From Vermamoeba vermiformis (lineage: Eukaryota): DNA of 64,000 nt. The notes under the pieces are model-generated. The model ran no database searches, was not told the origin of the DNA, and saw nothing but the letters and a program-made list of their open reading frames with translations. This document shows, piece by piece, positions 1 to 64,000 of this stretch; within the stretch, counting starts at the first letter, position 1, and the number at the start of each line of letters is the position of its first letter. Location of the stretch: positions 62,001 to 126,000 of the forward strand of contig JBEWZL010000076.1 in assembly GCA_045837725.1 (NCBI GenBank). The letters run 5' to 3'. A program made the position numbers and the translations under genes.

Positions 1-885
1 CCTGGTTGGGCTTAATGACGATGGCGCGAACGATTTCGACGACTTGGACTTCAACTCTAGGAGTGTAGGTACCTAAATTTAAAAAAAGACTTAGATATTT
101 TGTGGGATTTGGATTTTCAAACGGTTTCCAAGAAAAGTTGCAGAATTGAATTAAAGCCATAATATGATAAGAAATAATACTTACCAGGTCCTTGGAACAA
201 CCATTCATCTCCAGCAACTCTATCGACCTTGCCGTCCTTAAAATCTCGGATGGCTCTCAATTTAAGAGCTGTGTTGGGAGCAACAACTTGCAAGGGAGAA
301 ACTTTGCCAAACAAGGTTTCACCAGGGAAGAGAGGGAAAGGCTCTTGTTCGAAGCGAATTTCCTCATCTCCGTGGCGAATCTTGACTTGGCCAACTGAAT
401 CTGTAACTTGACGACCATCCTTATCTCTGTTTAATATATTTGAATTAATTAAGCTGTCCAAGAAGATATTTAATTGACGGTGATGGTCTTTGATTAACTT
501 ATTTCGAGGAAGTTGAATTCAAGAAATTGATTTAAGGTCGTTGGAAAACGCTTATCAAAAGACCAACGCATTGTAGAAATCAGCACGATTTTACTATGAT
601 AAAATTTACTAAGCGTAAAACGTTACCTGAGCACGGGGTTTTGAATAATGCAGTAGTGTCTGGGAGGGATGATAATCATAGCTTCAGGACCACCAACAAC
701 CTTCTCGTGATCAGCACGAGTGAACGTGCGAGGACCAACAACGACTCTATTAAAACGAGTTAGCTATTTTCTGTAATTATCAAAATAAAAACCGTATCTA
801 GTCTTTACCTAGTAACGTTGGAGTTGTTATCTAAAACGTGAATGTAGTGGAAGGGCTTGATTCTAATAACAGAGTCACCGTCCAT
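1..885 (-). CDS. MVP: Major vault protein, 5' part; continues off the window start; multi-exon
   Basis: Joined exons read MDGDSVIRIKPFHYIHVLDNNSNVTR|VVVGPRTFTRADHEKVVG...IRHGDEEIRFEQEPFPLFPGE...RVAGDEWLFQGPG|TYTPRVEV, which are the MVP N-terminal vault repeats. Confidence 0.97.
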
Positions 886-1473
886 TTTATTTGCCTAAAG
901 GAAAGAGATAGGTGGTTGCTTGGTTCGTAGAAGATAAAAATAACAAAAAAATTCGAGCTGAAAAATTTGGTCTTTTTTTGTGTCTATTTATGGTCTTCGT
1001 GCGCAAGCCAGAAAAAACCACGAACCCAAAAAAATCAATCTCCGACGTTTTTCTTCGGAGCAGTCTTTACTCCACACGAATTCTGGATATCTTGGTCTTG
1101 TGGTTGTACGCTGATCTGATCTCGTATCTACCTCAACGGCTAACTCGTTCTGCAGATTTACTGCTTCTGGTGCGCCTTTGTTGATTTTTTGTGGTTAGTG
1201 TGGCCTAAGACACCAAGTTATTGCCAGCTAGTAGCCGTGAGCTCGCTTACGTTCTTACTAATGTCCAAACCACAAACTGCTATCTGGATTTGGCCATTAA
1301 TTGAGCCTTCAGGTACGTTCCTTTCCAATTTATCTTTTTGTCTCATGGTTTAGTGGTAATTATTGATTACTTTAAGTATCCTGAGCTACATAATTCAATT
1401 ACAAATATCAAGGACTGATCGTGAACAATTCCAAATTTATTTTTTAACTACCCTCCAATAATTACTTATTTAA

Positions 1474-2565
1474 TTACCACTTTTGTGTCTTCACCCATTC
1501 TTCAAGAGTGGTTGCTTTAACGTTCGGATATTTGCTGTTCCAAAGCGGATTCAAAATAAATTTCTCGCTTACGAAGCCCCAGTAATATTGAAGAGGCATC
1601 CATGCATAGAAATTTTGTGGTTGTTCTTTAAACGTTTTGGCAGTGGTAGCAGCGAGGTCCTCAAAACTTCCAAGAAAAGTAGTTTTGTATGCCGATCCAG
1701 ATGCCTCTGCCACGTACTTTGCAAATTCGTTCAGCGTTCTCGTATCGCCCGCTACTTTGACTACTTGGTTATGAGCAGCCGGGTCGTGAATAGCTTCGAC
1801 AGTGTAGCGAGCACTATCCTCCAAGGTTGTCCAATTAATCTTCTCATTACCTGTGCCCCAGATCTTGATCTGTAATATCTAGCAGTCAGTATAACTAGTC
1901 AATGAAGGTAACGTATTGCAATGCTATGGTGCTTGCTGTCATTACTGACCTGTTTCGTTGCAGGATCAACAACATTGACAAAGCCTAAGACGCCCAGGTC
2001 CATGAACATGCCAATCAAGACGTTCGTGTAGCCAACGCCGCTGGGGTATAAAATTTCTTCCGAGAAGCGACGGCGAAGCACGTTGTTGAAGATTTCATCC
2101 TTGACCTTGAACATATCCATCGAGTAGTCCGAAGGAACGAATCTCTTGACGCCAGCTTGTTTAGCAGCCATAAGTAAGTCTATAAATATGACCAGGTTAG
2201 GACCCTTAAATTCTGCCTTTGAGTTTTAAAGCAAATCTACTACTCACTCTTTTGACCGTCAATAATTGTTTCAGGGCCTCCTTGCACTACGCTAATAACA
2301 GTGTCAAATCCTTGCAAATGACCGGCGAGGGTGTCTTGAGAGTCCTTGCAGATGTCTCCTTGCACCACCGACGCACCTTAAAGCAGATTCAGTACGCAGA
2401 AGTCCAAGTATATTACAACGTACCCTTTTTAGCTAATTCTGTGACTTTTGACGGATCTCGAGCCAATATTTTGACCGTGTCACCTCGCTTTAGGAGCTCT
2501 TCGGCGAGAATGTAGCCTAAGCGACCAGTGCCCACTAGAAAAACATTCAATTTGTTTGAAGCCAT
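1474..2565 (-). CDS. NmrA/isoflavone-reductase-like NAD(P)-binding protein
   Basis: N-terminal Rossmann motif VFLVGTGRLG, then AAKQAGVKRFVPSDY and a C-terminal YPNVKATTLEEW typical of the NmrA family; several short introns. Confidence 0.88.
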
Positions 2566-2829
2566 GCTTGTGTTGTTGTGTTTGTTTGTTTTAACAATAA
2601 AAAAACAAAATTTGCAAGGCGTTTCCCTTTTATGTTCCGCGGATCGAAGCTCGTTACTATTTTTAGTCTCCTTCCACGCGTGTAAAGTAACGTGTACAGA
2701 ATATTACGGAACATTCGAACCTTTTTTGGTTGGCTTCGACGGGAGTAAACAGCCGCTTGTAAGCCTAAACGACTTGAAGTACTCGTCACTTCCTTTCGTT
2801 GTATTAAAAAAAGCACTGTTTTCAACAAA

Positions 2830-3813
<984 letters not shown>

Positions 3814-4414
3814 GCCAGATCCGTGTTAATTTGTTCAATCTCACTCATGCTAATATTGGTCTTACCCTATGGTAAGAGGAGGATTGCCATGCACTTGTAC
3901 TAATTCATTCTAGGGCTCAGCGATGACCTTGATCCGGATTTAACAGCTAAACAACGCCCACTCTTGCAACAACCGAATTATCATTATACCTTTTGGTATT
4001 ATGGTACCAAGCGACGTTAATTTGTACGGTCTCCAACTAAACTTATTTATCAGCTCTTGAATTGCTAAATTTGGCCTTTGCTCCCTGAAATTTGGTTGTT
4101 GCGCAACGGTGCTTATTATTTATTCAATAGATCGATAATAATACAAAGGTATTATATCTTATACATATTTTAGTTTAAAAGGTTTACTAAACAAACCCAC
4201 TAATTGAATACCGGTACATTTTCAGTACGAAATTAGGACCAATTTCGCTTCTAATCTAACTAACTCAATATCGATTGCATTTTATTATAATAATTTTTCG
4301 AAACAAGCACGGTGACGTTTAATTGCCGGCTTGAAATTTTCATTTATTTCCAACTTAGCAAATCCACCAAAACAATTTTCATAGCCTCATTATCCTATCT
4401 AATCTTAGTAATAG

Positions 4415-6483
4415 ATGGCATCTATTCCTCAAACTCCTAGAGGTGGATTTCCTGACAAGGTCACCGAAATTTGTTGCATTGGAGCTGGATACGTTGGTGG
4501 TCCTACCATGGCGGTTATTGCCAAGCACTGTCCCGACATCAACTGCTACGTAGTCGATATTTCTAAGAAACGTATCGATGCATGGAATTCCGACAGGTAA
4601 ACTTCGTCCAATTTTAACCGATGCGTACCGGATGAGAAATTTTAATCAAGTGGCAAAAATGAAATTATAACTGCCGAGTATGCATCAAATAACTAAAAAA
4701 TATTAATTTTCTCCTAGACTCCCGATTTACGAGCCTGGTTTGGACGAGATCGTCTTTCAACAGCGCAACAAAAACCTGTTTTTCTCTACCGAAGTTCGCG
4801 AAGCTATTGAACGGGCCCAAATTATATTTATTGCCGTCAATACTCCTCCAAAAGAGTATGGTACAGTGGTAGGTAACCTTCCAAAAAAAAAAAAAACCGA
4901 TCCGCTCAAGTCGCAGATCTCGACCATAACAGCACTGAACCTAATTTTTATTTGGAACTAACTCGTATTTATTTTAATATAGGGAGCCACTGGCTATGAT
5001 TTAACGGCATATGAGAGTGCTTCACTGTCTATTGCTCAGTACGCACGTAGCAGCAAGGTCGTGGTCGAAAAATCCACTGGTGCGTAACTCCGCGTTGCTA
5101 TTCCAAAACAATTATGAGACTAACAATAATATATTATATTATAGTGCCTGTATGCACTGCTGATCGTATTCGCACTGTATTTGATAGCAACAGAACCGAG
5201 TCTAATCTGCAATTTGAAATCATTTCCAATCCCGAATTTCTCGCAGAGGTACGTCAATAATTGTCACGATATAACAGTCTTACTTATATAATGTTAATTA
5301 GGGCACGGCTATTGCAAACTTAGAGCGACCTGATCGTATTTTGATTGGTGGCCGCGACACACCGACCGGCAACAAGGCCGTGAAGCTGTTGAAAGATGTG
5401 TACACGCACTGGATTGAAGAGGAAAAGATCATCACGAGCAACTTGTGGTCGTCGGAGTTAGCGAAATTGGCGTGCAATGCTTTCTTGGCCCAACGTGTCT
5501 CGTCCGGTACGTTGTTTGTATTACCTGATAGTAGATCCGGGCTAACTTTTATTGTTTAGTTAATGCATTGACTACGTTGTGCGAGAAGACTGGTGCTGAT
5601 ATTGAACAAGTCGCTAAAGTCGTTGGATCTGATACACGTATTGGCAGCGGCTTCCTTCGTGCATCCGTTGGTGAGTACAAAACACGAAAACAACGAGTTT
5701 ACGTAAATTTTAATGAAATTTCATGGCACCTCGCATGTGATTGGTCGAGACTGTTCCTCATATGATTGTTGTTCGTAGGTTTTGGAGGCTCGTGCTTCGG
5801 CAAAGACTTGTTGGGCTTGATCTACTTGTGCGAGGTTTATCACTTGCAAGAAGAAGCCAATTATTGGAAGCAAGTAAGGACACTATTATATAGCTATTTA
5901 TGTGGTACTAATATTTATTCCAACTATAATTAGGTGTTGTTAATGAACAACCATCAAAAATTCAGATTCGCGAAGAACATTGTCTTGCAAATGTTTGGTA
6001 CAGTGCGCGATAAGAATATTTGCGTGTTTGGATTTGCATTCAAGAAAGACACCGGTACGTGGCTTAATATTACTAGTACTTTTTTAGCGGATTTGGATCT
6101 AATTTGCTTTTCGGATCGCAGGTGACTTCAGAGACTCAGCCGCTATTGATGTGATCAGAATTTTGACAGAAGAGAAGGCCAATGTATTTATATACGACCC
6201 ACAAGTTCCAGTCTCCGAGATCAACCGTTTGTTCCCCGATGCACGTGTCGAGCGAGATCCGTACGCCGCATCGATTTCAACGCACGCCATTGCACTCGTG
6301 ACTGAATGGGACGAGTTTAAGAACCTCGACTATGCACGTATATTCAATACGATGTACAAGCCTGCGTTCATCTTTGACGGCAGAAATGTGTTGAATCACA
6401 ACGAGCTGCGCAAGATTGGATTTAAAGTGTTTGCTATTGGCAAGCCTCAGCCACAAACGACTTGGATGCCTATGTACGAATAA
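4415..6483 (+). CDS. UGDH: UDP-glucose 6-dehydrogenase
   Basis: [66 protein letters not shown] across about 10 exons. Confidence 0.98.
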
Positions 6484-6899
6484 GACTAGAAAATTAGGCA
6501 GCGTAACTTGTATTCATTTTCTTGCGAGGAAAAAGATTTCTTGTATTCTTATTTTTAACTAGTATAAATCGAATGCCAAACATTATTAATGTAGCCAATA
6601 TAGACCCGTAGATCTAGTTTATTTACTAGCGGGAGTCAACCAGCTGAACACCTCTTGTTTCATCGCTATGTGAGTAGTAGTTCGCTAACAAAAGGGCGCA
6701 AGGAATTTGGCAGCAGAGCATTTATTTATTGGACGTATTCAAGCAAATGCGTCAAGCTAAAGCGTAAACAATTAAAATTGGCACGTAGCACCAATGTCCA
6801 AGCTGTTTTGGACCTTGCTGGTGGTTATATCAATGCTGCAAGTCATCGAAGGAGCCCACAACAGCTGCCAGACTCGCAGTGATCCAATATCATGGCAGG

Positions 6900-9800
6900 T
6901 TAACTACGATCACTCATTTTACTGGCAATCTCGTTAATGAATCTGTTGGAGGCGTCATTGAGCTTCATGCCCCTGGCTGATTCCAACAAATGCAGCGCTA
7001 AAATGTACAACTGCTCGCCACCGTGACCTTGCAAGAGTTGGAGTGCCGTATGACAGACGACTAACAATTGGCAAATGACATATTCTCTAGGCCCCTCCGA
7101 GTGCTGCTCGATATGCTGTTCAATAGCGTTAATAACTCATTACCAAATTAGGAAATGTGCTTACCTCCGCGAGTGAAACAAATGTTCTGATCACGTGTGA
7201 AAAGTCGCTTGAAAGTGCCATGCTAGCACTTGCTTCATCGTTATCAAACACTGCAATGATTCGCAATATGAAGCATAACGATAATATATCCAATTCGATG
7301 TCCTCGTGCTTGACTGCTTCGCCCAAAGTCTCACGGAACAGATCCGATCCGAGCTTTAACAGATCTTTCTCCATTAGTCGCACGAACAATTCGTGCAGGA
7401 CCAAGAGCTCTTTTGAAGTGCAGTACGGTATCACGTGCATAGTTGCCAAAAATAGATATTGTGGGAATAGATTTGGCTGCAAATAATCCAACGCTGTCGA
7501 GTCACCACTTGCCAAGGCTGTTGTAAGATTGGTATCATATGATTTGACCTCAATATCGTCTTCTTCATCTTCTCTCGCCAAGGCCTCATCAGCACTACGC
7601 TTGGCCTCCATAAGCATCTATTGGTAGAGTTAAAAATTGGACCGGATCTGGCCATCTTGCATAGTTTTTTTGACTTACGACAAACAGATCTGAATAGACC
7701 GGCGATGATATAGCTGCCAATAACATATCAATAAGGCTCTTAATAACATCTATAGGATGTTGTGGCTGCTGTTGTTGTGTCTCTGACGGATAATTCAACC
7801 GATCCACTCGCTCACTAAGCCCAGGACACTGCTGCTTAGTTGATTCTAGCAAATCCAGCTGCGTGAGTCTGGTGCACCACGCTGTATAATAAAACATTAA
7901 TATACATATATTATATTATATTTGAATCTAAAATTTTAAAGATCTTGTCGTCGCGTACTGGATCTTTTGAACAACGAAATTTTTGGGCCCAATGTGAATT
8001 AACGATATGATAACTATAATACATACTAATAGACTCGCAGTTGATGAGATATTGCTCGATGACTTCCTTCAGATCTTCTTTTGGCTTGAGATTGTTGGTC
8101 AAGTACGCCAAGCAGTTGCTCACGCTTTCTATTATTGTATAATTAAATGAACTCTGATTCGTGGCATTATCGGCATCTCTTTCGTGCGTTTCATCGTTTC
8201 TGGCCGACAGTTGTTGAATTCCAATGTGTCTGTTACGATACACATCCAACAACTTCATCAGATCTGACAAAACGCTCCAAACTGAGTCGGTATTCATCCA
8301 CTCTATGATAAATATTAGCATATAGCTTCAGGATGTCGATTTAAAGGGTACCTTTGAGCGGGTCTGCCTCAATAAATGCAGCCAAAATCTTCAGATCGAA
8401 CACGAGGGCGACATCGTTCTTATGGGCCATATTTGTTCGGATAGCGTTGGATAATAAATCGAATAGTCTATTGACGTCCAAGACTCCGCTGTTCTGATTG
8501 GCCAGAATGAGCGAAATAAAATTGATAAAATTCATCGCATGATTTGGATGCTGAACAACTTCGCTCTTGTTCATCTTGGCAGCTAATTCTTGGACTAATA
8601 GTGATGTACCTGGTATGTAATAAAGCGTCAGTATTAATTTCATTATAAGTCGAATTATCAAATGAAGCAGAATCACTGAAAAGTACGGATGGGATCCGCC
8701 AGTACAAGTTCACTACACTAAAGCTGAATGATTGTACAGTTATTTATATATGTACTTACCATCAGGAAGAGCGAATCTAGAAGCCGATCTTGCGAGCTGT
8801 AGCATTTGTAATAAGAGATCTGCTTGACCTTTGTGCTTGATCGCCTCATCGATAATTTTCGCAATGAATTGGCTTGGAATAGCCGCACAATACTAAATAA
8901 ACAATGCATTAGTATACTGCAATTAATATAATACGAGTGATTGACCTACTTTGTACACGGATGCGATTATATTTTTGTCTTCAAAGCTCTGCGGTACTAA
9001 TTGATTGAATAACGGTACGAGTTCTGATTCGATCTTCGATTTGATCTCTTGATCATTGCCTAATATAGTAATCAAACCCCTACGAAATTAGATGTAAGTT
9101 AATTGTAACAAGAAAATTGAAGTTCATGAACTTACTTGTCGCTATTCTTAGCATCATTTAATATGAGATTGATCATATCCTCTTTATGCTCTGCATTTGT
9201 AACGCCCATTAATATATTTATCGTCATTTTTCTGAATTGGGATTGCAGCGGATCGCGCATCTTGGCATAATTAGCAACAATGAACTTGGTCAAATTAACT
9301 GCCAGTTCATTAATGTAATTCTTTTCGTTTTCTCCTATGATCTCAAGCCACGCTGCCTCGTTCATGAATCTATCGTCCAATAACAAATTCAACGCATTTT
9401 TCCTCGTATTTTCGTTGCCACTTTTGCTCTCAGTGATTAAGCGCAGCAACTTATTCTCCAGTGAATATTGACTGCTATCTATCATCTTGACGATATGTCC
9501 ACCGACTCTACAATAACAGTTGTTAATAAAATATGAAAAAAAGTCACTTCGCGTACCGTCCTCGTAATGAACTTTTCAAACTCTGCCGTTCAGTGAACGC
9601 GTTAAGTAATGTATCAACAATGTCTTCTAGGCCATTATAATGACCTTGTGCTATTTTTTCTCGAATACTATGTAACAGAGTACCAACGGCATCGCTCAAA
9701 GGTAACAGATCTGGCGGAAAAGATTTCAGCAGCTCTACTATTTTTGGAACTAATGACACCAAATAATCACGTGATACTTCATACTCGATCGATTGGAGTT

Positions 9801-10973
9801 TGTAATCAACCCTAAAAAGGCATAGATATTAATGACACCTGTCACAGATTATTTTTGCAGTGGCCTAGTACGCACTTGTTGTATCGAGTTACCAATGGAA
9901 TTCGGCCCTCACGCGATCGCACTTCACCAGCGTCAGTCACGTGCTTCAAAATATCCTCCACAAAGTTCAGTACAGCCCACAAGATTGGCTCATCTGTCAA
10001 TGGAAAGATAATTAGTACCTTAAGCTAACTCGGTATACCACTTTAAGAGTACCTAACATGAGATCAATATCCATCTTGATATGTTCGATAATAAAATTGA
10101 TAATTTCTTGCGGCGTGTCAACGCTCAATCCATTGGCGATTAGATCCGCTGTCATTGACGCTTTAACGAACTCTTTCATTAACAAAAGCTTGTCCTATAA
10201 TATCATATGAGTATGGGTATAGTCTCTAATTAGTATATTGGGGCCCTGAAGTACCTCTGTTTTGAGCTGTTTCAAGCAATGTAACGCGGGTTCTTGTAAA
10301 CGAAGTGATTTAACGAGAGCCAAATAGTCTTCAACGCTGATTGATAACTCATCAATAGGCTCGTTGAATTGACTTTCGAGATTGACGTTCATAACTAAAT
10401 AAGACAATTAGAGTCGTGTTCGAAACAAGTAGATGGAGTAAAATCATTGCGCCACCTGGCGTGTTATAATAAAATAATGATTTAGCTATAAATCAATGAT
10501 GCTATTATAGCCAGTATTAAGCTAATAATGTTAATAGCTAATAGCGCAGAACTTACTTTTAAATTTGACTATGCTGCAGCTGTGGAACAATAATGTATGT
10601 AGCGCGAATTCTCGCCATTTTCTGTTCTTATTCTTATCGTTGGCTAATAGGTCTTGTAGTTCGTAGCTAACAATGTCGAGAAAGTGTAAGCCAGGAGGCA
10701 AACGAGCTGAGATCTCTTCTTTGACCGAAAATAATCGTAATAATTTTTCTAAGCATTTCTAAAACAATATTAGTGTTATTATTAAACATTTGTGCGCTAT
10801 GAAATATTTTTGGGATTATTTGTTTGATTTTTTTTCGGCATCTGAAGCTTTACCTTGATTTCGCGAATAGAACCATCTCCAAAGCATTCATTTTTAATGA
10901 ACTTATCAAAATCTGCCGCCTCTTGTGTATATTTAGGCTTTTTAGCCTTGCTGCGTCCACTAGATCGAGACAT
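6900..10973 (-). CDS. Large helical (ARM/HEAT-like) protein of unknown family, many exons
   Basis: A chain of Leu-rich helical ORF segments flanked by GT/AG; putative start MSRSSGRSKAKKPKY, end ...EIASKMSDRS*. No diagnostic motif recognised. Confidence 0.6.
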
Positions 10974-11166
10974 CTGATTTCAGAAGGATTCTGTAATGCT
11001 CTGCACCGGCTACAATATTATTCTCGTTGATATTACTCCATATCATTGCAGTATGGAGAATAGCTGTCAAAAGAATAAGAATTAAACTGAATTTACTGCG
11101 CAAGATCTTATCTCAAAAAAAAATACTCATGTGAGACCACGGCAACAGCTCTATCCTCAACTCATT

Positions 11167-12918
11167 ATGAACGTCACTGTGAGTCCCGAACTCGCTAATG
11201 AAATTCTGCCCAACGCAGTCAATACTGCAGCGTGGCAGTTGTATTTGCTAGGTAAGATGCCACGAGACCCGATCGATGAAAATTCAGCTGCTACAGCCTT
11301 AGATAATTCTTAATTAGTTAATAATTGCCATATAAATATTATTGATATTAATACACTGTAATTTAGGATTTGAATATGCAATAGTTGCGAGTTTATCGAT
11401 TGCTGAATTCATCCGACGAGTACGCCATCCAAAATTTTCAATTTTATCCTCCAAGGTAAGACATAACTGTATCAATTAATTATTTACTATTTGCACGCTG
11501 ATTCTAAACTACGAAATATTTAACGAAAAATCCTACCATTGAAAAGATAATGTGATTTAAAAATAAAATTCAATAGAGCTTATATTAATAGCTATGTGGA
11601 GCTAATCATATCGAAATTTACTATTGATAATAATAGTTACGACAATACGCGATTTATTTGCAACCAAGACGATCTCGAGAATTTTTCGATTTTACCGTTT
11701 TAAAAAAACAGTCAATACAGTATAGTATAGTACTAACAGCATTCTATTTAGATAATGTTTTTGTTGCTGGCATTTATCTCTATGGCATTCAGAGCTGTTC
11801 TGACCTTATTTCCATTCCGTCCGTGGTCAAAGTTCGCACTCGTCTTTGTTGGCCTCGTGATTCCCCTCTATTTGCAGCTATTGTTGTACGTACTATTACC
11901 TTACCTCCATATTTAATTATCGAAGAATCAATGTAATGAGATGAACGTGAGATCTGATTTGTTTATTTTTAGGTTCTCGATATTGATTATATTCTTCGTT
12001 GAAGGCGTTCTAACGATACGAGGAACTGAAGTAAGCACACTATATTGATATATCATTTACTATTGTTGATTCAAAACACGTCAAAGACGGATCCACATCC
12101 AGTACACGCGACTAATATTTTTCTTGTTTAGAAACCGAAACGTAAACTATTAGTGTACCTTACCTTTGCAGGTAATATTACTAATATATTAGCTACTATC
12201 CTATTATTTACGCGTTCCGTTTCCTAGGCACGGTCATTACCTCGTTTGTAGCGTGCATCTTCTTCAGCTACTGGGTTAGCAGCCATGATTTGACGCCAGA
12301 GAACTACGATCAACATATTACTATTCTAATGTTGTTCTTTGGCTTGCTCGTCATTGGTCTTGGAATTTTTTCTTTTCGAGCGAACGATACTGTGGTTCGA
12401 TCCACAACACTAAAACGATTAAGAATCAAGGTAAATAATATCAACCTGATATATACTGACCTATTACTAATATATTATTGCTCTTAGACAAAGTTCATGA
12501 GTATTGTGATCGGGATCTACTCCATGTTCGTAGTGCTGCGAATCATCTGGGGTGTATTGGCTTATGTAGGCCTGAATCCCATTCAAAATGAACTCACTGA
12601 GTGGCTTATTAACTCACACTCGAAGAGCGCGTATTATACTGCCTACTTGGTAAGTTTCAGCCCGCTACATCCGCTACTCATTGCTCAACTAACCATTTTT
12701 ATTAGGTCTTCTATACCTTCTTCGAAGTACTGCCCATAGCATTCGTTTATATTGCTCTCAAGATCATCCAACCGCTTTACAAGAAGCAAGTGCTCAGCTC
12801 ATCTGGCAAGTACGACGAAGAAAGTCCGTTGTTGCCGTCAGTCGAGCCCAAAGAATTCTTTTGGTGCTTTCCTTGCTGTCATAAGATCAAATTGCACGGG
12901 CCTCAAGGCACATTTTAA
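11167..12918 (+). CDS. Multi-pass (about 7 TM) membrane protein, GPR137/TOM1-THH1-like
   Basis: About seven hydrophobic segments, YTFFEVLP in the last TM, and a cytosolic tail containing EESPLL (dileucine-like sorting motif). Confidence 0.65.
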
Positions 12919-13041
12919 GGATTTGGTGCGAAATCTCGACCGTTTGTAAAGTGCGCTGAAATTGCGCTGTAACATGATGTAAATAACTCTTGTAACTACT
13001 GTGGATAATAAATTATACCATATTAAATGATCATTTACTGT

Positions 13042-14911
13042 TTAAATTGTTAATCGATAAATTGAAAAGCCTGCTGATTGTCGATTAAAGTCAGCAATGA
13101 ACACGGTGTTGCCAACAACGGCAATATCTTTCTTTACAAAGGGCTTCTTTTTCAACGGCAATGGTACGAATGACTGCTCATCGACTTCAAGAGCTGATTC
13201 TCCGAACTAATAAAGACCGAAGATTAATACTTGAAAATCCCTCGCTACAAAACTTACAATAGCTATTCTCTTATCCTTCGCTGCCAATATCGAATGACCC
13301 TCGATCCAACAAGTCGCTGACAACAGCTTGCCGAACTTTCCGGAGATAACATGGCTCACTTGTTGGTTGGTCGTGTTGTAGATGGACAATTGATTCTTTT
13401 GCTCGAAAACCGCTAGTTTCTTGTGATCATAGGATAGCGATGCGTGAGTAGGCACGTCACGGGTCCAGTAAAATAGTTGAGCTAACGACTCCATTTGATA
13501 AACTGCCTGGATCTCATCGTTGCCTATGCATCACATGAGTTAATTTCATTATATTGAGCGCTCATTATACTAACCATCGACTACTAGGGCCATGTCGTTC
13601 TTCACAACAACTGTCATTTGCTGTTGCTCGTCTCCGATGTCCATCAACACATCCGACTGATCCAGCTCACCGACAAAATCCTCAGCCTCGGAATCAAACA
13701 CTGAAATTGGACTACCTTCATAATCCGCGCAAAATATCAGAACCCTTTTGTTATATTCACCGATGCCCATCACTTTCAAGTCATTCAAACCGAAGTTCGT
13801 TTCAATCTCAGAATTGTTCTTGATTGAAAATCTCTTCAATCCATTTGCATCCGAATACCATACCACGCCATCACCTGAGATTAAGATTAGTCGTCCATTC
13901 GAAAGGTAGCATTATCGGTGGCACATACTAGAGAGGAACACAAGTTTGGGTGGCCCAAATTCATCGTCACCCTCTTCTTCGATTTGCAGGCTAAACTTAG
14001 TTACGAGCGTAACTTTCATCGAGTCACTGACGCTGTATACTCGCAGGCACAGAGAAGGAACCTCTTCGTCATCCTCATCGGGTCGCGTCGAAGTTACTAC
14101 AACGACTTGCTTGCCTAATTAACAAGTTTAGGCTAGAATTATTATCAAGCGTATATCGCTGTTCAACAACTTACGGTCAGCGTTCGCGGAACACAGGCGA
14201 CCTGTGGATAAGAAAGATCCGTTTCCTGGAGGAAAAGACTCGAGGACCTGGTTATTCCGCAGGTCGATGAGCGCTCCATTCGCCGATTGAGCGAATACAA
14301 TATTTGGCTGCCATGGCACGGCGTAGATCTGTAAATCAGCTCCTAACTCGTTGGTTGTTGTTTTAGTGAATTCGAACAGTTGAACGTCTCGAATGCTCTT
14401 TTGAAAGGAATAAAAGCTTTCCAGTGCTGCGTTTCTCTGGGCTTTTGTGCAGTTATGATAAGACATAGGCAAGAAATGGCGCAGGTCGTTGGCGAACGAA
14501 CTGTTGAGCTCGTTGTGCCACTTCGAACTGGTCAAACCTAGTGGGAGGGGATCTTTGAAGCACGACTTCAAGTAGCCCATGATTATATGAACCACTTCAG
14601 CGGGCAACGATTGAAGCTGAGTTCCAAGAAGAGAAGTTTAAAAACTTGTGATTCAGAAAATTATAATAAGGGACTGGTGTTCCGTCTAATCAAATAATTA
14701 ATGAATATTATACGAATATTAAAATAATATATCTTTTTTGATTATGAATAATCCAAGGGAAAAGAGAGTATTTTTTTGACAATTTTTAGCTGCTTACGCT
14801 TGGCGAAGCAAAATTGGCGCTGACATCGTGCCTTTTTATCTTCTTGTGGGCAATTTCATCCACTTCAATATTGTTTTCTTCCTTAACGACTCTTTTTCTC
14901 TTCGGAGGCAT
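13042..14911 (-). CDS. F-box-like protein with a probable beta-propeller C-terminus
   Basis: NLS-like MPPKRKR; LQSLPAEVVHIIMGYL...LTSSKW (F-box pattern); downstream short beta-strand-rich repeats. Confidence 0.6.
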
Positions 14912-15199
14912 TGTTTTCCTGTTTGGAAAGCCTAAACACTATTTTGTCAAACCGAACGGCAAAGGAAGCGAAAAATGATGCGTTTTCAAATATGGCATAT
15001 ATAGCATACTAAACTAATTAAATGATTATGTTCGAGCCCCTTTTATTATCTTTCATTTCGCGGTGTTCAACACGGGTAATGTACAAAGGCTTGGTTTGGT
15101 ATAAAACGTTTAATATGAAATAAACAAATAAAATAATTAATTATCAGCAAAGCTAATTAACTTGTTTCAAAAATGTCCGCCATTGAACGGATTAGGCTC

Positions 15200-16444
15200 T
15201 TATTTTGAGACTTCTCTCGCGTAGGCCTCAAGTTCTCGTAGTGTAGCATTGTCTAACTGTTCGATATTAATTTCTACTTCTTCAGTGTCTGTTTGATGTT
15301 GCTGCAAAGAAACTAGGTCAGTACGCGGATCAGGCGCGAGAGATGCAGATCTCGACTTACCGATAGAAAATCAGGTAATGCTCTGTGTATAATCTGAACA
15401 ACTTTGCCCAAGTGTTTAGTATCGAGATTATTAATCAAAATGCATAATTGCCTCTTCTCTTCGAAAGACATTTCGCTAATCGTAAAAACGGGGGTTAGCA
15501 AGAATGGATTTAGGATCTGATTGCGGTCAGTGCTTACGGGACATTACTTCGTGCTACACTAGCTGCAGGTACACTTCCAGCGGGACCTCCTGTCGAGGCA
15601 CTAATGGATTCGTTAATTTTTTTTGAAAAGCGATAAAATCAGGCAAATATATGAAATTCAATAATAAATATGAAGTAAAAAGCCTACCGCTTAGGGACTT
15701 TAGTTTTGCGGCCATCACTGTATTCATCACCTTCTCCTTCGACTGATCCAGCTAAAAAGTTCGTTAATATTAAAAATCAGAAAATTCGCGAATAAAATAT
15801 CAATCGGATACGTCACTATTACTAAATTAATAATATAAATTTGTATATCGATAAATACTATTGTAAGCGCTTCCAAACAGCCTAAGATTTGAATTACGAC
15901 TTACCTTCCAAATCCCAATTCTTTGTCTTAATTTCATTAATTTTCTTCTCGAATATATCAGATAATGCTTGTCCCATTTTTGTAATATCATGTTCAGGTC
16001 CGTTATACGTTTTGCAATTGAACCAGATCTGCCGCACGTCGCGGATGAGCTCATCAATATTGTTGTATTGTTCAGTGTTAATTTTTTGCTAAGAAAAAAA
16101 CGGCAATTAGTACGATAATTAGCTTATTATTTTTTAAAATATTTTAAAAATATAAGCCTTGATATTCCTAATTTTACCGCCCTTCAAATTATTCACGAAT
16201 CAAGAGCGCCTCAGAAAAAAAATTAATTCTATTTTGCTGCGCTTACCTCTACTGTACTTAAATCCATCGGATTTTTGATAATTTGGAAATAATCTGGAAT
16301 GCCAAGTGCAATGGGATCGACCGGGGTTGCGAAAGGCCATCCGTTTTTGTTCGCAGCCAGTGATTTGACTAATTTGAGGCATGCACCCCACATTGGGTTT
16401 GACTCGCTTCTCCTTCTTTTTCTTGAGCCGTCTATGCTTGCCAT
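15200..16444 (-). CDS. BET-family bromodomain + extra-terminal (ET) domain protein
   Basis: WPFATPVDPIALGIPDYFQIIKNPMDLSTV, DVRQIWFNCKTYN; ET domain MSFEEKRQL...EVEINIEQLDNATLREL. Confidence 0.93.
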
Positions 16445-17150
16445 TTCAATATTATCGATAAATAATAATAATGATTATTGCAATAAAATATTCAAATGCA
16501 CACTAGGTGTTTCGGTGCTAGTATTATGCAAATAGTTATGTGCTATTATTACAAGTGGTTACTAGAATTAGTTTCTGATTACGAAAGTTTTTTTGTGAAG
16601 CGCGTGAACAGAACAAAACCACAACGTAAACTTTTCGCGCGCATTTTTCTGAATTCAAACTAAACATCAAATAATTGAGCAACAATTCATATTGTACTTT
16701 AAATTTGATACACATGTGCCGATAATCAATCAAATAGTCAATGCGGCACATCTAATCCTGAAGATTCGAGAGTATCTTAACTTTATAAGATTGCATTTCT
16801 TTGATTATCAATAAGTATACTAACGAGATAATAATGACTTTCGCGAGTCAATAAACATGCAGCTCGTAATTATACGGCAAGGCAAGTTTAAATCTGTCAG
16901 ATTCCATCGTGCTTGTATGCGACTAAAGTTTCAAATCGAATCTTATTAGATTCTAATACTGTCACCATTAACCTATCGACGATGCTTAACGAATTAAAGC
17001 CCTGCTCTTGCTAGCCGTTTCCCCGCCCGCCACCACGATTTGACCGTTACTTTGTCGCTGCGCCAGAAATAATTTTTTGGCTGGAAAGAAATTCACCGCG
17101 TCGTTACGGCATTTTTACACGTTATTCGTACATTAGACCACAAGCAAACA

Positions 17151-17846
17151 ATGCCTGCTAGCCCAAAGAAAGCTACCAAGACGGCTCGCAAGAAGTCGAA
17201 GAAGCCGCGCGATTATCCCAAGTATGAGCAAATGATTGCCGAAGCTATCACTGCGCTCAAGGATCGCACTGGCTCATCTAGATACGCCATCCACAAATAC
17301 ATTGTAAACAACTACACCGTGCCTATGAAGACTCTCGATACACAGTTGAGCATTCAATTGAGAAATCTCGTCAGCAACGGCAAGTTGGTCAAGGAGAAGG
17401 CTTCGTATCTCTTGTCGAACGCGTTCAAAGAGTCGCTCAAGACCGGTGTCCCCATGCCCGTTAAGAGAGCTAGCCCTAAGAAACGCGCTGCTGCTACAAA
17501 GAAGAAGGTTGAGTCTGAATCCGCTTCGGCTGAAGAGAAGATGGAGACCGAAGAAGCTAAGCCCGCCGAAAAGAAGACTCCCAAGAAGGCTGCTCCCAAG
17601 AAGGAAGAGAAGGCCGTCGAGGAGAAGAAGACTCCCGTTAAGAAGACGCCAAAGAAGGAAGCTGCAACTCCCAAGAAGAGCCCCGCCAAAACAGATTCGC
17701 CAAAGAAGACCCCTGCTAAGACTTCTAAGAAGGAGACCGCGACTCCGAAGAAGGCTTCACCGAGCAAAGCTTCACCTAAGAAAACTCCTGCTAAGACTCC
17801 CAAGAAGACTCCTTCTAAAACGCCCAAGAAGTCCGCGAAGAAATAA
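17151..17846 (+). CDS. H1: Linker histone H1, intronless
   Basis: Globular domain YPKYEQMIAEAITALKDRTGSSRYAIHKYI...LVSNGKLV and a Lys/Pro/Ala-rich tail with many S/TPKK motifs. Confidence 0.95.
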   Translation: MPASPKKATKTARKKSKKPRDYPKYEQMIAEAITALKDRTGSSRYAIHKYIVNNYTVPMKTLDTQLSIQLRNLVSNGKLVKEKASYLLSNAFKESLKTGVPMPVKRASPKKRAAATKKKVESESASAEEKMETEEAKPAEKKTPKKAAPKKEEKAVEEKKTPVKKTPKKEAATPKKSPAKTDSPKKTPAKTSKKETATPKKASPSKASPKKTPAKTPKKTPSKTPKKSAKK

Positions 17847-17921
17847 GTTGGCTGAATCTGGCTTAGCCTTCGTGCCTTTTCGGTACAAATGGTGTCGCAT
17901 GGCGACAAATATTATACATAA

Positions 17922-17937
17922 GGTGTTTTTTAACACC
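17922..17937 (+). promoter_or_regulatory. Histone 3'-UTR stem-loop (SLBP-type)
   Basis: CATAA-GGTGTT-TTTT-AACACC-ACCC, 75 nt after the H1 stop: 6-bp stem, 4-nt U loop, GG/CC base, A-rich 5' flank and ACCC 3' flank. Confidence 0.8.
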
Positions 17938-18087
17938 ACCCTTTTATAGAAATTTATTGACGCTTGTTGGCGATCTTGCAACGGTAACATCCGATCCGCT
18001 TCAGTTTAACAAGTTAAACCAATATGTCGCAATACTTGTCGTAATATATTACAATGTTTATTCGTTCACTTCAGTTTTAACAGTTAC

Positions 18088-19753
18088 TTAGTGTTGAGGA
18101 GGTGGCGGCATCATTCCATGCGGAGGCATCATACCGGGAGGAGGTGGCATCATTCCAGGTGGAGGAGCCATGCCAGGCGGAGGAGGAGGCATGTTATAAT
18201 AGCCAGGAGGCGGTGCCATACCAGGAGGCGGAGCCATGCCAGGGGGTGGTGGCGGCATTGGTTGACCGTGCGGCATCATACGTGGATCCGGCATGTAACC
18301 CATTGGTGGTGGCGCTTTAGATGCCATTCGTTAGTAAATATGCATTAAACACGTAATATATTTTGTTATGCTGGTATCTGTACGAGCTTTGAGATTCGCA
18401 ACGGTCACCAACAAACATCAATCTCAAAATAGTGTTTGGTTACGTACCCATCGAGGCCATGCCCATCATACCAGGCATGGGCACATAGCCAGCAGGAGCG
18501 GCGTACGGTGTTGTGAGTCGTTTTTGAGGGTTATTTGAGGCGAGAATTCTTTCCGCCAAACTACCGTGTCGTTCTTTGCTGTTGGGTTTGAAGGCATAGG
18601 ACACTGATATAGCTCTGAGGAGGGAGTTTTTCGTGTTAGTATAATATCAATATACAACGAATATATATTGTTATAGTAAGGCAGTACTTACTTGTTACAT
18701 AAGAATTGACCGTTCATCGATTCAATAGCCGCATCCGCTGCTTCGAAAGCGTCGAATGAAACGAAGCCAAATCCTTTGCTCATTCCATTCGTCTCGCGGA
18801 TAATCTAAAAATAAGACGAGTTAGTGCCTAGTTTGGTCTATTAAGCCCGCACAAGTCATGAAAATGATAGATAGCCGGCTTACAGCAGAATTTAAACAAA
18901 GGTAGCTTTTCGAAAAGAAGGCATATGTATATATATTGCACTATTAGTTACGTACCTTTGAACTAAGCAAGTTGCCAAAAGAAGCAAAAGTATCTTGCAA
19001 CATTTTTTCGTCAACATCCGGATCCAAGTTACCAATAAATAAGTTGGCACCGACATCCATAGCCTTTGTTCTAGTAGCCTATTGAATGAATGATTATAGT
19101 TAATTATGGTCGAGAGGTTTTAGTAAAGGTCGATCTCAAAGTTCGAGTGCTGAGGATCCGGATTGATTGTGTAATCACTCGATAGGCAATGCATATTGCA
19201 AGCACTAATACGTTATGCGTGAACTTACCTTATTTACACGAATAGCTTTGCCGTATAATTTAATCAAGTTCATAATTCTGATCGCGTAATCTGCGTCCTC
19301 CTCTGTTCTGAACTCTACAAATCCGAATCCTTGGTGATCTTTTGTCAATTTATCTCGAGGAATATGAACGTTCACTATATTAAAAGCAGCGTGTTAGCAA
19401 ACGGGTGGATTTGGTTAATAACTTAATAAATGCTTTATCGGCGAATAAAAATTAAATAAAAATATTGTAGCCAACATAAATCAATTTTAAGTGTATATGT
19501 GTAATTAATAAGGCTAAGATTACGACAGAAAATAATTATTGTATTTTTGAATATTACGATTATTCTAAGCAGATGTAAAATGGAGCCATCTTGGAGCAAT
19601 TGTTCAGTATACTAGTAAAATAAATAATTATCGATATTTACCAACAGGTCCCGCTTGAAGCATTAACTCCCACAAAATTGCTTCGCTGACTTTCAAATCC
19701 AGTTCTCCGACCCAGACAGTCGCGTCTTGATTCCTTTCTTCAATGTGTGCCAT
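18088..19753 (-). CDS. SF3B4: Splicing factor 3B subunit 4 (two RRMs + Pro-rich tail)
   Basis: [81 protein letters not shown] tail. Confidence 0.96.
18098..18260 (-). repeat. Coding PPPGM/PPPG low-complexity repeat in the SF3B4 tail
   Basis: Repeated CCTCCTGGCATG-like units on the minus strand. Confidence 0.8.
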
Positions 19754-19923
19754 ATTGAAATATATGAGATATAACGACTGTTGTGGTTGTCACAGAGCTC
19801 GACAGAAAACGATTGCAAAAATTGTTTAGAGCGAAGATCTGCTCGGCAACGCGACACAATAACGGTGAATATGAACACTATCAAAATCTTTATATATTAC
19901 AAAAAAAGAAACATAAGATATAT

Positions 19924-21504
19924 TTAAGAAACGCTAATATGCGTTTGTTGGGCTTCTTGCGCACGTCTCTTTTTCGCTTCACGTTGCGCTCGGTACTCAG
20001 GCTTGCTGCGCTTATCAACGACGTAATATTGCTTGGCGAGTGTTTTTCTCATCTTTTCATTCTCTTCTCTGACGGTCTTGTAGATACACTTGGCAATAAA
20101 GTACATCAAAAATGCAATGCCAACGACCTGTTCAATGAAGCAAGGTGAGCCACGTGATCATTCATAGAGGGTCCTATTTATATGACTACTAGTACTTACG
20201 ACGATGACCACGAGCAATAACTTTCCACAGTCTTTCTTGCAATCAGTGTCAGATCTGCTCGACGAAGATGAGCCACCGCCACCACCTCCGCCACCGCCAT
20301 TACTACGACCTCTCTAGCGAAGTATATATCATTAGCAAATCGATTTATTATGCCATAATGCGCAAGACTTACTGGGAATGGCAACCACAAGAACGGATCG
20401 TTCCAATAAAAGAACGATCTTCTGTGCGGGTTGTGATTGAGCGGTTGATTCCATCGATATCGACCACCGCCGTGCTCAAAGTCATCGTTGTCGTGCGGAT
20501 CCATGTTGTTATTATTGTTATTCTGTGGCTCTAACGGCTGTCCTTCATTGCCTAGTCTTCGTCCTCGACGTCGTTGATCGTTTCCTATCATAATCATTAG
20601 TACCCCAATACTACATAACGAAATTTAGGTATCGAAAGTACGCACCAGTCCACCACAAATAAATGCCTCGACCAATCGCGTAAAGGCCTACGATAGCTAG
20701 AAACACTACAAATCCATGGACCATGTGGTCTCCTATCCATGTGAATGCCTAAACAAGGAGTCAATGGTGCGTACCAAGTTTAAACAACAGATCCACTTAC
20801 GTGATCGCTGTTTGGCCAATAATAATGCTTAAAGCACATTGTTTCGTATTTTGCAATATAGCACATAATAAGTTTATACACATAGCCGCTGACGAAAGTG
20901 GCTACTAGCATCTTCCAAAATAAGTCCCACACGACCCAGGCGATCGCAACACCCATCGATGAGTAACGACCAATGCCTCGGTATTCTGTCTAATAACAAT
21001 AATATTAGTAACGGGGCATCGTCCTGGAACTAATATTCAAGTTTGTAAGCTCGAACAAATATTATTCTTTTTTGAATTTGAAAAGGCCAACAAAGCGCCA
21101 TATGGCAAGTACCGAGCCGTAATAATAATAATAGTAATAAAATCATCAAATAAATACAAATGCTAAATTAATTAATAACTCGTCAGAAATGCTGACTCAG
21201 CAATTTGCTCTCAAAAAATTATTAAATATTCAAAAAAAGCTATTTTACTTGCCTCGTAGGCAGCATGGCATACAGGACAATGAGTGAGATTTTTTGGATT
21301 TATTCCTGAGCTTCTCCTAAGCAGATTCAATTTCGTAAGTACGCGTTTTAATTGTTGTATTGCGCAAAATACTATGACTTACCACCCATCCAGACATTCT
21401 CTATGAACATATTTTATACTACCAATACAATTGCATGGGACAATCATGTTAACCTTGTCTTCTGCATCAAGGCAGATTCGACACGTCACCGGTGAGTCAG
21501 CCAT
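19924..21504 (-). CDS. RING-CH (MARCH-like) membrane E3 ubiquitin ligase
   Basis: CRICLD...PCNCIGSIKYVHRECLDGW...CPVC (C4HC3) followed by hydrophobic TM exons; the 3' end is approximate. Confidence 0.88.
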
Positions 21505-21958
21505 TGTGCTCAAAGTAATAATGTCTTTGAAATAATGGTGCGCGCGTAAAGATGCACATGGAGCCAACCGAGAGCACGTGGTGAGATTCTTGATCTGAAA
21601 TTTTGTCCGTTTTGGCATTTTTCCGAGCCTGCTTGCTTTCAAGTCTCCTGATGAACTCTAAATCTATCTTAATGACGTTTTTGTATTAATATGTATTAAT
21701 TGTGCATCTTTAGAGCCTCTTACAAAAAGCAAGAATTGAATCTGCTCGCTGAACGAAGATGCATTGGTACTATTGACAAGCTATCTTTCCGTGCATAACT
21801 TGCTCAGCTTATCAACGAACATGCAACTATCAATATGTATACTTAGGACCAGTAGGTACTTCAATTACGTACCAGAGTTTGAAGATCAATGTGATCTTTA
21901 TTGTCTGATCTTTTTATACATCATTAAAATTGCATCTTAATGCGCGTTTGCCTTGCAA

Positions 21959-23063
21959 TCACTTCACACCAAGTGTCTCGTGTTTGCAAGTCGAAGTTTC
22001 CTCCGGACCACACCACGCAGGTTGGCCACCGTATGGTCGAAATGTAAATAGAGCCAACAAGTCACCAATCTGTTCTTTGATGTGCGCATTGTTCGGGTGA
22101 TCGTACATCTGCTTGGTGAATCTCCAGCATGCATTGTGACAGTCAAGGTACCAAGGGGACAATGGTCGGTAGATACCCCAGTACATCATTCCAATCATAT
22201 ACGGAAGCGTTTCCACCATAATATAGTAGCATACGAAGTCATCGCTATTGACTTTGAGCAGCAGGTATGCCTCTAAACCAAGTCGACTGAGTGGCTCGAG
22301 TACGGGTAGATTGTCGGGAGATTCTTTCTTGCAACGATACATCACCACTCGTCGTTCAATAAAAGGATAAAATCTCGCAGAGATCGAGTCGAACAAAAGT
22401 GCGAGTTGATGTTGATGTTGCGTTGATGCAAAAAGGATCCACTTCGTCCCTGTGAGGATGAAGTTGCGTTTGAGCATTTCAATTGCATTCTGCTGGTCAG
22501 CGTTGAACGAGCTGAAATTTCGCGATTCGACGGTGCAAACATACTCGCAGCCCATGACGAGCTCGTTCGCTCCTGGAGGGGTGCTGAACCGGAGCTCGTC
22601 GTTCTCCGATTTTACGACTCTGTTGACGCAAGTAGGGACCAATGCTTCAGAACCTCCAACAATAATCATTACATTTCTCGGACAGGCAAGAAATTTCTTG
22701 AGTTGCGCGCTGTCGTCGTAGAGGTGGAGCACGATGGCGCGTTCAGTTCCGTCAGGCATTCTTTTGAGCCACGCGATGCCGCTCATCTTGTCTTCGAATC
22801 TCGCTTGTTCAAGGGCAGCTCGAATTGTTGGCAGAAGATTTTGATGACTTCGATGCAGCCAGATCATGCCGAGACCACGACGAAGACGACTTTAAAAATA
22901 ATGGTGAGTGAACTGAATATGAGTCCAAATAGATTAAACGTTATAAAAATAGAATAATTTAATATTAAGGTTGGCAATAAGTCAAATATTTCGTTCTGAT
23001 AGCTCCAAAGAGCTTGACTTACGTCGCCTCCTGAATAATTCGTTCCAACCATTCGCCACTCAT
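21959..23063 (-). CDS. Orphan family paralog 1 (most divergent), 2 exons
   Basis: Exon 1 MSGEWLERIIQEAT, then RLRRGLGMIWLH...; shares WLKxMPDGT, STPP, ESR, KKESP and HPNN motifs with paralogs 2-4. Confidence 0.8.
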
Positions 23064-24341
23064 TGCGTAACGCTATTCTGTTCGCTTGTTCGATGTTGTA
23101 TGAACTATGACGTACATTTCGGCGAATTTTTATGCGACGCATCGTTCATGAACGAAAAGTCACGTGCTGTTGACCAAGTTTGACCGTATTATTGGGCGCA
23201 CTATGCAAGTACAACGCTCTCGAGATCCTTGCTCTGCATTGTAACTACGCGTATTTAGATATTGACTGCCTGGTAGTAATGAGGCTGGAAGCTTTGCTCG
23301 TGTAGTTGAGTGTTGATCCACACATCCAGCGCACGGACAGAGCTTTGTGCAACTCTAATGCAGCCTATTGACAGTGTTAATAACAACATTGAAGCACTTG
23401 AAGAGTTCCAAAGTCGGTCAACTCACCTTCGATGTTGTTGTGGCGGAGACTGATCAAGCAATTGCAGGCCAACATCCGCAGCAAAAATCGGACCGTCCGA
23501 ACCACAAGCGTATTTAATTTTTGAATATTTTTGTGTAAATGCCACTTCGATTAATTTACAAGAAATAATATCACGATAATTAAACGAGTTAGGCGTTGCG
23601 ACCCCAGATTTAATTTGAAAAAATTAATGAAACTATGAAACTGACCAATGCACGATAAAAGACTGGTATTACCTCGTGCAATCGATGTAAAATATACGGG
23701 AGAACATGTATTCGGCTGAATTAATGAGATGTGGGGGTATGCTTGCTTCAGAAGGAACAACACAGTACCTCAACTTGAGAGCTTACAATGCTGTTCAATA
23801 TGATGAATTGCAATACGTACATTACAAATACACTCGTGGTCGTCATTTCAAGTTTTCAGTTTTGAATAATCAATGATTGATTTTTTTGGCCGTTGCTCCG
23901 CTGATCGAACAAAAATCAAACTTGGTTTGTGCGAACCTTTTGTGACTAGAACTCACGATCCAGTTAACACAACACATGTGATGCTATTATCATGTACGAA
24001 ACTTGTTTCTGAAAGCACGTAAATGAGTTGCAGGTTGACTTTCTTTCGCGGATTTGAAGCAGCAACTCACTCGCGAAGTTTGGGAGCCTTGTGTGAGTGT
24101 CTAAATAATTTTAAATGTATCCATACGTGTGCGCAAACCTATCTTATAATGGAAATCGATCTCTGACGACTACAAGGTGAGTTTAAAATTATTGAAAAAT
24201 ATTTGTTCTCAATCCGCACGACGCAGGGCTCGAGGAGCCTCGCCGACAATCTTTCTGACGTATAATAATAGCAATATATTAATGGCAAATATTATTCAGA
24301 AGAACCTATTTGTGAGAACTCTGTTCATCAGTTTGGTTTGC

Positions 24342-24474
24342 AACATTCGACACGTGATTTTATTTCCCTTATTTGGACAATTATTTCATTACCCGCAAAA
24401 GGAGTTATCATAAAAACACTCGATTCCAAAGTGAACATCAATCAACACCAAGCAGCAGCACTCCTCACTCGTTC
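24342..24474 (+). repeat. Duplicated upstream module (AACATTC..CACGTGA..TATTTGGACAATTAT) of paralog 2
   Basis: Near-identical to the reverse complement of 28295-28427; related copies at 26870-26939 and 25613-25671. Confidence 0.9.
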
Positions 24475-25584
24475 ATGAAGCGCATGCATGCAGAAGCGTT
24501 TGATGACCATCAAGTGAGTTCAAACAAGCGTGTGAGAACCGAACAAACAGCTCATGCTTGGTTGAGAAAGATTGCGATGGGTTCAAAGTAAGTAAGCTAA
24601 AGAAGTGAACATTTGCCGCTGTGGCCTGTGTCGGACAAATGTATATTCATCGTTTTCGTTACTAAGTCTATTCTTATTTACATACGAAGCCCTCGCGTCG
24701 GTCTTGGCATTATTTGGCTTCACCTTAACGACCAACACCTTCTTCCCACACTTCAAGCGGCCATCGCTCAAGCAGGATTTGTCGACATTGCGTGTGGCTA
24801 TATGTGGCTCAAAACGATGCCCGATGGAACTCAACGAGCAGTCCAACTCTACGTATTCGAAGATGAGGACAGTGAAGTCTTGGAAGACACACTCGCGTTT
24901 GGCAACACCATTGTGATCATGCATGGCAACGAGTCTCAGAGCCGACCAAGTGTGATTCATGCCATACTTGATGCAGGACGCAATAACACCCCGTTTTGGC
25001 TCAGCACTCCTCCAGACACTGATGGACCAGTGATGCGATGTGAACTCATTTACAACATCGAGTCACGTTCATATGGCCAGTTCAACGAGAATCAAATAAG
25101 TATTATTATCAATCGAATGATCCTCAACCACTGCGCGCATTCACAATACCTGATCATCGCCTCGCAGCACCATCAACATCAACTCGGCATGCTGATCGAC
25201 AATATTACATCGGATTATTATCCTGGTGTCGACAAGCGATTGTTTTGGCTTAAATTCAAGAAAGAATCTCCCGTTGATCTCCCCGTACTCGAAACACTGA
25301 CGCGACTTGGTCTTGCCGGAGATATGTTGCTACAACTATCCAATGCTAATGCAATATACTACTACGTAATTCTGGACGCAGTGCCTGGACTGATTGCTCG
25401 GCTCTTTCCTGCTGTGTTCAGTTCACTCGCACCTTGGTACGTGGCTTCTCATAGAGCAGGTTTCGTGGATATCGAACAGCTGCACAATCATCCGAATAAT
25501 CATCACGCAAAAGAGGCCATACGAGAAGTCATGAAATTGATGAAGCGGAGCAGATCTTACGGTCTAACAACAGAAAAATGGTAG
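24475..25584 (+). CDS. Orphan family paralog 2, 2 exons
   Basis: Exon 1 MKRMHAEAFDDHQVSSNKRVRTEQTAHAWLRKIAMGS, a GTAAGT..AG intron, then NPRVGLGIIWLH... open to the stop at 25584. Confidence 0.85.
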
Positions 25585-25612
25585 TAATTCCCTTTACTAT
25601 ATAAATACAGTT

Positions 25613-25671
25613 GGCACGTACGTGACTTTATTTCCCCGATTTGAACAATTATGTAATTATCCATAAAGGAG
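25613..25671 (+). repeat. Orphan, degenerate copy of the family upstream module with no gene behind it
   Basis: GGCACGTACGTGACTTTATTTCCCCGATTTGAACAATTATG...AAAGGAG aligns with 24349-24404. Confidence 0.7.
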
Positions 25672-25717
25672 ATCCTTGATTGGATGCGTGAGCAGTTAAA
25701 GCGCATCGAGATGCCTG

Positions 25718-26803
25718 CTAAATGATATTAATACCGTAAGATTTGCTCATCTGCTTAAGCTTCATCAGCTCTCGTATGGCTTCTTTGATGTGCTGATTGT
25801 ACGGGTGATTGTACTGCCGTTCGAGATGCAAGAAGCCTGCTTGGTGTGCGTCAATGTACCAAGGCGAGAGTGAACTGTGTACGGCGGGAAAGAACTCGGC
25901 GACGAATGCTGCTATTACATCTAGAACCACGTAGTAGTACGTAGATTTGTCGTCAGACAGTTTGAGCAAAACATCTCCTGACAGACCAAGACGCGTCAGT
26001 GGTTCGAGTACGGGGAGATCAACGGGAGATTCTTTCTTGAATTCGTATTGAAACAATCGCTTGTCAATGCCTGGATAGTAGTCCGATGTAATATTATCAA
26101 TCAGCATGCCGAGTTGATGTTGATGGTGCTGCGAGGCGATGATCAGGTATTGTGAATGTGAGAGCAAGTTCGTCCTCATTAATTCCAATACACCTTTTTG
26201 ATTGTCGCTAAATTGATCATATGAACGTGACTCGATGTTGTAAACAAGCTCGCATCGCATCACTGGCCCCTCAGAGTCTGGAGGAGTGCTGAGCCACATC
26301 GAAGTGTTCTTGCCTGTAAAGCCCGTGATATTTTGAATGACGCTCGGTTGAACTTGAGACTCGTTGCCTTGCATGATCACAATAGTGTTGCCAAACGCAA
26401 TCTTGTCTTCAATAATTTCTTCAAGGTCATCGTCTGTCATACCGAACAAAATAAGTGATCGTTGTGTTCCATCGGGCATTGTTTTGAGCCACACAACCTG
26501 GTTTGCTACATTTACGAACCCCGCTTGAGCAATTGCTGCCCACAACGTTGGAACCAAGCTGAAGACTTCTTGATGCAACCATACAATTCCAATTCCAACA
26601 CGGGGACTAATGAACACTTAGTAAGGGGTGAATTTCTAAACAAAAGCAGATCTGCAAGTGTGCAGTGCAATTCTCTGGTAATCAGCTTACTTTGAGCCCA
26701 TTGCAATTTTTCTCAGCCAAGCATGCGCTGTTTGTTCAGTTCTCACGCGCTTGTTCGAACCCACTAGATGGTCTTCGGTTGCTTCTGCATGTATGCGCTT
26801 CAT
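25718..26803 (-). CDS. Orphan family paralog 3, 2 exons (alternative upstream ATG at 26869)
   Basis: Exon 1 MKRIHAEATEDHLVGSNKRVRTEQTAHAWLRKIAMGS; exon 2 is homologous to the other paralogs throughout. Confidence 0.85.
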
Positions 26804-27171
26804 GACTGGAGGCGTGTGGGAGTACTGTTGTATTAACGTTTGCTTTGGAGTAAAGTATTGTTGACACATAATTCTCCTTTTGTATTTATGGACCCAAATA
26901 ATTGCCCAAATAAGGAAATTTAGTCACGTGCAGAATGTTTGACTAAGTAAGACGAGATTTAACATTTGTTTTTGACTGAACGAATGTACAATCACTCGAA
27001 CGACATGCACGGGAAAGTGATGACTCTGTTCGAGGCCAGTAGTTGCGGTGGGACGTTGAATTCGTAGGAGATTGGATTTCATTGCAAAAACGGTCGATAT
27101 TATCCTGCAAACTCACATTCAATTTGAATATCCCGCATTGTTTAATTACATCAATCCTTGGCATACAATAA

Positions 27172-28294
27172 TTAAGCGATGTTGATACCGTAACACCTGC
27201 TGAGCTTGCGGAGCTTCATAAGTTCTCGTATAGCCTCTTTTGCGTGATGATTATTCGGATGATTGTACAGCCGTTCGAGATCCAAAAAACATCCTTTGTA
27301 AGAGCCCGCGTACCAAGGTGCTAATGAACTGAATACGCTTGGACAGAACCGAGCGATTAATGCTGGCACTGCATCTAGAACCACGTAGTAGTACGTATAA
27401 TTGTTGTTCGATAGTTTGAGCAAAATATCGCCAGAAAGACCGAGACGACTCAGTGGTTCATGAACAGCGAGATCAACGGGAGATTCTTTCTTGAACACGT
27501 GCCGATACAATCGTTTGTCAATGCCTGGATAGCACTCCGTTGAAATATTATCGATGAGATTGGCGAGTTGCTGTTGATGGTGCTGCGAGGCAATGATGAG
27601 GTATTGAGAATGCGTGTAATAGTTGACTAACATGCGATTGATGACACTTTGCTGACTCTCGTTGAACTGGCCATATGAACGTGACTCGATGTTGTAAATG
27701 AGTTCACATCGCATCACTGGTCCGTCAGTGTCTGGAGGAGTGCTGAGCCACAACGAGGTGTTATTGTCTCCGATGTCAAGCACTGAATGGATGACACTTG
27801 GTCCGCTCTGAGACTCGTTGCCATGCATGATCACAATGGTGTTGCTGTAAGCGAGTGTAATCTCCACCAGCTCCGTGTCCGTATTTTCGAATACGTAAAG
27901 TTGGACTGCTCGTTGAGTTCCATCGGGCATCGTTTTGAGCCATAAATGGCCAGGCACAATATCAACGAACCCTGCTTGAGCGATGGCCGCTTGAAGTGTG
28001 GGTAATAAGTGAAGGACGTCACTATACAACCATACAATTACAAGGCCTACACGAGGACTTTAATGAATAAACGAGATTAGTTCAAGATAAATAAACAAGG
28101 TCAGTGAATGATAAACAATAATTATTATTCAATTGGACGCAGACCAAAAAAATGTTTCGTGCGTGTATTTAATCAGCTTACTTTGAGCCCATCGCAATCT
28201 CTCTCAGCCACGTACGAGCTGTTTGTTCGGTGCTCACGCGCTTGTTCGAACCCACTTGATGGTCTTCGAAAGCTTCCGCGTACATGCGCTTCAT
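27172..28294 (-). CDS. Orphan family paralog 4, 2 exons
   Basis: Exon 1 MKRMYAEAFEDHQVGSNKRVSTEQTARTWLREIAMGS; exon 2 PRVGLVIVWLY... to the stop at 27172. Confidence 0.85.
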
Positions 28295-28427
28295 GAACGA
28301 GTGAGGAGTGCTGCTGCTTGGTGTTGATTAATGTTCACTTTGGAATCGAGTACTTTTATGATAACTCCTTTTGCGGGTCATGAAATAATTGTCCAAATAA
28401 GGGAAATAAAATCACGTGCCGAATGTT
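28295..28427 (-). repeat. Upstream module of paralog 4, an inverted near-identical copy of 24342-24474
   Basis: Base-by-base comparison shows only a few substitutions. Confidence 0.9.
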
Positions 28428-28658
28428 TGACGACCTTAAGAACACGTCTAAGCAATGTATAAATTCAAATGTGTATATATAAAGATTGTTTGTTTATAAA
28501 AATTAGAGAGACTTTATTATTTTTTTATTCTCAAGAGCATTAATCATCAATCTGCGCCCAGTGTTCTAGCAATTAGGTTGTAGCTTCTGAATAGAGTGGG
28601 AAAATTTGTAATGTAGGGAAGTGTGGGAGGCGAAAAAAAAATAATCCCTGGATCTTCC

Positions 28659-29667
28659 CTACAGATTTGAGTTGGATGTGGCATCGCTCTTTTCGTTGGT
28701 ATTGTTGGCACTATCAGTAGTGTTATCATTAAGCTCTTTAACGGCATTATACACGAGCAATATCTCGCTGTCTGCATCGTCAATCATCTTTTGCAAAAAT
28801 TCTTTTGCCTGTCAAAACAGATCTCGCTTAGTACGCGTTAAAATAAATAGATTGTAAAATCGATATAAATATGCAATATTAATGACTGATATTATCAGAG
28901 ACTTACGTCATCGTTATCGAATGGCGCTGGCTTGGATCGAACAGAATCAAAAACGTAAAGTAGCCCGTTCATTTTCCTAGCCGAGATCCAATGACGTGAT
29001 TTCCACAAGCCCATGAACTTGGATGATTTGTAGTTTAATATTAGACCGAATATAGTGTTCAGATCCAGATCTTTGGTCGCTAGAAGAAATAGAAAAAAAA
29101 TTAATTCAACAGATCGAGGCAATCGTTCGTATGGTTGAAATTTGATTTTAAAATAATAGTAGTACTATAAAAATTAATATAATAGTATTGGAGCTTACAT
29201 TTCCTCTTGTCAAACCATTTTACTTCAAAGCCTTGATCTTCGATCGCTTTAATCAGGACATTTGCGTCGTAATTTCCCAAGCCCCTATGATATATCAAAT
29301 TAATACGGTCATAATAACTATAATATAACTTACAAAACGCTTTTGTGAGGATTTATCCACGCGTTAGAAAATGAATTCGCAATTGCATCCAGGTCTTTGG
29401 CAGTGTATATTTTTTTTTGCAACTGAAATATTATTAATCACGTGCTATAATACGGTGTTTGTGAACCATAATCAGGAAAAATTATTTGATTTCAAAAATA
29501 TTATTTTTTGGATGTTTACTTGACATCCACGAAATGAATTGTTTTATGGCCATTCAGTTAATGTAATTTACCAAATTATTAATGGCGTGCATAGCACATC
29601 GTTGTAAGCTTTGTTTTTCGTGGTAGAATTGGATCTCCTTTGAATTATTCTTGTCTTTCTTCTCCAT
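28659..29667 (-). CDS. Josephin-domain deubiquitinase (JOSD-like)
   Basis: FYHEKQSLQRCAMHAINNL, INPHKSVLGLGNYDANVL, SRHWIS, VFDS; the Cys-His-Asp triad is intact. Confidence 0.95.
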
Positions 29668-29801
29668 GCTTTGTCTAATTGATACTAAAGTACTACTTAA
29701 ATAAATAAGTAAATCGAGATATATATTGTGGTCTGTTGTTCATAAGATACGGCATAAAAAACACCCAACAAAATAGTTTATTTTTGGATCACGTGATCAA
29801 T

Positions 29802-31421
29802 TTAGAACAACAATGTTACTAAATACAAGATAGCAATGACTATATTAACACCGTCTCGTACAGCGATTGAGGCCGAAGGAGTTGCAGCAGGTCCATTTTG
29901 AACATTCAAATTAAGTTCAATCGAATAATGGTCACTAACAGCTGTCGCTTGCGTGTAATTCAAATTAAAATCTGCAAAAATACGCGTTAAAAACTGAAAT
30001 TTCCTTAACTTGACAAACTTGCCACCACTTACACGAATCATAAGTGAAGACCGTAGCGTTATAAACCAAGTCATTCAACGGGCCTTGATTAACGACAAAT
30101 CGGTCATAAGGACATACGGTAGCTTAATAAAAATTATATTAGTAACTAATTATGAGTTTTTGAAGAAGTTTGTGGATCCGCGTGCACTCACTAGTTGTGG
30201 TCGTGTCGCTTTCATCAGGAATCCACCAAACAAATCTAAATATATAAAATCTGTTAGACATACTCGGCTACAATATAATATCGATCATTACATACCTTGA
30301 TTCGTTTCTCAGGCGGATTGAACTCCACGCAGATTTCGACACGTAAGTGCATCCACCGTTGAAGTCCTGTAAGGCATTAATACCTTCATACAATACTACG
30401 TATCATATATTATATATAATTGATTCATATGATGGCGTTAATTATTGATTTGAAGCACTTACGCCCATAACAAGTCCGTTCGGTACGGCAAAGAATTGAA
30501 CGGTCTCATCAAACACGTCAGCGAGTGCATCGATCTCCGAGACAGCGTAGTCAGGTGAAGTGTGAATGGGAATGGTAAAGAATTGAAAACCTAATTAGTT
30601 AACGATATGTCAGTTCAGAAACAAAATTTGACCTACGAGGCTTTTTTTCATAGAGTCATGACCAAAAAATAGATAAAATATGTCATATGACGTACGCAGT
30701 ATTTGTAGTATCTAGTTAGTCTATCATTGAGAAGCTTACCGTTAGAGTTGATCTTCCATAAATTTGGGAATGGCGGTCGTTCAAAGCGGTTCAAAGTGTC
30801 GTTGTATTGAAATGCAGCGAGGTGAGTAAATTCACTTTCTTTGTAGAAGAATCCATATTGTTCTTTGCTGGCAGTACGGCCTACATAAGGATTAATTGAG
30901 CGAAGAGGCCATTATTAGGATCTCGGTTGTTTGTTTACTTTATGGAATAGAATGATATAGAGTAGGCTTATTTTATGTTATATTAGACATACCTAATCGA
31001 TCGCTGACAATTAACGAATATTTGGGACCATCGTAATTGTTGATCATGTCAAGCAGCTGGAAAACAGCAGTTTGTGTCGAGTCTAGGTAATAAAATACGT
31101 TAATACTCATAGCAAGTTATTAGGGCCTTATTTTCGATTGTTTAAGCGCGTTAGAAAGCGGAAAATATCAACCGGTTGCATGATCGGCGCCGACCAAATT
31201 TCATATTTTGACGAATAATTATTACCTCTGATTTCTTGAATGAGTGCCAAGTCATATCGTCGAAATATTTGGACTAAAATCGCGGCTACATCCGGATTTG
31301 CCATTTTTGTTGTGCCGAAAACTTGAACATTAAATGCACCAATAGTTAACGACTCCGAAACAATAGTAACGCATAATAAAATAAATAATACAGGTAATAG
31401 ATATTTAATACAGCCGCGCAT
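29802..31421 (-). CDS. DNase I-family endonuclease with signal peptide and hydrophobic (GPI-like) C-terminus
   Basis: IGAFNVQVFG, IQEIRD, KEQY, FERPP, PIHTSP, MGDFNGGC, CPYDRFVV, SDHYSIE. Confidence 0.93.
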
Positions 31422-31639
31422 CTTGATCTGTCAATGAATCCAATTATATTGTCTTAGTAAAGCATAAACGATCGACAAGTATAATTGGTGTTGATATCAA
31501 GCAAGTTAAATAATAAAATTTGCGAACGCCAGATTTTTCGACCAGGAACTTTCGCGCACTTTTGTTTGATCAAACACACTTCAATTTGATTTTTAAACAA
31601 ACTTTCAATATAGCACTTCATATTAAAGTGTTAATATAA

Positions 31640-32992
31640 ATGTGGAAGCAATCAACACAAGTCAAATTTTGGTTCTACACGCCTGAGAAATTGGCGGAGC
31701 TACGAGCTCAAACTAATTCCAGTGTTGAGGATAAGGTACAATAATTATTTTAAAAATATATATAATGCACGGGCGCTATTTATTTGCCTAATTCGAAGAA
31801 TTACGCAATTAGTCAAACAAAAAAATTATTCAAAAAAATCAATAATTTTCTTAGCGCTCTTGCCGTCACGATTTTTACTAAAATAGTACGACTAATATTA
31901 ATAAATAATTATAGATGGCTGTTGATGGCGAAGAAGCAGCTCCCCAACGTAAGCACAAATGACACTTGAACCAACAAAAACAGATCTTAACATCTTGCTC
32001 TTATAGCCACCGGAGAACGATTGACAGTCGACGAAGAGTCCACAATTAGAATATTTTACGAGTCAAAATTGATAGAGATCTGCGCCAAAGTGTTTTTATG
32101 TCCTGAAAAGGTCACTGTAGGCAACTGCGCATTATTGTGCATTCTTTATAACCATATTAAGTGTATATTATACTATAGGCTACCGCAGTAACATTTTTCA
32201 AACGATTTTTCCTCTATCAGACTTTAATGGATTACGATCCACAAAAAATGATGTACGTAGCAGATCTACTTCTCTCTTAGTCGGTTCTGTAATGTCCTAA
32301 CAAAATTCAATAGGGCTGCATGTATATACCTCGCTTGTAAAGTTGAGGAGTTCCACATTGACGCGGATCGAGTCTCAGACAAATTCAACAAACAGTCGTC
32401 GGCTGACGAGATTATAGAGAATGAATTATTGCTGCTTGACGGCCTTAATTTTCATTTACAAGTCATGCACCCATTTAGACCCTTGCTAGGATTCATTACA
32501 GACTTAAAGGTTAGTTTTCGTGATCGGGATCCCCGGGCGACCTCATTCTTTCTGTACGAATACTGATATATAACTATAGGAAAAAAATAAGAAGCCTTAC
32601 GACAAGCTGTACGAGAAGTCGAAACAATTTATTATGTGGAGTCTTGTAACGGATGCGATGTTCTTGTTCTCTCCATCGCATTTAGCCTTGGCTGCATTAC
32701 GAAAAGGAGCTAAAGTCCTAAATATAGAAGATGACGTGGATAAGTAAGCACAGATTATACGACCAAGGCGACAAGATCTGGATCTCAGGAATAATTTTCG
32801 ATTCAATTTCGTAGGTACATTGTGAGCGTATTCAAAGAAGAAATGCTCGAGCAACTGCAAAAAATAGATCCATATTTAGAAGAATTTAAGCTCGCGCCAT
32901 TACTCACGCAAGTAAAAGAAGTCGATAAGAAATTAAAATTGTATAAGAACCCTTCATTAGCGCAAAAGACACAAACGCCAGCTCAACAATAA
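31640..32992 (+). CDS. CCNH: Cyclin H (CAK/TFIIH)
   Basis: STQVKFWFYT, LTVDEE, ATAVTFFKRFFL..MDYDP, YLACKVEEF, ELLLLDGLNFHLQVMHPFRPL. Confidence 0.92.
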
Positions 32993-33141
32993 ATGCTTGT
33001 AATATATACGCGCGCTATAATATTAATTAATTTTCTTTTACTATGAACATACTATACAAAAAAGGTATCGAAATGGAAGAAGAGAACTGAATCCAGCTTG
33101 TCGACGATGGCTTAGCTACAAATACGAAGTGCGCAGTATGC

Positions 33142-34147
33142 TTAAAGCGTCTTGCACTTCAACTGCTTCAAAATATTCTTCTTGCTAAGCTTGCTCTTAG
33201 TCTTCGTCCTCTCGCCAGGACCGTTGTTAGCACCGCGAATCTGGCGCACAATGTACTCGAAAACTTCATCGATGTTCGTTCTAACCTTAGCGCTGGTCTC
33301 GAACAAGCGAGAGTTCCATTTCTCAGCGAATGCTTGGCCTTCAGCAGTGGAGACTTGGCGTTTGTCGACCAAATCTGCCTTATTTCCTACGATCACGATA
33401 GGAACTTTGCCAACATCTTCTTCCTTAACTCGCAAGATGTGGTCGCGAATGGGCGCGAGGTGGTCCAACGAGTCTTTGTTAGCAATGTTGTACACCAAAA
33501 TAAAGCCTTCGCTTTGACGAATCCACTACACGAAGAATAATATTAGTGACTGAACTAAGCAAGTAAAATATAATTGAGGATAACGTATGGTTGAGGTAAA
33601 TGAATAGGGGCACTTACTTGGTCACGAAGGGCGGTGTACTCAGCTTGACCTGCAGTATCTAGAATCTCCAGAACGGCGGTCTCTCCATCGACAACTAATT
33701 GCTTTCTGCTTAATAAATATTATTACCACGCATTTATTGCAAGGTTTAAGGGCAGGTAAGTTTGGCACTGAATTTGATCGGCCGGTACGAAATTTTAGAT
33801 TTCGGCTGGAATGCTTAAAAATTAACAAAACTCGTAATAATATTTACCTGTATGAATCTTCAATAGTGGGATCATATTCTTCAACAAAATGGTGGGATAC
33901 AAGCTGAATTGTAACAGCAGTCTTGCCAACACCTACCGATTTGAACAGATTAATTATTACTGTCATTCTATACGTGTCTAATTGATATAGGCGATCCATA
34001 TAATTATTGTATGTAATTTTAAGTGTTGCTTCTTCAATAAATATTCAAAGCAAACTGGTTAACGGTAGGTAAATCTAGCTCGCTCGTACCTCCGTCACCC
34101 AAAACGCACAGCTTGAGGAGGGCAGGGGTAGTACTTGTGGCAGCCAT
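33142..34147 (-). CDS. Ras-family GTPase
   Basis: [50 protein letters not shown] box CKTL. Confidence 0.96.
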
Positions 34148-34313
34148 GTCTAAAGTTTTTATTAAAAGCAACAGTTCCTTGTTCTTTCCGTTTTCGGTCT
34201 TCCAAATTTAAACGTTTTCTGATTGGTCGGTTCAAAAATAGATTTTGTCGACAAGCAAAAATCTGCATGTAGATACGCGCAAAGTATTGGATTACGAATT
34301 CCGCTTGATTTCA

Positions 34314-35471
34314 TTATTTGTAAGTTTTAATGACGTAATTTCGTTTCTGTTGTTGTACAATACGGAATGTTGTTTGATTAGCGAGGTAGGTATTGATTGT
34401 GCCGATATTGTCACATATGAACGTGAAGATGCTGCTAGACCTGGTTCGCAAGTACCTACGAGACCACATGGTAACGAATCTGAAAATATTTAGCCAGATC
34501 TCCATTGGAAATATATTGAGCATATCATCCAATCTTCTAGCAAATGTAATGCATGCAATAATGATAGAATTTCTTTGATTTCGAGCTGCGGCGTAGTTCT
34601 CCATCAAATGATTGTTACTGTCAGCGTTTCGCTTCAAAACCGACAATTGGCAGTTGAGCAGCGATGTGTTTTTGAAGAATGCGTCTGTCAATTTACGGTT
34701 GAGATCGGACGCTATGTCTCTAACGGATGTTTTCTGAATACTTCGTTCAGAGAAGTTGCCTCGCAAACACAGCAAAGTCTTGGTTCGTCGCAAATATCGA
34801 CACAAACTGTCCACAATGACTGCGGTAATGGGCAAGTCAGTCACGTCTAGTTTGAGCAGCGTTGTATTCTCTTCAAGCGCTGCAAACAGCTCTTTGTATC
34901 CGTCCTCTTCCACGTTGATATTGAACGACAAATTGAGTTCTAATAGTGTCGTATTCTTCTTCATTGCTCGAGCTATTAATTTCATTCCTGCGTCTCGCAT
35001 TGATACCGCGGACAAGTGCAGTGTTTTCAGCGAGCAATTGAACTCGATAATCTTCGCAATGTCGTGCATAGTTGAGGAGTATGCGTCTTCAAAGTAGTTC
35101 GAGCTTAAATCAAGAACTCTAATAGTACTATTACATTGCACGTATTTGCTGAATCTTTCAATGACCAGTTGGTTGTCCTCATCGCACGGCAGAAATTTGC
35201 CCATAAATAGCCGTTTCAAAGAGGGATGACATTTAAGAGCCTCAAATAAAGCATAATATTGTGCGCTTGAAACTTTAGCACCAGTTAAATATAGAGCTTT
35301 CAACGTATGGTGCTTTGAGATCGCGCTTATAAAAAGGGAAAAGCAGTCGTCTGTCCAAACGAGCGGTGCGAGTTCTACTTGGGTTAATTCTGGCTCAATA
35401 ACGAATTTCTTAGCACTTAGCATCAGCTTTTTGATGTCCTCACTCGTCTTGGCTGCTTCAATGGACGACAT
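34314..35471 (-). CDS. Intronless RNI-like leucine-rich-repeat protein with a C-terminal F-box-like motif
   Basis: Repeats such as NSTIRVLDLSSN, NCSLKTLHLS, NTTLLELNLSFN; IFPMEIWLNIFRFV near the C-terminus. Confidence 0.85.
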   Translation of the reverse strand: MSSIEAAKTSEDIKKLMLSAKKFVIEPELTQVELAPLVWTDDCFSLFISAISKHHTLKALYLTGAKVSSAQYYALFEALKCHPSLKRLFMGKFLPCDEDNQLVIERFSKYVQCNSTIRVLDLSSNYFEDAYSSTMHDIAKIIEFNCSLKTLHLSAVSMRDAGMKLIARAMKKNTTLLELNLSFNINVEEDGYKELFAALEENTTLLKLDVTDLPITAVIVDSLCRYLRRTKTLLCLRGNFSERSIQKTSVRDIASDLNRKLTDAFFKNTSLLNCQLSVLKRNADSNNHLMENYAAARNQRNSIIIACITFARRLDDMLNIFPMEIWLNIFRFVTMWSRRYLRTRSSSIFTFICDNIGTINTYLANQTTFRIVQQQKRNYVIKTYK

Positions 35472-35841
35472 CTGATTTTTTAAATTAATAATTATTAATG
35501 AGTTTATTTAGCGAGTGAAATTCATAAAGGGAATATTTTGTTATGAGGGCACAATTATTTTAATATTTGAGATTTTCTGTTCGCGTAGGATGGTAAATTA
35601 TTAAATATATAAAATGCCTACCTTCGCTTGAACTTCCGATTGCTATTGATGAAGGATGGATAAACTGTTGTTATGTCCTATTGTCACAACGTGTGTGCTT
35701 TTGTCTTGTTCAAATCATTGAATAATAAAGTGTCGACCACCAAAGCATGATTTGTTTGACAGTCAAAATTGTTTTATTCTAAGAGTACAATACTTTGATA
35801 AGAAATTACATCCAAAATAAATATTAGAAGAAGAGCCTTAT

Positions 35842-38247
35842 TTAATCGTCCAAGGCCACGAGCTCGTCTTTCATGCGACCCTTCGCATCTCGTGCACTTT
35901 CTATGGACATCGTGAAGATCGTTTCTTTGTCCTTCACTATAAATGCAATATTATCGTCAATATAAATGGATATTAAGGTCAGTCATTCGTCGCACGTACC
36001 GTCAAAAGTGATGTTTGTTTTGCCAACACGAACAACATCGCCAGGCTTCAATGGCGCTTTCGTTACTCGCTTGCCGTTCAATTTAGTGCCTCTACTGCTT
36101 CCTAAATCTACGACATATGGAATATTGTTCTCGATCTAAAAATGAAATTCGCGTAAATTAAACATTTTTTTTTTGATGCAGATGCGTTTTTTAGTCCGCG
36201 AAGGTTCTAATACTTACGTCAATCTTAGAGTGATTTCTGCTAATATATTTATCATCGACAGAGACCTGGTTGGTGCTAGATCGACCAATCGTGATTGAAG
36301 TGCCCTTCGGCTTGATCGTTTTCAACTTGGCTCCTTCTTCGGGTGCTTGGATGTGCAGTGAGATACGACCCTCGAGATTTTTTAAGTATCTGTAGCCCTT
36401 GTCGTCTACATCCACTTGTTCTTTACCAGCGGTCGCTACGATAAATACCAAGACGTCAATATTCATTCAAAGTTAGGGGTACGCGATCCACGGGTATCAT
36501 CTCAAATTATTGCGATAATGGTCCAATATTATTATAGTTACCTTTAATTTTGTCCTTGCGCAATCGCATAGCATTCAATGAATTCACCCATTCAGTAGCT
36601 GCGACTTGATGTTTGGCTTTCAAGTCAAATGAACGAAGAGGTGTCTTGATAACAAAGCTGATTCGATTGATATTAGTCATCTATATCATATTTAATTTAA
36701 GTTATACTTACGAGTCACTGCCTTGCTGCAATTCAACGTCGCTGACATAACGCATATCAATCAACGCGTAAGGAATAGAATTGAACTGCGGAAGTTAAGA
36801 TTAGTATAATAATACTGATAATATCATATTAACTCAGTATAAAAGTAACGAGTCTTCAAATTATTAGGCCAGTAACAGTGGCACAGAGTACTGGCCACGC
36901 GTAAGATCCGCGGAGATTATTCCGAGATTAAATGGAGTACTTACGCTTGTTCGATGGTGAGGCTTGAAGAGATAAAAATAACCTTTATACAACACTCCAT
37001 AGAGTTTTTTGCGCTCGTTTGTTTCTCGTCCTGTAACTTTCAACAGCTCCAAATGACCTTCCTAATATAGTAATAACAAGTAAATCAATGCATAACGCTC
37101 AATGCATCTAATCGATACTCTATATAGTATTATATGTGGCTAAGTACCTTTTCTTTCTTAGTCTGTTGCGAAATGAAAAATCCTGCTTCGTTGAGAGCCT
37201 CCATAATCTTTCGATAACGCATTTCAATCAATTGTTCTTGCTCGTCCAACAGTGGCATCAGCTCCTTTAATAATAATAAAATTAGAATCATTTATATTAT
37301 TATTAATCGCTAAACTTAGGAAGAAAGTTGACAACGGACCGTTCAAATTTAGTAACTGAATCATCGTGAACGTTGTCATTATTTTAATACTATTATAATA
37401 ACTATATTATAGGTCATAAAAATGGTAGCTAAAGTTTGATCGCGCGAAATCTGAGTTTCTCGCGATTAAAAAATTAAAAATAGAGAACTTACTTGGCGAA
37501 CTTCTTCTTTCTCTTCAATCTCTTCTTTAGTATATTTATTCACCATGAGCTCGTGAAACACTGCTTCCCAGCTTTTAGCATCTGTTTCGTCGGATGGAGC
37601 CAATCTGACGATTCTTCCGGCAGAGACTAATAAAATTCTGAACGTATTAACTGGTCTGCCTTTATCTATTTGTTGCGCAGCAAGCTCATCTTCTTTTGTA
37701 ATGCTGTAAGGATAGACGTAGACTACGGGAAGGACCGAGTGTCGTTTTTTCGTCTAAATAAAATTTGAATTAATTGAGTACCATGTATTATAGTTCATTA
37801 TTAATACGGGTGCTCATATAGAATGCGTATTGATATTTGCAAAATCAAACGAAATTTAAATTTCTGTGGCAGTTTATTACAAGATATCTTTTAGGGTTGT
37901 CAATTTATCATGTACACGCAGCATTATTATAGTAAATATTTTTATAGCTTATTGATGAGTAAAAAACGACTTACATCCGAGCTGCTGTAAAAACACAATT
38001 GATCGGCATCTAGCTCGCAGTAATATTTTTTCCAGGTATCGTTATGTCTCTTTCTATATAAATAACCAGTGAATCTAATATCGTAGACACCAGATGTATT
38101 TCTTGGAGGCTGTTCGAGCCTCGACATCAGCAGTTGGATATCCTGCTTGAGCGCCTTGAAAGGATTGCGTCCAAGCTTTTCATCCTCTCTGCTGACGAGC
38201 TCTACCTCGCTGTGGTCATTAGTAGAGTTAGTGACTAGTCTCTCCAT
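35842..38247 (-). CDS. PH-PH-FHA domain adaptor protein
   Basis: PH1 FTGYLYRKRHNDTWKKYYCEL...AKSWEAVF; PH2 EGHLELL...ATEWVNSL; FHA ITIGRS...ISRNH...DLGSSRGTKLNG..LKPGDVVRVG. Confidence 0.85.
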
Positions 38248-38503
38248 CCTCGCGTTTAATAAATTGAATTAAAAAATCAATTCGTAAAATTCCGTTTCAG
38301 TTGTGCGCTTAAAATAGCACAAATTATCAACGATCGAAGAATAGTGGTATAAAGGCACGACGTATACTTCATGAAGATAGCGGTGATGCTGAGATTAACA
38401 GATCCGGAGTTTTTTGCGGATTATTTTGGTTATTTATTTATAATACAAGGTATATCACATTATTAATAAATGAGAGATGCTTCGTTGTGATATTATTCCA
38501 TTT

Positions 38504-39724
38504 TTAACTATTATCGTCTCGTAAAATTCGATCTATCAGTTGCCTAAACGCGGCTTCGATATTAGAGTTTGTTTTGGCGCTTGTTTCAATAAATTCTGTG
38601 TTATTCTTCGTGGCCCAGTCCTAAGAATAATAAGGTTATTAGATTATATGGCATATTACGATCGTACAAGGTAATAAAAATCAGATCCGGTACACGATCG
38701 TCGTTCAGGTACTATTTTTAACTCTTGAACGAAGAAAATATGCACAAGTATACATATATTAATATTTCGAATATTTACCTTTGCTATCTCTGCGCTGACG
38801 ACTTTCAAGTCAAGATCCGTTTTGTTTCCAACTAGAATCTTTGATACGCCCATGCAACTCTTATTAAGCAGCTCATTCCACTCAGTAGTCGCGGAATTAA
38901 ATGTAGCTATTAAGCAAGTATATTAGAAACCTTTAGGGATTTAACTAAAAAGGTTTTGAAAGTTTGGATCCAAAAAGATTCTCCCGCTTAAAAAATTATA
39001 CTTTACTTAGATAAATACTTACGGTTATTTGTAACGTCATATACTATAAATGCACCGTGTGAGCCGCGCAAATCACCGCCAGTAACTTGAGTAGAATAGA
39101 ATTAGTTTCTTGTTCCGTATCAAAGTAATAAATCGATTGTAACTTACTCTGCCTGAAATTTTCTTGTCCCCTCGTGTCCCACTATGAATATAATATTATT
39201 GATATGATATTGATGCCGTAGGATTAAATCGGTAGCTTTTAAGTGATGTATGACGTGCGATCGACACAATTAAGCAGAAAAAATCTGGTAACGTGGCGAT
39301 CACGAATATATTTACATAGAATACTAATTATAGAGTACTTTTTGCGTATAAAAGGATTATGAGTAAAACTGTAATTTTCATTTCACAAATTAAATTAAAA
39401 AATCAGATGGAAGCACAACAAGCCGCCAAAATTACTTACTATAATTAATTTGACCTTATCTCCTTTATGTTCTATTACTTTCTCCAAAAACTCCTCGTTT
39501 GTTTTGACTTTAGCATTTTCTACAAACGTGTCTTCAACAAATCTAAGCAGTATTGATGTTTTTCCGACATTAGCATCGCCAATAATACATATTTTAAATA
39601 TGTGATCGACTCTATCTGCGTCATCGCCGTTTGTTTGAGGCTGCTTGGTTGGATTGCCTTGCCCGCCACTCGTCGGAGGTGTGTCCGGCTTTTTGGGCTT
39701 GTTTTTTGAGCCTTTACCTCCCAT
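38504..39724 (-). CDS. Divergent Rab-like GTPase with N-myristoylation motif and no C-terminal Cys
   Basis: MGGKGSK; DHIFKICIIGDANVGKTS, WDTRGQE, IVYDVTN, LVGNKTD, ETSAK; ends LIDRILRDDNS*. Confidence 0.88.
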
Positions 39725-40000
39725 TAATGCTAGGTGAATTGATTTCTATTGTTACGCGAAATCAATCCTATTGTGGTGATAGGTTTAGTTGACGATCCAA
39801 AAATAACTCGTAGCGAAATACAACAGAGTGAATTTATTAAGGCTGGCGACCCTTGTTATATAAATAAATAAGCAACACACTGATAATCCTTTGTTCAATC
39901 ACAGAGGCTTGGCGTACGATCCATTGCTGTGTTCGGAGAAAAAATCCCGTTTTTGATTACTTATCGAAAATTTGTATATAAGAACACTAGTGTCTGTATT

Positions 40001-41934
40001 ATGGCTGAGGAAAAGCAATGGCGTAAGCAGATCAGCTGATCTTCCGTAGATGACTTTTCTAATCGATAATTAGCGTTTACTTTTCAATGCGGACGTGTGC
40101 AAGGTACCGCTAAAAAAACAAAAAATCCAGAGTGGACTCTTCATCAGGTAAATTAACTGTTTCGCGCCTTGAAGACAGATTTGCTCTCCAGGAAAATTTG
40201 AACACGAATTTTATTTTATTATAATTCAATATTTATCGCATTAAAATAATATGAATTACGCCATATTTATCCAATTTTAATTTTTAGGGCAAAGACAGTC
40301 GATTATGGAAGAAACGAATTAATTTTGACCAATCATTCCAACAAACACCCGCAGTAGTCACAGGCCTTTCATTATTAGATATAGTAACAGACGATGATAT
40401 AAGGTAATCGTTATAATCAAGATTTTCGTCCAACATTCGCTGATCAAATCCGCAGAGCGAACGTTGAGGCCGACAATATTTCAGCTGACGGCTTTGATAT
40501 TAAGGTAATCATAGCGCATTATTTTTAATATTTATACCAAGTACTAAAATTATTCTAAGATTACAACGTGGGGCGATACTAAACTGTGGTCCATTACTGC
40601 CACGTGGTTCGCTTACGAAAAAATTCCCGCGTCAGTTCAAGGCACTATGCTGCACAGTGGTCGCGTGGCCTTTAATAGGAAACTGAAGGGTTATGACCTC
40701 GACGAAGGAAGTCAAGAGCGATCTATCGTGCAAAGTGTCAAGTACCCCGTCAAATTCAACACGACGCCTAATGTAGTCCTTGGCTTCTGTCTCGTTGATC
40801 ACCTCAACGACGCTGATTGGTGAGTCAAAAAACTCCGTGGAAATAATAAGCACGTGATTGTTAACGAGTCGAATTTAGCCGCATGAAAGTTAAGGCTGAA
40901 AACGTGACGAATCAAGGGTTCGATGTACGATTGACAACATGGTCAGGTACGTATCAGGCATATAGTTATAGGGAGTATTAATATAATATGGCTTGCACCG
41001 TGTAGACAGTCACGTGTGGTCAGCGTCGGTGTGTTGGATAGCTGTTGACGGCGCATTGACACGATCGGCTGGCGGTAGAATTCAAACCGGTCAACATTTG
41101 TTCAAACAAGCACATCCTGGTTATCAACTGCACAAGGGCGAAGGTACAATCTTGGAACTATTCTTAAGGCCAGTTAACTAATGTTGATGACCCTAGGCTC
41201 GCGAGTATTGGCTGAGCACATCATATTTGCAAAGCCATTCACAAGTCACGTGAAAAAAGAAAATATTATCACGTTCTTGAGCGGAATGGACATTTGTGTT
41301 GAAGAAGAACGCGACTTAAGGTAAGGATCTACGGCTAAATTCCTTTCGCCAAAGGAGCTAACTAAATATTATAGAGTGTCTGTGGAGCCACAAAATCCTA
41401 CCGCGCAAGGCTTTGAGTTGAAATTATCAACGTGGAACGATTCGCGTGTAAACAGCACAGCAGCTGATTGGCTCGCTTTTGGCGACGGTGAAGCAGTTCG
41501 TAAGTACCCAGAAGGTGTATCAATCCTTTGAAAGCGTGACTGACATGACCTTTTGTATAGCTATACCCGTCAGTAATAATAACAACAATAATAAGAATGA
41601 CGACGATGTGCCGGGGCACGCAGCGAAAAAACAGAAAAATTCAGATGAGAAAGCGACTGTGACGAAAGAAGACGATGAATGTAAAATATGCTATGAGAAT
41701 AATATCAATACTGTTATTGTGCCTTGGTAAGTCCACCAAATCCGTTCGAGAAGGAGATCGACAAAAAAAATCGTCCTTTAAATTTTAGTTAGCTCGAGTA
41801 CTAATTGCTCTATTTTAAGCGGTCATATGTGCGTCTGCAACGATTGTAGTAAGATGCTTATGGCTAGCCAAAAAGCCTCGTGTCCGATCTGCAACCAGAA
41901 GATTCAGCAGATCATCAAAACGTACTCGACTTAA
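40001..41934 (+). CDS. Three H-type lectin domains + C-terminal C3HC4 RING finger
   Basis: Three repeats of I/VxF..F...PxV..G...lD....R..V...N....GF.....TWxD......xWxA; then CKICYENNINTVIVPCGHMCVCNDC...CPIC. The first tiny exons are uncertain. Confidence 0.85.
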
Positions 41935-42080
41935 CCACATCTTATGTTAATATCCGCTTTTTTTCTTGTAATAAATAATTGCTTCTTTTTTTGTAGCAGA
42001 ATCAGGACAAACGAAACTTCGAACCAGCCAAAAAAATTCTCAGTTTTTTTCAGTCAAACGTACCGGAGTGTCGACCACAA

Positions 42081-43063
42081 ATGGAGCACCCTCTACGCGA
42101 AGTGCCAATTGAATATGCTATTACGCATGATATTCAGCTGATCGAGCACTCACAGCCGAAGAGAAAACAGATCCTAATGCCGGATGGGCTCAAGATTCAA
42201 GGTCAAAATATTCTGCGACATGTGCTAGGCCCTGATTGCGACATTAAAAACTACAAACTCTATCGACATGCCTTTGCCACTCGCATTAGCAAGTTGGCGA
42301 TTCAGAGAGTAGATCTTAAGCAACAGATGGACGTACAAACCCTGCTTAAATCTGCTTTTATTATTGTAGTACCATATGGTAAGTTCTAGTACTATGCAAT
42401 TTACAGATAGATGCTAATCGCCTCCAGATTCCACCAGCCTTATAACAAAATCAGAAGCCCGCGAGGATCCAACCCTTTTGCAGGAGAAGCAGTGTGCGCA
42501 GCAAACAGGTAATAAATACAATGAATATTAGCAAGGTATTGAATTTATTATGCGGTACAATAGTCGAGGTGACTACTTCCAAGAAAAATGGAACGTCGGG
42601 TGCAAAACCGGATCAAGCCGTTACACTACCACAGAAGCAAGCTGAGCTCAACGAGAATACCGTTATTGTGGACAAATGTCCCCCACCTATCCACGAAGAG
42701 AATATTTCCGTTCATCAGTTCTTAGCACTCCTCAAACAGGCCTCGTCAACTTGTTCTTCGCTGGATCCGTCCCAGCACTGCTCAACACGCGGTCGTTGTT
42801 CTCTATGCAACAACAAGTCAGTGCCTGTGGTTAACGTAGGCTGCAATTGCTCGCTTTGCATTTCCTGTGCCCTCTTTCGAGTTCATATGGCGGATCGGAT
42901 GCACCACGCTTGCAATTGCCGCAAGAATACTTTGCCGTTCTCTCAATGGACTGGTGTCTCTGATGATATGAAACAATCAATTAGACAATTCGCGAAGAAA
43001 GTTCAAACTGATCCGTATGTACACTCACCGTACAATGATTTTGTTGATATTTTGACTCACTAG
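42081..43063 (+). CDS. Unknown protein with a Cys-rich RING-variant domain
   Basis: Three exons join in frame; RCSLC-x11-CNCSLCISC-x14-CNC. Confidence 0.6.
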
Positions 43064-43171
43064 TAGCCTCCTTGTATTATATAGCAGTATCAATTGTAAA
43101 GATAAGACTATTATTTGATTATAATAAAGAGAGAATGATTTATTTACGGGTTTACAAGTGTATTTATATTT

Positions 43172-43281
43172 ATCGTGGGGAAGATCCCACGATTCACAGA
43201 ATTAGGTACGCTCGTGCGTACCATGGCATCAGCGTGCGTACCAGGGATGCACGCTGATACCAATATTACGAGCAAGCTCGT
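43172..43281. other. Cluster of four consecutive GC-rich hairpins in AT-rich intergenic DNA
   Basis: ATCGTGGG/CCCACGAT (43172-93); GGTACGC/GCGTACC (43205-22); TGGCATCAGCGTGCGT/ATGCACGCTGATACCA (43224-62); ACGAGC/GCTCGT (43268-81). Confidence 0.7.
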
Positions 43282-43858
43282 TACATCAATTAAAAGCATT
43301 GTTGATTTTATTACATTTATGAATAAATATGATCTGTTATTAATACTTAGACTGATCTCTCGTTGAAAATGCCAAGACAATTCGTGAAGAAGAATCCCAA
43401 AATTGATTGATTATCTTCAGCTTAGTGCCTAATAATCCGTCTTTATCGTGTATTATCAATTGATAAGGGTGCTAAAGTAATCGTGCTCCATCGCATCTAA
43501 AACCTACCTTGAGAAGTCCCTTCCGCTTGGCCCGAACTCGTCAATTTCTTAATGCTAGAGCACTATACTGATTCCCTTTCTATTTAGTACAATTATACTT
43601 CGTACCTATGCGTTCAAACTGACTGAATCCAGTCGAGTTTACGCACCAACCTCTGGAAAACAGAGGCACGATACGCAATCACCTTAATCATATTTAATTT
43701 CTTTTTGCTTCGTAAACGCGACGTGTTAAAATAGGTCCTGAATAAATCTAGTACAGTTTCAGCATTTTTGTTCGACGTTTCCGGGAGATCTGGCGACTAT
43801 AAAATAGAAACCAGATGGAAATCTTTTCTATTCAATTTTTTACTCATAACGAAACACC

Positions 43859-44102
43859 ATGGCCGACGAAAAAATCGAAAACATCGATCCGCTCTCCATG
43901 AGCCACGAACAGATGAAAACTATGCACGTGCATGATTTGAAAGAGATCCTGAAGTAAGTAATCAAGGTCCGTGTAATATTCATCGGATTAACTCAAGTGC
44001 AGAGACAAAGGTATCGACTACAGGGACTGTATTGAAAAAGACGACCTCATCCGAAAAATCGAAGTCCAAATCCAGCACAAGCCCGGAGTAACTGAGTCTT
44101 AG
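43859..44102 (+). CDS. Small SAP/ARMET-C-like helix-extension-helix protein (about 65 aa)
   Basis: Two exons: ...MHVHDLKEILK|DKGIDYRDCIEKDDLIRKI. Confidence 0.65.
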
Positions 44103-44269
44103 AGATACTGGTGTAATGACTTCGGTGTAGATTTTCCCGATCATACTGTGCGGAATTAGTTTCTTGCAGTAACAATAAAGTTTTTTTATGACAATGCGAA
44201 ATTTCATTGGGTTCAATTTCTTTGCCTGCGGAGCGACAACAGCATTTTAGAAAGAATCAATTGGCAACA

Positions 44270-44494
44270 ATGAGCGATCCTTATCACAAAAAGATGATGT
44301 CGTTGGTAGGCAAGCCCTCAGCAGGCTCGATCTACCACCTGGACGATCCAGCTCTGTCCAGTCGATACACGAAGATGTCAGCAGCTATATTTGGAGGATT
44401 TGGCATTATGTGGGCTGCTTTTTATGGCTACAACACCATAAAGAAGCGAAAGCAATTCGAGAAAAAGATCGAATCTGGTACCCAGAGTAACTAA
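44270..44494 (+). CDS. Small single-TM protein (74 aa), unknown
   Basis: One hydrophobic segment (AAIFGGFGIMWAAFYGY) followed by basic KKRK; AATAAA downstream. Confidence 0.55.
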   Translation: MSDPYHKKMMSLVGKPSAGSIYHLDDPALSSRYTKMSAAIFGGFGIMWAAFYGYNTIKKRKQFEKKIESGTQSN

Positions 44495-45139
44495 CGAACA
44501 CCCATCTATTATTTGTAAATAAATAGGTATTATTATACCTTATTAATCACAATCGGCGAATAATATTTCAGATTTAAGCGATCTAGAAAATAAAAAATTG
44601 ATCGATGAAAAGTCGCGTGACATCGTAATATTTTTTTGCGTGCAGGTTTTATCGTGTAGATTAGCCTGTTATCGAACTCTCATCTCCCTAAAATATTACT
44701 ATCCAAGTTTATCGCTATTCGATTTGCGTTGTGGTATTGATTGAATGTTTCTCAATAATTTAACTCGATTAGAAGGCATTTCCTTGCAGATTATGTTATT
44801 TTTGGATGTGGCTCTTCAACCGAGCAGCACGATAGGTCATTGAGGCCGTCAAGGTACTAGACGAAGAGATTGCCGGACAATCTGTCACCTCAACCGAGTA
44901 CACCACCAAACATTGCCTTGGCAAGAAGAACCAAAAGCGCTGATTTCAAGACCATCTTGATGCCACTCAACGTGAAGCACACGCCTTGCTCATTCGCACC
45001 AAGGCAGTACATTTTCTTGATTTTCGTTATTGGCCATCTTACGCTCGTTGCCATATACAACCATAGCTTTGAATAAGTACTCGTTGAGGTCCACTCCAGC
45101 CACATTATTGACGCGAGCAACACATCCAGATTGAATTTA

Positions 45140-46510
45140 TTAATTTTCAATCGAGTTGATTGCGCCCGCTAACCACGGATGCAACAAAATTTCAGGAATG
45201 GAAATTCTGTCTTGCCTATTTTTCTTTAACATACGTACTATCAAGTCTTTGCCTGTCTCCGACACATTTTTCGGGATCTTTAGCTTGCCTTTGACGATCG
45301 TCTTTTCAGTGTCCTCTTGGTCTTTACCAACGAACGGAAATATGCCAAATATCATAGCATATAGACTAAAGAATAATATTAACGGATTAGATTATTTTTG
45401 TTCGGGATCTGGATGTGCTTACCAAACGCCTAACGACCAAACATCTTCAGGAGGTCCGGAATATGGCTTCTTCTCTATAATAGTAGGACTACAATATGCT
45501 AATGATCCTCTTTTCTCTTTAAACATGACTCCTTCGCTCATTATGCCGCATTGATTGAAATCGCAGATCTTGATAATAAAATTTTTGTCCAATAAGAAAT
45601 TTTCTAGCTTTAAGTCACTATTTAACCACATTAGTATATTATTATAAGCCGCATTATTAGCTTACCGATGCGAGATCCTGTTTGCGTGCAGATCTCTAAC
45701 TCCGATCACCATCTCTTTGAAAAAATGTTTTGCTTCATCCTCGGTTAAATGATCTACAAATAGTTATTAATACACGTATATATAGTATATTCTAATAATT
45801 AGCACTTACTTTTGGCTTTAACGTAGGTAAAAAAATCACCGCGCTCGCACCATTCTAACACGAGATAAACTGTTTCATCATCTTCAAATACGTCTAATAA
45901 TTGTACTACGCGTTTATTGCCTCGCATTTTACTTAAGGCATGTGTCTCATTATGAACCTGACGCATGAGAAATTAACTTAATTTTTCAATTTTTTTTTCG
46001 GATCTGGATCTACTTACCAATTGTCTTACGATCGTTGAAATGATGCCGGATCGTTTTGCGCATACTTTAATAGCTACTTTAATGCCTTTGTTCACATCCT
46101 CGCCTCTATATAAAATAACCGTTACTAACGAATTAAAGGGGTGAAATTTCGTCGCATTAATTAACCCACATCCGACCACTCCGATCACAAAATCAATTGT
46201 AATGATTAAAAACTGGTCTTAATAATAGTACTTACAGCCACAAAGCAGAGTTTGGTGATTCTTCGATTGGTTTATCGCCAATAATTTTGTATGTATTTCC
46301 TAAGAAGGCCTCTCCATTTTTCCTAATAAATATTAACATTAATAAAAATAAATTGATTATTTATTCGTGATTTTTCAAAATAAATGAGAATTCCAACTTG
46401 ATCGGATCTGGAAATACTCACACAACTTTTGCCGAATGCGAGTACTTGACATTCGTATCTTTAAACTTATCTCTGTCGAGAAATATATTGACTGTAGGTG
46501 CTGTGTTCAT
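45140..46510 (-). CDS. CAMK/SNF1-like protein kinase with degenerate motifs
   Basis: VAIK, VLEWCERGDFF, HRDLKLENFLL, ICDFN, RGSLAYCSP, DVWSLGV, EILLHPWL. Confidence 0.88.
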
Positions 46511-46567
46511 GATTATGATTATTTAACAAAAAAACAAGGAAAATTTCTAGCACTTTTACGGATCAGT

Positions 46568-49500
46568 ATGAGCAGCACAAATGCACTCGGAATAATTGTT
46601 CCATACACTATAACAGCTGTATTATATTCAATTTATCGATGGGTTGCATCAAACAAAGCAAAACGGAAGGAATTCAACGATCTGGAATTACAGTTTTCAG
46701 ATGTGCTGCGGCAAATCCAACAAACTACCGCGCCTAATATTAGATCATATTTCATATTCAAGGCTATTAAATTATCCCGCCAATTAGGCACTAGTCTTGG
46801 TAAGCTACAAAATATTGATAATTTTTTTCAATTTCTTTACCGTGAATATCGCGTTTAATTCAATAAATATCGATAAATTAATAATATAAAAAATATTAAT
46901 TGCTAATCACTCTCAAAGGAAATCATCTCGAGGAACTTACTTTGTCACGGCCGATTACGACGAGCCTGGCCAATGACATTGACGCCAATATTACGAAATT
47001 ACATGCAAATACATCACCTTATAAATGTAAGTAGTATTTATCCAAAACAATACTTCTGGATCTAACTTTTTGACAGTTGAAGATCTCGTCAACGCTGATT
47101 TTACGCTAAACTTCGATTTTATTCGAAATGAAATTAGTGATGGTATGTAATTAGCTAATATTATTATAGTACTGGCTACAACTTAATATTTTTTTGAAGT
47201 GTTAAAGGATGTCGTGCCGCAGTGGCAATCAAAACTGGTCCACACAGTCAATGAAGAGCCACAATTCAATACATTGCGCGATAAATTAATCGAAATGATG
47301 CTCGCTATTGATATTCATATGAAAACCATCACTACTAAGGACTTTGAAAATATTCTTGCGAACCAGATCCACATCGATTCAACAGTAAGTAGATCTCACT
47401 TCAAACAAAATCTAATAGCATAATTAATAATTATATATATTGTATATTTCAGCAATTTAATTAATTATTATGATTTATGCTCGGAAATTAATTCAAATTT
47501 TTACCCGTTGTTAGGTACTGCTAAAACTATACCGGTGGTACCAGACAAAGAATTATTTCATCGCAATATCGCAACTAAGCGGGTATACTGAACGGTGGCT
47601 CGGTGATGTGACCTATTCTAGCAATCAGAAAGCTAAAATTCCGAAGAAATTGTCCGAGCTACTCGCACTCCCGGCGCTTCGTAAAATAATTGGAGATTTG
47701 AACGTACGTCATAAATAGCACTAGTATCAATAATAATATGATTAATATGATAGGCCCTGCTCGTTCATATTGTTTTAGGACCACCTCCAGGTCTTAATAC
47801 AAGAAACTTGGTCTGGCACGGTAAGATCGAGATCTGCAAAGATGTCAAAAGCTAATTGCTGACGTGTCATAAATAGGATTCATTAATGAACATGAAGTAC
47901 CTGGCGCTATCATACCGTTCATATTAATGCTACTTATATCAACGGCTAAGCAATTGCCAATTGATTTCAAGTACCAACAACGCGTGCTAGATCTGACCCT
48001 GCCGATTGAAAAGCCAGCAAATTTACTGCATAAGAGTGCTATTAGTAGATTGTTCAATAAGAATAGTGGCATTAAGGACTATGAACAAATTATTCTCAAT
48101 TCAAATTTTGTGTTTCCTGGTCATCGACAGCTGTGGATCCAGGCATTGGAATTATACAACGCTGAAAACTACTATGACTACTTATTAGTAGGATTTCCTA
48201 TTTTGGTAAGTCCCTTGATCGACTTGCAGTAGCGCTAGTGTCTAAATATTTTTGTACCAGGAACAAAGTATACGCCGGATCTGGGTCTCAGTCAACAATA
48301 TTGAAGCTCATTACTTATATGCAGGTATATTATAAATAAGATATATATTATATGACTATTTCATTAACAATTTTTTAAAAGAAACGCATACAATTATGAC
48401 GACAATGGAGGATATTTTGGCCGAACGAGTGGACTTTTGGTACAACGGCCAGCCTGAAGGACCTTATCGCGAGATGATGTTGAATAGGCTGCCTAGTGAA
48501 TTAGGGCGACACATCACTTTGTTGTTGATGGATCTGTTCACCGCTAAACGAAGTCCGAAAATAAGGTACCAAAGACGATTGATACCGTAACGCCGTAAAA
48601 TCTAAAAATTATGTATTAATTCTTGGAATTTTAATTAGAGATTTAATGGCTCACGGCGCTATAAACAACGAAATTGATGTTCGATGGGCTGCAGATCGAG
48701 TTTTTGCCGCGTCAATTTCACTCATAGCCAAATATAACCTTAGTAAGTGCATTATAATTACTATATGACATTGTTAATATTATATTAGGCGACTATAGTA
48801 GTCTTATATCAAAGTCAAGCGAATTCGTTCTAAGTTACAGATCCAAGTTTCATCCGTTTGCGAAAGTTATTGACGAGTTGCGTAATAGCTATATAACCTG
48901 CTTAGAGCTACTAGATAGACATCCAGCAGCTAAATATAGATTACATGCGCACGATAAGATTACTCAGTTCGTCAATAATTGGATCTGGCGAATCCAAGAT
49001 CAACTGCCGCGTCGAATAGTCGGCTGTTTATATGAGGACTTTAACGGCGATGAATGGAAGATCGATCGTTATTGGCGAAATTTCGAGTATCGATTGTATT
49101 ATTCGAACGAAGAAGAGATCGTTATTGAAAGTTTATGCGCGATCTCCGAAGGACTTTCATCGTTCGTTAATACCGTAAGCTAATCAGTATATTAATGTAC
49201 CATATTAAATACTGATTTATTTAATTACGTTAGGTGCTAGGATCATATGTACAGCTCAATACAAAAGTTTATCGAAGAACGGCGTGGAAACAACAACGCA
49301 ATCTATTCAAGAAATTGCAAGACGAAGGTGTTCCTATGACTATACTAATCGCTCAAGTATATGCACTGATTATAGAGGATCAATTGATTCAACTCTGCCT
49401 ATGTAAGAACACATCCACATCCAGTACATCCGGTCAGCTTTCAACAGAATTTTTCGAGAACTGCGTCAAGACTATGGGTATATTAAATACCTCAGTAGCG

Positions 49501-49632
49501 GCAGGACACTTTGGAAAGTTAAAGCCGATCTTGTTAGCTCTTCACGGCATCACAGATGAGACGCAGAGTGTTTTGTCAAGGCGAGAAATGAGCTTGATTA
49601 TGAACGCTTTGAATGTACAAAATAAAAAGTAG
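46568..49632 (+). CDS. ERMARD: ERMARD-like (DUF4209-containing) protein
   Basis: LSELLA..L, GPPPGLNTRNLVWHGFI, MEDILA, LLMDLF...PKIR..MAHG match ERMARD/C6orf70 motifs as recalled. Confidence 0.72.
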
Positions 49633-49760
49633 ACAAATTTGCTCTTAAAGAGAATAGTAACGTGTATATTTGGAACTCCTGAATCACGTGGCGGTTTTTG
49701 CTAACAAAGAGTTGGGATCCGGTATTTCTATTTATTTTAACTATATAGTACCACAACACT

Positions 49761-51075
49761 ATGGCTAATCAAGATCAAGAGATTATCAAGCTGTTGCAAG
49801 CAGTAACAATGCCGAGCAAGAACAGCGACTTTATGTATGTTAGAGATCAAGGCATCTGCGGTTATTTGTGTAGCAATACACTCAATTAATTATAGGAAAT
49901 TTATGCAAGAAGAAGATGATAAAGAACGTAAGGAAAAAGAACAACAGAAGCAAGAGTAAGTCAATGGCAATTTAAAATAATATTTAAAAATCGTCAGAAA
50001 TTACCAGACGACTGAAAAAATCATATTTATAGCACTAATATTGTATTTGAATTTACAGTGACTTGGGCGCATTGCCCCCGCAATTAAAAATGAAGATCTT
50101 GTCGTTTTTGGATCAAAAGACAGTTGAAGATTCTGTCAAAGCTCAAAAATACGAGTTATTGCCTGCTGTTAAGTACGTCAATATTAAATACGATACTAGT
50201 ACCAGATTTCCTGAATTAACCTTCTCTGAATTAAAGATTTACTCCGTTCATGAAACCGGATGCCAAACTCAAATTTTTTTCTATGGAAGATGTCTTAGCA
50301 CTAGAGAATAAGGGCTATTTTATTAAGGACAATTTTCTCAAGTCTCCCGAGCTTCTGGACAAAATTATCGAAGAGGTGAGTATGCGCAGATCCGGGTCTT
50401 CATAACAATTTTCTAACATTAAGTGAATAGTCCAACAAACTATATGACGACGGTATATTGTACCAGGCAGGCATGAACAAAGGACAAGGTCATTGGACTG
50501 ATAATAGCATTAGAGGCGATTATATTGCGTGGCTAAATGACCCGATCAAAAATCAGGTTCGTTACAAAAGCATATAAATTTTATTTCAAGTATTAATCTT
50601 ATTTATATATAGGTCTTATGTCCTAATGTACACACTTTGGTCGAGAAGATCAACGAGCTGCGCGACGATTTAAACGAGACTTGCAATTTTCAATGCAACA
50701 AACACCAAGTACGTTGCTGGATTGGATCCAGACCAAGATTAACATTATTGTTAGATTAACAATAATAAGACTTCGACTAATATGTTAATATTATTATAGG
50801 TGCAACTAGCGTGCTATCCGGGTAACAACACTCGTTACGTTCGTCACTTGGATGCGTTCGTTGGTGGATCGCACCGCAGAATCACGTGCATTTACTACTG
50901 CAACAAGAATTGGAAGCCAGACCATGGTGGATGTGTGCGTCTATTTTTAGAAGATGGACCAATCGACGTTGAGCCTATTGCGGATCGGTTGTTGGTGTTC
51001 CAAAGCAGATTGATTGAGCATGAAGTGCTAGCAACCACGGCAAAGAGGTTTGCTATTACTACCTTCTTTTACTAA
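49761..51075 (+). CDS. phyA: EGLN/PHD-type 2OG-Fe(II) prolyl 4-hydroxylase, likely orthologue of the Skp1 hydroxylase PhyA
   Basis: ENKGYFIKDNFL, AGMNKG..WTDNSIRGDYIAW, QLACYP..RYVRHLD, RRITCIYY, EPIADRLLVF, EHEV, RFAITTF; closely follows my recollection of Dictyostelium PhyA. Confidence 0.82.
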
Positions 51076-51223
51076 ATAAAGGTGCGTATTAGGTTTAAAT
51101 AATATATGAATGCTATTTAATTTAAGCGAGATAGCTTTAACAATAACAACTAGAATACGGGCATGTTTCAATCAAAAGGTACTTTCCCAAGGGTTACTCG
51201 TACACGTTGCTAAGCTTAAGGGG

Positions 51224-51339
51224 TTGGCAAAAGTAAGCCCTGGTTGATTGCCACGTGATCGTGTTCGCGACGAAGGAAATGTTGGCTACAAGTAAGCCCT
51301 GGTTGACAGTCGCGCGACGTGAAAAAAGGAAATTTGGCA
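51224..51339 (+). repeat. Imperfect tandem duplication (about 59-bp period) upstream of the gag-like ORF
   Basis: AAGTAAGCCCTGGTTGA at 51231 and 51290, each unit starting TTGGC and ending AAGGAAAT. Confidence 0.7.
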
Positions 51340-51479
51340 ATTGCCAAAAATAGTTTTTCTTTCAAACTTAAACCACGAGCCAACACTACTGCTCGTTACT
51401 GTATATTCTTTTTTCTAGCTAGTTCATTTAACTTCTTTCAATCGTTGCGATCATTTTTGCAGTGGTGTCGAATCTAATC

Positions 51480-52992
51480 ATGACATCGAGAAAAGAGAGA
51501 GAGAGAAAACGGACGACCTTTGAAACTTTAGAAACAATTATTGGTGCTGTCAACCCTGCATCCCCTGCGAACTTGGCGTGTTTCTCGTTCATCGCCAAGT
51601 GGAGAGAGATCCAGACTGCCAAAACTGTCTCTGAAATTCAATCCTTGCTCACTCTCGCTCTGGCCTGTGTGGTTATCGATGGCGAAATATTGGAGAGCTC
51701 AACGGTCCCTACTGACGCCGAGAAAGTCTCGATTTTCTTGGATATCTCAGATTTTGAATCCGAGTTGGCGGCTGGCTTTCGCGAGAATGGTCATCTCGAT
51801 AGCTTCAAGGCCACTGTAGCTCCACTCATTGCTTCTGGCGTGCAACCAGTACGTCCAGTCCGTAACCTTAACCAAAGGGTTGATAGCGTAGATCCGTCGC
51901 GCCTCCAGTCGTTACGTCAACAGGACCCTGACACCTATACCGCCATCACTCAGTACGCACCAAGACAGCGAGTTGCCCCGCCAGCGCCGGCAGTGCAACC
52001 ACCGCCTCGGCGATTCGTCTCGGAACCCCTCTCCGGCATCACTCAGCCAAAGGCCACGCCTCTTGTGTTCGCTACGCCCGTCTCAACTGATCCCTTGAAC
52101 ACGACATCAGTCTACCTGCCACGTTTCTTCACGAGTTATCGTGATTTCGAGACCGGTCGATTGCCTAGCAACTTTCAGGAGTACTCCGTGGCCTCACATA
52201 ACATTATGCCACTCTTGCAGGCCGAACAACCGTCCTTCAGCATTACAGACTACATTGCGTACCTGGCGTACATCGCAGGCATGACATCTAACCAGTCTCA
52301 TGGAGTTCGATGAGGCCTTCAGGGCTGGCGTCGCGGTCGGTTTGTACACCTGGAAAACGAACGCAACATCGTTGGAACGCATCAAGTTGGTTTATCGGGC
52401 CCCTGATTGTGAGACCTATAAATCAGAGTCCGGCGCTACCGTCAGAAAGGTTCCCCGCAAGTCCAGCAACCCTTGCGACAATTGGAACACCGATGGCAAT
52501 TGCCGTCACGCGCGTCGCCCTGGAGGCTGCAAGTACAGGCATGTCTGTGCAAAGTGCTACAGTACCGACCACTACATGGCAATAGGACACCCCGACGAGC
52601 AGTTGATCCTCTTCGGATCAGCTCCAAAGGTCAGTGCAAAGCGACGAAAAGTACAAAGGCCATTGGACCAAGCGCCTGAAGAAACTACCTTGCCCCATCC
52701 TGTTCCTCAAGGTAGTGAGACAGCTGGGCCCGAAAAAGACCAATTGTTGAAAGAAACTGAAAAACCGAATCCAGTACAAACAGATGAGGCAGAGAACAGA
52801 GCCTACCATGGCATGTCTTACTTAACAGGAAAACACAACTGCTCCATCAGTGCCACCGGATACTGCGAATACATTTTCAAAGCTCCAAATGGCAGCGAGA
52901 TCCACTGGTCAGAAGGGCGCGCACACTACATTCAAGCTCACAACCTAACAACCAAAGAATTCCTCGATTTTATGATGAATTCTGATAAATAA
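51480..52992 (+). mobile_element. DIRS/Ngaro-like tyrosine-recombinase retrotransposon gag remnant (frameshifted ORFs 51480-52313 and 52300-52992); no RT or YR in the window
   Basis: Intronless and GC-richer than the flanks; YLAYIAGM...EFDEAFR and CDNWN..GNC..C.YRH.C..C...DH, a tandem zinc-finger motif typical of DIRS/Ngaro ORF1. Confidence 0.65.
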
Positions 52993-53008
52993 ATAACGTA
53001 TATTTGTT

Positions 53009-54596
53009 TTATTTGCTACTATAAGCGTTAGCAATATCTTTTTGCATCGATTTCGGGAAGTCCCCGATCGGCCTTAATTTCGGGTACTTATTCCACGCCT
53101 CTTCAAAGAACTTAGTCGTGATCTCCATCATCGCTTCGAACGACGAAGGCTTCCAATTTAATTCTTTAAGCGCTTTGTCGATAGTAATAGGCCCGAAATC
53201 AACGCTAGGTAAGAACTCTGGAAACCATTCTTTTTTGCGATCTTGGATCTGGATGTTTGGCTTATTAATGCCTAAATACTTAGCCATAGACTCTAAGTAT
53301 TGTACTAATGTCGGTTTTTCTTCCTAATAACGCGAAATAAGTCATTTAAATCGAAATTTCGGATCGGATCTGCGCTTACATGAGCAATATTGTAGAACTG
53401 ACCGAATGTCTTAGCTCCTGCTTCATAAATTGCCAAAATAGCTGAGCTAACCTAAATATATATCATATTGTTATTCGCTAACTTTGCCACCGATCATGAA
53501 AAAAATTAAAAAGCGGATCTGCCTTGGAAATTTCTAATCCTTACGTCATGCGAGAATACAAAGCTCAATCTTCTAGTCTGCAGAGGTATATCAACTAGTA
53601 CTGGATGAGCTTCATGCACTTTAAGCCACACTTGGTACATCCAATGTCGATCTAAATTGTCGTACGGACCTTCCACATCCGGCAAACGAACTCTAGAATA
53701 ATGTTATGAGCCTATATTAGTAACTATTATTATACACATACGCAGTGAATGGAAATCCTAATTCTTTGTGCACTTTCGTCAAATATTCTTCGCAGCAAAG
53801 TTTGTGGTGCCCGTAGCTGTCTTTTTCTTTCATTTTTTCAACGCCTTCGGCAGTCTATATACTATAATTAGTATATAAGGTTCATATACATATGTTAATC
53901 AGAACCGTACGTTTGGTCGGACTGCATCTTGCTCGGATCTAGGTTCGTTTGGATTTGCTGGATCTTTTGAAACGTTGTAAACTGAATCAGTTGAGATAAA
54001 TACGTAGTGCTTGATCTTTCCATTAAGTGCCTCGACTAGTGGCTACACGCATATTATTAATATCAATCGGTGACTGGAAATTTATTGGATGCAGTTTCGT
54101 ACCTTCAAATGTTTTTCTTTGTAAGCGCAATAATCGACTACCAAATCCCATTCCCCTGATTCCGATAAAATTTTACCAAAATTGGCGCTGTATAAAGCAT
54201 TAGAAAAAGCTGTAGAAAAATTTTGGTTTTGGCTTACTCAGTTCGATCGGCAATGATTCTCTTGACTTTGTCACCAAAGAGATTTGGCTCCTAAATTATT
54301 TAATTTAATTAATAAACTATCATCAGGCATTAGTATCAATACAGCTTTAAGCTTCAATAGCCAAAGATCTGTAGTTTACATCCAAAAAAAAATAATAAAA
54401 ATCTAAAATAATAGCCAGGATTGAAAATACCTTCTATTATTATTACAGATTGAAATATATATTTATTATAATTTTAACTTACCTCCCAATAGACACGACC
54501 TCGGTTCAAAAGTGTCACATCCGCACCTCGTTCCAGCAATGTGGTAACAAAGTGTCGACCCATAAAATGAGTGCCCCCTATTACTAATACTCGCAT
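53009..54596 (-). CDS. NAD-dependent epimerase/dehydratase-like (extended SDR) protein
   Basis: MRVLVIGGTHFMG..LLNRG, WDLVVDY, HYVFISTDSVY, YGHHKLCCEE, RLPDVEGPYD. Confidence 0.88.
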
Positions 54597-54772
54597 GATT
54601 GTTGTGGTGTTGTGCTTTAGTATTAAATTGGTTGTAAAAAACTTTCCAGCTAAAATTCGAACATAATGCGCATAAGGATTGACCAAAATAGGCAATATTT
54701 CGTATTTTTATTACTTTTTACTGCGCGACATAAGATTATATGTGATTTGGGCAGTACAAGTTGTAATTTTTT

Positions 54773-57700
54773 TTACATACGCTCTTGAGGGTTCAAGCCC
54801 ATCAAGACCAAACCGTTGTGAAGTACGATACGAGCAGCCCAGAACAACAAGGCACGAGCTTCAGCGAGCTTTTGTTCTTGGCCCTTGACGTACAAGTGTT
54901 GATGAGCAGCAGAGATCGTGGCTGACAGATCGAACAAGTAAGTCACCAAAGTGCTGGGCTCGAGGTTCTTCAAGCACAAGTGCAAGACCTCGGGGTAACG
55001 AGCGATTTGAACGGCCAAGTTGAGGGCTTCTTTTTCCTATAAAACCAACCCAATCAGTATCAGTACTTGATTAGATCAGGAAGTGGATCGCATCCGTGAT
55101 TTGTGTTCTCAATAACAAGTCTATATATTCTCTATATGCGCGGTACTTACTTGCAAGAGGCTGAAGTCGACGTCTCCGTGAATCTTAATCTCCTTGTTCT
55201 TGTCCTCCATCGAGCACAGACGAGCGTGCGCGTATTGAAGATAAGGTCCAGTGTGGCCTTCGAACTCAGTGATACGATCCCAAGAGAACTATAATAACAG
55301 TATTATAAGTATATGGATACTAAGTACCGGGTGCTATATTGCGGTACTTACGTCGTAGTCCTTGATACGCTTGGCACCAAGATCTTGAATGACGACAGCG
55401 GACAAACCAATCTCATCGGCAGTCTAATACAGCACCATATTAGTACTAATGAATTGAATGTTTATGATAGTATTAACGTACCTTCTCGGGGTTTTCAATC
55501 TCCTTCAACTTGCCCTTGGTGTCAGCCTTCATCTTCTCGAGCATGATTTCCTTGGCCTCGTTCAACATGTCCTCCAAGAAGACGACAGTACCCTTACGTG
55601 TGCTCATGCCCTTGACCATACCGAAGTTAATGTGCTCGCACTTGTTGACCCAATCGTAGCCCATCAACTCGAGCAACTTGAACACTTGACGGAAGTGCAG
55701 ATCTTGTTGAGCAGCGACGACGTAGAACATCTTGTCGAAGTGGTACTCGTTTTGACGAGTGGCAGCAGCTACATAAATACGTTAGTAGCTGCTTTTGAAA
55801 ACGTTTTGCAAGCGGATCTACGTACCACCAAGGTCACGAGTGATGTAGAGAGTAGTTCCGTCCTTCTTTTGAATGACAGTGGAGGGGAGCTTGAACTTGG
55901 ACAAATCGACGATGAAGCCACCCTTCTCACTCTCAGTCAAGAGCGCCTTCTCCTTCAACGTGTCGAGGGCCTTGATGCTAGCTTCAGTTTGGAAGGACTC
56001 ACCGCTGTAGACGTCAAAGTGGACGTTCAAACGACTGCAAAGCGAAAATGAGTTAATTAAAGTGTTATATTAACATAGAATAAGGAATAAAATTGTCGCG
56101 GTAGAAAAAAAAATTAAAGGGCAATGTTCAGAGTGATTTCTGCATTTGACCGTCATATATTTTATACGGCAAAATTGTGTCTTCATGCTTGCCCGCGTAT
56201 TAGCATCAATATCAATGTTAGTCTCAACACGACTAAACAACAGACGATGCAAAATTAATCAACTTTGATAGATATCGATACCGCTAGATCACCACGCAAT
56301 TTCATGTGGGACATCCAACCCAAAGTCACAACATATCATATACTCGCTACTTACGCGTAAATCTTCTTGTATTCTTCGATAGACATGTCACGGAACTTGC
56401 GCCACAAAGCCAAGGCTTCCTCGTCGCCTAGTGTCAAAAAACACTTTAGTCAAACTTTGCCCTTGTCTAGCACGTGCAAAAACACCGTGTCGAATACTAA
56501 CAATACGACTACTTACCATCCTCCATACGCTTGAAGTAGGCACGAGCTTGGTCGTGGATCTCAGGTTCCTTCTCGGCGTCAGCATTGATCTTCACGTAAA
56601 TGTCAAACAAGTGACGAATCGGGTTCTTTTGAAGTTCTTCTTCTTTGCCGTAACGAGCAAAAGCAACGGCCAAGATACCTAGGGATTACCATATTTAGTA
56701 ATAGGTTCAGAATTGATCAAAGTGCTCGAGTAACGAAGAATTAATTTTGCTGCAATATTGTTATAATAACCAGCAAATACCACTATTATTAATAATATAT
56801 TATACATGGCTGTATTATACGTACCGTATTGTTTACCCCAATCTCCGAGGTAGTTGATGGAAGTCACATCTGCTCCCAAAGTCTTGTACACGTTCTTGAT
56901 CCAGTTACCAATAATAGTTGAACGCAAATGTCCGGCGTGGAAGGGCTTAGCAATGTTCGGCGAAGAGTATTCTACGATGATCTTCTTGCCCTTGAACTCG
57001 TCGCTGCATCCGTAGTTCTCCTTCATGTTCCAGACTTTACCGAGAGTCAACTCAAAGAATTTTCCCTTATTTGGTGCAAAATTGAGCAGAACGAGCTTGC
57101 GCTTGCCTTGCTCGAGTTCCATCTTGACGACTGCGGCCAAGTACTCGTCGGGTTTAAACTGCAACAAAAATATTTAGTATTGATTGCATTATTTATAATT
57201 ATTATTTAGAATATTACTATTATCTTGAGCATTATTGTTATTATTAGGATATTAAAGAATTAATTTTGTATTTGACAGTATCACAAGTTGCGATCAGCGC
57301 TTCTCCCACCGTTTTCAAACACTGCTTACCTTTGAAACATATTCGTCGGCAACTGTTTCTTCAATTTTGAATTTCTACAAATAGAACAACATGTTAGAAT
57401 CAATTTAAGACCAACCAAGAGCAAATCTAGATGCGCTGCAACCGTTTTGACTCATTAATTAATATCGAATTTTGATAATTTGCGTATTTTCATTAAATAT
57501 ATTTGGATAATTTCTGTTGGCGATAGAATGCAAATTAAAAATAATTTAAAAATGTTCAAAACAACGATCCACAAGATCAAAATTACTCTTGCTTATTTAT
57601 CGCTCCAACGCACCTTTAACTTAGGCAATGCCAAAGAGAATAAATAGTCGTCACTTTTAGATTCGTCAAACATCGGCAAGAGCTGATCAGCCGGCACATT

Positions 57701-57799
57701 TGCGATGGTGCTAAGTTGTTTGGCAAAAGCCTCTTTAAAGATGCTTAAAACGCTTTTATATTGTTCAGATACTTGACTTTCAGGTTGATTCTTCTCCAT
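54773..57799 (-). CDS. RARS: Arginyl-tRNA synthetase
   Basis: [69 protein letters not shown]. Confidence 0.98.
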
Positions 57800-58336
57800 T
57801 TTTTGTCTGTGTTGTGTGTGATCTGAATTAATCAAGCGAAATGACTTTTTTTGAGCCTAACTTCAATGCCGTCCTCTGAGAATTATAACAGAATTCGTTT
57901 TTTTCGCCCATTCTTCCTTAAAAACCTCCTTGTAGGCAAAGAAGAGCGCGTTTGAACTTCACAATCAAAGTTGCGATTTAACGAAGAAAGTTGTACGAGT
58001 CTCGGTACTCTGTAAGCAGCAGTCACTAGATCCGCTACGCCACTCGAAAAAGAAATGAATATTATCCTTTATGGGTGTACGGTCTTTTTTGCAGTGGTTT
58101 GTTCTTCACTTCGGTGCATGTCTTCAAACGCCTCAGGTGGTGTACCAATCCACACGTCGTTGACTGGTCCACTTGATTAGGCTCAAATTAGGCTCGATAA
58201 AATGCAGTACCAGGGTAGACTCTCTTCTAGCGTGGATTTCTAATCCATTTCGCGAAAACTGCAAACACGAGAAACAAATTTTTGGCTAGTCACTCAACTT
58301 CTCGCTGCAAGCAACAACACAAACAACACTTAATTA

Positions 58337-58579
58337 ATGCCGTCTACTTCCTACTCCGCACCCTCTTCCTCTTGCGCAACGATTCCCAGCCAACCAGCCA
58401 CCGACAAACTCTACCTCGATGTCACAGCGCCCGAAACAGTCGATGATGTGTTAGCTTACGCTGGTATTTATAACCACGACAACAACATTCCCAAAGTTGA
58501 TTGCCGCTTGACCAGGCTCAGTTCAGGCTCGATAAAACACGGACCAGCGGGAGGGATAGTACGCGACACTAACTTGTGA
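58337..58579 (+). CDS. Possible small orphan protein (80 aa)
   Basis: ATG preceded by a CAA-rich leader like those of other genes here, AATAAA downstream; no recognisable domain. Confidence 0.3.
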   Translation: MPSTSYSAPSSSCATIPSQPATDKLYLDVTAPETVDDVLAYAGIYNHDNNIPKVDCRLTRLSSGSIKHGPAGGIVRDTNL

Positions 58580-59334
58580 ATTTAACGTTGTAAAAAATAA
58601 ATCTGAAGCATGTATATTTAAGATTAATAGGAAGTCGATTACCGATCCAACGGAAAAGCTTCGAAGCATAGATCTGATCCCGGGACAAGTGGCGAAAGTT
58701 AGCTGTGTATCTCGTAATTCAATAATCGTGCATAGTTGAAATTATTGCACCCGCGCAAACATGTGACAGAGGAGCTTCAAAAAAATAAACTGTCCAATCT
58801 GGATCTGGTTGGTGCTGTGATAAACGGAACACCTATAAAAATGATGGTAATTTTATGGATTTTTTAGCGTTCTTCGCGTCCAAGTTGAGTAGACAGCAGC
58901 TTTGGATGCACAGAAAGATTTTTAACTTGTCAACATTGTGACGTCGCTGACACGCAACAAAGATATTTGTCCGTAACCTACCAATGAGTGTTAAAATTAC
59001 TATATCGCGGTTATTAACTATTAAATTGAATTTTACACCAGCGAGACGCGAGTTTGAAATTTAATGGAAACACATCTGCTTCATTTTTCGCTCTGCTGGC
59101 CTGCACTGATTAATTGTATCGGTGGACCGCGAGAATCTTGAATAACAATCCGATGTGAGCCCTAAGAATCCCATTGTCTCGCTTTCTTATTGGTCAGTCC
59201 CCATACCAAAAAAATCCGGCCAAATTTTTCTTCGGAGATTTGGGCCGAAAAAATCGGACCAGAAAAGATTTGTTCACAACCGACAAAAATTTTCATAGTA
59301 TCTTTTTCTCAATACCAAACGCAACAGTTTAAAC

Positions 59335-61345
59335 ATGTCGAATACTCCTTGGGGTGTTAAGTAAGTGTTTCGCTCGAAATTATCGCGTTTCGTGGTCTTT
59401 GAGTTGCTACAACTCCAAATTTCCTTCGTACACGCTCCATCTCAATTTGCTAACTCGGTCTTAATAACAGGAAGACCACTTCTACCGGTGCTCACGTCAC
59501 CAACGTTGGTGGTGCTACTTCCAGCTCTACCCACTCTTACTCAGATGAAGAGAAGGTCGCCTTCACCGACTGGATTAACGACAGTCTCGGCAAGGACGCC
59601 GACCTCAGTAAGTTGCGAGACAATTAGCTAATACTCGAGCTATGCAATATTCAATTTTTCGCACTGGATTTGGTCAAATATCTCGCGAAAGATTTTTTTC
59701 GGTCATCTATTTTTGGTTTTTCAATAACTAATAATTAAAATTCAGAGAGCACCCTCCCCATCTCTTCTGAAGGTGATGGTCTCTTCCGTGCTGTGCACGA
59801 CGGTATCCTTATGTGGTAAGTTGAGTTTTGTGGCCGTTACGGAAATTTTTCAAGATGAGGAATAATTCCATACTTATTTATTTTTATTTAGCAAATTGAT
59901 CAACGACGCCGTCCCCGATACTATCGACGAGCGTGTCATCAACAAGGGCAAGCTTAACGTTTACAAAATTGGTGAGAACCAAACCCTTGTTTTGAACTCT
60001 GCTAAATCCATTGGTTGCAACGTCGTCAACATTGGTGGTCAAGATTTGATTGACGGTACTGAACACTTGGTGTTGGGTTTGATCTGGCAAATCGTCAAGG
60101 TAAATTTTTTAAATTTTAAAAATATTTTTCGGATGCACGCCGAAAAATCTTCGATAAAAGTTGTAATGTGTACTAACCCGAGAATATTAGATTGGTTTGC
60201 TCTCCAAGATTAACTTGAAGAACCACCCTGAGTTGTACCGCCTCTTGGAACCCGGAGAGACCATTGAGGATCTCTTGAAGTTGCCCGCTGAGCAGATCTT
60301 GCTCCGTTGGTTCAACTACCAATTGAAGCAAGCTGGCTCCAACAAGAGAGTCAACAACTTCTCTGGTGATATCAAGGACTCTGAAGCCTACACCATCCTT
60401 TTGAAGCAGATCGCTCCTAAGGAAGCCGGAGTTGATACTAAGGCCTTGAGCGAGAGCGACGTCAACAAGCGTGCTCGCATGGTCTTGGACAACGCCGACA
60501 AGATTAACTGCAAGAAGTTCGTCAAGCCCAACGACATTGTCAACGGTCACCCCAAGCTCAACCTTGCCTTCGTTGCCAACTTGTTCAACAACTACCCCGC
60601 CCTCGAGCCCATCGAGACTCCTGTTGAGGTCATCGAAGAGACTCGTGAAGAGAAGACTTTCAGAAACTGGATGAACTCTTTGGGTGTCAACCCCTTCGTC
60701 AACCACTTGTACGAAGATCTCCGCGACGGTTTGGTCTTGCTCCAATTGTTCGACAAGATCCAACCCGGAATTGTCGACTGGAAGAAGGTCAACCAACCCC
60801 CATGGAAGGCTATGGGTGGTAACATGAAGAAGTTGGAGAACTGCAACTACTGCATTGAACTCGGCAAGCAATTGAAGTTCTCTTTGGTCGGCATTCAAGG
60901 CAAGGACATCAACGACGCCAACAAGACTTTGACTTTGGGTCTCGTCTGGCAAATGATGCGCGCTTACGTCTTGCAAGTTTTGACCAACTTGTCCAAGACT
61001 GGCGAGCGTATCACTGATAACGAAATTATTGCTTGGGCCAACAACAAGTACTCTAGCGCTGGCAAGAGCTCTAAGATTTCTGGCTGGAAGGACCAATCCA
61101 TCACCACTTCTTTGCCCATCGTCGATCTCGTCGATGCCATCCGCCCTGGCTCTGTTGACTACTCTTTGATTCACCAATCTAGCGACGAGAAGTCCTTGTT
61201 GGAGAACGCCAAGTACGCCGTTTCTGCTGCCCGTAAGATCGGTGCCGTCGTCTTTGCTTTGCCTGAAGACGTCGTCGAATCCAAGCCCAAGATGATCTTG
61301 ACCATCTTCGCTGCTTTGATGGCTGCTGACCTCGAACAACACTAA
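59335..61345 (+). CDS. Fimbrin/plastin (four CH domains) with no EF-hand headpiece
   Basis: [71 protein letters not shown]; strong codon bias. Confidence 0.96.
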
Positions 61346-61624
61346 ACACCTTATTTAATTAATGCTATTGATTATTACCAATTCCATCCTCGAATAGAAT
61401 GGTATCAAGAGCAGATGTACATTTTACCTAAACACACCAAAAGTGTAAATTAAATGGGACAAAAATAAAAAAATATTCCCAAATAACAAACCTTAGTAAA
61501 GTTGCTTCTTCTGGATGGACCGCAGTAACGCACGAGCGACACTAGCGTTAATAACAATTTTATTTTAAGAAATACAATAAATATGAGCAAACGATGCGAG
61601 ATCGAGTGCCAATAAGCACTACGC

Positions 61625-63649
61625 TTAAGTGAACATCATTTGGATGACCTTTTGGCCGTGCACGTTGAACCAGTGCTCACCGAGGGCTTCAAGTCGATCC
61701 AAGTTCTTGTGGGTGCAGTCGTCCATTTCGTCGCTAGCTTCAGTCAATGAAGTGTTGATTCTGTAGTAGTGATCGCCGAAGAGAAGAGCAGCTTGGTACT
61801 CAGCGGTAGTTTGGTCCATCAGAATGTCAATAAGACCGTTGGCAACCCATTGGATCAAACCAAACTTGGAGGCGTCTTTGCCGTTCACGTGACGGTGCAA
61901 CGAGCCAGTGCCGAGTGAAATAACACCCAAGTCCTTCTCACCCCAGATACGCTTAGCTTCAGCATAGGCCAACTAACGCAACGAAAGTTAGATCGCGGAG
62001 AGTTTCAAATTATGAAAGGTAACTTACAATAGTAGGGTTGTTGCAAACAACACCACCGTCCAAGAACCAATCTTCGCCGATTTGAACAGCAGGGAAGTAG
62101 CCGGGAGCAGCGCTAGTAGCATCACCGACCTCAGCAGCAAGTACTTCAGGATCCTAAAAATAATGGCTCAGTTAGCTCGATCTGATCTGGGTCCCGAAAG
62201 CTGAGCTATTGCATTAAAGACTTACATTGTGGTTGCTGAACACGCGGATCTTCTTGCGCTCAACTTCGTAAGAGGTAATGATGACGTACTTGTCGCCAGC
62301 ATCCTTCAACTTCTTGGTGCCAAAAACTTCAGCCAAGACTTCCTTCTTGCCTATATAGCGAATAAATCAGACAAATATATATCGATAGATTATGGATAAG
62401 TTGAATTTCAGTAGTGACATGAAACTGAACCAAGGTCCACGCCACTTCGTGGGAACAAATCCGCATCTAAAAACGAGTGCTTACCACGACCGCTATATTT
62501 AGGAGAAGTTTGGAGCAAACCGACGGCGTTATCGTGCGCAGATTTGTTCATAATTCTGTTGGCACGTTCGTAGCCATACAAATTAGCAACATCAGCAGCG
62601 CTCAACTTGCAAACAGCCAAGCCCAAAGAGATCAAACCACCTATTAGGATAGGCACATATGTTATTATTCGATAGTTGGTAGCAAGGAAATTTAAAAGTT
62701 GAGTAATACAAATGGATTTGACTTACCAGTAGAAGTACCGACGAACATATCGAACAATTCGCAAACTGGAGTTCCAATTTTCTTCTCGAACAGCTTCAAG
62801 AAGGTAGCGGTAATAACACCTATTGTAAAGTCATTAGTATAAAGCGGCTTTATAATTAAGGCCTCTCTCGCGGATGTACCTCTGATACCGCCACCGTCGC
62901 AGCTCAAAATCCACTTCTTGCTGTTTCTCTTCAAGCCCAATTCGCTTGCTGAGCGAGGAGTAACGGGCTATTGAAAAGAATAATAAGGATCAGCGGTAAG
63001 AGCATTGGATGCCGATCGGCAGACTCGAATTCCGGATTTGCTCGACTTACTGGGCAAAGAGTCAATGCCAAGTGCACTTCACCTTCTCCCTTCTCAACGG
63101 GGAACCATTTGTCTTCCTTCACGTTTTCAACCAACTTAGAGACATCAATGTTTAATTGACCCAAAAAGTCATCTGCGCCGACACTGTCTTTATCCTGCAA
63201 GAATTATGATTAATATGACTGCACTAATGCCATGACGGCTATTAGCCCAAATATTGGTTGTCGACCAGAACAGATTAGCAGTTGAAAAAAACTGTGGCGA
63301 CAGTTGAAAATAGCTCCAAATTTGAATTTATATTGTATAATAATTTTAAATATTATCTGTACTTACCCACAAGGTGAGGTTAAGAGGTGTTTTAGTGTCA
63401 GAGACGTGGAAAAGGAAATCCTCGTTCCACTTGGGATTGAGGGACTTGTCGACAACTTTAGTCTTCTTCTTTAAGCCTTGGTATTTAACCTTAACATAGG
63501 GATCTTAAATTAAATAATATTAGAGCGTTTGCAAACGGAATTCCTGCACGAGTTTAAATCTCACCAGAGTAGCCGTTGACATCTGCTGCCTTAAGCTTGC
63601 GAGCCTCAATGATTTGAAGGTGAAGTACGCTCAAAACTGATGCGGCCAT
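61625..63649 (-). CDS. C2 domain + patatin-like phospholipase
   Basis: C2: ARKLKAADVNGYSDPYV..LNPKWNE..WDKDSVGADDFLG; patatin: DGGGIRG, GTSTG, TSAAP.YFP, DGGVVCNNP. Confidence 0.93.
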
Positions 63650-63769
63650 AGTATTGTGGTAGTTCGGTTTTGTAAATTACGATAGTGCGAGTTTAAAATC
63701 GCTGGTTTTTGCCTTTTACGGCTTTTTGAATATCTGTCAACAATCAACATCCACAATATTATCTCCTTC

Positions 63770-64000
63770 GCTATCTCATATCATCGCCTTCAGATTCAAT
63801 AGCAAGAGAACGCTGTTGTCGCTCGCATCTGACTTTGGACGGCCATTAGTATTTTGTTGTATTCCAATAGTTGTCTAATGTCGGACTTTCGAACAACAAA
63901 TATCCTCTTACGGTCAACATCGAATTCTATAAAGACTTGCCGGTAATTCGTATTTTTTGCGCCTCGTTTTCTGTATTTCACAAGAAATCACTTCGTTCAC
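63770..64000 (-). CDS. Possible 3' end of a gene entering from the window end
   Basis: Open frame ...VKYRKRGAKNTNYRQVFIEFDVD followed by a GTAAG donor and a branch site; no motif recognised. Confidence 0.25.

Follow-up and report, generated by a model that had tools for sequence, protein, structure and literature searches.

Organisation of the gene cluster

Here we describe a cluster of four paralogous genes, g1 to g4, at positions 21959-28427 of a 64-kb stretch of Vermamoeba vermiformis DNA (hereafter the window, meaning the whole stretch analysed). Each gene has two exons and encodes a protein of 323-335 aa, the strands being -, +, - and - in order, and the ORF list shows the matching long frames at 21959-22891(-), 24601-25584(+), 25718-26617(-) and 27172-28059(-). 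A tblastn search of the whole window with each ORF as query gave mutual matches at E 1e-63 to 1e-148 and exactly four full copies. The spliced models of g1-g4 translate without an internal stop, and their four introns (all GT...AG, 84-133 nt) share one phase-2 position directly before (P/R)R(V/R)G(L/I), which confirms the four two-exon paralogues, with these orientations and a common intron position, described in the initial annotation. Relative to g2, amino-acid identity is 73% for g4, 65% for g3 and 38% for g1, and all eight motifs listed previously (WLKxMPDGT, STPP, hESR, QxQL, KKESP, LxRLGL, LxPWY and HPxN) are aligned in the divergent g1.

The second exons (stop included) were placed from both the ORF list and the spliced models, and the introns and the first exons of g2-g4 from the spliced models. 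On the plus strand, g2 (335 aa) comprises exon 1 at 24475..24587, encoding MKRMHAEAFDDHQVSSNKRVRTEQTAHAWLRKIAMGS plus 2 nt and carrying the KRVR basic patch, a 102-nt phase-2 intron (GTAAGT...AG) at 24588..24689 and exon 2 at 24690..25584. Tail-to-tail with it, across a gap of 133 nt, lies g3 (333 aa), with exon 2 at 25718..26606(-), an 84-nt GT-AG phase-2 intron at 26607..26690(-) and exon 1, beginning MKRIHAEATEDHLVGSNKRVRTEQ, at 26691..26803(-). The g4 gene (332 aa) has exon 2 at 27172..28057(-), a 124-nt GT-AG phase-2 intron at 28058..28181(-) and exon 1, beginning MKRMYAEAFEDHQVGSNKRVSTEQ, at 28182..28294(-). A probable C-terminal relic of a fifth copy occupies 26963..27064(+), where ERMYNHSNDMHGK can be compared with ERLYNHPNNHHAK of g4; the tblastn match to g4 at ~26972-27052(+) is weak (E 0.054), and the relic stands tail-to-tail with g4 in the same arrangement as g2 with g3.

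The most divergent paralogue is g1, which is 36-38% identical to the others and encodes a spliced protein of 323 aa. Its exon 2 lies at 21959..22889(-) and is preceded by a 133-nt GT-AG phase-2 intron at 22890..23022(-), the spliced model being stop-free. The short exon 1, MSGEWLERIIQEA plus 2 nt, is placed at 23023..23063(-), with its putative start at the first ATG past an in-frame stop. Translation upstream, in frame with exon 1, uncovers a relic of a basic N-terminal segment at 23073..23117(-), MYVIVHTTSNKRTE followed by TAG, in which the homologous frame reads SNKRTE before the stop. Because of this upstream TAG, only the later ATG (MSGEWLERIIQEAT) is usable and the basic segment is absent from g1. 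In the other three genes the NLS-like exon 1 noted earlier is indeed present, as SNKRVRTEQ in g2 and g3 and SNKRVSTEQ in g4. The KRVR patch, a match of four residues only that reads KRVS in g4, hints that this short exon-1 peptide might act as a nuclear-targeting signal in g2 and g3, and perhaps also in g4, a property that would have been lost in g1.

Promoters and duplication history

The promoter-type motif CACGTGACT is found upstream of g1 at 23158..23166(-) and again, together with AATTTCCTTATTTGGGCAATTATTT, in the g3 promoter element at 26896..26930(-). The g2 promoter and 5' leader (24342..24474, +) contains CACGTGATT at 24351-24359 and ATTTCCCTTATTTGGACAATTATTT at 24362-24386 and is paired in inverted orientation with the corresponding g4 region (28295..28427, -); the full inverted pair, I4, joins 24342-24592 to 28177-28427 over 251 nt at 92% and spans the promoter and exon 1 of both genes, and the 180 nt upstream of g2 and g4 are 83% identical. 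Between paralogues, identity is 46-52% in introns and 3' flanks, 72-79% in exon 2 and 85-86% in exon 1. Exons and promoters have thus been preserved, and introns and 3' flanks have decayed. Old tandem and inverted duplications followed by patchy gene conversion would have given rise to four functional, co-regulated paralogues.

Selection, age and relatives

A dN/dS comparison between paralogues, which the initial annotation had proposed as a check, gave values of 0.27-0.35 among g2, g3 and g4, as expected under purifying selection. The four genes are real and selectively maintained. One-to-one orthologues occur in a related genome, with amino-acid identities of 97.6% (g1; protein P0005, across 209 aa), 94.1% (g2), 90.3% (g3) and 94.6% (g4). 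Since each copy has its own orthologue there, the expansion is old, and the paralogue dS of 0.56-0.93, saturated against g1, likewise lends no support to the rapid local expansion suggested earlier. Some orthologues in the related genome are possibly broken. More distant members of the family comprise P0004 (314 aa, ~35% identity), P0006, P0008 and P0011. In its narrow range, mixed-orientation cluster, conversion tracts and pseudogene fragment the locus resembles protist orphan tandem families in general, although it differs from young, fast-evolving orphan clusters in that its copies are old and the selection on them is clearly purifying.

The proposal that the genes belong to no recognised family held up. 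A Pfam search of g1-g4 gave no credible match for any of the four, and the Pfam, NCBIfam, PHROGs and PADLOC profiles gave none for the 11 family members, the sole PADLOC match being DpdG (E 0.049, one of 11). A profile search of the PDB returned only a SusD homologue (E 0.15), protein-language-model look-ups disagreed with each other (ANF_receptor 0.84 versus Cas8c 0.89), and scans of viral, prokaryotic and metagenome contigs found no relatives. Searches of protein databases recovered ~10 related proteins, all of them fragments or close kin. By sequence the family is thus an orphan, apparently restricted to a few related microbial eukaryotes.

Three RNA-seq runs with the same species label placed no reads in any of the 28 bins between 21554 and 28665, all 15 placed reads falling in the two bins that flank this interval. 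As a test of expression this is weak: the cut-off was 95% and the 15 reads reached no more than 95-99% likeness, which indicates another strain.

Predicted fold

Two structural models were considered: model 1, with g2 exon 2 as target and an 11-sequence alignment (pLDDT 67.2, pTM 0.62), and model 2, with P0004 as target (pLDDT 68.2, pTM 0.66; residues 89-144 disordered). A Foldseek search of the PDB with model 1 produced 16 matches at E <= 1e-3 (best E 1.1e-4, TM 0.26-0.42), and all of the matches listed were NP-I proteins (uridine phosphorylase, MTAN, futalosine hydrolase or PNP). In BFVD an uncharacterised pithovirus protein (E 1.5e-3) came ahead of the best named matches to model 1, which were giant-virus nucleoside phosphorylases (E 1.6e-3 and 7.6e-3). 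Residues 4-79 of model 1 run beta-alpha-beta-beta-beta-alpha-beta, an order that parallels the secondary structure of E. coli MtnN from its N terminus to residue 79. The highest Z scores in VIA searches with model 1 (9.7 and 10.0) belonged to pyroglutamyl peptidase I (MEROPS C15; 2EBJ, 4HPS, 1AUG), aligned at rmsd 3.4-3.5 over 146-152 of ~205 residues; as C15 and MTAN tie within 0.1 Z, a fold class is indicated and not a family.

Taken at face value, model 1 moderately supports, though not robustly, a domain of ~180 residues with a three-layer alpha/beta/alpha architecture of the phosphorylase/hydrolase-like class, as in NP-I nucleoside phosphorylases, MTA nucleosidases and pyroglutamyl peptidase I, joined to a predicted C-terminal beta/alpha region of ~115 residues with helices at its end. 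The likeness to NP-I was seen with model 1 and not reproduced with model 2, for which Foldseek returned no PDB match at E <= 1e-3, the top of the list being taken by EF-G, phosphoglycerate dehydrogenase and NikR.

The family has no sequence or profile similarity to NP-I (PF01048; CT263 4QAQ, MtnN 1NC1 and the uridine and purine nucleoside phosphorylases). None of the 11 members matched PF01048 or Peptidase_C15 at E <= 10, none of the four proteins matched PF01048 at E <= 1, and hhalign probabilities against E. coli MtnN, DeoD and Udp were 0.04%, 0.03% and 0.34%; the best local pieces, which were not significant, placed TIVIMHGNES on the strand and G-S-x-G loop of MtnN and DeoD. Compared with the NP-I core, ~70 residues seem to be absent or to have a disordered loop (model residues 95-122) in their place, the C-terminal region of ~115 residues is extra, and the conserved set is His/Gln/Ser/Cys/Glu whereas that of NP-I is Glu/Asp. 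The catalytic residues of MTAN are E12, E174 and D197, which were located in the E. coli MtnN sequence; two alternative manual registers can be drawn between it and the family. As in C15, one Cys and one His are conserved in the family, but C118 and H162 are not obviously spaced and ordered along the strands as the Glu-Cys-His triad of C15 would require.

Conserved residues and competing explanations

In the 11-sequence alignment, even between members no more than 28-37% identical, the His is invariant and the Cys, Ser, Arg, Gln and Glu are nearly so; in g2 exon-2 numbering this polar set, nearly unvarying, consists of C118, S126, R127, S159, H162, Q163, Q165, R184 and E193. In model 1 these lie at strand ends and helix starts, which is where enzymes of the phosphorylase/hydrolase-like fold class have their active sites, and from this placement we infer a small-molecule-binding or hydrolytic pocket. 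No described family is known to carry such a set of residues. The substrate, should the pocket be catalytic, would most likely be a nucleoside or nucleotide, or a peptide or amide bond. Our preferred reading, to which we give a probability of roughly 40%, is that g1-g4 are functional, co-regulated, lineage-restricted paralogues that combine a basic exon 1, a phosphorylase/hydrolase-like domain with a pocket and a C-terminal region. It competes with a rather unlikely but serious alternative, an alpha/beta scaffold or binding module devoid of catalysis (a generic Rossmann-like or flavodoxin-like sandwich) acting as a lineage-specific nuclear adaptor or regulator, in which the conserved residues would be needed for folding or for contacts with other proteins. 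An invariant His and near-invariant Cys, Ser, Arg, Gln and Glu at 28-37% identity are, however, seen more often at ligand-binding or active sites, and the listed Foldseek matches of model 1 are uniformly NP-I.

Other readings fare worse. The initial annotation had compared part of the protein to a PD-(D/E)xK nuclease core, with D-G-P-V supplying the Asp and h-E-S-R the equivalent of (D/E)xK, and we give this the slimmest of chances. The likeness is limited to the stretch around residues 115-158, where two strands, a helix and a further strand follow one another and the strands bear polar residues, and nuclear targeting would fit; but the candidate D112 (g2 exon 2) is N/E in g1, is absent in P0004 and falls inside a low-confidence loop of model 1 (residues 112-119, pLDDT below 50), the candidate E125 of ESR is Ile, or by register Ser, in P0004, and the K position is occupied by Arg. 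No restriction-endonuclease-like chain appeared among the PDB fold matches listed for the two models, both of moderate confidence (pLDDT 67-68), and Pfam nuclease families matched none of the 11 members at E <= 10. The nuclease reading is unsupported, a verdict that by the initial annotation's own criterion applies to the fold idea only.

A very unlikely possibility is an immune or conflict effector, with a mechanism like that of Cap17/DtcC-type ATP nucleosidases, expanded under viral or bacterial pressure. Cap17/DtcC have a PNP fold, cleave ATP in the course of infection and have counterparts in eukaryotic innate-immunity proteins. In a preprint (bioRxiv 10.1101/2023.01.24.525353), PNP-domain effectors are found in eukaryotic immune-type proteins, the eukaryotic set is defined by PF01048 matches at E <= 0.01 over at least 100 residues, and the immune type is marked by a PF01048 domain of the defensive clade with links to sensor domains or defence neighbours. 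The nucleosidases and phosphorylases at the head of the model 1 Foldseek matches, a possible PNP-type fold, the presence of a multi-copy family in a microbial eukaryote and signs of birth and death (the relic at 26963-27064 and the possibly broken orthologues) all fit such an effector. Yet PF01048 recognises the proteins described there, and sensors are usually fused to them or encoded next to them, and neither holds here: PF01048, which defines the published set, matched none of the 11 members, and fused sensor forms were not found among longer proteins, although this is weak evidence. No relevant PADLOC model matched, DpdG being the only hit, the neighbours are ordinary cellular genes of housekeeping type, the copies arose long ago and purifying selection acts on them, and the fold itself is uncertain. 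Remoter still is the chance of an origin in a virus or mobile element, or of silent genes in decay that have survived only because they were duplicated recently. The lack of RNA reads on the four genes in the three runs, the loss of the g1 N-terminal segment to a stop codon and the fifth-copy fragment point that way; against it stand the low dN/dS, four intact frames with orthologues in a second genome, and conserved promoters beside decayed introns. The viral origin raised in the initial annotation is not supported: GC3, at 0.47-0.53, is inside the range of neighbouring genes (0.36-0.72), IMG/VR scans and PHROGs gave no relatives, and no transposon or viral genes were seen among the 77 window ORFs scanned.

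Significance

An extended version of the preferred reading, in which the family is an unrecognised branch of the phosphorylase/hydrolase fold with a new His/Glu/Cys/Ser pocket, nuclear in three of its four copies, cleaving nucleosides, nucleotides or amides and duplicated for defence or stress signalling, is in our view improbable. Were the fold and pocket real, the nucleoside-phosphorylase/hydrolase fold class would gain a branch that no profile detects, and there would be a candidate nuclear hydrolase of small molecules, open to testing, in a free-living protist. Were the defence-enzyme reading also true, the family would be a eukaryotic counterpart, undetected by PF01048, of the PNP-type immune effectors. 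As it stands, the locus documents well one case of an old, selected and taxonomically restricted cluster, which leaves the general picture unchanged and is useful for the annotation of the Vermamoeba vermiformis genome and those of its relatives.

Cluster structure and genomic setting

Four long open reading frames, g1 to g4, span positions 21959 to 28427 on strands -, +, - and -, in a window that is eukaryotic DNA with a G+C content of about 40%. The four frames cross-match in tblastn searches against the entire window with E values of 1e-63 to 1e-148, and exactly four full copies of the family were recovered from the 64 kb. Every frame has a short exon 5' of it, set off by a GT-AG intron 84-133 nt in length, the phase-2 splice position is common to all four genes, and the spliced products, without a stop, are of 323 aa (g1), 335 aa (g2), 333 aa (g3) and 332 aa (g4). 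The initial annotation had described a cluster of intact ORFs in mixed orientation sharing an intron position, and this was confirmed at these coordinates; the motifs it named were all found in the alignment, including in g1, the most divergent copy. Its report of an NKRVR or NKRVS exon 1 in three genes also held, with the basic segment reading SNKRVRTEQ in g2 and g3 (KRVR) and SNKRVSTEQ in g4 (KRVS). In g1 the homologous exon 1 frame reads SNKRTE and then TAG, so that this gene can start only at a later ATG, without the basic patch. The KRVR patch conforms to the classical K-(K/R)-x-(K/R) pattern, and from sequence three of the four proteins would probably be nuclear.

A degenerate frame at 26963-27064 on the + strand (ERMYNHSNDMHGK) resembles the family C-terminus (ERLYNHPNNHHAK) with an E value of only 0.054, and probably represents what is left of a fifth copy. 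Its tail-to-tail arrangement with g4 suggests that this copy was lost by deletion, in a family subject to birth-and-death turnover. Scans of the window for tRNA genes and Rfam families gave no matches.

The neighbours are ordinary cellular genes, encoding a major vault protein, UDP-glucose dehydrogenase, a linker histone, a RING-variant protein, a cyclin, Ras-family GTPases, an LRR protein, a 2OG oxygenase, arginyl-tRNA synthetase, fimbrin and a Josephin-like protein, and a scan of 77 window ORFs revealed neither transposon nor viral genes. The cluster lies between two ubiquitin-system genes, probably by coincidence: a RING-variant (MARCH-type) E3 exon at 21382-21657 on the - strand (Pfam RINGv, E 1.5e-11) and a Josephin-domain exon at 28898-29164, also on the - strand (E 1.1e-5; its 25.8 bits fall below the cut-off of 26). 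The linker histone H1 gene is a single exon at 17073-17843 on the + strand with a long Lys/Pro/Ala-rich tail, and its biased composition also produces long spurious ORFs over the same interval, both in the other frames and antisense. At 51432-52989 on the + strand there are two long adjacent or overlapping frames of 293 and 235 aa with no Pfam match, the 235-aa frame being Cys/His-rich with C-x-C-x-H patterns.

The sequence CACGTGAYT, an E-box/G-box-type palindrome with its flank, is present in 12 copies in the window, compared with an expectation of 0.91 in shuffled sequence (positions 9765, 9935, 23158, 24351, 26922, 28410, 29436, 40851, 41008, 41244, 49682 and 50880). It is found upstream of g1-g4 and also of further genes, the Josephin-like one included, and is probably a general promoter element of the organism that is not specific to the family.

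Selection, age and distribution

Exon 2 compared pairwise among g2, g3 and g4 gives dN/dS values of 0.27-0.35, not near 1, in a comparison that the initial annotation had named. Exon 2 dS is 0.56-0.93 among these three genes and saturated against g1. Introns and 3' flanks have fallen to 46-52% identity between paralogues in global alignments, with exon 2 at 72-79% and exon 1 at 85-86%, and g2 and g4 share 92% identity over a 251-nt block of promoter/leader plus exon 1 (24342-24592 against 28177-28427). From the dN/dS values, the kept exons beside decayed introns and 3' flanks, and the conserved promoter block, we conclude that g1-g4 are real genes under selection. Identity is unevenly distributed: codons 191-210 of g2 and g3 are 98% identical with the same synonymous third position in 19 of 20 cases, as against only 2 of 12 in codons 41-60. 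Two tracts (25138-25245 against 26051-26158, and the promoter block) reach 92-98% nucleotide identity with nearly all synonymous sites the same, the paralogues being 72-79% identical elsewhere. Inter-paralogue gene conversion is the likely source of these patches, and the dS values should thus be read as averages.

Two database searches, one word-indexed over 5.8 billion proteins and the other an exhaustive phmmer run over 1.84 billion representatives, yielded only about ten family proteins. With g2 and the family profile as queries, the former returned only the database proteins P0001-3, P0005, P0008 and P0009, and no longer, fused forms, which is weak evidence on that point; the latter gave seven matches at E <= 1e-3, including a repeat protein of 2962 aa (P0007) that matched in 10 stretches and was rejected as spurious. 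A related genome holds 1:1 orthologues of g1 (P0005, 97.6% identity over 209 aa), g2 (P0001, 94.1% over 255 aa), g3 (P0002, 90.3% over 288 aa) and g4 (P0003, 94.6% over 202 aa). Small contigs carry the more distant members P0004 (314 aa, with identity of about 35%), P0006 and P0008/P0011. Each of the four orthologues groups in the tree with its own counterpart, so the four-fold duplication is older than the split from the related genome, and the rapid local expansion initially proposed gives way to an old one. The accompanying suggestion of a viral origin fared no better: scans found no relatives in IMG/VR viral contigs or prokaryotic genome contigs, nor were there any in JGI metagenome contigs, and GC3 of g1-g4 (0.47-0.53) lies within the range of the neighbouring genes (0.36-0.72), themselves ordinary cellular genes. 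On distribution, orthologues, GC3 and neighbours, the family is lineage-restricted, its expansion is old and not rapid, and nothing points to a virus.

Two orthologues in the related genome are anomalous. The first 50 residues of P0005, on a 4.4-kb contig, match the antisense of the g2 intron region, which implies that the g1-g2 interval of that genome lacks about 2 kb, and P0003 ends in out-of-frame g3-like sequence; the anomalies map to window positions 22588/24590-24717 and 25768-25890. Either real rearrangement and decay or misassembly of paralogues would account for them.

The indexed sequencing-run search listed no RNA runs matching the stretch; the runs containing its sampled words were DNA runs, among them some with the same organism label and several from water, wastewater, aquifer and canine metagenomes with small shares of the words, the latter uninformative on habitat. 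Mapping three RNA-seq runs with the same species label (two samples, one study, about 38.9 million records) at a 95% identity cut-off placed 15 reads, all in two flanking bins on the RING-variant and Josephin-like genes, and none over g1-g4 in 28 bins covering 21554-28665. The mapped reads are only 95-99% alike to the window, indicating RNA from a different strain, and with orthologues at 90-98% protein identity, reads from g1-g4, which evolve faster, may fall under the cut-off. Their lack is therefore weak evidence, at most, of low expression.

Predicted fold and conserved residues

As the initial annotation had stated, the family is not a recognised one: Pfam, NCBIfam, PHROGs and PADLOC profiles gave no credible match among the 11 members, only sub-threshold noise such as FANCA_CTD (E 0.018). 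The sole match in the PDB profile search, a SusD homologue at E 0.15, was rejected, as were ESM Atlas language-model look-ups to ANF_receptor (0.84) and Cas8c (0.89), which are sub-threshold, concern unrelated families and are mutually inconsistent.

Two AlphaFold2 models were built from the 11-sequence alignment. That of g2 exon 2 (pLDDT 67.2, pTM 0.62) is laid out as an N-terminal beta-alpha-beta-beta-beta-alpha-beta... sandwich to about residue 181, followed by a beta/alpha region and terminal helices. A Foldseek search of the PDB with this model gave 16 matches at E <= 1e-3 (best 1.1e-4) at a TM of only 0.26-0.42, and all matches listed belong to the nucleoside phosphorylase superfamily NP-I, namely uridine phosphorylase, MTA/SAH nucleosidase, futalosine hydrolase and PNP, families that share a phosphorylase/hydrolase-like three-layer fold. 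In a library of viral structures, nucleoside phosphorylases of giant viruses ranked highest among the named matches, at a weak E of 1.6e-3. The model with P0004 as target (pLDDT 68.2, residues 89-144 disordered) matched nothing in the PDB at E <= 1e-3 and did not reproduce this ranking. We would put a phosphorylase/hydrolase-like alpha/beta/alpha domain, as the best available assignment from the models, at about even odds. Membership of NP-I itself drew no Pfam match among the 11 members, and comparing the family profile with E. coli MtnN, DeoD and Udp in hhalign yielded probabilities below 1%, the best local pieces, though not significant, placing TIVIMHGNES on the strand-plus-GSxG loop of both MtnN and DeoD. 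Two hand registers onto MtnN are possible and no catalytic equivalence is claimed for this reason. Peptidase family C15 equally has no Pfam match among the 11 members.

The PD-(D/E)xK nuclease-like core proposed at the outset is not supported by the alignment and the predicted models. In the 11-sequence alignment the proposed Asp is not conserved, being replaced by N/E in g1 and absent from P0004; P0004 has Ile/Ser in place of the proposed Glu, and Arg stands where the Lys would be. The Asp further sits in a loop of the g2 model with pLDDT below 50, and the five PDB fold searches (model pLDDT 67-68) point elsewhere, with no restriction-endonuclease-like chains among the matches listed.

Conservation lies instead in another set of residues (numbered in g2 exon 2). 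H162 is invariant across members only 28-37% identical, and M116, C118, S126, R127, S159, Q163, Q165, L166, L169, I173, R184, E193, P195, L207 and L209 are nearly invariant. In the g2 model the conserved polar residues lie at strand ends (123-128, 154-158 and 183-191) and where helix 163-175 begins, the sheet edge at which enzymes of this fold class such as MTAN and PGP-I have their active sites. This placement favours a putative pocket for ligand binding or hydrolysis, made up of an unusual set of residues.

Taken together, g1-g4 form an old, selected and co-regulated cluster of four genes from a family of restricted taxonomic range. The fold is most likely phosphorylase/hydrolase-like as predicted, with a putative conserved pocket not previously recognised. 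The boldest interpretation, which we regard as improbable, is that the genes represent a new branch of the nucleosidase/hydrolase fold, invisible to profiles, that would act in defence or stress.

Follow-up and report, generated by a model that had tools for sequence, protein, structure and literature searches.

A candidate glycan-directed RING ubiquitin ligase with three H-type lectin repeats in Vermamoeba vermiformis and other Amoebozoa

The gene, its transcript and its relatives

The window analysed here, a 64,000-nucleotide stretch of Vermamoeba vermiformis DNA, carries on its forward strand a gene whose exons encode three tandem H-type lectin repeats, a disordered linker and a C-terminal C3HC4 RING (Table 1). 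Its 10 introns are all of the GT..AG type, spliced at canonical sites and 51-140 nt long, and joining the exons gives an open reading frame of 1257 nt (418 amino acids and a stop) whose ends coincide exactly with those given for the gene in the preliminary description. No second copy was found by tblastn within the 64-kb window.

Table 1. Features of the lectin-RING locus, with positions in the window, and homologues of its product
Feature	Position	Strand	Details
Whole coding region, ATG to TAA	40001..41934	+	11 exons, product 418 aa
Exons 1-6	40001-40022, 40074-40147, 40288-40403, 40456-40504, 40560-40819, 40879-40946	+	
Exons 7-11	41006-41143, 41197-41320, 41375-41499, 41561-41726, 41820-41934	+	
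H-type lectin repeat 1	40016..40628	+	aa 6-110, exons 1-5; pocket-equivalent R71, W91, W97
H-type lectin repeat 2	40635..41064	+	aa 113-216, exons 5-7; pocket-equivalent R175, W195, W201
H-type lectin repeat 3	41065..41562	+	aa 217-326, exons 7-10; R284, W304 kept, N310
Intron 9	41500..41560	+	61 nt, GTAAGT..TATAG; separates last lectin exon from linker/RING exon
Disordered linker	41563..41670	+	aa 327-362; Asn run 41575-41592, KKQK 41623-41634
C-terminal C3HC4 RING	41671..41931	+	aa 363-418, 13-residue tail ending Y-S-T
Intron 10	41727-41819	+	interrupts RING
Homologue P0011			Vermamoeba vermiformis transcriptome ORF; 95.7% identity to window model
Homologue P0004			Copromyxa protea transcriptome ORF; 43% identity to window model
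Homologue P0035			Ceratiomyxa fruticulosa transcriptome ORF; 34-35% identity to P0011
Homologue P0036			Protostelium nocturnum transcriptome ORF; 34-35% identity to P0011
Homologue P0041			Planoprotostelium fungivorum PRP88554.1 / UniRef100_A0A2P6NX58; 34-35% identity to P0011

That the lectin and RING exons lie in one mRNA, as the preliminary description had supposed, is borne out by the gapless match of the spliced model to a V. vermiformis Trinity ORF, P0011 (418 aa, 400 of 418 residues identical), and by RNA read joints for eight of the ten introns (introns 1-6, 8 and 10). The RNA evidence comes from one contig run and from raw RNA runs labelled as this species; an index of sequencing runs listed no RNA run containing the gene, and 14 runs in it shared just a minor fraction of the words sampled. 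A gene-model artefact, in which the lectin exons and the RING exons would belong to separate transcripts, might be argued from intron 9, the lectin-to-linker junction, which together with intron 7 has no listed read joint among the same RNA reads. We nevertheless consider such an artefact extremely improbable. Read depth is unbroken over positions 41443-41733, the alignment to P0011 is collinear, and a further transcript ORF, P0010 (417 aa), is carried on a 1344-nt transcriptome contig that must be spliced, being shorter than the 1934-nt genomic span. Both P0011 and P0010 cross the intron 9 junction without a gap, and two-part Trinity ORFs are found not only in Vermamoeba (P0011) but also in Copromyxa (P0004), Ceratiomyxa (P0035) and Protostelium (P0036). 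This is a genuine gene that is spliced, expressed and kept under purifying selection; of the 40 listed strain differences, 38 fall at codon position 3.

The same architecture recurs in Copromyxa, Ceratiomyxa, Protostelium and Planoprotostelium, in one euglenid transcriptome, that of Ploeotia vitrea, where it may be a contaminant, and in many environmental sequences. The named homologues are built alike, with H-type lectin domains in triplicate, a linker of low complexity and, at the C-terminus, a RING whose tail is 13 residues long; they differ from one another in the length and composition of the linker. By sequence comparison, lectin-RING is a conserved family of several Amoebozoa. A word-indexed protein search with the family profile returned 11 proteins at E up to 1e-10, none of them a further named full-length member; the family may yet occur in Dictyostelium or Acanthamoeba. 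In a pattern-limited search of viral contigs no lectin-RING gene was seen, the three loci that matched P0011 doing so in the RING only (approximately residues 349-416), and a search of the ESM Atlas gave no usable match.

Homologues are labelled in the databases as 'hypothetical protein' or 'RING-type domain-containing protein', PRP88554.1 being uncharacterised, and one JGI record bears the automatic label 'Zinc finger, C3HC4 type (RING finger)/H-type lectin domain'. The preliminary description knew of no account of this architecture, and for the literature this stands, in that a search thin on subscription journals found no paper describing an H-type lectin fused to a RING. It does not stand in the sense of an arrangement unique to this gene or absent from databases, as the architecture occurs in several Amoebozoa, in an NCBI/UniRef entry and under the JGI label.

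Lectin repeats, RING and linker

The preliminary description had read the product as three H-type lectin repeats, a short Asn-rich linker and a C-terminal C3HC4 RING, with neither a signal peptide nor a transmembrane segment, and each part of this reading is upheld by domain searches, repeat alignment and hydropathy. The Pfam scan covered nine exon translations, exons 1 and 4 being too short to scan. H_lectin (PF09458) was found above its cut-off of 24 bits in four of the nine (exon 3, 24.2 bits; exon 5, 30.6; exon 6, 24.0; exon 9, 32.6), and exons 2, 7 and 8, scanned singly, gave no Pfam match. Scanned at whole length, two orthologues each contain three H_lectin stretches, P0011 with E 7.9e-52 and 173.7 bits (one stretch at 41-106) and P0001 with E 7.8e-50 and 167.3 bits, and the repeat alignment places the GF..TW.D..W.A motif in all three repeats. 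Repeat 1 begins at residue 6.

Helix pomatia agglutinin (HPA) aligns to repeat 1 in the family profile (profile E 1.6e-16). The roles of the HPA contact residues (R63, W83, Y89, G24, D26 and H84) are reportedly those set out in Sanchez et al. 2006. Equivalents of R63, W83 and Y89 are kept family-wide in all three repeats, R284, for instance, being found in 34 of the 35 rows and W304 in 33; in the Vermamoeba lineage the second pocket aromatic of repeat 3 has become asparagine (N310), and the aromatic pair is whole in repeats 1 and 2. The lectin-RING family varies at the position of D26, G24 belongs to an insertion specific to HPA, and the equivalent of H84 is Gly, Ser or Asn. As only three of the HPA contact residues are conserved, the specificity of these domains may differ from Gal/GalNAc. 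Repeat 2 aligns to residues 174-254 of discoidin II (DscE) with an E value of 6.4e-11, which pairs its W195 and W201 with W238 and Y244 of DscE.

The lack of conservation at the equivalents of D26, G24 and H84, the loss of one pocket aromatic from repeat 3 in the Vermamoeba lineage and the existence of family members with only two repeats would all suit a conventional RING E3 with its own specific substrates, whose H-type lectin fold had been put to new use in binding proteins or in some other role unrelated to sugars. We think this unlikely. Throughout the family, the arginine and the aromatic pair show conservation in each of the three repeats, which would be hard to explain if the pocket were unused, and a 2026 discoidin preprint reports that mutation of the equivalent W238/Y244 pair left DscE with almost no glycan binding.

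The RING of the window model has its full set of eight zinc ligands (C366, C369, C381, H383, C387, C390, C402 and C405) in the order and spacing of a C3HC4 RING, and these ligands are invariant in 18 of 18 aligned family members. With a Pfam cut-off of 27 bits, zf-C3HC4_3 (PF13920) is matched by exon 11 at 36.0 bits, exon 10 scoring 17.5 bits, below the cut-off; whole orthologues reach 56.0 bits (P0011, E 3.4e-15) and 59.3 bits (P0001, E 3.2e-16). The RING of cIAP2 matches the family profile with E 2.8e-18. Furthermore, of 39 RINGs in the family, 37 have a 13-residue tail after the last cysteine. The tail is of the same length in the cIAP2 alignment, where Y416, third from the C-terminal end, is aligned with the phenylalanine of the cIAP2 tail. 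Foldseek TMt values to known RINGs range from 0.73 to 0.89, with MEX-3C at 0.89, MUL1 at 0.84 and cIAP2 and BIRC7 within the range. Judged by subtype and tail, the RING is IAP-type. The tail aromatic of the cIAP, XIAP and BIRC7 RINGs presumably serves both dimerisation and ubiquitin priming, and by analogy the RING of this family probably homodimerises and activates the E2~ubiquitin conjugate.

The linker is modelled by AlphaFold2 with pLDDT below 50 at residues 328-362 and includes a run of six asparagines between the lectin repeats and the RING. It also holds a basic motif that is absent from the preliminary description: of 50 family sequences, 29 have K[KR]x[KR] in the linker, where shuffling gives an expectation of 5.4; the rows counted are not independent, several being near-identical members of clusters. 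The motif is often set within a Pro/Ala-Ala-Lys-Lys-x-Lys context. This conserved KKxK resembles a classical nuclear-localisation signal, a likeness that would point to nuclear rather than phagosome-related action. By hydropathy, neither a signal peptide nor a membrane segment is apparent: the Kyte-Doolittle mean over 19 residues peaks at 1.04, and the mean of the first 30 residues is -1.05.

The frequency of the motif and the lack of a secretion signal would both fit a nucleocytoplasmic regulator, in which the lectin body binds the amoeba's own cytosolic or nuclear glycans, the RING ubiquitinates the molecules that bear them and KKxK drives nuclear import. A candidate endogenous target would be the Gal-containing hydroxyproline-linked glycan on amoebal Skp1. 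Plant nucleocytoplasmic lectins fused to ubiquitin-ligase modules, as described in a review, offer a parallel. On balance we regard such a regulator as unlikely: the motif is missing in 21 of the 50 non-independent sequences, among them P0035, P0041 and P0061, a disordered linker may carry a few basic residues for other reasons, and the link to a Skp1-type glycan is conjectural.

Predicted structure and proposed function

AlphaFold2 models were obtained for P0011 (pLDDT 88.4, pTM 0.75) and for P0041 (pTM 0.78), two family members that are 35% identical. In both, pLDDT is 92-96 across the repeat junctions and exceeds 90 in both inter-repeat linkers. The linker and RING together account for about a quarter of each chain. 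Values of this order for pTM and for the junctions would be expected only if the three lectin domains were placed as one body. The predictions thus fit the pseudo-trimer envisaged in the preliminary description: the three domains would pack as a single rigid body, probably a pseudo-trimer like the homotrimer of HPA or discoidin, with its three-fold symmetry suggested by pTM alone. Foldseek comparison of the P0011 model with PDB entries including 2CCV, 2CE6, 4Q56 and 3WMP gave TMt values of 0.80-0.81 for HPA, 0.80 for HAA and 0.83 for SLL-2, so that the model has the beta-sandwich fold known from HPA and discoidin. Matches to apicomplexan perforin-like APC-beta (Foldseek probability 0.54 and 0.38) were rejected, as TM scores of 0.17-0.28 are too weak.

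Among the aligned family members, P0050, P0052 and P0060 have no repeat 2, so that a closed three-domain pseudo-trimer is not obligatory for the family. Such two-repeat members would be accommodated more readily if the lectin domains trimerised between chains, building higher-order lattices rather than a self-contained pseudo-trimer; inter-chain assemblies are invisible to single-chain prediction, and known H-type lectins are homotrimers according to the discoidin preprint. Such assembly between chains is, in our judgement, distinctly improbable, given that pTM and junction confidence are high in two such divergent members and that the sequences of the three repeats have drifted apart, which is what fixed, non-equivalent positions would lead one to expect.

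The reading that we favour, and that we hold to be evenly balanced between right and wrong, is of a RING E3 ubiquitin ligase that is soluble and not secreted and that combines glycan targeting and ligase in a single chain, a function deduced by analogy. In this model, packing of the lectin domains as a pseudo-trimer would place three sugar sites, no two identical, where the domains meet, and the flexible linker of approximately 36 residues would enable the RING to reach around a bound target. The cIAP-like RING, with its 13-residue tail, would then homodimerise and activate E2~ubiquitin, resulting in the ubiquitination of proteins beside the bound glycan. Candidate sites for such substrates are cytosol-exposed bacteria, glycosylated virus particles and the lumenal face of torn vacuoles, and the marked target would be passed on to autophagy or to the proteasome.

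Ruptured vacuoles and cytosolic microbes are sensed partly through sugars that normally never face the cytosol, and many intracellular bacteria and giant viruses have amoebae as their natural hosts. A more specific possibility, which we put forward tentatively and hold to be less likely than not, is that lectin-RING is a one-polypeptide amoebal innate-immune effector, in which the pseudo-trimeric lectin would sense foreign cytosolic glycans, such as bacterial envelope glycolipids or giant-virus fibril glycans, and the IAP-type RING dimer would ubiquitinate the intruder or the torn vacuole for xenophagy. As the three repeats have diverged, the sugar sites of such an effector would be non-identical. 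Recruitment to ruptured phagosomes or cytosolic bacteria is made more plausible by the Dictyostelium discoidins, which the 2026 preprint describes as cytosolic sensors recruited to damaged mycobacterial vacuoles. The same preprint reports that discoidins bind bacterial glycans and are not recruited after sterile membrane damage, and this counts against exposed host glycans, the weaker of the two halves of the model.

Being small, soluble and confidently predicted, the protein lends itself to direct tests of binding specificity, ligase activity and the pseudo-trimer; a one-chain H-type lectin trimer whose three sites differ would also be a possible scaffold for glycan recognition. Animals and plants need two partners, a lectin and a ligase complex distinct from it, as with galectin and TRIM16, Fbs and SCF, and F-box/Nictaba. 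If the product is indeed a glycan-directed ligase, one chain would unite functions that are split among proteins in those lineages, and no simpler form of this lectin-to-ligase logic would be known than the direct lectin-RING fusion conserved across Amoebozoa. Should the immune-effector role prove correct, the family would represent an ancient, pre-metazoan merger of sensor and ligase, and it would provide a ubiquitin-ligase step of which the accessible text of the discoidin preprint makes no mention.

Comparison with known systems

Dictyostelium discoidins I and II (DscA and DscE; PDB 2W94 and 2VM9) also possess an H-type lectin domain and are amoebozoan proteins of the cytosol, and the 2026 preprint describes them as trimers with sugar sites at the domain interfaces. 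Discoidins have no RING, whereas lectin-RING has no DS domain and carries three lectin domains per chain together with the RING; Pfam gave no match to a discoidin (F5/8 type C) domain in P0001 (E up to 0.1) or P0011 (E up to 0.001). HPA and the other snail and coral H-type lectins share the fold and the R63, W83 and Y89 equivalents, but they are secreted, single-domain proteins that form homo-oligomers, and the equivalents of HPA D26 and H84 are not kept in lectin-RING.

On the ligase side, Dictyostelium TrafE is also an amoebozoan RING E3 and is reported to act at damaged pathogen vacuoles in the endolysosomal damage response. It has, however, a TRAF-type architecture with no lectin domain, and shows no sign of homology to lectin-RING beyond the RING. 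The IAP-type RING proteins (cIAP1/2, XIAP, BIRC7, MUL1, MYLIP/IDOL, MEX-3C and MGRN1) are alike in zf-C3HC4_3 subtype, tail length and tail aromatic, while their substrate-binding parts (BIR, FERM, KH and others) are unrelated to the lectins that occupy this place in lectin-RING.

The coupling of a cytosolic lectin to ubiquitination that we propose here is also the logic of Fbs1-3 (FBXO2, FBXO6, FBXO27), of the plant F-box/Nictaba and F-box/jacalin proteins and of galectin-3 with TRIM16; according to a review, Fbs3 acts on ruptured lysosomes and F-box/Nictaba proteins in pathogen defence. These sugar-recognising ligases are not homologous to lectin-RING, as they either enter a multi-subunit SCF complex through an F-box or consist of two separate proteins, and Pfam detected no F-box, FBA or Nictaba domain in P0001 (E up to 0.1) or P0011 (E up to 0.001). 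The likeness to the lectin-type F-box proteins, drawn by analogy, is functional only: the lectin folds of the known systems are FBA, Nictaba, jacalin and galectin, whereas that of lectin-RING is H-type and is joined directly to the catalytic RING.

The gene and its transcripts

The lectin-RING gene occupies exactly the span first assigned to it, with the ATG being the first past an in-frame stop near 39884 and the stop codon ending at the last base. Canonical GT..AG sites divide it into 11 exons, in the manner of a short-intron eukaryotic gene; its introns measure 51-140 nt, several of them carrying CTAAC- or CTAAT-like branch sites, and its open reading frame of 1257 nt encodes 418 residues. 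When exon 5 was used as the query of a word-indexed protein search it recovered the 418-residue P0001, whose 90%-identity cluster includes P0011, a complete Trinity transcript ORF from EukProt labeled Vermamoeba vermiformis, and P0010, a 417-residue product on a 1344-nt contig. Our spliced model is identical to P0011 at 400 of 418 residues (95.7%) with zero gaps, and shows 95.5% and 90.9% identity to P0010 and P0001, respectively. Because P0011 is an intron-free transcript ORF, the gapless match validates all ten splice junctions and confirms the preliminary description in placing the lectin and RING parts on one translated mRNA. The P0010 contig must also be spliced, since 1344 nt cannot hold the 1934-nt genomic span.

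RNA from three raw sequencing runs assigned to the same species, and from one run kept as contigs, was mapped onto 39600-42500. The three raw runs yielded 119, 143, and 208 mapped reads, nearly all only 90-95% identical and therefore from a strain different to that of the window, with depth limited to about 39990-42030. Among the joints listed, GT..AG read joints were present for introns 1, 2, 3, 4, 5, 6, 8, and 10 (for intron 4, the raw runs contributed 12, 8, and 23 reads), while the sole RNA support for intron 7 is a contig whose loose end runs on into the start of exon 8, and no read joint for intron 9 was listed for the three runs or the contig run. Third codon positions account for 38 of the 40 strain differences listed and first positions for the other 2, with 72 more beyond these, a pattern that places the reading frame under strong purifying selection. 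The window is thus assigned to V. vermiformis or a close relative. Across 39988-42030, the reads of the three raw runs share 90-95% nucleotide identity with the window, as against 95.7% protein identity for the EukProt ORF P0011, which suggests that strains sharing a single species name have diverged considerably.

Features of the lectin-RING gene, its product and the neighboring genes
Feature	Position	Strand	Basis or remark
LRR_6 (RNI-like leucine-rich repeats)	34314-35507	-	397-aa open frame
FHA	36191-36466	-	ORF-piece match
PH	37942-38268	-	ORF-piece match
Small GTPase gene, first exon	39395-39745	-	divergent neighbor
Lectin-RING gene	40001-41934	+	ATG to stop codon
H-type lectin repeat 1	aa 6-110		AlphaFold2 secondary structure
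H-type lectin repeat 2	aa 113-216		AlphaFold2 secondary structure
H-type lectin repeat 3	aa 217-326		AlphaFold2 secondary structure
Linker	aa 327-362		AlphaFold2 secondary structure
KKQK patch	41623-41634 (aa 347-350)	+	within linker
RING	aa 363-418		AlphaFold2 secondary structure
Downstream gene	41997-43063	+	likely ATG near 42082, intron near 42380-42436

The divergent neighbor starts about 275 bp upstream. Matches to the Ras family (E 1.1e-9) and Roc (E 2.1e-8) identify its first exon as coding for a small GTPase, in which about 50 residues rich in Gly, Pro, and Lys precede the G1 box; this extension begins Met-Gly and may offer a candidate N-myristoylation site. ORF pieces further upstream, spanning 34314-38268 on the same strand, match LRR_6, FHA, and PH. 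A Cys/His-rich stretch in the downstream gene resembles a divergent zinc finger; the gene gave no Pfam match at E values up to 0.01, and its RNA depth was zero for the diverged-strain reads at 90% likeness.

Domain architecture and predicted structure

A Pfam scan of nine exon translations, leaving out exons 1 and 4 as too short, placed H_lectin (PF09458) at or above its cut-off of 24 bits in four of them (exons 3, 5, 6, and 9; 24.0-32.6 bits) and zf-C3HC4_3 in exon 11 (36.0 bits, cut-off 27), with 17.5 bits in exon 10; exons 2, 7, and 8 singly gave no Pfam match. At whole length, P0011 and P0001 each contain three H_lectin stretches (E 7.9e-52 and 7.8e-50) and one zf-C3HC4_3 RING (E 3.4e-15 and 3.2e-16), in agreement with the three tandem repeats and C-terminal RING originally proposed. 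The remaining elements of that description were likewise recovered: the GF..TW.D..W.A motif, as part of a pattern common to the three aligned repeats (G..R / P.V / D.R / GF / TW.D / W.A); an Asn-rich linker, with six Asn in a row and predicted disorder (pLDDT <50 at residues 328-362); a C3HC4 RING with all eight zinc ligands, invariant in 18/18 aligned full-length members; and a product whose hydropathy reveals neither signal peptide nor membrane helix.

An AlphaFold2 model of P0011, built with a 36-sequence family alignment, reached a mean pLDDT of 88.4 and a pTM of 0.75, with 324 of 418 residues at pLDDT >=90 and values of 92-96 over both inter-repeat junctions. The model of an independent member, P0041, the 35% identical protein of Planoprotostelium fungivorum, gave pLDDT 92.4 and pTM 0.78. 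In both chains the disordered linker and free RING make up roughly a quarter of the length. A pTM near 0.75 is what would be expected of one rigid three-lectin body, whereas independently placed domains would give about 0.3; both models would therefore fit the proposed pseudo-trimer as a single rigid body, with a putative three-fold geometry. In Foldseek comparisons with the PDB, single lectin domains resembled Helix pomatia agglutinin (HPA; TMt 0.80-0.81), Helix aspersa agglutinin (0.80), and coral SLL-2 (0.83), and the RING resembled MEX-3C (0.89), MUL1 (0.84), BIRC7 (0.82), and cIAP1/2 (0.73-0.77). At ranks 13 and 39 (model m0ff7aef5d356), the APC-beta domains of apicomplexan perforin-like proteins, which are beta-rich, weakly resemble the triple-lectin body (7PLN, probability 0.54; 6D7A, 0.38); with TM of 0.17-0.28, the similarity is probably not meaningful.

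By sequence, the closest PDB matches of the RING are cIAP2 (profile E 2.8e-18) and cIAP1 (1.7e-17), followed by XIAP, MGRN1, BIRC7, MEX-3C, MYLIP, MDM2, and MUL1. The tail past the last Cys is 13 residues long in 37/39 family RINGs, equal in the alignment to that of cIAP2, whose tail Phe lies opposite Tyr416. In cIAP, XIAP, and BIRC7 the tail aromatic supports RING dimerization and donor ubiquitin engagement, and by analogy we infer that the RING of the lectin protein would be dimeric and active.

The putative sugar pocket

Whole HPA aligns to repeat 1 in the family profile (E 1.6e-16), such that its R63, W83, and Y89 correspond to the family's D.R arginine, its TW tryptophan, and the aromatic at +6 from that tryptophan. 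These three residues, whose numbering agrees with the printed HPA sequence, are said to have been described as sugar contacts by Sanchez et al. in 2006. In the 36-row family alignment, the pocket of repeat 1 retains R71 in 17/24 rows, W91 in 17/25, and an aromatic at position 97 in 22/26; that of repeat 2 has Arg or Lys at 175 in 29/33, W195 in 29/36, and an aromatic at 201 in 24/36; and that of repeat 3 has R284 in 34/35, W304 in 33/35, and an aromatic at 310 in 24/35. Position 310 is Asn in the four Vermamoeba-type rows, the window included. The equivalent of HPA D26 is variable, G24 lies inside an HPA-specific insertion, and H84 is replaced by Gly, Ser, or Asn; together with Asn310, these differences speak against a simple HPA-like site. 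Repeat 2 also aligns to residues 174-254 of discoidin II (DscE) of Dictyostelium (E 6.4e-11), with W238 and Y244, counted along the alignment, falling on W195 and W201; a 2026 preprint reports that a W238F/Y244S mutant of DscE loses nearly all glycan binding. With Arg and aromatic conservation weighed against the non-conserved HPA contacts, two or more of the three predicted pocket positions are probably functional, with a sugar specificity that is not readable from sequence.

Family distribution and proposed function

When 1.84 billion representatives were searched exhaustively with HMMER, 6761 hits were obtained at E <=1e-3, 307 at <=1e-10, and 29 at <=1e-30; the majority of the weaker ones have either the RING or H-lectin repeats within a different architecture. 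Forty sequences were scanned with Pfam, comprising six from earlier searches and 34 chosen from the best 150 hits in favor of top ranks and RING-reaching hits; 39 contain H_lectin and 31 zf-C3HC4_3, so that at least 30 have both. Named members come from V. vermiformis, Copromyxa protea, Ceratiomyxa fruticulosa, Protostelium nocturnum, and P. fungivorum (NCBI PRP88554.1, UniRef A0A2P6NX58, labeled 'RING-type domain-containing protein'), and others are environmental records, with one JGI record auto-labeled with both domain names. A full three-lectin and RING ORF outside Amoebozoa, P0061 from the EukProt transcriptome of the euglenid Ploeotia vitrea, could mean that the family is truly more widespread, that the gene was transferred, or that the RNA came from prey or a contaminant. 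Judged from the named members and scanned sequences, the architecture is that of a conserved, mainly amoebozoan family that is uncharacterised in the databases. Full-text literature searching turned up no paper dealing with an H-type lectin-RING fusion; the architecture is already in the databases as a family that extends beyond this genome.

Within a disordered linker that varies in other respects, a conserved basic K-K-x-K patch lies shortly before the RING, often preceded by Pro/Ala-Ala in the family alignment (A2). K[KR]x[KR] occurs in the linker of 29/50 RING-bearing family sequences, where composition-preserving shuffles predict 5.4, although the rows are not independent. Five members (P0037, P0050, P0052, P0056, and P0060) have in common a second linker motif, LPPRA.PAPKR.LSIP.I, between long acidic runs; P0050, P0052, and P0060 are without lectin repeat 2 in A2, from which P0037 and P0056 are absent. 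Because the conserved K-K-x-K patch resembles the classical monopartite nuclear-import consensus, action in the nucleus or on endogenous glycans is a serious rival, with this resemblance as its main reason.

Selection acts on this expressed gene, whose non-secreted product combines three H-type lectin domains with an IAP-type RING and belongs to a conserved family. In the glycan-directed model that we favor, the lectin domains would pack into a single pseudo-trimeric body offering as many as three diverged sugar sites, and the flexible linker would let the RING, probably dimeric, carry E2~ubiquitin to proteins beside a bound glycan. The likeliest targets would be glycans that reach the cytosol only through accident or invasion. 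We give even chances to the protein being a glycan-directed E3; a specific microbe- or damage-sensing version is put forward tentatively, as doubtful. The original observation holds, and the earlier interpretation finds partial support, as that of a putative sugar-recognizing ubiquitin ligase in which a predicted H-type lectin pseudo-trimer is directly fused to a RING. Such a protein is neither categorically new nor confined to this genome, but it is unstudied and lends itself readily to testing. One precedent is that of discoidins, cytosolic H-type lectins that the 2026 preprint reports to be recruited to damaged Mycobacterium marinum vacuoles via bacterial glycolipid glycans, with no recruitment upon sterile damage. 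Precedents for lectin-linked ubiquitination, covered in a review, are the lectin-type F-box ligases and galectin-TRIM16.
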